Shown here one piece after another: positions 1 to 33,528 of a stretch of DNA of 33,528 bases (position 1 is the first letter of the stretch; each line of letters begins with the position of its first letter). Source of the DNA: Ignavibacteriales bacterium (GTDB lineage: Bacteria > Desulfobacterota_D > UBA1144 > Nemesobacterales > CSP1-2); assembly GCA_050259195.1 (NCBI GenBank), contig JBLNAE010000095.1, positions 1 to 33,528 on the forward strand, in the 5' to 3' direction. The translations under genes and the position numbers were made by a program. The notes beneath the pieces are model-generated. The model did no database searches. It saw only the letters and a program-made list of their open reading frames with translations, and was not told where the DNA came from.

Positions 1-349
1 ACTCAAACACTACTTTACCATCCGATTGAAACTAGAGAAAGATAAGACGAAGTTAATTTATTATCCCTCATAATTCGCTCTCAGTTAGTGCAGAACGCTC
101 ATTTAATCGAGTAATCCAGCTTGCTCATACCATTTTTATAGGTATATAATTCAGATTAAGAAAAACAGAGGGTTGTCAGACAAGAATGTCCATTTCTAAA
201 TTTGTTCCTATTATGAGATAGCTTCTAATGATAGTTAGTGCACGTACCAATTAGCGCGCGGTTTTCAGAATGGTTAACCTAACTTGGACCGCTCAATTTA
301 TGACGCGCTGAGAACAGAAATGGATATGGATTTTATTGAGGAGGTTTTT

Positions 350-1267
350 ATGGCTATAACATCTCGCAGGATTACGCAATTTTTTAAATATGTGTTTCTC
401 ACCTTCATTGTTACCTGCTTAGGATACGGCGGCATCGAAGCTTCTGGATTTAACCCAACGCCCATGAATTCTCCTTCGGTGCAGAGAATACCCGAATCGG
501 CAAATACAGGGCAATACTTCCAGTGCGTGCTCATAATCGTTCTGGAGAATCAGAATTACGGGGATGTAATCGTAGACCCTTACTTCAATTCACTGTTAAA
601 GAAGGGCGCAAGCCTAACCAATTTCCATGCGATCACTCACCCCTCTTACCCAAATTACCTGGCAATGATAACCGGCAAAGCGATTCCCACAAGAGGCGAT
701 AAGCAGGTCAACTTGAACGAGCGAACAATCGCCGACCTATTGAAACCCGCAGGGCTTACGTGGAAGAATTACGCCGAAGGCTATCCGGGCAAATGCTTCA
801 AATATCCTATATTGGGTCTCTATGCGAGAAAGCACGTACCTTTTATGAGTTTCATCGCGATTCAGGAGCACGAGTGCGAAAATATCGCTCCCGCCGACCA
901 GTTGGCTGAGGATTTAAAGGCTAAGGCACTCCCAAACTATATGTTTTACTCTCCCAATATGGATAACGACGGGCACGATACAGGATTAGCGTATAATTCA
1001 AAATGGCTAAAAGATTTTCTAGAGCCGCTCCGCAAGGACGAGACGTTTATGAAAGGCACGCTGATTGTCGTAACATTCGACGAAGCGCGCAATGATTCAA
1101 ACAATCACATCTACACTGTCCTTCTCGGCGACATGGTAAAGCCCGGTGAATATAATGAAAACTACAATCACTACAGCGTACTTCGGACAATTGAGGAGAA
1201 CTTCGGTCTCGGTACACTGGCGGACGGCGATGGCGGTGCAAAGCCAATCACAGGCGTGTGGAAGTAA
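350..1267 (+). CDS. Exported phosphoesterase / acid phosphatase (phosphoesterase family, alkaline phosphatase superfamily)
   Basis: Motifs IVLEN, THPSYPNY, YARKHVPF, NDGHD, VTFDE and YNHYSVLRTIE; hydrophobic N-terminal segment. Start moved to ATG 350, which follows a GAGGAGG RBS. Confidence 0.85.
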   Translation: MAITSRRITQFFKYVFLTFIVTCLGYGGIEASGFNPTPMNSPSVQRIPESANTGQYFQCVLIIVLENQNYGDVIVDPYFNSLLKKGASLTNFHAITHPSYPNYLAMITGKAIPTRGDKQVNLNERTIADLLKPAGLTWKNYAEGYPGKCFKYPILGLYARKHVPFMSFIAIQEHECENIAPADQLAEDLKAKALPNYMFYSPNMDNDGHDTGLAYNSKWLKDFLEPLRKDETFMKGTLIVVTFDEARNDSNNHIYTVLLGDMVKPGEYNENYNHYSVLRTIEENFGLGTLADGDGGAKPITGVWK

Positions 1268-1280
1268 ATCCGTAATAATC

Positions 1281-1706
1281 CTACTGCAATTCACCTTCCG
1301 TAATATAATCCGTTATTGGAATGGGAGAGGCATGATGCAAGATCATAAGCCAGCCGGAGTCGCGGCGCTCAAATATGTTTGTTGACTGAGACACGTTCAT
1401 CATTATTGGGTCTCTATTTATGTAGGTTAGCTCTTGTATACAAGTAAGCCACGCAACGTCTCCTTTTACTTCTACAGAAATACCTGAAAGCTTAATATCC
1501 ACTTGATCCCTTGGATCAAACACATTTTCCCAGCTCTGCCTTATGGCCTGCCATCCTTGAAGCATTACCCAGCCCGGATGAACACATCCTGCCCGTGAAT
1601 CTTTTATCCAAACCGTCTCCATTAGCTCCAGGTCTCTCGTGCCAAGGGCCTTATAAAACCTTTCGTTTACTTTAATCACCTCTTCATAATCGGGATTCTT
1701 AGGCAT
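1281..1706 (-). CDS. SnoaL-like / NTF2-family protein
   Basis: Pattern N.RFY.A...D...M..VW, CVHPGW...GW..IR.SW, TNIFER...W.MILHHAS. ATG 1706 is better spaced from GAGG than GTG 1712. Confidence 0.85.
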   Translation of the reverse strand: MPKNPDYEEVIKVNERFYKALGTRDLELMETVWIKDSRAGCVHPGWVMLQGWQAIRQSWENVFDPRDQVDIKLSGISVEVKGDVAWLTCIQELTYINRDPIMMNVSQSTNIFERRDSGWLMILHHASPIPITDYITEGELQ

Positions 1707-1881
1707 GGCCACACCTCGAAGCTTGGAAACTCCTTTTGTTATCTAATTTGTCCGCCAATTGTTTTCTGTGGCTCCAATTACAGGATGTTTCTATTTTATA
1801 CACACAGTTGCCAATTAACAAGCGCTCTTTGGATTCTATACAAAGCCTACTTTATCCATCATTAGCCCTGCGATATAATAT

Positions 1882-2817
1882 ATGAATATGAATCAAACCT
1901 TGCGAAAACCCAGTTGGATTAAAGCCAGGATTCCGGGGGGTCCAAACTATATCCGACTGAGAAACCTTATGAGGAATCTCAATCTTCACACCGTATGTGA
2001 AGAAGCGCAGTGCCCAAACGTTGGAGAGTGCTGGGGAGCGGGAACGCTTACGTTTATGATCCTCGGCGATACGTGCACAAGGAGCTGCGGTTTTTGTGCT
2101 GTAAAAACTGGAAAGCCCGGCGAGATTGACTGGAACGAGCCTGAAAGGGTAGCAAAGGCTATAGGAGAGCTTGCGCTTAACGACGCCTATCTAAACCATA
2201 TTGTTATCACATCCGTTGACCGCGATGACAAAAACTATGAAAGCGCAGTTATATTTGGAGAGACGATACGAAAAGTAAGAGAATACACCCCTCAAATAAA
2301 AATCGAGGTTCTTATCCCCGACTTTAAAGGAAATATAAAGGCTCTCAAAGAAGTCTTGGATGCCAGACCCGACGTGCTAAATCACAATATTGAAACGGTG
2401 CCGCGGCTATATTACGTTCCTGTAGAAACCGAATCTGGAAAGAAACGCTCAGTGCGCCCTCAGGCAAAATACGAGTGGTCGCTCAGAGTTCTGGAGAAAA
2501 GCAGAGAGATTGGTCACCGGGGGCTCCTTACAAAATCGGGTCTTATGGTTGGGCTTGGAGAAGAGCTTGAAGAAATTATTGAGACGCTTTGGGACTTAAA
2601 AAATGCAGGATGCGATATTGTAACAATCGGGCAGTATCTGCGACCGAGCATAAACCACCTCCCTGTTGTAAGATACTACCACCCGCTTGAGTTTGAATCG
2701 CTAAAGAAATACGGCGAGGCAATAATCGGAATTCCACACATAGAAGCCGGCCCGCTTGTCAGAAGTTCATATCATACAGAGAAGCAGGTAATGAAGCTGA
2801 GCGGGCAAGTGGGTTAA
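1882..2817 (+). CDS. lipA: Lipoyl synthase
   Basis: CEEAQCPNVGEC (CX4CX5C), radical-SAM CTRSCGFC, NHNIETV, TIGQYLRP and C-terminal RSSY. Start may be ATG 1888. Confidence 0.97.
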   Translation: MNMNQTLRKPSWIKARIPGGPNYIRLRNLMRNLNLHTVCEEAQCPNVGECWGAGTLTFMILGDTCTRSCGFCAVKTGKPGEIDWNEPERVAKAIGELALNDAYLNHIVITSVDRDDKNYESAVIFGETIRKVREYTPQIKIEVLIPDFKGNIKALKEVLDARPDVLNHNIETVPRLYYVPVETESGKKRSVRPQAKYEWSLRVLEKSREIGHRGLLTKSGLMVGLGEELEEIIETLWDLKNAGCDIVTIGQYLRPSINHLPVVRYYHPLEFESLKKYGEAIIGIPHIEAGPLVRSSYHTEKQVMKLSGQVG

Positions 2818-2852
2818 TTTTTGACCCTCATAAAATTCAAGTTCAAGCCTTG

Positions 2853-3386
2853 CTAATTATTCCGGGACTTAGATGCAATTACTCTATCTATCTTTTCTAT
2901 AGCCTCTGATTTCAATTTCACTTTTGTCCGATCAATACGCCCAGAGGATATACTTTCTGCAACTAATTGAATGACGTCTTGAACTTGAATTCGTTCTATC
3001 TCCGCCTTTGTTTGAATTGCTTTGGCCAATTCTCTGAGTTTAGAAGCTGAAAGCTCTATAAGATCACAATGCCAAGAATTTACTTCCTCATCAGGAGAGG
3101 CCCCCTTTGTCTTTTTACTTTCAACCTTAATACCGATTTCATAGACAATTTGCTGATCAAAGAGAGCATAATCAAAATTGGAATTATCAGTTACATTAGC
3201 TGCTAGAGCAGCTATGGTGCGTTCTAAATTTGATCTATCGTCCTCTATGTGCCATACGGAAAGTTGGTTGCTTGATGTTAAGAGATCTCTTAAAGCATCA
3301 GCTTGTAATTCACCTTCTGCAAGCCAAGGAACATCATTATGTCTGTACCATTTTGACTTTCTTATCTTCCTTAGGAAGAATGGCAC
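2853..3386 (-). CDS. Hypothetical protein, putative ADP-ribosyltransferase-like toxin (cassette gene C)
   Basis: 177 aa ORF overlapping the upstream gene by 16 nt. N-terminal hydrophobic strand ending in Arg (FFLRK), then LSVW and a later WHCDL strand. The ORF is solid; the function is inferred. Confidence 0.5.
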   Translation of the reverse strand: MPFFLRKIRKSKWYRHNDVPWLAEGELQADALRDLLTSSNQLSVWHIEDDRSNLERTIAALAANVTDNSNFDYALFDQQIVYEIGIKVESKKTKGASPDEEVNSWHCDLIELSASKLRELAKAIQTKAEIERIQVQDVIQLVAESISSGRIDRTKVKLKSEAIEKIDRVIASKSRNN

Positions 3387-4003
3387 TGCTGTGTATTCTC
3401 CAAGTGTGCTAATACTTGCTCCATATCTTCGCGTAGTTCTTTACAAGTTTCCCGCTCAATAGCTTGCTTGAGATAAGATATGGCATGAGGATCATTTAAG
3501 AATGATAAACCTAACACAGCGCCATCTCGTATTCGTACTGAAGAACAATAAAGGCTTCGCTCAAGTACCCATAATCGGTAACGATAGGTTTTAGGATGAT
3601 CCACATGTCCCAGCCAACGTAATGCCTCAGACGCAACCTCAGCATTAACCTGATCAGTGACGATAAGATTAGCTATTACTATCATGGCATCATTGCCATA
3701 TTCTTTAATGATCGAGATAAGTTCTCTTGAGAATTCACTCTCCATACCATCTTCAAAAATCTGCTCTTTAGCTATTTCAAATAAACCTTCAATTTCTTGG
3801 TCGATCTCCTCCGGAGGTTCTTTCTGTACAGTAGAATTCTCAGAATATTCTTCTCGAGAGTCTATAGTCACAGATTTAGTGAACCAAAGTTGCACTCTAT
3901 TCTTCCAAGATTCTGGATCAGTTGTAGCAAGTGTGTTAAGCCAATTTCCATACTGTGAGAAGTTCTTTTCAAGTTTCACATCACCACCAGTGAGTGCACT
4001 CAT
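3371..4003 (-). CDS. Hypothetical protein with C-terminal HEAT-repeat-like helices (cassette gene B)
   Basis: 210 aa with an acidic, polar N-terminal half. C-terminal VASEALRWLG, VRIRDGAVLGLSFLNDPHAISYLKQAIERE resembles PBS-lyase HEAT repeats. ATGA overlap with the upstream gene. Confidence 0.6.
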   Translation of the reverse strand: MSALTGGDVKLEKNFSQYGNWLNTLATTDPESWKNRVQLWFTKSVTIDSREEYSENSTVQKEPPEEIDQEIEGLFEIAKEQIFEDGMESEFSRELISIIKEYGNDAMIVIANLIVTDQVNAEVASEALRWLGHVDHPKTYRYRLWVLERSLYCSSVRIRDGAVLGLSFLNDPHAISYLKQAIERETCKELREDMEQVLAHLENTQQCHSS

Positions 4004-4785
4004 GGAATGTCCCCCTTTATAGCAATTTCCCTTCCGAGATTAACTAGCTCTTGAAAGATTCGTGGTAGTTGTTCTCGATGCAGTTCGCCTTGGAAGTCCG
4101 GCGAAGTGTTAATGTCTAATTCTAAACGGCAAGCAAAATATTCCGGGCCTAGAAAATACCCCACGGGTGCTGCCGGCCCCAAGGAAATTTGGGTACTTCT
4201 CCAGGAAGCTACAGACCACTTAGAAAAGCGATTTATTCTCAGGCCAGTAATACCAGAAGTAGAGTTCCGAGGTCGATTGATTTGATAGGCAAAGTCGGAG
4301 GATGATCCATCTGGATCCAATTTAACAGAGGGAAGATATTCAGCGATTCTTCGATAGCCATCTTGTCTATCCTCCACAGGTTGCAACAAAATAGCCCCAA
4401 AAGCTAGACGTTGTACTGGAGGACATGTATCGAATTCAAACCAGCGGAGCATTAATGAAAGAAACCTATCAAGTGCCTCGGAGAATGTCCCAATTATGGG
4501 AACATTCGTATCTTCCCGTTTCGGGTCAATAATTGGAGTGAATAACCAATCTACTCGAGTTGGTTGGACACTCACAACTAACTTTCCTTGTGCGAACGGA
4601 CCTTCCTCTTGATGTATTCCTTCTTTCGGACGCGATATTTTGTTTTCTGGGGGTTCTCCAACTATATCAGCCCACCAAGTAGGGTTAACAATCCGAGCAC
4701 TTGGACTAGGAAAAGCTGTCAGTCTAAGGGTTTCCGTCTGCCATACTGTGAGAGAGGAATTATCAGCAATGGTTTGCCGAGACAT
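4000..4785 (-). CDS. Hypothetical protein, TIGR04255-like (cassette gene A)
   Basis: 261 aa with GAGGTG RBS. VQRLAFG in the middle and LELDINT near the C-terminus resemble the I.R.G.RY and LD.D patterns I recall for TIGR04255 proteins. Confidence 0.5.
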   Translation of the reverse strand: MSRQTIADNSSLTVWQTETLRLTAFPSPSARIVNPTWWADIVGEPPENKISRPKEGIHQEEGPFAQGKLVVSVQPTRVDWLFTPIIDPKREDTNVPIIGTFSEALDRFLSLMLRWFEFDTCPPVQRLAFGAILLQPVEDRQDGYRRIAEYLPSVKLDPDGSSSDFAYQINRPRNSTSGITGLRINRFSKWSVASWRSTQISLGPAAPVGYFLGPEYFACRLELDINTSPDFQGELHREQLPRIFQELVNLGREIAIKGDIP

Positions 4786-4846
4786 ATAGTCACCTCGGTA
4801 GAGAATAAAAATTCGATTTCAATATACTACTTGATGTTACGAAGTA

Positions 4847-4875
4847 AGGGTAATACAGCATAGATTGGATTTCAA
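4847..4875 (-). promoter_or_regulatory. Putative sigma70 promoter of the three-gene cassette
   Basis: Minus strand reads TTGAAA-17 nt-TACCCT about 60 nt upstream of ATG 4785. Confidence 0.35.
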
Positions 4876-4883
4876 GCGGTAGA

Positions 4884-5255
4884 CTACTCCAACTCCATCA
4901 AAACCTCATCAATCGTTGGAACTCTGCCCGTGCCTATTAGTTTTCCATTTACAATCACCACAGGCACAGGAAACCAGAAAAACACCGTTCGGATAGCAGA
5001 AAATATAGAAGGGTTAAATTTCAAGACATCCTTTAAAACCTTGGGTATTAAATAGAAATAGGCTCTTGGCTCAATCTGTATAATCTCAACTCCGTCGTCT
5101 CCAAATCTTTCCCGGATTTCTCTATGGAGCCTTCCGCATTCCTCGGCTACCTTTCTAATCCCATCATAAGAATGGTCTTTTTTCGCAAACTCCCCCATTC
5201 CGCCTGAACAGCAGATACAGCCGCCTGTACCATCATTCTCTCTTACGATTATCAC
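4884..5255 (-). CDS. Small CstA-associated protein with CxCC motif, possibly thioredoxin-like fold
   Basis: Starts 10 nt after the cstA stop. GGCICCSGG near the N-terminus and PVVIVNGKLIG.GRVP at the C-terminus, as in thioredoxin-like/ArsD-like proteins. Confidence 0.6.
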   Translation of the reverse strand: MIIVRENDGTGGCICCSGGMGEFAKKDHSYDGIRKVAEECGRLHREIRERFGDDGVEIIQIEPRAYFYLIPKVLKDVLKFNPSIFSAIRTVFFWFPVPVVIVNGKLIGTGRVPTIDEVLMELE

Positions 5256-5265
5256 AGATGGTTTT

Positions 5266-7095
5266 CTAATCCGACACCACTTCCCCTTTTGATATGGAAA
5301 CCTCTTTTTTCTCTACAAACACAGACTTATACCAGACTCTGAAAGAATCTAAAATAATTATAACCGCGCATATCATTATTGCCGCTGTAAGAATTGAATT
5401 CACGTACCCCTGAAAAACAAGCCCCTCTTTTTGTGTCATAGGAATGAAATTCTGAGTAATGTTCATCCATCCGGCAGAGAGTGTCGTCGCCATAACAAAA
5501 GCCATCGGGACAAGCGTCACCCATGCGTACTTTGCCTTTCCCATGTTAATAATGACAGTTGTCCCGACACAGAGCGCAATTCCAGCAAGAAGCTGATTAG
5601 CCGTTCCAAACATGGGCCAGATTGTGCCTATGCTTCCTGTAAAAACGAAATACCCCCATCCGCAGGTAATGAGAGCAGTCGAAATTATGGCGGATGGCAG
5701 GTGGTCAACCCTTTCAAAGGGCTTACAGAATTTCCCGCCAAACTCCTGAATCATAAATCTTGCGACCCTTGTCCCCGTATCAATTGTCGTAAGTATAAAA
5801 AGAGCCTCAAACATGATGGCAAAGTGATACCAGTAATCCATTAGATGTCTCATTCCGGGAACTGCCGTAAAAATCTGCGCCATTCCTACAGCAAGAGAGA
5901 CCGCGCCTCCTGTTCTTCCCACAAGGTTTTCTCCAACATCCGCCGAAAGCCCTTGAAGATTTACAACGCTAAAGCCGAGTTTTTCAAACACTCCCGGTGG
6001 AACATTTATCGCAAAATAATCTGCGGGAAAAAGAGAGCACGCGGCAATCAAGGCGAGGATTCCGATAAAACCCTCGATCAGCATCGCAGTGAACCCGATA
6101 GTTTTAATGTCCGACTCCTTTGATACCATCTTTGGAGACGTTCCCGACGCCACAAGGGCGTGAAATCCGGAGACCGCTCCGCATGCTATTGTTATGAAGA
6201 CAAATGGAAACAGTTTTCCATGAATTATAGGGCCTCCGCCGTGAATGTATTCAGTGAGAAGCGGCATCCTTAACTGCGGATGAACCACTACTACCCCTAT
6301 TGCGAGAGACACGATTGTTCCAATTTTCATAAATGCACTCAGATAGTCCCTAGGGCAAAGGAGCATCCACACGGGAAGAACAGAAGCCACGAATCCGTAG
6401 ATAAGTATAAAAAGGGTTATCCTAGCCTTAGGAAGAGTAAAGTATGGAGCAAGAGGAGAATGAGCAATGTCTTTTCCAAGCACCACGGCGAGGATAAGAA
6501 ATATCACCCCTATTATCGTTCCTTCGGCGATTCTTCCCTTTCTGAATTTATACATATAAAGCCCCATAAAAAGGGCAATCGGGATTGTGCAGCCTATGGT
6601 AAACGTTCCCCATGAGCTTTCAGAGAGGGCATTTATAACGGCAATCCCAAGCCCCGCAAGGGCGACAACCAGGATAAAAAGAATCGCAATAGACGCTATG
6701 ATTCCGGAGAGGGGACTGATTTCCATCCTTGCAATCTCGGCAAGGGATTTTCCGCCATGCCTTACAGATGAGAAAAATATGATGAAATCATGAACCGCTC
6801 CCGCAAGCACCACGCCAACTAATATCCAGAGGTATCCGGGAAGAACCCCAAACTGAGCGGCAAGAACAGGGCCAATCAGGGGACCCGCTCCAGTTATTGC
6901 GGCAAAATGATGGCCGAAAAGAACCCATTTATTTGTAGGATAATAATTCTGGCCATCGTACATCGTATGCGCAGGAGTTTTCCGGGAATCATCAAGGGCA
7001 GCAACCTTTGAGGCGATAAAGCCATGATAATATCTGTAAAATATAGCCATCACGCAGAGGGCACCGACAACGAGCGGCATGGCATTTACAGTCAT
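5266..7095 (-). CDS. cstA: Carbon starvation protein A family peptide/pyruvate transporter
   Basis: [58 protein letters not shown]; many TM helices; GGAGGA RBS. Confidence 0.96.
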
Positions 7096-7284
7096 TGAGT
7101 CAAATCCTCCTTAATTTCGCTCATCTAAATATACCACGAATGAACCGAATCCTTACAATAAGGTAAGTTCGGCATAAGAGAATTAAATCTGCTGAAAGCG
7201 AATTATTAGCTCATTGCAATCTACAACTTTGGAAATTTTTAGAGAGGGAGGCCAGTAGAAGGCCTTTAAAAGGACGGTCTCTTC

Positions 7285-7313
7285 TTGATATGTTTTCTAA
7301 AAGCATTTAACAT
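7285..7313 (+). promoter_or_regulatory. Putative sigma70 promoter of apgM (near-leaderless)
   Basis: TTGATA-17 nt-TAACAT ending 9 nt before ATG 7323; no SD sequence. Confidence 0.45.
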
Positions 7314-7322
7314 TCTACGCTT

Positions 7323-8534
7323 ATGAAAATCGTAATACTCCAAGGCGACGGGATGCCGGATCACCCCATTCCACAGCTTGGCAATAAGACCCCGCTTGAG
7401 GTCGCAAAAACCCCGCACATGGATGAGCTTGCCAAAAGAGGCGTTTTTGGGCTTGTGAAAACCATACCCGATGAGCTTCCTCCGGGAAGCGATGTCGGAA
7501 ACCTGAGCGTCCTTGGATACAATCCCAAGCTCTACTATACGGGAAGGTCTCCGCTTGAGGCGGCAAGCATCGGTGTAGATGTGAAGGAGTCGGATGTTAC
7601 GTTCAGATGCAATCTCGTTACCCTTCGCGATTCAAATGGAAAAACAGTTATGGATGACTACAGCGCGGGGCATATCTCGACCGAAGAGGCAAGAGAAATT
7701 ATCCTTGATATAAGGAAAGAGCTTGAGGAAGAGGATATAAAATTCTATCCCGGTGTTAGCTACAGGCATCTTATGGTCTGGCATGGCGGCATTGATAAGA
7801 TGAAAACAACCCCGCCGCACGATATTTCTGGAAGAGAGGTTTTGCCGTATTTACCGAGTGGAGAGGGAACGGATAAACTCAGGCGTCTTATTGATAAATC
7901 AAAGGAACTTTTAAAGAATCACCCCATAAACCGTAAAAGAATAGAGGGTGGGAAAAACCCCGCTACAAGCATCTGGCTCTGGGGTCAGGGAAGGGCACCA
8001 AAAATGCCAAAGTTCAGGGAACTCTACGGGATTGAGGGTGCAGTTATATCAGCGGTGGATCTGGTCAAGGGAATCGGGGTTTACGCCGGACTTCAGGTGA
8101 TAGAAGTGCCAGGCGCTACTGGTTATCTCGATACAAACTATGACGGCAAGGTTCAGTATGCCCTTAGCGCGTTGGATGAGGTTGACCTTGTGATGATCCA
8201 CATTGAGGCTACAGATGAAACGGGACATGAGGGAAAAGTGGATTTAAAAATTCGCGCCATAGAGGATTTTGACAGCCGCATAATAGGACCTGTACTTGAT
8301 GGAATAAAAAGGTTTGATGATTACAAAGTTCTCCTCCTTTCGGATCACCCAACCCCTATTGAGTTAAAGACCCATATAAACGAACCCGTGCCGTTTGCGA
8401 TTCTCAGTTCAAAAGATAGCGGTGTGAAAAATAAGGATCAAACGTTTTCCGAAAGCTCCGCTTCCAAGACAGGAGTTTTTGTGGATGAGGGATGGAAGCT
8501 GGTAGGAATGCTTTTAGGCAAAAACCAGGGTTAA
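7323..8534 (+). CDS. apgM: Cofactor-independent phosphoglycerate mutase (ApgM type)
   Basis: GDGMPD, KTPLEVA.TP.MD, PGSDVGNL (phospho-Ser), YTGRSPLEA, HIEATDETGH, SDHPTP. Confidence 0.92.
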   Translation: MKIVILQGDGMPDHPIPQLGNKTPLEVAKTPHMDELAKRGVFGLVKTIPDELPPGSDVGNLSVLGYNPKLYYTGRSPLEAASIGVDVKESDVTFRCNLVTLRDSNGKTVMDDYSAGHISTEEAREIILDIRKELEEEDIKFYPGVSYRHLMVWHGGIDKMKTTPPHDISGREVLPYLPSGEGTDKLRRLIDKSKELLKNHPINRKRIEGGKNPATSIWLWGQGRAPKMPKFRELYGIEGAVISAVDLVKGIGVYAGLQVIEVPGATGYLDTNYDGKVQYALSALDEVDLVMIHIEATDETGHEGKVDLKIRAIEDFDSRIIGPVLDGIKRFDDYKVLLLSDHPTPIELKTHINEPVPFAILSSKDSGVKNKDQTFSESSASKTGVFVDEGWKLVGMLLGKNQG

Positions 8535-8541
8535 TATGTAA

Positions 8542-9309
8542 TTAAACCTCTCTTTTTACCTCTTCCCAAAGCTCATCCATCTCTCTGAGCGTAAGCTCCG
8601 ATAGAGTTTTATTTCTCTCCTTTGCCTTCTCTTCAATCCGATTAAATCTGTCTATAAACCCATCAATTGCCTTATGGGCTGAGACCTCCGCATCCAATTT
8701 TAGGAACCTTCCAAGGTTCACCAAAGAAAAGACCAAATCTCCCCACTCTTTTTCTATCGAATTCTTCCCTCCATCTTCTATCGCTTTTTGAAGCTCCTCT
8801 AATTCCTCTTTTACCTTTTCTATCACATCAGAAGTTTTTTCCCAATCAAAACCGACCTGAGATGCCTTTTCCCCAACCCTCTGGGCGCGAAGAAGCGCAG
8901 GCATGAAGCGAGGGATTTCAAGAAGACTTCTCCTCCTAGTTTTTTCTTTCATCTTTTCTCCGTGCCATCTCTTTACAGCCTCTTCGGCGTCCTTAGCCTT
9001 TTCCTCTCCAAATACATGGGGGTGACGCCTCACCAATTTATAGTAAAGTTCCCTCACCACATCTTCTACGTCGAATTTCCCCTCCTCGCCGCATATTTGA
9101 GATGCAAAGATGACCTGATAAAGCAGATCGCCCAGTTCTTCTTTGAGTTCCTGGATGTCATTTGCATCAATCGCTCCAATCACCTCATAAGCCTCTTCGA
9201 GTATAAAAGACCTGAGCGTCTCAAGCGTCTGTTCTCTATCCCAAGGACACCCTTCGGAGCTTCTAAGATACTTAGATAATTCAACAACATCTTCAAAGCT
9301 CTTTTTCAT
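8542..9309 (-). CDS. mazG: Nucleoside triphosphate pyrophosphohydrolase MazG
   Basis: GCPWDREQT, EEAYE, EELGDLL, KLVRRHPHVFG; second domain GFDW...EEL.E...EWGDLVF. Confidence 0.96.
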   Translation of the reverse strand: MKKSFEDVVELSKYLRSSEGCPWDREQTLETLRSFILEEAYEVIGAIDANDIQELKEELGDLLYQVIFASQICGEEGKFDVEDVVRELYYKLVRRHPHVFGEEKAKDAEEAVKRWHGEKMKEKTRRRSLLEIPRFMPALLRAQRVGEKASQVGFDWEKTSDVIEKVKEELEELQKAIEDGGKNSIEKEWGDLVFSLVNLGRFLKLDAEVSAHKAIDGFIDRFNRIEEKAKERNKTLSELTLREMDELWEEVKREV

Positions 9310-9535
9310 CGTTTGCTCCTAAAAATTTATAATTTGGAATTTAGGTTAATTCCCAAATGGGAGGAGGTCAATTTAAAAACATACAACAAATCGAATAGAG
9401 AAATCCTTGAATGTCCGAGTTAAGCGAATTCCGTGATGTAAGAATAGAGGCATACTCCGCCAGAAGCAGACTTAGAAAGTCCCGCCTATATCCAACTCAA
9501 TCTAGATCTCATAAAATAAATTTTGCTTTTAATGA

Positions 9536-10015
9536 TTATTCGCCCAAAAGTCTGAGAAGTTTATCCTCGTCCTCTATTTCGTCGGCAAGGATTTTTACAA
9601 CCATTTGCGCCGTAACGAGGTCTGCGTGTTGTGTCTTATGATGTAGGTTGTTATAGAACTCAATTGCCTCTCTTTCAGTTTCCAGACTGTCTCTGACCAT
9701 CTTCTGTATATCAGTCGGATCTTTGGGTATATCTTCATGGGTTGAGTATGAATGTTTCTCCCAGTCCGATGTATTTAAAATAGGCTCTCCTTCAAGCTGA
9801 ACAATTCGTTCCATGAATAGTCCGACATGACCCCATTCCTCATTAGACATTTCTTCGAACATTTCGGCTATATGAAGAGAGTTAACACCCGAAGCGATTT
9901 TTGAAAGTATTTTATAACGGTATGCAGCAATCGCCTCAGCCGCCAGAGCTTTATTTAGGTCATTGATAAGTTCTTCAACGCCTAAGTCTATGATTTCAAT
10001 CCCCTTTCTTTTCAT
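9536..10015 (-). CDS. Ferritin-like protein (Dps-like / bacterioferritin-related)
   Basis: LNKALAAE, EEWGH, ERIVQLEGEP, ETEREAIEFY, ILADEIED. Start moved to ATG 10015 after an AGGAGGA RBS. Confidence 0.85.
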   Translation of the reverse strand: MKRKGIEIIDLGVEELINDLNKALAAEAIAAYRYKILSKIASGVNSLHIAEMFEEMSNEEWGHVGLFMERIVQLEGEPILNTSDWEKHSYSTHEDIPKDPTDIQKMVRDSLETEREAIEFYNNLHHKTQHADLVTAQMVVKILADEIEDEDKLLRLLGE

Positions 10016-10083
10016 TTCATTCCTCCTATATAAAGATTCTACAGTTGCCAAACAAATTACCAACTCCGAAGCCGATGGTGATT

Positions 10084-10536
10084 CTAAGATCTTCTTTTCT
10101 GGCAGTTTTTGCAGATGCCGTTTATTTGTACGGTATAGCTCAGCAATTTGTAGTTATATATGGATTTTTTAGGAAGGCCTAAATTGGCAATGGAGTCGTC
10201 GTAGAAATCCTCTACCTTCTTGCACACAATGCAGACCAGGTGGTGATGGTGGTCCAGATTGGCATCGTAGCGGGCGGCGTCATGGAGAACGTTTGCCACA
10301 GAGATGATTCCCAATTTCTCGAAGGTTTCCAGTGTCCTGTAAATCGTCGTAAGAGATATGTTCGAGTAATAGCTCTTAATCTTCTTGTATATTATCTCGG
10401 CGCTCGGATGTTCGCCCGTACCCAACAGCTCTCTATATATGGCAACCCTCTGAGGGGTTACTTTGACCCCCAGGTCTCTACACCGCCTGATAAAACCATC
10501 AACGCGTTCTTGAACAAGAGTTTTATTTACTTTCAC
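10084..10536 (-). CDS. Fur-family transcriptional regulator, PerR-like
   Basis: VTPQR, HPSAE, SLTTIYRTL, RYD...HHHHLVCIVC, C-terminal CKNC; directly upstream of the ferritin-like gene. Confidence 0.92.
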   Translation of the reverse strand: MKVNKTLVQERVDGFIRRCRDLGVKVTPQRVAIYRELLGTGEHPSAEIIYKKIKSYYSNISLTTIYRTLETFEKLGIISVANVLHDAARYDANLDHHHHLVCIVCKKVEDFYDDSIANLGLPKKSIYNYKLLSYTVQINGICKNCQKRRS

Positions 10537-10688
10537 AATCTAAGACCTCAATCTGAGTAAATATCCTACATCAAAATAGAAAAATGCACAATTTTAACCA
10601 AAACCGCATATTTTACTTATTGATAGTTGGTATACTATAAGCAATTGACCGTATCCGTCATAAATAAAAAGCAGGAAGGAGAAGGAGT

Positions 10689-12695
10689 ATGAAGAGAAAT
10701 ATTTTTTCTGCCTTTATTATCCGGCAGGGCAGGTGTTCCTTATTTATTTTATTTATATTGGGTTTTATCTCAAATATACAAGCCCTTACAGACCAAAAGA
10801 TTCCTGGCGCACAGGAAAAGAAGGATTCAAAGGTAAGTTCATTGATAACTTCCATGGTCAGTAAGATGAAGTATTTTGGGATGACTAAGCAAAACGCCAC
10901 AGAGTCTCACCCTTCTTCACTTTCAAATCCGCTCGTTAAAGTGGATGAGAGCGGCAACATTCAAGCCTACATATACGTGCAGGATGCAAATCAGGAGAAT
11001 GTCTCAAAGCTCCAATCAATAGGGGTAAATATCGAGATTATAAATACGAAATACAATATAATTCAAGGGTGGATTCCGTTCGATAAATTAGAAGAAGCAG
11101 GGAGTTTAAATTCCGTAAGGAGTATTACGCCTCCGAGTTATGGAAAGCTGAATGCAGGTTCGGTTACTTCAGAAGGAGATTCTGTAATACGCTCCAACCT
11201 CGAGCGCAGTCAGCTTGGGTTCGATGGCGCGGGAATAAGAGTGGGGGTTATTTCAAACGGGATTGACCACATTTCAGCCTCACAGGCAACCGGTGACATT
11301 CCAGATAATATAATAGTCGGTAATGCCGGAAGCGGAGACGAAGGAACGGCACTGCTCGAAATAGTACACGACATAGCCCCGGGGGCTGAACTTGCATTCT
11401 CAGAGGGGTTTAGCACAAGCATGGCGTTTATTAAATCTATAGATTTTTTAATTAATACCGCCAAGGTAAATGTTATTGTTACTGACATTGAGTTTCTTGA
11501 CGAGCCGTATTTTGAAGATGGAATGATAGCCCAAGAGGCGGAGACCGCTGTTCTGAGCAACGGCGTTGTTTTCATATCCGCCGCCGGAAACGATGCGGGT
11601 GAGCATTATCAGGCAGATTATGTTGAAGCACCACCTGAAAATCAACCATCTGGAATCCCTGGGATCTCAATCCCCCATTTCCATGACTTTGGTGCTGCTG
11701 GGGGAAAAGCAACAAGTGATATTTTCATGCCTGTCTTAGTATGCGGTACAAAATGTGCGCCAAACAACTTTATCACCGTAGTTCTTCAATGGGATGACCC
11801 TTTTGGCAGCTCTTCAAACGACTATGACCTTTATCTATTAGACGTTAATGGAAACCAGTTCCCCTCTTGCGGAACCTGCACAAGCACAAACCACAGCTCT
11901 CAAAACCCTTTAGAAATAGTCTCATTTAAGAACAACACTCCCAATAATATTATGGTAAATGTTGCAATAAATCGCTTTAGTGGTTCGTCTAGGAAATTGG
12001 AGATGTTCTTCAACGGAGCGATTGCCGTAAAAGATTTCAATGTTCCTTTCGATAGTATTTTTGGACATGCCGCCGCAAAAGATGTCATCGCTGTGGGCGC
12101 GGTTCCCGCTACAGATAATATGTTCTGCTCCACCGCATCAGGCCCTGATGAAATTGAAGACTACAGTTCTCAGGGACCCAGGATAATTTTATCCGAGGCT
12201 CAGCCAAGACTAAAACCTGATGTCGTTGGACCCGACGACATTCATATAACCGGTGCGGGAGGTTTTGGCAGCCTCGACGGAAAGGGCGGTTTTATTCTCT
12301 GCGGAACCTCCGGGTCTGCTCCTCATGTAGCTGGGGTTGCCGCGCTTATTTTGAGTAAAAATCCAAGTCTTACACCCGATCAGGTCAGGGGCGCTCTCGA
12401 AAACACCGCTGCGGATTTAGGTCCAAGCGGGGCAGACGACATCTTTGGTTTTGGAAGAATTGATGCATTTGCAGCCGTTCAGTCCGTATCCGGAGGAGCG
12501 ACAAAACCCCCTGCAACACAACCCCCATCAAACAGCGGGGGGAGCAGCAATGGTGGTAGTGGTGGAGGATGCGCTCTTGGCGGACAAACTGCATTAGTCC
12601 AAGGGGTATTCTCTAATCTTTTAATTTTTCTCATTCCTGTGGCAATGCTAGGCTTAAGGATGTTAAGAGCGTTTATAAAATCTAGAGGTCATTAA
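10689..12695 (+). CDS. Secreted S8/S53-like serine peptidase with C-terminal Cys-containing membrane sorting signal
   Basis: Signal peptide and prodomain; DEGTALLEIVHDIAPGA, SAAGN, SSQGP, KPDVVGP, GTSGSAPHVAGVAAL, FGFGRIDA; C-terminal Gly/Ser linker, GGGCALG, TM helix and basic tail. GGAG RBS. Confidence 0.88.
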   Translation: MKRNIFSAFIIRQGRCSLFILFILGFISNIQALTDQKIPGAQEKKDSKVSSLITSMVSKMKYFGMTKQNATESHPSSLSNPLVKVDESGNIQAYIYVQDANQENVSKLQSIGVNIEIINTKYNIIQGWIPFDKLEEAGSLNSVRSITPPSYGKLNAGSVTSEGDSVIRSNLERSQLGFDGAGIRVGVISNGIDHISASQATGDIPDNIIVGNAGSGDEGTALLEIVHDIAPGAELAFSEGFSTSMAFIKSIDFLINTAKVNVIVTDIEFLDEPYFEDGMIAQEAETAVLSNGVVFISAAGNDAGEHYQADYVEAPPENQPSGIPGISIPHFHDFGAAGGKATSDIFMPVLVCGTKCAPNNFITVVLQWDDPFGSSSNDYDLYLLDVNGNQFPSCGTCTSTNHSSQNPLEIVSFKNNTPNNIMVNVAINRFSGSSRKLEMFFNGAIAVKDFNVPFDSIFGHAAAKDVIAVGAVPATDNMFCSTASGPDEIEDYSSQGPRIILSEAQPRLKPDVVGPDDIHITGAGGFGSLDGKGGFILCGTSGSAPHVAGVAALILSKNPSLTPDQVRGALENTAADLGPSGADDIFGFGRIDAFAAVQSVSGGATKPPATQPPSNSGGSSNGGSGGGCALGGQTALVQGVFSNLLIFLIPVAMLGLRMLRAFIKSRGH

Positions 12696-12716
12696 GTCAG
12701 AGGCAAAGTCCCGAAC

Positions 12717-12746
12717 TGTAGTGGTAGGGGGCACAATGCCACTACA
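12717..12746. repeat. REP-like palindrome (GTAGTGG variant)
   Basis: TGTAGTGG...CCACTACA inverted arms 21 nt after the protease stop. Confidence 0.6.
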
Positions 12747-12786
12747 ATTGTAACAATATTTTAACGAAATTACTCAGGGAGAAGAG

Positions 12787-13002
12787 GTGAAGAGAATCAG
12801 AGAGATTCAAAACTGGAAAGAGGGAGATAAAAGGGACATTACTGACAAAGAGCTTAAAGCTCTCGATGAAAGGGGGCTTTACGATTCTTATGACAGAACC
12901 TACAAAATTGACGGATTTAAATGGAAAGTTGTTTCTAAATTAGTGAATCCTGATTCGAGAGTCATTTATACGCTGGAGTGTTCAGGTATTGAGGATGATT
13001 AG
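12787..13002 (+). CDS. Small hypothetical protein (71 aa)
   Basis: GTG start after purine-rich GGGAGAAGAG; fills the intergenic space; plausible composition. Confidence 0.6.
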   Translation: MKRIREIQNWKEGDKRDITDKELKALDERGLYDSYDRTYKIDGFKWKVVSKLVNPDSRVIYTLECSGIEDD

Positions 13003-13035
13003 TAGGAGCGGATTTCAAACCCGCCCCTACTAATC
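12997..13035. repeat. REP-like palindrome between convergent genes, possible bidirectional terminator
   Basis: GATTA-GTAGGAGCGGATTTCAAACCCGCCCCTAC-TAATC. Confidence 0.8.
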
Positions 13036-13398
13036 AAAAAATCTCTCAAGCGGTGTTCCAGACCAAAGGGCATAAGGCTCAGGTGGAGAAGAGGGGCTTG
13101 GGAAATTGGGGCGTTCTGAGTTGCTCACAGGATCGGCAATTTTAGGAGAAATCATCCGGTCGGGAAGCCCGGGCATGTCGGGGTCGGAAGCGTCTTCTGT
13201 AAACGCAACTACCCAGCCGTCGTTGTCTCTTAATAGTCCATTTTTGAACCAGCCGATGTGCTCACAACTATTTGTGTAGACTGCGCCATCTGAAATAACC
13301 ACCCAACCAACGAGATTGTCTTCTATATCCAGAATGCGTCCATCATAAATTAACCTCATCCTGGGAACGCCATGTTCATCATACAGCCATGTGGACAT
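13030..13398 (-). CDS. 4-fold beta-flower domain-like protein
   Basis: Repeated units LYDEHG / ILDIEDNLVGW / VYTNSCEHIGW / LRDNDGWVVAF followed by a Pro-rich tail; CAGGAGG RBS. Confidence 0.65.
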   Translation of the reverse strand: MSTWLYDEHGVPRMRLIYDGRILDIEDNLVGWVVISDGAVYTNSCEHIGWFKNGLLRDNDGWVVAFTEDASDPDMPGLPDRMISPKIADPVSNSERPNFPSPSSPPEPYALWSGTPLERFFD

Positions 13399-13437
13399 TG
13401 TGAATTCCTCCTGTAGTTACTCATTTAGCTTCCTTAG

Positions 13438-13462
13438 GAGGGACGAGACGGGTCGCCCCTGC
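13438..13462. repeat. Degenerate REP-like palindrome
   Basis: Minus strand reads GCAGGGGCGACCCGTCTCGTCCCTC, a decayed GTAGGGGCGA...TCGCCCCTAC. Confidence 0.5.
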
Positions 13463-13554
13463 AACCCACCATTGATATTTTAACCATAAGCAATAATATT
13501 CCATAGAGAGCTTGAAAACAAAGGGATGTGCGAGTAATTTAACTAAAGCCCAGA

Positions 13555-14178
13555 ATGAATCCAATGAATCTTGTGGAGAAAAATAAAGTATTTGCCGTAA
13601 TCCGCGCAGAGAATTCAGAAAATGCCCTTAGACTGGCGGAGGCTTGTATTGAAGGCGGGCTTAAATTGATTGAGATAACTTTCTCATTTCCTGAAGCGGA
13701 GGAGGTTGTTGAGGAACTGAGCAAGATAAACGACATTCTCGCAGGAGCGGGAACTGTGCTGAACGTTGATATGGCAAGAAGCGCGGCTAATTCAGGCGCA
13801 AGGTTTATAATCTCTCCTCACACAGATAGAGAAATCATATTTTATGCCAAATCCAAGGATCTTTTGGTTGTATCGGGCGCGCTTACTTCCAATGAAATCT
13901 TAAAGGCATGGAATTTAGGAACGGATTTAGTAAAAATCTTTCCTGTGAAATCCGTCGGGGGAGCATCTTACATAAAAGCGATAAAAGAGCCGCTCCCTTT
14001 CATCAAAGTCATGACCACAGGCGGAGTAACGATGGAGAATTTTACAGATTTTCTTCAGGCTGGCGCCACTGCGGTTGGCCTTTCAAGCAGCTTGATAGGG
14101 AGCGATAGCTTAGTTGGTTCTAAAATCATCTCTCAGAGGGCAAGAAGAGTTGTTCAGATTTTGAGTGAGTTTGAATAG
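13555..14178 (+). CDS. eda: KDPG/KHG aldolase
   Basis: AVIR, IEIT, GAGTV, FIISP, Schiff-base VKIFP, TGGV. Start may be ATG 13564. Confidence 0.9.
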   Translation: MNPMNLVEKNKVFAVIRAENSENALRLAEACIEGGLKLIEITFSFPEAEEVVEELSKINDILAGAGTVLNVDMARSAANSGARFIISPHTDREIIFYAKSKDLLVVSGALTSNEILKAWNLGTDLVKIFPVKSVGGASYIKAIKEPLPFIKVMTTGGVTMENFTDFLQAGATAVGLSSSLIGSDSLVGSKIISQRARRVVQILSEFE

Positions 14179-14286
14179 AAGATTTACAGTTAACCGAATA
14201 AATCTCTAATAATTGACGCTACAATTAATGTGATTTTTTGCGGCATAATATGAGATATTTTAATCCCCACTCGCAAATGAGATGGA

Positions 14287-16722
14287 ATGAATAAAAGATA
14301 CATATGCATTCATGGACACTTTTATCAACCCCCTAGAGAAAGCCCCTGGCTTGAAGAGATAGAGGTTGAAGATTCCGCATATCCGTATCACGACTGGAAT
14401 CAGAGAATAACTGATGAGTGCTACGGCCCAAACGCAGCCTCACGCATTCTCGATAGAGAAGAACACATCTCGGAAATTGTAAACAACTATTCAAAAATAA
14501 GCTTCAATTTTGGCCCCACCCTGCTTTCGTGGATGGAAAACCACAAGCCTCAGGTGTATGCACAGATAATAGAATCAGACAAAATCAGCCAAAAAGAAAG
14601 AGGCGGTCACGGGAATGCAATCGCTCAGTGCTACAACCACATAATAATGCCTCTGGCATCAAAGAGAGATAAAGTCACTCAAGTTATCTGGGGAATCAGG
14701 GACTTTGAAATGAGGTTTGGAAGAAAACCCGAAGGGATGTGGCTTCCTGAGACTGCTGTTGACATCGAGACGCTCAAGATTCTCTCAGATCACGGGATTA
14801 AATTTACAATTCTTTCGCCGCACCAGGCGTATAGAGTTCGTCCAGGGGGCGAGAGGAAATGGACTGACGTGAGCGGAGGAAGGGTTGATCCGAGGCGTCT
14901 CTACTGCGTCTCAGTGGGGGATGGGAAATTCATCAACGTCTTCTTCTATCACGATCGCATTGCTCGCGCTGTTGCGTTTGAGGGACTTCTTGGAGATGGA
15001 GATAAATTTACAAACCGTCTTATTGAGGGGTTTGACAGCGGAGATGAAAATCCACAGGTCTTAAATATCGCAACGGATGGCGAAACATACGGCCATCACC
15101 ATAGATTCGGCGATATGGCCCTTGCTTATGCACTGAAAAAAATTGAAGAAAACGGCCTGGTAAAAATCACAAACTATGGGGAGTACATTAAGAAATTCCC
15201 TCCTGAATATGAAGCGGAGATTTTTGAAAATACATCATGGAGCTGTGCGCACGGAGTAGAGAGGTGGCGCAGCGACTGCGGATGCAAATCCGGAGGCGAT
15301 CCGTCATGGAATCAAAAGTGGAGAAAACCACTGAGGGACGCGCTTAACTGGCTAAAGGACAAGGTTGATTTAATCTTTGAAAAAGAAGGAGTTAATTTCT
15401 TCAAGGACGTATGGGAATCAAGAGATGGATACATAGACGTTATATTCGACAGGTCGCGTGAAAGTGTGGAAGAGTTCTTTGGGCGATTTAAAAAACGAGA
15501 GCTTTCTGATGCCGAAAAGGTCACGGCACTTAAACTCCTTGAGATGGAAAGGCAGACACTCCTTAGTTTTACAAGCTGCGGCTGGTTTTTTTCCGACATC
15601 TCAGGAATCGAAACAGTTCAGATTCTAAAATACGCCGCGCGAACAATTCAGCTCACCATAGAGCTTACCGGGATTGATGATTTGGAACCGAGATTTCTTG
15701 ATATGCTTTCTCTTGCCCCCAGCAATGCTCCTAACATCGGCAATGGGAGAGCGGTTTATGAAAATTCAGTGAAGCCATACGTTGTTGACCTAAAGAGAGC
15801 CATTGCCCACTATGCCATAACGTCGCTTTTTAGAGAATACGTGAAAGAAGGTCAAATATTTTCATTTGATTTTCAAACGCCCGACTATCAAAAGGACTCG
15901 CTCGGAGCAGTGACCCTTCTTATCGGAAGAACCAGGATTCGGTCCAAAATCGTATGGGAGGCAACTCAGGCAGTATTCGGCGTCCTGTACTTCGGCGGAT
16001 ACGATTTCAGATGCTCAATAAAAGGTTTCCTCGATCTCCCTGACTATGAGAGATTAAAAGGAGAACTTTTTGAAATGTTTATTAGTCATTCCATTACCGA
16101 AGTTATCCGGGCGATGGATGTGCACTTTACCGGCGATTACTATACGCTGAAGGATTTGTTCATTGATGAGAGAAGAAGGATCGCGGAGTTTCTGCTGGAG
16201 AGCACGCTCTCTCGATACACGGATATTTACGAGAGAATTTATGAAGAAAATAGAAAACTCCTCCACTTTCTCCGGAGCATAAACGCTCCTATTCCCTCCA
16301 CCCTCAAGATAGCAACTGAGTTTGCCCTAAACTCCCGCATATCCCATGCCGTAATCAAATTGCTTGCGGGAGAAACGGGCATTAAAGACATCGAAGAATT
16401 GGCTCTCAGGGTTCGTGAGGAGGAAAACAAATTGGTATGTGAAGTAAATTGGGAGGGGCTGAAAAAGGCTTTAGAGAAGTTGGGAGAGAAAAACATGGAG
16501 TCCTTGTTGAAATATTATGAACCGAGAAAGATAGAAGATGTCTTACGAGTAATTGAGTTTGGCGAGAGGCTTAAATTAAACTTAGATATATGGGAAATAC
16601 AGAATCTATTCTGGAGATTAATTGACAGAAAGGCTCTCTTGGGAGATGAATCAGAGATGATTTTCCGGTTGGGAGAAAAACTCAGGTTTAGCAGGAGCAC
16701 CATAGAGTCTAAGCAATTGTAG
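14287..16722 (+). CDS. Glycoside hydrolase family 57 protein with DUF3536-type C-terminal domain
   Basis: IHGHFYQPPRE, SFNFGPTLL, YNHIIMPL, GMWLPETA, ATDGETYGHH, SWSCAHGVERW, FTSCGWFF. Confidence 0.92.
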   Translation: MNKRYICIHGHFYQPPRESPWLEEIEVEDSAYPYHDWNQRITDECYGPNAASRILDREEHISEIVNNYSKISFNFGPTLLSWMENHKPQVYAQIIESDKISQKERGGHGNAIAQCYNHIIMPLASKRDKVTQVIWGIRDFEMRFGRKPEGMWLPETAVDIETLKILSDHGIKFTILSPHQAYRVRPGGERKWTDVSGGRVDPRRLYCVSVGDGKFINVFFYHDRIARAVAFEGLLGDGDKFTNRLIEGFDSGDENPQVLNIATDGETYGHHHRFGDMALAYALKKIEENGLVKITNYGEYIKKFPPEYEAEIFENTSWSCAHGVERWRSDCGCKSGGDPSWNQKWRKPLRDALNWLKDKVDLIFEKEGVNFFKDVWESRDGYIDVIFDRSRESVEEFFGRFKKRELSDAEKVTALKLLEMERQTLLSFTSCGWFFSDISGIETVQILKYAARTIQLTIELTGIDDLEPRFLDMLSLAPSNAPNIGNGRAVYENSVKPYVVDLKRAIAHYAITSLFREYVKEGQIFSFDFQTPDYQKDSLGAVTLLIGRTRIRSKIVWEATQAVFGVLYFGGYDFRCSIKGFLDLPDYERLKGELFEMFISHSITEVIRAMDVHFTGDYYTLKDLFIDERRRIAEFLLESTLSRYTDIYERIYEENRKLLHFLRSINAPIPSTLKIATEFALNSRISHAVIKLLAGETGIKDIEELALRVREEENKLVCEVNWEGLKKALEKLGEKNMESLLKYYEPRKIEDVLRVIEFGERLKLNLDIWEIQNLFWRLIDRKALLGDESEMIFRLGEKLRFSRSTIESKQL

Positions 16723-16799
16723 AGCAATCCTTGCGGTTACCCTCATCATGAGGGAATATCCTTCGATAGTCTCAGGACAGACAAGATTCGCCCCTACAA
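16717..16799. repeat. REPIN-like composite: two inverted degenerate REPs with a nested hairpin
   Basis: TTGTAGAGCAATCCTTGCGGTTACCC at left, ACAAGATTCGCCCCTACAA at right, TCCTTCGATAGTCTCAGGA inside. Confidence 0.65.
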
Positions 16800-16920
16800 T
16801 TTTACCCGGTTGGGAGATTTCAAAATTTAACGAATATATTTAGAAAAGCCTTAAACGGTGATAATATTAGAAGCAAAGATTTTGATTTTTTAGATCACCG
16901 TCAAAATTTGAGGAGGAATA

Positions 16921-18393
16921 ATGAAAGTACTTTTTGTTTCCCCTGAGATGGAGCCGCTTGCCAAAGTAGGAGGGCTTGCCGATGTTGTAGGCGCTCTACC
17001 AAAAGAGCTTAAAAACCTGGGATGTGATGTGAGGGTAGTCATCCCTCTTTACCGCCACGTAAAAGAGAATCTAAAAAGGCTCAATATAAACGTAAAAAGT
17101 CTGAAGAAAGAGATCGCGGTCTCGCTTGATTGGCTTGTCTTTAAGGGAAAGATAAAAGAGGTTAATTTAAATGGCGTTCCGGTCTACTTGGTTGAGAACG
17201 ACAGTTTCTTCGACCGCGAGCACATATACAGCATGCCCCAGGGCGATTACACAGATAACGATTTGAGATTCGGATTTCTTTCGCTCGGAGCTCTTGAGAT
17301 TGCAAAAGCGCTTAATTTCAAGCCCGACATTATTCACTGCCACGACTGGCAGACGGCTCTTGTTCCTATATCGCTAAAAGGGAGAAAGCATTTAAAAGAC
17401 GATTCGTTTTTCATAAACTCAAAGCTCGTTTTTACAATTCATAACATCTCTTATCAGGGATTATTCGCCAAAGAGGTATTTGAAAAGTTGGGACTCCCGC
17501 CTGATCTGTTTAGGCCTCAGGGTCTTGAATTCTATGGAAAGGTAAATCTTCTCAAGGGTGGCATAATCTATTCGGATGTGGTTACTACAGTAAGCCCGAC
17601 TTATGCTCAGGAGATAAAAACGCCTGAATATGGATACGGCTTGGACGGTGTTCTGAGGTGGATTTCCCAAGATTCAAATAAGCTGGTAGGGATTTTAAAC
17701 GGGATTGACTACGAGGCATGGAATCCGGAAACGGATAAAGCCCTTTACGTAAACTACGGCGTTGGGGACATTGGGAGCAAATTAAAAAATAAGTCCCGGC
17801 TTCAAAATGATCTCGGACTCAGCGCCGATGAAGGAAAACCGCTCCTTGGGATGGTCTCAAGGCTTGCCGAGCAAAAGGGCGTAGACCTTGTGGTTGATGC
17901 GCTTCCTCAGATTTTTGATCTGGGATTTCAGGTAGCGATTCTTGGCTCAGGCGATGAAAAATACATGCTCATGCTTGAGAATGCAATGCCCAGATACAGA
18001 GGAAACTTATCCGTAGTCTTCGGATTTAAGGATGTAGTGGCAAGAAGAATCTATGCGGGCTGTGATATGTTTCTTATGCCTTCGCGTTTCGAGCCATGCG
18101 GGCTTGGTCAGATGATTGCCTTAAGATACGGAAACATTCCCGTTGTAAGGGCGACGGGAGGTCTTTTAGATACGGTAAGGGATTACACAAACCATAAAGA
18201 GAACGGAAATGGATTTGTATTTCACGAGTTTTCAATGGTGAGTTTTTTTAATGTCCTCACCAGAGCGCTCTCCGTATACGAAAACCGCGAGGAGTGGGGA
18301 AAGCTTGTCTCAAGAGCGATGAAAGAGGATTTTTCCTGGCAAAGGTCAAGCAAAGAGTATCTGGAGCTATACAAAAGGCTAATTGGTGGTTAG
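16921..18393 (+). CDS. glgA: Glycogen synthase
   Basis: KVGGLADV, HCHDWQT, FTIHNISYQG, GILNGID, MPSRFEPCGLGQ, TGGLLDTV; GAGGAGG RBS. Confidence 0.97.
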   Translation: MKVLFVSPEMEPLAKVGGLADVVGALPKELKNLGCDVRVVIPLYRHVKENLKRLNINVKSLKKEIAVSLDWLVFKGKIKEVNLNGVPVYLVENDSFFDREHIYSMPQGDYTDNDLRFGFLSLGALEIAKALNFKPDIIHCHDWQTALVPISLKGRKHLKDDSFFINSKLVFTIHNISYQGLFAKEVFEKLGLPPDLFRPQGLEFYGKVNLLKGGIIYSDVVTTVSPTYAQEIKTPEYGYGLDGVLRWISQDSNKLVGILNGIDYEAWNPETDKALYVNYGVGDIGSKLKNKSRLQNDLGLSADEGKPLLGMVSRLAEQKGVDLVVDALPQIFDLGFQVAILGSGDEKYMLMLENAMPRYRGNLSVVFGFKDVVARRIYAGCDMFLMPSRFEPCGLGQMIALRYGNIPVVRATGGLLDTVRDYTNHKENGNGFVFHEFSMVSFFNVLTRALSVYENREEWGKLVSRAMKEDFSWQRSSKEYLELYKRLIGG

Positions 18394-18398
18394 CGAAT

Positions 18399-18541
18399 TG
18401 TAGGGCAATCGGCCGGTTGCTCCCACTTTGGGGAAAGCACATCCTATAGATCAAAGCCTGCGGTGAGCTAGTCGAACCGCATCTTCCTTCGTGGTGAGAC
18501 CCCTAAAGAGTAATGGGCAATCAGAGGGAATTGCCCCTACA
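18399..18541. repeat. REPIN-like composite: two inverted REPs with a nested hairpin
   Basis: TGTAGGGCAATCGGCCGGTTGCTCC at left, GGGCAATCAGAGGGAATTGCCCCTACA at right, TGCGGTGAGCTAGTCGAACCGCA inside. Confidence 0.7.
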
Positions 18542-18563
18542 TAGCCAATTACGGCGATAAATA

Positions 18564-19538
18564 ATGAAAGAAAAGAAAGTAATTGGTGTTGATATAGGCG
18601 GCACAAATCTAAGGGGCGCTTTGGTCAACGGGAGCGGAAATATAACCAAACGGCTCAGTGTTCCGTCCGGAGCGGATAAGGGAATAGGCTTAGTCATTGA
18701 GAACTTAGGAAATCTCATAGAGGAGATTAGAAAAGGGGAAAGTATAGACGGCGTGGGGATTGGAATTCCAGGAATAATAGATTCGGCAAAGGGAATAATA
18801 ACTCAGGCTCCCAATATATTGCATGTCCATAACTATCCCCTTAGGAACGTTCTTATGGAGAATATTGGGAAGGACATGTCGGTGCTTGTAGAAAACGATG
18901 CCAACTGCGCCGCGCTTGGAGAGTTGTGGAAGGGCGCGGGAAACGACGTAAATTCGCTCGTGCTTCTTGCAATAGGAACAGGACTCGGCGGTGGAATAAT
19001 CCTTGATGGAAAACTCTGGCGCGGAGCGGACGGAATGGCGGGGGAAGTGGGGCATATGACGATTTCTCCTGACGGAGCACAATGCAACTGCGGAAACACG
19101 GGATGCCTTGAGACATTAGCCTCCGCCGTAGGGATAGGAAGAATGGTAAAAGAGGGTTTAGAAAACAAGAGCGTAAAAACCGTACTCAGAGAAAAGGTTG
19201 AAAGTTCTCCTAAAGAAAGGATTCCCGAAATTGTGAGAGAGGCGGCACTCGAAGGCGATAAATTCGCCCTATGGATCTGGGAAGAATTTGGAAAAGCCTT
19301 GGGCGTAGCGATAGCGAGTCTCGTAAATCTCTTAAACGTAGAGATGATTGTTATCTCAGGCGGGCTTTCAGACGCCTGGGAATTATTTATAGATAAAGTA
19401 GTAGGTGAAGCGAAAAAAAGAGGCCTGCGCGCTCCAATGGAGAGGGTTCGGGTTAAAAAATCAACCCTCGGCGGCGATGCGGGACTGTTAGGCGCGGCAT
19501 ATCTGGTAATAAGAGAAGAGAGACAGGATTTTATTTAG
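18564..19538 (+). CDS. glk: ROK-family sugar kinase (glucokinase)
   Basis: GVDIGGT, ENDANCAALGE, GTGLGGG, GEVGH, CNCGNTGCLE; no N-terminal HTH. Confidence 0.88.
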   Translation: MKEKKVIGVDIGGTNLRGALVNGSGNITKRLSVPSGADKGIGLVIENLGNLIEEIRKGESIDGVGIGIPGIIDSAKGIITQAPNILHVHNYPLRNVLMENIGKDMSVLVENDANCAALGELWKGAGNDVNSLVLLAIGTGLGGGIILDGKLWRGADGMAGEVGHMTISPDGAQCNCGNTGCLETLASAVGIGRMVKEGLENKSVKTVLREKVESSPKERIPEIVREAALEGDKFALWIWEEFGKALGVAIASLVNLLNVEMIVISGGLSDAWELFIDKVVGEAKKRGLRAPMERVRVKKSTLGGDAGLLGAAYLVIREERQDFI

Positions 19539-19540
19539 CT

Positions 19541-19975
19541 TTAAACAGCACCCCACGATGTTATTCGATCAGAAGCGATTTTAATTACAGGCAGATTTAA
19601 TCTAGAAAGATTCATATTCCTGTACTGAGGATATTTCTCGCACAGGAGTCTCAGCGAGTCGAGGTATTCTTCTCCTTCTTCTATTAGTTCGGCTCTGCCG
19701 TGAATAATCACATAGCAGAGCCTAGTCCAGTCCTCACGATACCTGTCAATTACAATTGATACATTTGGATTTTCCAATATGTTTCTTACTCTCTTTAGCC
19801 CTCCCACGGATACGCGCTTGGGCTTTTTATCAATAGGCGTATAGAAGCACCTGCCATCATAAGCGTAGCATATCGGAACGACAAGCGGCCTTCCTGATTT
19901 ATCCGCTGTCGCCATTCTCGCAATCCTTTGGGATAAGATGAATGCCCTTTCTTTATCAGTCGCTATAGTTACCAA
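19541..19975 (-). CDS. PPOX-class putative F420/FMN-dependent oxidoreductase (Rv0121-like)
   Basis: RIARMAT...G.P.VVPICYA, YTPIDKKPK, LKRVRNI.ENP.VS..IDRY.EDW..L, KYPQY. Confidence 0.85.
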   Translation of the reverse strand: MVTIATDKERAFILSQRIARMATADKSGRPLVVPICYAYDGRCFYTPIDKKPKRVSVGGLKRVRNILENPNVSIVIDRYREDWTRLCYVIIHGRAELIEEGEEYLDSLRLLCEKYPQYRNMNLSRLNLPVIKIASDRITSWGAV

Positions 19976-20087
19976 AACCGATTGCCTCGTATTATCTATA
20001 AATCTACAAAACTTGAATTATCTTCTATATATTTTATAATAGGTTTTTTGCAATAGAAAACTAAATAGCGTTTTTTACTTTCAACCG

Positions 20088-21032
20088 ATGGGAGTCCCAA
20101 AAATATTTAGTGGAACATCAAACGTCTCTCTCTCAGAGGCGGTATGCAGGTACCTGGACGTTTCTCCCGGCAAAGCCGAGATTAGAAGGTTCAGCGACGG
20201 CGAGGTGTTTGTGGAGATTGCGGAAAGCGTTCGCGGATCGCACACCTTTGTCATTCAGTCAACCTGTCCTCCCGTAAATGAACACCTAATGGAGCTTCTT
20301 ATAATTACAGATGCCCTGAAAAGAGCCTCTGCTGGGGCGATTACCGCTGTCGTTCCCTACTACGGTTATGCAAGGCAGGATAGAAAGGTTCAGCCAAGAG
20401 CACCGATTACGGCAAAACTCGTTGCCGATATTATTGCCAAAGCGGGAGTAAATAGGGTCATTACCGTAGACCTCCATGCAGGGCAGATTCAGGGTTTTTT
20501 TGATGTTCCAGTTGACCATCTTTACGCCGCCCCGGTCCTTATCAGTTATTTAAAGAAGAGATACAATAACGGCGAAATAGTCTTTGTATCCCCCGATGCA
20601 GGCGGAATGGAGAGGGCAAGAGAATACGCAAAGAGACTCCATGTCGGGCTGGCAATGACGGATAAAAGACGCACGGCTCCGAACGTAGCCGAGATAATGA
20701 ATGTTATCGGAGACGTTTCAGGAAAGACGGCAATTATAGTTGACGATTTGGTAGATACCGCCGGAACCGCCGTTCAAGCCGCCAAGGCTCTATCAAGAGA
20801 GGGAGCAAATCGCGTAGCCCTCTGCTGTACACATGGAGTGCTTTCAGGAGACGCGATTAAGAGAATTGAAGATTCGGTGCTAGAAGAGGTCATAATAACC
20901 GATACGATTCCGCCTAAGGAAGAAACAAAGAGATGCAAAAAGATTAGGGTTCTCAGCATCGCGGAACTCCTCGGCGAGGCGATAAGAAGAATAGCCGCCG
21001 GAGAGTCAATAAGCACTTTATTTGAATTTTAA
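20088..21032 (+). CDS. prs: Ribose-phosphate pyrophosphokinase
   Basis: FSDGE, PYYGYARQDRK, DLHAGQIQGFF, VSPDAGG, VDDLVDTAGT. Confidence 0.98.
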   Translation: MGVPKIFSGTSNVSLSEAVCRYLDVSPGKAEIRRFSDGEVFVEIAESVRGSHTFVIQSTCPPVNEHLMELLIITDALKRASAGAITAVVPYYGYARQDRKVQPRAPITAKLVADIIAKAGVNRVITVDLHAGQIQGFFDVPVDHLYAAPVLISYLKKRYNNGEIVFVSPDAGGMERAREYAKRLHVGLAMTDKRRTAPNVAEIMNVIGDVSGKTAIIVDDLVDTAGTAVQAAKALSREGANRVALCCTHGVLSGDAIKRIEDSVLEEVIITDTIPPKEETKRCKKIRVLSIAELLGEAIRRIAAGESISTLFEF

Positions 21033-21043
21033 AAGGGGTTAAA

Positions 21044-21709
21044 ATGGCACAAAGCACTTTATTCGTAACAAAAAGAAATGAAGTGGGAAAGGGCGCGGCA
21101 AGGAAAATCAGAAGGGAAGGGTTCATCCCCGCCGTGCTTTATGGAAGAGAAATGGAACCAATTTCATTAACGGTAAATCCCATTGATCTTAAAAAAGCCC
21201 TATCTACAGAAGCCGGAGAAAACACCCTTCTTGAGCTTCACGTAAAGGGCGACGGAGAAGAGATTACAAAAATAGCTCTTCTTCGAGATGTTCAATACGA
21301 TAACCTCACGAGCCGACCTATACACTTTGATTTTCAGGAAATTCTTATGAAGGAACTCATAACGGTGAAGGTTCCGGTTGAGGTTGTGGGGAAGGCCCCG
21401 GGGATTCAGGAAGGCGGAATTCTTGAGGAAATCCTTCGAGAAATTGAGGTTGAATGTCTTCCCGCCTCCATTCCGAACGTTATCGAGATTGACGTGTCCC
21501 AGCTTGGGATTGGAGATTCAATACACATTGGCGACCTGACACTTCCTGAAGGTGTTACGGTTCTTCACGACCCGGACGAGACTATAATAACGATTCTTTC
21601 GCCTGTGATGGAAGAGGTTAAACCCGCCGCTGCCGAGGCCGCCGCTCCGGCTGAGGGCGCAGAGGGAGAAGCCGAGCCCGAAGCCGAGGAGGAGGGCGGT
21701 GAGGAATAA
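21044..21709 (+). CDS. rplY: 50S ribosomal protein L25 / Ctc
   Basis: GKGAARKIRREG.IPAVLYG, HFDFQ, beta domain and acidic Ala/Glu tail; canonical prs-rplY-pth order. Confidence 0.96.
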   Translation: MAQSTLFVTKRNEVGKGAARKIRREGFIPAVLYGREMEPISLTVNPIDLKKALSTEAGENTLLELHVKGDGEEITKIALLRDVQYDNLTSRPIHFDFQEILMKELITVKVPVEVVGKAPGIQEGGILEEILREIEVECLPASIPNVIEIDVSQLGIGDSIHIGDLTLPEGVTVLHDPDETIITILSPVMEEVKPAAAEAAAPAEGAEGEAEPEAEEEGGEE

Positions 21710-21717
21710 TCTGAATA

Positions 21718-22308
21718 ATGATTTTAGTCGCCGGACTTGGAAATCCCGGAAAAGAATACTCTTCGTCAAGGCACAATGTTGGGTTCATAGTGGTAGACGA
21801 GATTGCAAAGAGGCTCGGAATTAGTCTCAAGAAAAAAGGCTTTAGAAGCCTCTTCGCCGAAGCGCTCTTAGAAGAAAAAAAAATCATACTCCTCAAACCC
21901 CAGACATATATGAACCTGAGCGGTGATGCTGTCTCGGACGCCGTAGAATTTTTTAAAATCTCCCTGAAAGACATAATCGTAGTGCATGACGAAATTGACC
22001 TGCCTCTTGGAAGTATGAAAATAAAAACAGGAGGCGGAAGCGCAGGGCATAAGGGAGTCCGGTCTATAGTAAATTGCCTGGGAGACAGCGGTTTCGTGAG
22101 AGTGAGAGTAGGAGTGGGAAAACCGTTGCAGAAGTCCGAGGTTATCGGCCATGTGCTTTCAGGGTTTGGGAAAGAGGAAAAAAGAATAATGGAAGATATG
22201 GTAGTTAGAGCCGCAGATGCGGTTTTGGAAATCATACTCCGAGGGCTAGAGAGCGCAATGAACAAGTTCAACAGGAAAGATGCAGAATACAAGACACAAG
22301 ATGCATGA
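21718..22308 (+). CDS. pth: Peptidyl-tRNA hydrolase
   Basis: GLGNPG..Y..SRHNVGF, KPQTYMNLSG, HDEID, GGSAGHKG. Confidence 0.97.
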   Translation: MILVAGLGNPGKEYSSSRHNVGFIVVDEIAKRLGISLKKKGFRSLFAEALLEEKKIILLKPQTYMNLSGDAVSDAVEFFKISLKDIIVVHDEIDLPLGSMKIKTGGGSAGHKGVRSIVNCLGDSGFVRVRVGVGKPLQKSEVIGHVLSGFGKEEKRIMEDMVVRAADAVLEIILRGLESAMNKFNRKDAEYKTQDA

Positions 22309-22346
22309 TGTATTTATCCTGTATCGTGCATCTTGTGTCTTGTATC
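22279..22346. repeat. Long inverted repeat built from degenerate heptamers
   Basis: ATACAAGACACAAGATGCA (22287-22305) is the exact reverse complement of TGCATCTTGTGTCTTGTAT (22327-22345); 7-nt periodicity GATGCAG/AATACAA/GACACAA/GATGCAT. Confidence 0.85.
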
Positions 22347-22358
22347 TTTTTTAAAATC

Positions 22359-23447
22359 ATGGGTCTTAGCTGTGGGATCGTAGGACTTCCCAATGCCGGG
22401 AAATCAACCATATTCAATGCCTTAACATCTGCCAAGGCGCTCGTGGCGGATTATCCATTTACCACAATTGACCCGAATATCGGAATTGTTAATGTCCCCG
22501 ATGAGAGATTGTTAAAGCTTGCAGAGATTATAAAACCTGAGAAGGTTGTGCCGGCCACACTTAAATTCATTGACATTGCAGGACTCGTAAGAGGAGCGAG
22601 CCAAGGCGAAGGGCTTGGAAATAGATTCCTTGCACACATTCGAGAGGTTGATGCCCTGATTCACGTTGTGAGATTTTTTGATCTGTACTCGGCGGACGTC
22701 TCGGAGAGCATTGACCCTAAGCGGGACGTAGAGATAATAAACTTTGAACTTCTTCTTGCCGATCTTGAGACAGTAGAAAAGAGGATAGGGAAAATAGAGA
22801 AAGTGGCTAAATCGGGGAACAAGGAAGCGCAGACAGAACTCAGTTTTTTAGAAAGGTTAAAAAACCATATTTCTGGTGGGAGGACAGTGAGGCTTTTTTC
22901 ATCTCAAGGAGAAGCGGAGAAGAAGATTCTCGGCGAGTTGAACCTGCTTACAGATAAGCCGGTTCTTTACGTAGGGAACCTCGAAGAGAGGGACGGAAAA
23001 GAAAGGCACATCGAGACTCTAAAGAAAATGGCAGAAGAGGAAAAAGCACAGGTTATCACAATATTTGGCAAGCTTGAATCAGAGTTATCGGAATTTTCAG
23101 AAGAGGAGAGCAAGGCTTTTCTAAATGAGATGAATCTAAGCGAGTCGGGTCTCAGAAGGCTTATAAAAGCGGCGTATGAGTTGCTCGATCTCATAACCTT
23201 CTACACGACAAACGGCATTGAGGTTCGCGCATGGACCATAAAGCGGGGAACTAAGGCTCCGAAGGCAGCAGGAAAAATCCACACCGATTTTGAGAAGGGA
23301 TTTATCAAGGCTGAAGTAGTGTCTTATGAAGACTATGTAAAGTCCGGCTCGGATGCGGCGGCAAGGGAATCGGGAGTTTTAAGAATAGAAGGCAAGGATT
23401 ATGAAATTCAGGATGGGGATATGGTATACTTCAGGTTTAAAATTTAA
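22359..23447 (+). CDS. ychF: Redox-regulated ribosome-binding ATPase YchF
   Basis: GIVGLPNAGKST, YPFTTIDPN, DIAGLV.GAS.GEGLGN.FL, AAGKIHTDFEKGFI. Start moved to ATG 22359 (MGLSCG); the extra 18 codons in the track are the translated hairpin. Confidence 0.97.
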   Translation: MGLSCGIVGLPNAGKSTIFNALTSAKALVADYPFTTIDPNIGIVNVPDERLLKLAEIIKPEKVVPATLKFIDIAGLVRGASQGEGLGNRFLAHIREVDALIHVVRFFDLYSADVSESIDPKRDVEIINFELLLADLETVEKRIGKIEKVAKSGNKEAQTELSFLERLKNHISGGRTVRLFSSQGEAEKKILGELNLLTDKPVLYVGNLEERDGKERHIETLKKMAEEEKAQVITIFGKLESELSEFSEEESKAFLNEMNLSESGLRRLIKAAYELLDLITFYTTNGIEVRAWTIKRGTKAPKAAGKIHTDFEKGFIKAEVVSYEDYVKSGSDAAARESGVLRIEGKDYEIQDGDMVYFRFKI

Positions 23448-23448
23448 A

Positions 23449-23512
23449 CCCGTTACTCCGGGATTAGTTCGTAGCGTCTAAGCCCGGGGTCGGAGAGTCC
23501 AAAATGGGAGGT
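23449..23512 (+). promoter_or_regulatory. Structured rpsF leader, candidate S6:S18 autogenous regulatory RNA
   Basis: Inner stem ACTCCGGGATTAG/CTAAGCCCGGGGT (12 of 13 positions paired including one G-U). Outer CCCGTT can pair with AATGGG, which overlaps the GGGAGGT SD. Confidence 0.5.
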
Positions 23513-23519
23513 ATATTTA

Positions 23520-23879
23520 ATGACCGATGTAGGTTATTATGAGACGCTTTACCTCACGCGGCCCGACCTCACCGAAGATGAACTGAACAAAGTGCAGGGA
23601 AGGCTCAAAGAGGCAATATCAAACCATGAAGGTGAGATTTTTAAGTCCCAGAAGTGGGCTGATAGAAATCTCGCATACAGGATTGAGAAGTACAATAAGG
23701 GGGCTTACTACATACTGGTCTATAAATCCCTCAGAAGCGCCGTATCCGACGTAGAGAAGAATCTGAGATTCTTCGGCGGCGATGTGCTGAGATTCATGAC
23801 AGTAAGAATAAAAGAAGAGGCAGCCCTAAGGGAGAGAGCGGCATCTGAGTCGGGCGCTCATGAGGGAGGCGTACAATAA
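23520..23879 (+). CDS. rpsF: 30S ribosomal protein S6
   Basis: [21 protein letters not shown]...[10 protein letters not shown]; GGGAGG RBS. Confidence 0.95.
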
Positions 23880-24121
23880 TGGAAAGGGAAAACACAAAGG
23901 AAAAAAAGTTCTTTGTAAGGAAGAAGGTCTGCAGATTCTGTGCCGAAGCGACCGAGATTGATTACAAAAGGGTTGACCTTCTCTCTCAGTTTATAAATGA
24001 GAGAAAGAAAATAGTGCCCAGAAGAAGCTCCGGTCTTTGTGCATACCACCAGAGAGAGCTTAGTTCGGCGATAAAGCGGGCGCGCGTTATGGCTCTTCTT
24101 CCATTTACAGTGCTTCACTAA
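23879..24121 (+). CDS. rpsR: 30S ribosomal protein S18 (Zn-binding type)
   Basis: [36 protein letters not shown]; TAATG coupling to rpsF. Confidence 0.97.
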
Positions 24122-24125
24122 ATTA

Positions 24126-24153
24126 GTAGAGACACAAAATTTTGCTTCTCTAC
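24126..24153. repeat. REP-like palindrome (GTAGAGAC variant)
   Basis: GTAGAGACACAAAATTTTGCTTCTCTAC, 28 nt with two mismatched pairs. Confidence 0.7.
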
Positions 24154-24210
24154 ATCATTCTTGGTGTCTTTGTGGCATATTCTTTTTGCCCTTTACAGGA
24201 GGTATTAGAA

Positions 24211-24660
24211 ATGAAGGTAATTCTTATAGCTGATGTGGAATCCATTGGAAGAAAGGGAGAAACAAAAGAGGTAAAAGAGGGCTTTGCAAGGAATTACCTA
24301 TTTCCAAGAAGGTTTGCGGTTGAGGCAACATCCGCGAATCTAAAAGAATGGGAACAAAAAAGACAGACCCTGAAGAAAAAAGAGGATAATGCAAGAGCCG
24401 AAGCCGAAGGCTTGGCGGCCAGTCTTCAGGGAATTTCCTGTGTCATTCCCGTCAAGGTCGGCGAAGAGGACAAGCTCTTCGGTTCGGTAACATCTCAAAA
24501 CATATCCGACGCCCTCTCCAGATCGGGGTTTGATATTTCTAAAAAGGACATCGAACTTCATACGCCGATTAAAACCCTGGGAGTGCACGAGGTTCCGATA
24601 AGACTCCACCACAACGTAATAGTAAATATTAAGGTCGAAGTGGTAAGAGAAGAAGGATAG
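24211..24660 (+). CDS. rplI: 50S ribosomal protein L9
   Basis: MKVILIADV..IG.KGE..EVKEGFARNYL, KLFGSVT, PIKTLG. Start moved to ATG 24211 after AGGAGG. Confidence 0.97.
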   Translation: MKVILIADVESIGRKGETKEVKEGFARNYLFPRRFAVEATSANLKEWEQKRQTLKKKEDNARAEAEGLAASLQGISCVIPVKVGEEDKLFGSVTSQNISDALSRSGFDISKKDIELHTPIKTLGVHEVPIRLHHNVIVNIKVEVVREEG

Positions 24661-24662
24661 CA

Positions 24663-24687
24663 AGGGGCGGGTTCCAAACCCGCCCCT
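24663..24687. repeat. REP-like hairpin, probable bidirectional terminator
   Basis: AGGGGCGGGTT-CCA-AACCCGCCCCT, a perfect 11-bp stem followed by ATTTATTTCTT, between convergent rplI and the DUF4412-like gene. Confidence 0.8.
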
Positions 24688-24696
24688 ATTTATTTC

Positions 24697-25542
24697 TTAC
24701 TCCGATGACATCATCTGCTGAAGAGTAACCTTCTTAAAGCCTGCCGGCGGCTGAAACTCTTTATCCGGTATATCGGTCTTGGTCACGCTCACTACCTCCT
24801 CGATATAGGCGCCGCTATCAGAGAAATGATCCACAGACCTCATGGGGAATCCGGTTTCGTAAATCTGGTTATAAATCTTTGTTTGTTTGCTCAAGCCGGA
24901 GCCTGTCCCCTCTTTCTCCGGATTAAATTTAGCGGACATCTGTTGCATTTCTTTCATATAGTCCGCCATCTTCTTTGGATCGAGTTCGTTATCGGGGATA
25001 ACGTCTTTACTTGTCCAGATTTCCCGGTCAAGTTTGCCGTTTTTATAAACTTCAAATTTCCGAGAGCTATATCCCGCAATGCTTTCAGTTGTCCCCGTGG
25101 CTTTTAATGTCAATTCCTCAGGCTTTGAAACTCCCGGCTGTTTAAATCCGTGAGATTTCATCATCTCTTCCATCTTGGCTCTCTGCTCAGGCGGAAGCTT
25201 TGACATCTGCTCTTCCATCTGGGCTTTTGCCTTAGCCATAGCATCCTGGGCAGACTGGAAAAGCTCCTCTGGCTTTGCGACAACATATGTTTCCTTTTCG
25301 TCATTCGTCAGAGTCATCTCGCCCGTATTTAAATCGAATATTGTCATTTCATGTCCACCTTCTGAGACAGATTTGACTTTATTCTTAGAAATATAGATTG
25401 TCTCTTTATTCTTCTGAGAGCTGCCCTTTTCGTATCCTACCTGCTCCATTACAATCCCCGCAAACACCCCTCTTGCCAAGCCGCCAGTAATAAATACCGA
25501 TACACCTAAATAAATGCACGCTCTAAAGATAAACTTAGCCAT
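24697..25542 (-). CDS. Exported DUF4412-like protein
   Basis: Signal peptide, beta-strand N-terminal part, MEEQMSKLPPEQRAKMEEMM helix, TG.TESIAGY, EIWT, GFPMRS, EFQPPAGFKK. Start moved to ATG 25542 after GAGGAGG. Confidence 0.75.
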   Translation of the reverse strand: MAKFIFRACIYLGVSVFITGGLARGVFAGIVMEQVGYEKGSSQKNKETIYISKNKVKSVSEGGHEMTIFDLNTGEMTLTNDEKETYVVAKPEELFQSAQDAMAKAKAQMEEQMSKLPPEQRAKMEEMMKSHGFKQPGVSKPEELTLKATGTTESIAGYSSRKFEVYKNGKLDREIWTSKDVIPDNELDPKKMADYMKEMQQMSAKFNPEKEGTGSGLSKQTKIYNQIYETGFPMRSVDHFSDSGAYIEEVVSVTKTDIPDKEFQPPAGFKKVTLQQMMSSE

Positions 25543-25652
25543 TCTTAATTTGCCTCCTCGTGTATTTAATTTAGCTGATATTCCTTTTCCCAATTGAATT
25601 ATAAATCTATAAACCGACTGCGGTTTTGTCAACATCTTTCCTCCAAATTAAC

Positions 25653-25680
25653 TTGACGACTCCTGTAGTTGTGATAGGCT
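25653..25680 (+). promoter_or_regulatory. Putative sigma70 promoter of thi4
   Basis: TTGACG-16 nt-TAGGCT with an extended -10 TG. Confidence 0.5.
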
Positions 25681-25725
25681 TAAATTTTGACAATCGAGAT
25701 TTTATTAACGGGAGGTAGTTTTATC

Positions 25726-26535
25726 ATGGTTGAAAAGCAAAGGCTTTTTGCACCCGTGGGCGAGAAAGAGATTACAAGGGCCATCGTGGATGAGTTTTCA
25801 AGAGAATTTTCCGATTACGTGGCAAGCGATGTGATAGTTGTAGGCGGAGGCCCCAGCGGTCTTGTGGCGGCTAAAGACATTGCGAAAAAGAAATATAAAG
25901 TCCTCCTGGTGGAAAGAATGAATTATCTGGGCGGCGGATTCTGGATAGGCGGATACCTTATGAATAAAATTACGGTAAGAGATCCGGGGCAAAAGGTGCT
26001 TGATGAAATAGAGGTTCCATACAAAGAAATTTCAGATGGGCTTTATGTCGCAGACGGCCCCTATGCCTGCTCCAAACTCATCGCATCAATGTGTGAGGCG
26101 GGAGTAAAGGTCGCAAACATGACTATGTTCGATGACCTTGTCTACAGGGAAAACGGTCGCGTGGCGGGGGTGGTTGTAAATTGGTCTCCTATATCAAATA
26201 TGCCTAAGGAAATTACGTGCCTTGATCCGATTGCGCTTGAGTCGAAGCTCGTAATAGATGCGACAGGACACGATGCTTATCTGGTTTCAAGATTGGCAAA
26301 ACAGGGACTCTTTAAAAAGCTTCCCGGACACGGCTCTATGTGGGTGGAAAGGTCCGAGGATGCACTCGTTGAATACACGGGCGAGGTCGCTCCGGGTTTA
26401 ATCGCATGCGGAATGGCGGTAAACAGCACATACGGACTTCCAAGAATGGGACCCACATTCGGCGGAATGCTTCTTTCAGGAAAGAAAGCCGCCGAGGTCG
26501 CGATAAATAGGCTCCAAGACCAGGCTAGAGCTTAA
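25726..26535 (+). CDS. thi4: Thiazole synthase, Thi4 family (Cys-type)
   Basis: DVIVVGGGPSGL, LGGGFWIGG, TCLDP, IDATGHD, GLPRMGPTFGGMLLSG. Start moved to ATG 25726 after GGAGGT. Confidence 0.93.
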   Translation: MVEKQRLFAPVGEKEITRAIVDEFSREFSDYVASDVIVVGGGPSGLVAAKDIAKKKYKVLLVERMNYLGGGFWIGGYLMNKITVRDPGQKVLDEIEVPYKEISDGLYVADGPYACSKLIASMCEAGVKVANMTMFDDLVYRENGRVAGVVVNWSPISNMPKEITCLDPIALESKLVIDATGHDAYLVSRLAKQGLFKKLPGHGSMWVERSEDALVEYTGEVAPGLIACGMAVNSTYGLPRMGPTFGGMLLSGKKAAEVAINRLQDQARA

Positions 26536-26553
26536 ACCTATCAATCATACTGC

Positions 26554-26593
26554 TGTGTAGGGGCAGAGGTTTTCACAAACCTGCCCCTACACA
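26554..26593. repeat. REP-like palindrome downstream of thi4
   Basis: TGTGTAGGGGCAG-AGGTTTTCACAAAC-CTGCCCCTACACA with perfect 13-bp outer arms. Confidence 0.8.
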
Positions 26594-26701
26594 ACAGGCA
26601 AAAAATTAGATGAACCCCTTCTAACATCGTCCATATACAAAAATATTTAGACGACGCCCCCGGTATTTTCTTAATTTATAGTTGAGAGTATAATTAGAGA
26701 T

Positions 26702-28474
26702 GTGTTTTCAGATTATCTGACTAGAGTAAAACTAGCCATTAATGAAGTTGCAAAAGCGACAACTGAGCCAGAAGTTTATAAATACCTTACAGAAGCTCTA
26801 ATTAACCATTTTGGTTTTAATCGCGCAACGGTTAGAAAGGTAAACTGGGAGAGAAGCACACTTTCTCTTGTGTGTTACGTTGGATTTATTGAAGAAGTAC
26901 CCAGATTTAAACTCCCCTTGTCCGAAGAATCAGGAGCCACTGGAAGGGCGGTCATTAGAGGAGAAGGAGTTGCCGTCTTTGAGAGAGAAGAAGTTTCGCC
27001 TGAGCCGAGGTTGTCGTCTAAGTTCGCGGGGCTACAGAAGGTGGCGTGTCCACATTCTTTTGTTGTAATCCCAATTAAGGTAAAAGGGCGGGTCTGGGTT
27101 GTTTTTGAAGTAGATAGAAAGACAAGCGGCGGGATAATTACTCTTCAGGATAAAGAAATTCTAGACCTGTTCTCTGAAACAGTGGGAACGGCCTTAGAGA
27201 GAGTCTTAGTTCAAGAAGAGTTAAAAGCCACATTAATCAGAGATGAGCTTACTGGGCTTTTTAACAAGCGTTATTTCACGAATCGTCTTAGCGAAGAGTA
27301 TGAGAGGGCTAAACGCTATGGTGTTCCCCTATCACTTTGCATCTTTGATATAGATAACTTCAAACTCATTAATGACACATACGGCCACATTTTCGGAGAC
27401 CAAGTGTTAAAACAAGTTGGCAGGCTTACATCAGAAACAGTCAGACACGTGGATATAGCTGCTAGATACGGCGGAGAAGAATTTACTGTCTTATTTACGC
27501 ATACAACCCTAGAGAATGCAGTAATAATTGCAGAGCGTATACATCGCGCTATTTCAACCCTCATTTTTCCCTATAATGAGAAAGAAATACAGGTGACGGC
27601 TACATTTGGTATATCAGCCTATTCATCCGTAAATGTAAGAGAGCCGAAGGAGTTGCTTCACCATGCGGACATGGCTCTTTATGAAGGGAAAAAGCGATAC
27701 GATAAGAACTGTGTAGTAACCTATACAGAGAGCGGATACAAGATATTGGAAAAGGGAAAAATAAGACTTGAACCAATTCCTCAAATCCAAGAGGTAGAGA
27801 TAAAGGAGGGCACCGCCGCATTTAAAATGCTTCACGAAAGTAACGTGGAGAAGAAACGCCTCAGAGATTTCACATCTCTTCAGATTATCCCCCCTGCTAT
27901 TTCTAAGAATCTAAGAAACCAATATCAAATGACAAGCGAGTTTATGCAAAGCCTCAATGTGACAATAAGAGAATTAAGGAGCATTCTACCTCTAATTAAG
28001 AGTAACTCCTTTGCTCTGCTGAGTTTAAGTATAGTTTTACCTATGATCATTTTTTTTGTTTTTGGTTATGAGAAAGGACACAAGAGCATTTCACCGCCTC
28101 ATTATATTTCAACACCTGATAATGGCTCTAGTCAACTTAGATTAGCTTTAATTGAGACTCTACATCTTGATGGCAACTCAGAGGAGACGCTAAAAGAGGC
28201 AACGCCGTTTAGATATATCGAATTTGAAGAAAGGATGATTTCTTCAAAACAGACAATACAAGGAATAAGTAATAAATTGAGAACCAGTGGGAAAAAAAGG
28301 CTATTGGCGAAGCATAAAATCCACTCGCAACCCCGCTCCTCGGTGGCATTGCCAGTATTCATCGGAGAAGAAAAGCCCAGAATCAGCCCACAAATTATCT
28401 TAGCATCCGATAGTGAAAGGAAAAAAGAGCTATTGACGGAACAGCTTAGAAGAGTTTTTCTTTTATACCATTAA
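26702..28474 (+). CDS. GAF-GGDEF diguanylate cyclase with C-terminal transmembrane extension
   Basis: N-terminal GAF (SFVVIPIKVKGRVWVVFEVD); DELTGLFNKR, DIDNFKLINDTYGH, RHVD I-site, RYGGEEF; hydrophobic ALLSLSIVLPMIIFFVFG in the tail. Confidence 0.9.
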   Translation: MFSDYLTRVKLAINEVAKATTEPEVYKYLTEALINHFGFNRATVRKVNWERSTLSLVCYVGFIEEVPRFKLPLSEESGATGRAVIRGEGVAVFEREEVSPEPRLSSKFAGLQKVACPHSFVVIPIKVKGRVWVVFEVDRKTSGGIITLQDKEILDLFSETVGTALERVLVQEELKATLIRDELTGLFNKRYFTNRLSEEYERAKRYGVPLSLCIFDIDNFKLINDTYGHIFGDQVLKQVGRLTSETVRHVDIAARYGGEEFTVLFTHTTLENAVIIAERIHRAISTLIFPYNEKEIQVTATFGISAYSSVNVREPKELLHHADMALYEGKKRYDKNCVVTYTESGYKILEKGKIRLEPIPQIQEVEIKEGTAAFKMLHESNVEKKRLRDFTSLQIIPPAISKNLRNQYQMTSEFMQSLNVTIRELRSILPLIKSNSFALLSLSIVLPMIIFFVFGYEKGHKSISPPHYISTPDNGSSQLRLALIETLHLDGNSEETLKEATPFRYIEFEERMISSKQTIQGISNKLRTSGKKRLLAKHKIHSQPRSSVALPVFIGEEKPRISPQIILASDSERKKELLTEQLRRVFLLYH

Positions 28475-29245
28475 TAGTTTAGCATGTTCCCCGCATAGCT
28501 TTCCCCCGACCTGGGTCGTTAAGACCTCTTCCTGCCAGTGAGAGTTATAAAGGCAGCAGGCAGGATTATCGCAGAAAGGACTTCCACTAAGTTCATAAAA
28601 AATGGATTGAAGTACATAAGCACCTAAAACTTCAGTAATTCTCGAGTCGTCATATTCAACAAACCTCCCTTTATAGAGCAGATCAAGTTCCCGGATGTCT
28701 TTTCCCGCCCGTATAAATCCTGCTTTTAGCCAGTAGTAGTCCTTCGGCCTTGCAGGAGCCTCGACTATTCCTGAGGTTGAGATTAAAGACGGCAGTCCCG
28801 TAAGTATAACTCTCCCATGATACCTTCCTGTCTCAAATGTTCCAAAAAGCCTGCTCGTAAAGATTATGTGAATATATCCGCTTTTAAACTCTTCTGGCCT
28901 TCTCCGGGACATGTATTTATAAAAAATCCTCTGAATCCAGAGGCCGTCATAGAGCACTCCGAGAGCGCTTCCGTCGTCTCTAAGCCTTTTTAGCTCAACG
29001 TCAATCTCCCCATAAATCGGCTCTCGGATTTCATCAATCGGTGCGGATATGTCCGGAACCCTTCCCCCTGCGATTCTACTGCTTAACTCTATCGCTTCTT
29101 CCGCAGTTGGGTCTAAGAATTTAAAGATGTTTCCCCGATATTGAACCAAAAGCCCATAATTCCCGAGATGATCAATTATCCTCTCAATTGATAACGCCAT
29201 TGATGGATAGTCTGAATAAATGAAAATTCCTTTGATTTTGGGCAT
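28463..29245 (-). CDS. DUF6775-like putative metallopeptidase
   Basis: LYDG, HIIFTSRLFGTF...RYHGR, ISTSGIVEAPARPKDYY, PFCDNPACCLYNSHWQEE, LCGEH. Confidence 0.75.
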   Translation of the reverse strand: MPKIKGIFIYSDYPSMALSIERIIDHLGNYGLLVQYRGNIFKFLDPTAEEAIELSSRIAGGRVPDISAPIDEIREPIYGEIDVELKRLRDDGSALGVLYDGLWIQRIFYKYMSRRRPEEFKSGYIHIIFTSRLFGTFETGRYHGRVILTGLPSLISTSGIVEAPARPKDYYWLKAGFIRAGKDIRELDLLYKGRFVEYDDSRITEVLGAYVLQSIFYELSGSPFCDNPACCLYNSHWQEEVLTTQVGGKLCGEHAKLLMV

Positions 29246-29252
29246 AAAGGTA

Positions 29253-29280
29253 GTAGGGGCAATTCATGAATTGCCCCTAC
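29253..29280. repeat. Perfect 28-bp REP-like palindrome
   Basis: GTAGGGGCAATTCATGAATTGCCCCTAC is its own reverse complement. Confidence 0.9.
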
Positions 29281-29298
29281 CTAAGTTAATTAAGTTTT

Positions 29299-29760
29299 CT
29301 AAGAAATCTCCGCAATGACCTCTATCTCTACGGGAGCGCCAAGTGGAAGTTCGTAAACGCCGACTGCAGCGCGGGCGTGCCTACCTCTATCTCCAAAAAC
29401 GTCATAGAAAAATTGAGATGCGCCGTTTATTACCTTTGCCTGCATATCAAATCCGTGGGCGCTACTGACGTATCCGGTTAGCTTTACAATCCTCTTAATT
29501 CTTCCGAGGTCGCCAAGCTCACCCTTCATTACAGAAAGGGAGTTTATCGCGGCAAGCTTTGCCGCCTCCATTCCCTCTTCAATTGAGACCCCGGATCCAA
29601 CCTTACCTCTATATAAGAGCTTTCCTTCTTTGAGGGGAAGCTGGCCGGAGATAAATATAAGATTCCCGGAAATCACAGCCGGCTGATAAGCCCCCTGCGG
29701 TGACGGAGGCGGAGAGATTTCAATCCCAATCTCCCTTAATCTGTCTTCAACCCTTGGCAT
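29299..29760 (-). CDS. RidA/YjgF/UK114 family protein
   Basis: P.GAY.P, FISGQLP, RIVKLTGYV, INGAS, HARAAVGV.ELPLGAPVEIE. Probable ATG 29760 overlaps the degQ end. Confidence 0.93.
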   Translation of the reverse strand: MPRVEDRLREIGIEISPPPSPQGAYQPAVISGNLIFISGQLPLKEGKLLYRGKVGSGVSIEEGMEAAKLAAINSLSVMKGELGDLGRIKRIVKLTGYVSSAHGFDMQAKVINGASQFFYDVFGDRGRHARAAVGVYELPLGAPVEIEVIAEIS

Positions 29761-31168
29761 TGCCTTCAACCTTGAGGGCGACGTAGAGCGTATTTTTATC
29801 CCTTTTTACAAGCAAAAGCGCAGTTTGACCCGATTTAACAGAGTCTATCACTTTTCTGTAATCATCAAGGTTCTTGATTTGCTTTTTGTTTATTTCGAGA
29901 ATTATATCTCCTGGACGAAGCCCGGCTTCTTCTGCAATGCTTCCGGATTCCACATTCGTTATAATAACCCCCTGGGAATCCTGGATCCCAAGACGCCTCT
30001 GCATTTCAGGGCTAATTTCTTGAACGACAAGGCCAAGGTTTTGTTCAACCTGCTGCCCTCCTTGACCGGACTTGGCAACCTCTTCGGGAAGCTCTCCGAG
30101 CTTTAATTTCACGGTTTGCTCTTTTCCGTTTCTCAGGAATTTCAATGTCACTTCCGTTCCGGGAGGAGTTGCAGCAACCAATCTTGGAAGCTCCTGCATA
30201 TCGTTAATCTGCTGTCCGTTATATTCCGTAATAATATCCTGCCTCTTTATGCCAACCTTATCCGCAGGGCTGCCCGGAGTTACATCCGAAACCAGTGCAC
30301 CCTTAGGCTCGGAGAGTCCCAAGCCCGTTGCGATATCCGGGGTTATCTGCTGCACCAAAACCCCAAGCCATCCGCGCACCACCTTTCCTGTGCTCTTTAG
30401 CTGAGTTATTACGCTCTTTGCCAAATTAATTGGTATCGCAAAGCCTATCCCCTGACCTCCGGCGACGATTGCGGTGTTGAGGCCGACGACCTGTCCCTGA
30501 AGATTAAAAAGAGGTCCACCGCTGTTTCCCGGGTTTATTGCGGCGTCGGTTTGAATAAAATCGTCATAGGGGCCAAGCCCCAGAGACCGGCCCTCCGCGC
30601 TAACTATTCCGGCAGTAACAGTGTGACCCAGTCCAAACGGATTCCCCACCGCAATTACCCAATCTCCAATCTCAAGTTTAGATGAGTCTCCAAGCACCGC
30701 AGCCGGGAGTTTATGTTTAGGCTCAATCTTAAGGAGCGCCACATCCGTTTTCGTGTCTTTTCCTATAATCTTGGCTTTGTATCTTTCTCCATCTTCCAGG
30801 ATTATCTCTATATCACTCGCTTTTTCCACAACGTGATTGTTTGTTACAATGTAACCATCCTCGCTTAAAATGAACCCAGAGCCAAGTCCCCTCTGTCTGA
30901 ATTCTCTCTGAGGAACGTCCCCAAAGAACCTTTTGAAAAACTCTTCAAATGGGTCTTGCTCGCCACCTCCAAAAGGCGATTCAAATGGGCTTCCCCCCCC
31001 TTTTACAACGCTCGTAGTGCTGACGTTCACTACAGACGGCTTTAATCTCTTAACGAGGTCGGCTAAAGATGCAAGCTCCGCCGCCTGAGTTTTCCGAACC
31101 GGGAATGTTGAAATAACAAGCGACATAACAACGAAAATTAGCACAACCGTTTCTAACGATTTTCTCAT
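29747..31168 (-). CDS. degQ: Periplasmic serine endoprotease, Do/DegQ family, two PDZ domains
   Basis: Signal peptide, GSGFI, TNNHV, TDVALL, IQTDAAINPGNSGGPL, RGWLGV, two PDZ domains; GGAGG RBS. Confidence 0.93.
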   Translation of the reverse strand: MRKSLETVVLIFVVMSLVISTFPVRKTQAAELASLADLVKRLKPSVVNVSTTSVVKGGGSPFESPFGGGEQDPFEEFFKRFFGDVPQREFRQRGLGSGFILSEDGYIVTNNHVVEKASDIEIILEDGERYKAKIIGKDTKTDVALLKIEPKHKLPAAVLGDSSKLEIGDWVIAVGNPFGLGHTVTAGIVSAEGRSLGLGPYDDFIQTDAAINPGNSGGPLFNLQGQVVGLNTAIVAGGQGIGFAIPINLAKSVITQLKSTGKVVRGWLGVLVQQITPDIATGLGLSEPKGALVSDVTPGSPADKVGIKRQDIITEYNGQQINDMQELPRLVAATPPGTEVTLKFLRNGKEQTVKLKLGELPEEVAKSGQGGQQVEQNLGLVVQEISPEMQRRLGIQDSQGVIITNVESGSIAEEAGLRPGDIILEINKKQIKNLDDYRKVIDSVKSGQTALLLVKRDKNTLYVALKVEGNAKG

Positions 31169-31195
31169 GTTTTAAGAACCTCCAATTATAAAAAA

Positions 31196-31223
31196 AGAAT
31201 ATATTAGAGCCAGATGATGTCAA
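31196..31223 (-). promoter_or_regulatory. Putative sigma70 promoter of degQ
   Basis: Minus strand reads TTGACA-16 nt-TATTCT, 27 nt upstream of ATG 31168. Confidence 0.55.
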
Positions 31224-31377
31224 GGGAAAACAGTGCAACCGATAGCCTGTTATTGCCGTCGTTCGCCCTTATAATCGAGATGACAATTATCGGTTATACA
31301 CCTAAACCCCAACCGAAGAAATATGAAAGTAAAAATCGAGCGGGAAGGAGGCACATATCCCTTCAGAATAGCCGATT

Positions 31378-31989
31378 TCATTTCTGCTGTGTCTTTAAAA
31401 GCTCAAGCACCTTTCCAAATACATCAATCAGGCTCAAAACTCCCACTACCTTTCCGCTGCCATCGGAGGAGACAACGGGGAGTATTTCAATCTGCTCATG
31501 CATAAGCACCAGCGTTGCATCCACCAGAGATTGATTCTCAATGATTGTGGGTGAATCCTTCCGCATAAAGTCAGATACGGGGGTTTTAATTGAAATCAGC
31601 GCCTCGTACAGTTCAGAGCGGCCGCAATAGCCGCATAGAGTCCCATTTTCGTCAACCACCGGGTACCCCGGTTTACCTACATGGAACCGCTCCACGGCTT
31701 CCTCAAGGGTGAGAGTTAGCGGAAGAGTCTGGGCAGGCCGGGACATGACATCGGAAACCTTCGCAAGCGCAAACCAGGATTCCTGCTTTACCATTTCCAT
31801 AAATCTCTGGTAGCCGCTGCGGGCCAACATGGATCGGTGAAGTTCCTTTTGTAGCGCTCCCAAAGATTCCGATAGTCGCATGAAATCATCACGGCCAAGC
31901 GTGATTAGATCAAGAGCCGTTTCCGCTTTCACAGAAGCCGTGCGTACACCCTTCCCGCCGGGTGACAGAAGCGCCCCCTCACCGAGGTA
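31378..31989 (-). pseudogene. 3' fragment of a cNMP-binding plus CBS-pair gene, cut by an integrated element
   Basis: Frame begins mid-domain at YLGEGALL...RTASVKA (cNMP phosphate-binding cassette), followed by two CBS motifs (VSDVMS..YPVVD; VSDFMR..LPVV..VVGVLS). The first half of the cNMP domain is absent and the recombinase stop overlaps the junction. Confidence 0.75.
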
Positions 31990-33528
31990 TACTATTAACA
32001 GTAGCACTAAGCTCTTTTGGTGGAAATGGGAAGTGGTAAATTACATCTGCAAAATTTGTACTGTAATCTGATTGTAACTCTCTTTCATTATCATTTTTAT
32101 CTCTAGAATAGATGGTTGCTATTGAAGCGTCCTTCGAGGATATAGGTTCTATTTCTTTTCTAAAAGGTATTGTTTCTATTAGAGAGGGATGACTAACCTT
32201 CCTTCCGTTCATGTTTACTCGGACCTCTCTTACCAATGTCTGAACTAACCTCTGTTTGTCTTCAAACACTATAGAGCCATTCTCAAGTTGATCCCCGTAT
32301 TTATCTATCTCTTCCCTAAACCACTTTGTTAATTCTTCTTGAGATAAGCCGTCCACCATCTTTGATTTCAGTTCCTCACCCATTTTTATAAGGTGTGTTT
32401 CTTCTGATTCCACGGCTTCAAGTTGCTTTTGAACATCATCAAATGTAATGATGCCTTTCCGATAAAGCTCCAGGATCCTTGTCCTTTCTTCCCTCTTCTT
32501 TTCAATAGAATCTCTCAGCTTGCTGTACATTTTAAAGGAATTACCTTTTTCTCTTTGGTATTCCTTAAGCTTTTCTGAAATTATCTCTTCCAATGTAACG
32601 GGGTTAAGAATCCAGCTCTTTATCTCATCCCATACAACCCCTTCTATCCAATCTGCTCTTACTTTCTTTCCCTTCCATCTGCATTCGCCGTAAACCATTT
32701 TATAGTGCCCTACCCTACCGTAGCACCTGTAGTAACGTGTTCCCATGTTCTCTGACCATCCAGAATACTTATGCCCACAGAAGTTGCATTTAAGGAGTCC
32801 CTTAAGAAGATACAAGTGTTTTGAATTTCTTTTGGCAAACTTGCGGTTTCTTCTAAGTGTTTCTTGAGCCTTAAACCACAGCTCTTCATCAATAATTGAT
32901 GGGATTGAGATTGATACTTTTTCTCGAATATTATCACTTCGGGACTTTCTTTTGCCGTATTCATACGTGCCTATATAAACTGTGTTTACCACCGTTTTTC
33001 TGATTCGGTCGTGCCTCCACTTTCCATTAGCCGATGCTAATTTTCCATTGCACTTTGTGGGTGGAATCCCGAGAGTATTGAGTCTTTTGGCAACGGCAAT
33101 CGTTGACATTCCTTCTTTACCTATCCAATTGAATACATGCTTTACCAATTCGGATGGTGAAAGACTAAAACCAGGAATTGGGGTCTCATTTATTTCAAGG
33201 AACTTTTCTTTATTTAAAAAGTATCCGTATGGAATAATTCCACCTGGAAACCTGCCCGACCTTGCCTTTCTATATTTTCCGTCAATAGTCCGTTCTCTTA
33301 TTTGTTCCTTCTCCCATTCGGCAAGGTTAGCGAAGAGGTTAAAGATAAACCTCCCCTGTGGATTAGACCTGTCCGAAAGCTCTGTCATGGATTTAATATC
33401 TATGCCTAATTTGGTGAGTTTGAACACAGCCTCAAGGGTAACTAGATTGTCTCTACCGATACGGTCAATTTTGTAAACCAGCACAGTTTTAAATTTGCCT
33501 TCAAGTGCATCTCTAAAGAGCCTACTTC
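31979..33528 (-). CDS. Large serine recombinase / integrase, 5' end outside the window
   Basis: Frame is open to the window edge (SRLFRDALEGKFKTVLVYKIDRIGR); AEWEKEQIRERT, GG.IPYGY, YIG, IIDEELW..AQ, Zn ribbon LLKGLLKCNFCG...YYRC...C, coiled coil. Confidence 0.95.
   Translation of the reverse strand, partial: SRLFRDALEGKFKTVLVYKIDRIGRDNLVTLEAVFKLTKLGIDIKSMTELSDRSNPQGRFIFNLFANLAEWEKEQIRERTIDGKYRKARSGRFPGGIIPYGYFLNKEKFLEINETPIPGFSLSPSELVKHVFNWIGKEGMSTIAVAKRLNTLGIPPTKCNGKLASANGKWRHDRIRKTVVNTVYIGTYEYGKRKSRSDNIREKVSISIPSIIDEELWFKAQETLRRNRKFAKRNSKHLYLLKGLLKCNFCGHKYSGWSENMGTRYYRCYGRVGHYKMVYGECRWKGKKVRADWIEGVVWDEIKSWILNPVTLEEIISEKLKEYQREKGNSFKMYSKLRDSIEKKREERTRILELYRKGIITFDDVQKQLEAVESEETHLIKMGEELKSKMVDGLSQEELTKWFREEIDKYGDQLENGSIVFEDKQRLVQTLVREVRVNMNGRKVSHPSLIETIPFRKEIEPISSKDASIATIYSRDKNDNERELQSDYSTNFADVIYHFPFPPKELSATVNSIPR
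31980..33528. mobile_element. End of an integrated element (prophage, ICE or gene-interrupting element); att junction near 31980-32000
   Basis: Serine integrase abutting a headless gene, with a visible switch from GC-richer sequence (left of about 31985) to AT-rich sequence (right). Confidence 0.7.

Follow-up and report, generated by a model that had tools for sequence, protein, structure and literature searches.

A three-gene cassette between lipA and the cstA operon with the organization of a toxin–antitoxin module and a third partner

The cassette and its insertion site

In the 33,528-nucleotide window, which is the whole stretch of DNA that we analysed, three open reading frames on the minus strand lie in an interval of about 2.07 kb that separates lipA from the cstA operon. 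Gene A (positions 4000–4785, 261 residues, ATG start) is the head of the cassette, followed by gene B (3371–4003, 210 residues, ATG start) in the antitoxin position and gene C (2853–3386, 177 residues, GTG start) in the toxin position. The open-reading-frame check returned the same sizes and coordinates as the initial annotation, together with its two junctions, an ATGA overlap of A and B at 4000–4003 and a 16-nt overlap of B and C at 3371–3386. The same annotation had assigned the cassette its own ribosome-binding sites and a candidate promoter. A Shine–Dalgarno-like site indeed precedes each of the three starts: GAGGTG lies 5 nt ahead of the start codon of A, in the minus-strand spacer upstream of the cassette (4786–4883), and AAGGGGG and GGAGAA precede B and C, respectively. 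The GTG start of C is further supported by its homologues, which begin with M/VPFFLRK. The promoter was not borne out, given that a sigma-70 scan yielded 6 sites against 5.8 ± 2.6 in shuffled sequences, a total not above chance, with none on the minus strand of 4786–4883. Ten contigs of 151–329 nt from RNA libraries (four runs, three studies) match parts of A, B and C with at most two differing letters each, contigs of this kind being no proof of transcription.

The flanking genes were identified as lipA by its Radical_SAM and LIAS_N domains and as cstA by the CstA family (E = 1.5e-211), in agreement with the earlier assignment. As had been noticed, genes B and C have a higher AT content than their neighbours: the GC content is 0.37–0.41 over 2851–3900, compared with 0.44–0.46 in A and 0.43–0.51 in lipA and cstA. 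The cassette is not part of the core genome, since A was found in none of 40 relatives. Moreover, two genomes of the same genus (G001 and G002) have an empty lipA–cstA site, lacking the segment 2818–4881 (given without strand). Their homology to the window ends at position 2805 or 2816 and restarts at 4882 or 4884, and at the insertion point they carry 250–300 bp with a DUF2283 gene or a DUF2283 remnant instead. Three other genomes carry a cassette of a different kind, TIGR04255-X-HEPN, headed by a member of the NCBIfam family TIGR04255 ("sporadically distributed protein"). It lies directly after the same 123-aa open reading frame and cstA in G003 and G008, and adjoins lipA in G006. The lipA–cstA interval is an insertion hot spot, which is used by TIGR04255 cassettes too.

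Conserved gene order and exchange of the toxin gene

A homologue of A was located at 80 genome loci, and 48 of these, distributed over many phyla, have the order A–B–C. At 39 of the 48 loci A and B overlap by 4 bases, and at another 5 by a single base. With its adjacent overlapping genes and patchy, mobile distribution, the cassette shares a trait of type II toxin–antitoxin systems. The neighbourhood analysis upheld the conserved gene order proposed earlier and gave no clear signal of the accompanying defence-island enrichment, because the neighbours are mostly housekeeping genes, with a toxin–antitoxin, restriction or mobile-element gene nearby in 6 of the 15 loci checked. A tblastn search for A on plasmids and phages gave no match.

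At 29 of the 80 loci B and C are absent, and A heads a coupled cassette there too. The third gene of 14 of these encodes a toxin-type domain known from toxin–antitoxin systems: HEPN at five loci (two assigned via Pfam and three via a BLAST cluster), PIN at four (21.4–22 bits, slightly below the Pfam cut-off of 23.6), MazF at three (8e-17), RES at one (4e-9) and GNAT at one (1e-9). At another 11, A is followed by two coupled genes that belong to no known family, and the remaining four are degenerate or cut off. Third genes of a 131-aa family and singletons were compared with the C profile by hhalign, which found no significant similarity save a short N-terminal look-alike. No tag shared by the middle genes emerged from a de novo motif search of 22 clusters (z = 2.7 at width 6 and 0.4 at width 8 against shuffles), nor was one common to all found in the alignments of each class. 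The homologues of A fall into at least 755 clusters, every one named "hypothetical". Protein A looks like a member of a large and seemingly undescribed family that heads similar cassettes with many toxins in many bacterial phyla.

The initial annotation had called A "TIGR04255-like". The sequence part of this claim failed, whereas the predicted fold and the gene context speak for it. A has no match to the TIGR04255 model at E ≤ 1, the curated NCBIfam cut-off being 30 bits. Profile–profile comparison by hhalign gave a probability of 0.4% for the A alignment against 15 true TIGR04255 members, and of at most 0.7% for 81 A-type heads. Membership of A in TIGR04255 by sequence is ruled out by these two approaches. 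A search of the genome under study for the family returned no matches, while 27 of the 120 genomes searched in the phylum scored above the cut-off; 28 of the 120 are counted as carrying TIGR04255. At the level of structure, the ESM Atlas model of A resembles a cluster of "TIGR04255 family protein" with TM-scores of 0.59/0.72 over 188 residues, in a comparison with a predicted cluster structure.

The gene context is alike as well. True TIGR04255 genes head a similar cassette in 18 of 20 loci, and four of the TIGR04255-headed cassettes include a homologue of C (hhalign probability 99.4%, E = 8e-22). Two of these four loci (L094 and L108) were compared for their middle genes, and both have a B-like one. 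Taken together, the two families are similar in length and predicted fold, and share the place as first gene of coupled three-gene cassettes, the ability to carry the B and C partner families and the use of the lipA–cstA hot spot; they differ in that A has neither a score against the TIGR04255 model nor profile–profile similarity to it. Our literature search found no paper on TIGR04255, DUF7689, DUF6098, CHP04255 or IPR026349.

Predicted structures and the putative A–B interface

Protein A was modelled by AF2 with a pLDDT of 86 as an alpha+beta sandwich. Its Pfam, NCBIfam and PADLOC scans were empty, and a profile search against Protein Data Bank sequences returned chance-level matches only. 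The model contains a pocket lined by the invariant polar residues R21, T23, R77, D79, R126, N170, R171, N185, R186, E222, D224, N226 and T227.

Protein B had been described as a polar N-terminus followed by HEAT-like helices, and the alignment of its homologues agrees: the N-terminus is variable and polar, and a conserved ENST linker motif leads to a HEAT-repeat domain. The domain matches HEAT_2 (PF13646) at E = 1.5e-5 with 25.6 bits, the gathering cut-off being 27.7 bits; PF13646 is also precomputed on many of the 198 B homologues listed, and PADLOC-DB v2 gave a weak HEAT-ARM match only. The linker motif spans residues 54–60 (SENSTVQ, encoded on the minus strand at 3824–3844), and among 31 sequences 27 have Thr at position 58 and 22 have Ser at position 57.

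Complex prediction for A and B yielded an ipSAE of 0.64 (0.66, 0.60 and 0.64 in three runs), against 0.02 for the best control. Among solved complexes, 58 of 80 attain this value, as do 2 of 110 mismatched pairs; these counts hold only roughly here because we supplied our own alignments. The runs share at least 36% of their contacts, with partner pLDDT of at least 72. On the side of B, the predicted contact comprises residues 54–60 and HEAT residues 104–173, and leaves the C-terminal tail outside the interface. The contacts of lowest predicted error link T58 of B with A128, N226, D224 and T23 of A. In A, 15 of the 23 interface residues are at least 90% conserved, compared with 62 of all 261 residues (hypergeometric p = 1e-5), a figure that is not independent of the model, since the alignments were its input. 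The Ser-Thr linker motif of B is thus predicted to sit in the invariant pocket of A.

Protein C had been proposed to adopt an ADP-ribosyltransferase (ART) fold, for which its structural matches are weak in score and consistent. The AF2 model (pLDDT 93) displays an ART-superfamily-like fold from residue 1 to about 138, ahead of a helical tail at the C terminus. It aligns with Tpt1/KptA at Z = 5.9–6.1 (rmsd 2.8–3.6 Å over 83–92 residues), with DarT at Z = 4.9, and with the next entry at Z = 3.6; all values are below 8, a range in which, as the tool warns, a match may mean no more than a common arrangement. The similarity to Tpt1 is confined to its NAD-binding lobe (chain residues 91–183). ART-superfamily members, namely Tpt1, Tse2, RES toxins, AvrPphF, DarT and Tne2, account for 10 of the best 22 chains in a wide structure search, and the ESM Atlas points to NarE and DUF952 (TM 0.42–0.64). 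Foldseek gave no match at E ≤ 0.001; Pfam, NCBIfam and PADLOC scans were empty, with no DarT or RES model matched, and a profile search of Protein Data Bank sequences returned chance-level matches only.

ART enzymes have catalytic triads of the type R-S-E or H-Y-E. Among 32 close homologues of C, R6 is at least 90% conserved, and S43 and E111 are invariant, an order that fits R-S-E. In the TIGR04255-linked and plasmid subfamilies, which share only R6, S43, H106 and D108, E111 aligns to Arg or Lys; a classic R-S-E site in C is therefore doubtful. The C family as a whole comprises 2926 cluster representatives. Three-gene cassettes with a relative of C in third place also occur in Acinetobacter, on a mobilizable plasmid of 7.5 kb and in a temperate phage. 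For neither of these two cassettes did the head and middle genes prove significantly related to A, TIGR04255 or B, and the resemblance between the two heads is only weak.

A putative model and its relation to known systems

The reading of the locus as a toxin, an antitoxin and a third partner, put forward in the initial annotation, gains support from the co-occurrence of the homologues, the non-core status of the cassette, the fold of C, the occupants of the toxin slot and the predicted A–B contact. Gene order, translational coupling, toxin swapping, insertion, fold likeness and the predicted interface are all results of computation, and they lead us to consider A–B–C as probably, though by no means certainly, a horizontally acquired three-part module of the toxin–antitoxin type, in which C is the effector, B the antidote and A the constant partner. 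Its design is best read as the logic of chaperone-controlled systems built from new parts. C would be toxic, most likely arresting growth via NAD-dependent modification of nucleic acids. B is expected to neutralise C by covering it with the HEAT-repeat domain. A would be the constant partner whatever the identity of the toxin; it is read as a generic control element because the A family and TIGR04255 front many unrelated antitoxin–toxin pairs. In this model, A grips B, with its invariant polar pocket taking Ser57-Thr58 of the linker and an additional contact to a face of the HEAT domain, and may thereby hold or stabilise the antitoxin in the manner of the SecB-like chaperone of TAC systems. 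A is also the likely site at which a trigger acts, for example a phage protein, which would give the module an antiphage role. Once the grip is lost, a labile B would be exposed to degradation and C set free.

The predicted position of T58, surrounded by many invariant polar residues of A, would also suit an enzyme that modifies or cuts B at Ser57-Thr58 by phosphorylation, nucleotidylation or regulated cleavage, and so switches the module on or off. Some weak full-length fold matches of A point in this direction: guanidino kinases and McsB reach Z = 5.2–6.5 (161–172 residues aligned), the catalytic domains of glutamine synthetase reach Z = 5.0–5.3, and self-processing AdoMetDC reaches Z = 6.9–7.8 and is the sole Foldseek match (TM 0.3). 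However, the tool describes Z values of this size as common among models that have no true match, neither a nucleotide-binding motif nor such a family was detected in A, and an invariant pocket suits tight recognition of an invariant tag just as well. We thus regard an enzymatic A as unlikely. Its place as first gene suggests another role. In the omega-epsilon-zeta and paaR-paaA-parE operons, the first gene encodes a transcriptional autoregulator, and A might act likewise by binding DNA via a TBP-like sheet. B and several other middle genes lack a DNA-binding domain, and Foldseek lists TATA-box-binding proteins for A at probabilities of 0.4–0.8, but the TM-scores to TBP are only 0.19–0.33 with rmsd above 12 Å. 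Moreover, a peptide of B is predicted to occupy the conserved pocket, although binding to B would still be compatible with a regulator. This autoregulator role appears quite unlikely to us. Finally, that the operon is a cellular unit for NAD or RNA-end processing or repair around a Tpt1-like enzyme is highly improbable: RNA 2'-phosphotransferases are the nearest folds to C, yet C covers the NAD-binding lobe of Tpt1 only, PIN, MazF, HEPN, RES and GNAT toxins fill its slot in sister cassettes, small plasmids and a prophage carry its relatives, and the cassette occupies an insertion hot spot and has a patchy distribution, with A missing from all 40 relatives.

Returning to the module of effector, antidote and constant partner, we compared it with known systems. 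As the initial annotation had suspected, the combination matches no named system in PADLOC, Pfam or NCBIfam. A literature search on tripartite toxin–antitoxin systems, HEAT with ART and KptA with DarT found no account of the cassette, and the passages retrieved from PMC2701414 and PMC11833690 have no bearing on it. In TAC systems (HigBAC, M. tuberculosis TAC), the SecB-like chaperone binds the antitoxin rather than the toxin, and the toxin–antitoxin pair is exchangeable. Our cassette likewise has three genes, a constant third protein on the antitoxin side, judging from the predicted A–B contact, and an exchangeable toxin–antitoxin pair. In contrast to TAC, A is not SecB-like in sequence or fold, with no such likeness in Pfam or NCBIfam or among the listed fold matches; B is predicted to make contact through a Ser-Thr motif that precedes the HEAT domain instead of through a C-terminal aromatic ChAD tail; and the gene of the third partner comes first.

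In CmdTAC, the antitoxin is reported to become unstable once the third protein is lost (PMC11618068; 10.1101/2024.02.24.581848). Both systems combine an ART-type toxin, which C resembles by predicted fold, with an antitoxin and a third protein. However, the gene order of A–B–C is reversed, A, B and C have no PADLOC or Pfam match to CmdT, CmdA and CmdC, and C, of about 140 residues plus a helical tail, is nearest to Tpt1 and DarT. DarT (PMC8501950) is a small ART-fold toxin of a two-gene system. DarTG and RES-Xre resemble the cassette in placing such a toxin beside a dedicated antidote, and DarT and RES are among the fold matches of C; the antidote here is a HEAT-repeat protein as opposed to a macrodomain or Xre/DUF2384, and a third gene is present, whereas both known systems have two.

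A broader proposal, which we offer as tentative and rather doubtful, is that A-type and TIGR04255-type heads together define a very large class of three-gene conflict modules that has gone unrecognised and runs parallel to SecB-based TAC. The head would then be universal for at least 10 toxin families, act on a short Ser-Thr tag of the antitoxin, possibly catalytically, and serve as an infection sensor. If these readings are true, the "hypothetical" A family and the unannotated TIGR04255 would gain a role as the constant control element of modular toxin–antitoxin or defence cassettes, and a new small ART-like toxin family and a HEAT-repeat antidote would be added. They would also bring a concrete predicted contact, the ENST tag of B in the pocket of A, which could explain how three-part systems without a SecB chaperone sense their trigger. 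A comparable promiscuity is known for Panacea (DUF4065), described in PMC8832971 as a hyperpromiscuous antitoxin domain with many toxin families. In both cases one conserved module accompanies many unrelated toxin families. Panacea is itself the antitoxin of two-gene systems, whereas here the promiscuity lies with a third, separate protein, and every toxin of the A-type cassettes comes with its own middle gene.

Cassette and insertion site between lipA and cstA

ORF analysis of the window confirmed three coupled minus-strand genes, namely A (4000-4785, 261 aa), B (3371-4003, 210 aa) and C (2853-3386, 177 aa, GTG start), which the initial annotation had read as an undescribed toxin-antitoxin-chaperone or antiphage cassette. 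As claimed, an ATGA joins A to B, a 16-nt overlap joins B to C, and a Shine-Dalgarno-like site precedes each start. A promoter scan gave no verification of the cassette's own promoter. B and C are indeed AT-richer (GC 0.37–0.41) than A and the flanks (0.43–0.51), and lipA and the cstA operon, the latter including a conserved 123-aa ORF, were found at either side as described. Short contigs from four RNA libraries map to A, B and C, which is no proof of transcription. The 123-aa ORF (4884-5255, minus strand) lies directly downstream of cstA and carries a GGCICCSGG motif. It adjoins cstA in all four relatives examined, and its sole family match is a weak Thioredoxin_3 hit (E 0.024).

The accessory status of the cassette and the suggested empty site were both borne out: A was found in none of the 40 relatives searched, and the cassette is missing between lipA and the 123-aa ORF in two same-genus genomes, where the two genes lie 250–300 bp apart versus 2078 bp in the window. 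These otherwise 'empty' spacers contain an intact 77-aa DUF2283 gene (G001, L082:3808-4041; Pfam E 1.9e-10) and a frameshifted DUF2283 remnant split across two frames (G002, L083:1319-1481), respectively. Thus, the cassette replaced a small accessory DUF2283 gene at this site, or alternates with one. In same-family genomes, a cassette of a TIGR04255 gene (an NCBIfam family), a middle gene and a HEPN-like gene is located directly after the 123-aa ORF and cstA (G003, L090; G008, L091) or adjoins lipA (G006, L093). The lipA/cstA region is a hot spot for alternative cassettes. A PIN/antitoxin-like pair, read by eye, lies alongside the G006 cassette. A check for defence-island enrichment, proposed with the antiphage reading, gave no clear signal: neighbours elsewhere are chiefly housekeeping genes, with a toxin-antitoxin, restriction or mobile-element neighbour in 6 of 15 loci. 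Such surroundings are more in keeping with toxin-antitoxin genes inserted singly than with defence islands.

Cassettes headed by A or TIGR04255

A word-indexed search yielded 755, 198 and 78 homologue clusters for A, B and C, respectively, and a full profile search yielded 2926 cluster representatives for C; the homologues of all three are named 'hypothetical' in their sources. Neither A nor C matched any Pfam, NCBIfam or PADLOC model, and the sole match of B in these scans was HEAT_2, slightly below the cut-off. Text searches found no published description of A-type or TIGR04255-type cassettes, in agreement with the initial annotation, which did not recognise the combination as a named system.

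We analyzed the best 80 of 115 stretches encoding an A relative, on contigs from one genome per species, which span at least a dozen phylum-level groups as judged by record titles. A-B-C occurs in the same order and strand in 48 of these 80 loci, of which 39 have A and B overlapping by 4 bases and five by 1 base. Three loci encode A-B without C. The other 29 show neither arrangement, and coupled genes still trail A. In 14 of them, the final gene can be recognised as a toxin of the toxin-antitoxin kind (HEPN 5, PIN 4, with scores slightly below Pfam's cut-off, MazF 3, RES 1 and GNAT 1); a further 11 carry a coupled pair that fits no known family, and four are cut off or degenerate. A is therefore the constant part of the cassettes, and the middle and last genes swap jointly.

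In two Oscillatoria loci (L028 and L030), a B homologue, shortened in L028, follows A and a C homologue is absent; these cassettes look like decaying ones. Four loci (L038, L039, L042 and L054) form one A-headed class, whose middle gene has a DUF5678-like C-terminal segment (a scanned match in L054 alone, E 1e-3). As its third gene, this class has a member of a 159–166-aa family with a faint aspartyl-protease-like match (E 0.0055), which may be a further toxin type.

The description of A as TIGR04255-like failed at the sequence level, as the TIGR04255 model did not match A and profile-profile comparison of the two gave nothing, but the predicted fold points towards a likeness, the Atlas model of A aligning with a TIGR04255 cluster (TM 0.59/0.72). 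Among 120 genomes from the phylum, 28 encode true TIGR04255 genes, and these genes head matching three-gene layouts in 18 of 20 loci examined. Their third genes comprise a 131-aa family (8), C homologues (4; hhalign 99.4%, E 8e-22), HEPN-like (3), DUF7689 (2) and one other. In clustering, B falls together with the middle genes of L094 and L108, both of them TIGR04255 cassettes of the C type. That one B-C pair occurs behind either head argues that both head types perform the same job.

Predicted structures and proposed module

The predicted model of C (pLDDT 93) resembles, over residues 1 to about 138, the NAD-binding lobe of Tpt1/KptA (Z 5.9–6.1) and DarT (Z 4.9), the next row having a Z of 3.6. 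ART-superfamily toxins or enzymes make up 10 of the 22 top chains in a search independent of Foldseek, and Atlas matches to NarE and DUF952 add to these. The scores behind the proposed ART fold of C are modest yet consistent. In close homologues, R6, S43 and E111 fit the R-S-E order; E111 becomes Arg or Lys in sister subfamilies that keep R6, S43, H106 and D108.

The predicted model of A (pLDDT 86) is a duplicated alpha+beta sandwich, with AdoMetDC, guanidino kinases and McsB, and TBP-like proteins as best PDB matches (Z 5–7.8, not decisive). Prediction of the A–B complex gave an ipSAE of 0.64 (runs 0.66, 0.60 and 0.64) against 0.02 for the best control; in a benchmark that is approximate here, given the custom alignments, a score at this level was seen for 58 of the 80 solved complexes and for 2 of the 110 mismatched pairs. 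The runs have at least 36% of contacts in common, with partner pLDDT of at least 72. In the predicted interface, B residues 54-60 (SENSTVQ) and a portion of the HEAT domain pack against mostly invariant residues of A. T58 of B, a Thr in 27 of 31 homologues, is predicted to contact T23, A128, D224 and N226 of A. Conservation reaches 90% or more at 15 of the 23 residues that A contributes to the interface, versus 62 of 261 across all A. This model supports a putative binding of A to B. Alternatively, A might be an enzyme acting at this Ser-Thr tag of B, which we consider unlikely; that A represses the operon is somewhat less probable still, and a repair unit appears very improbable.

A-B-C is most likely a three-part toxin-antitoxin module, in which C would be a putative ART-like effector, B a putative HEAT antidote, and A a generic control element predicted to grip the antitoxin. 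This proposed grip is a functional likeness to the chaperone of toxin-antitoxin-chaperone (TAC) and CmdTAC systems, but A-B-C is made of unrelated parts.

Relatives of C on plasmids and a phage

A C homologue is also the last of three adjacent 'hypothetical' genes at two Acinetobacter locations. One is a 7.5-kb mobilizable plasmid (L111:2244-4046; hhalign 98.9%), on which these genes overlap or are separated by 2 nt; the other is close to the end of the temperate phage Ab105-1phi (L112:1156-3094), with spacings of 6–10 nt. Sequence comparison of their head and middle genes with A, B and TIGR04255 gave no match. By eye, R-[ILV]-[GAS]-[LF] and D-x-N-T motifs seem common to A and both heads. On 5-kb ColE1-like Enterobacter plasmids (L110:533-1733), a C relative (tblastn E 2e-5) lies behind a lone 213-aa hypothetical gene, with no head gene annotated ahead; this pair may represent a version of the module with two genes.
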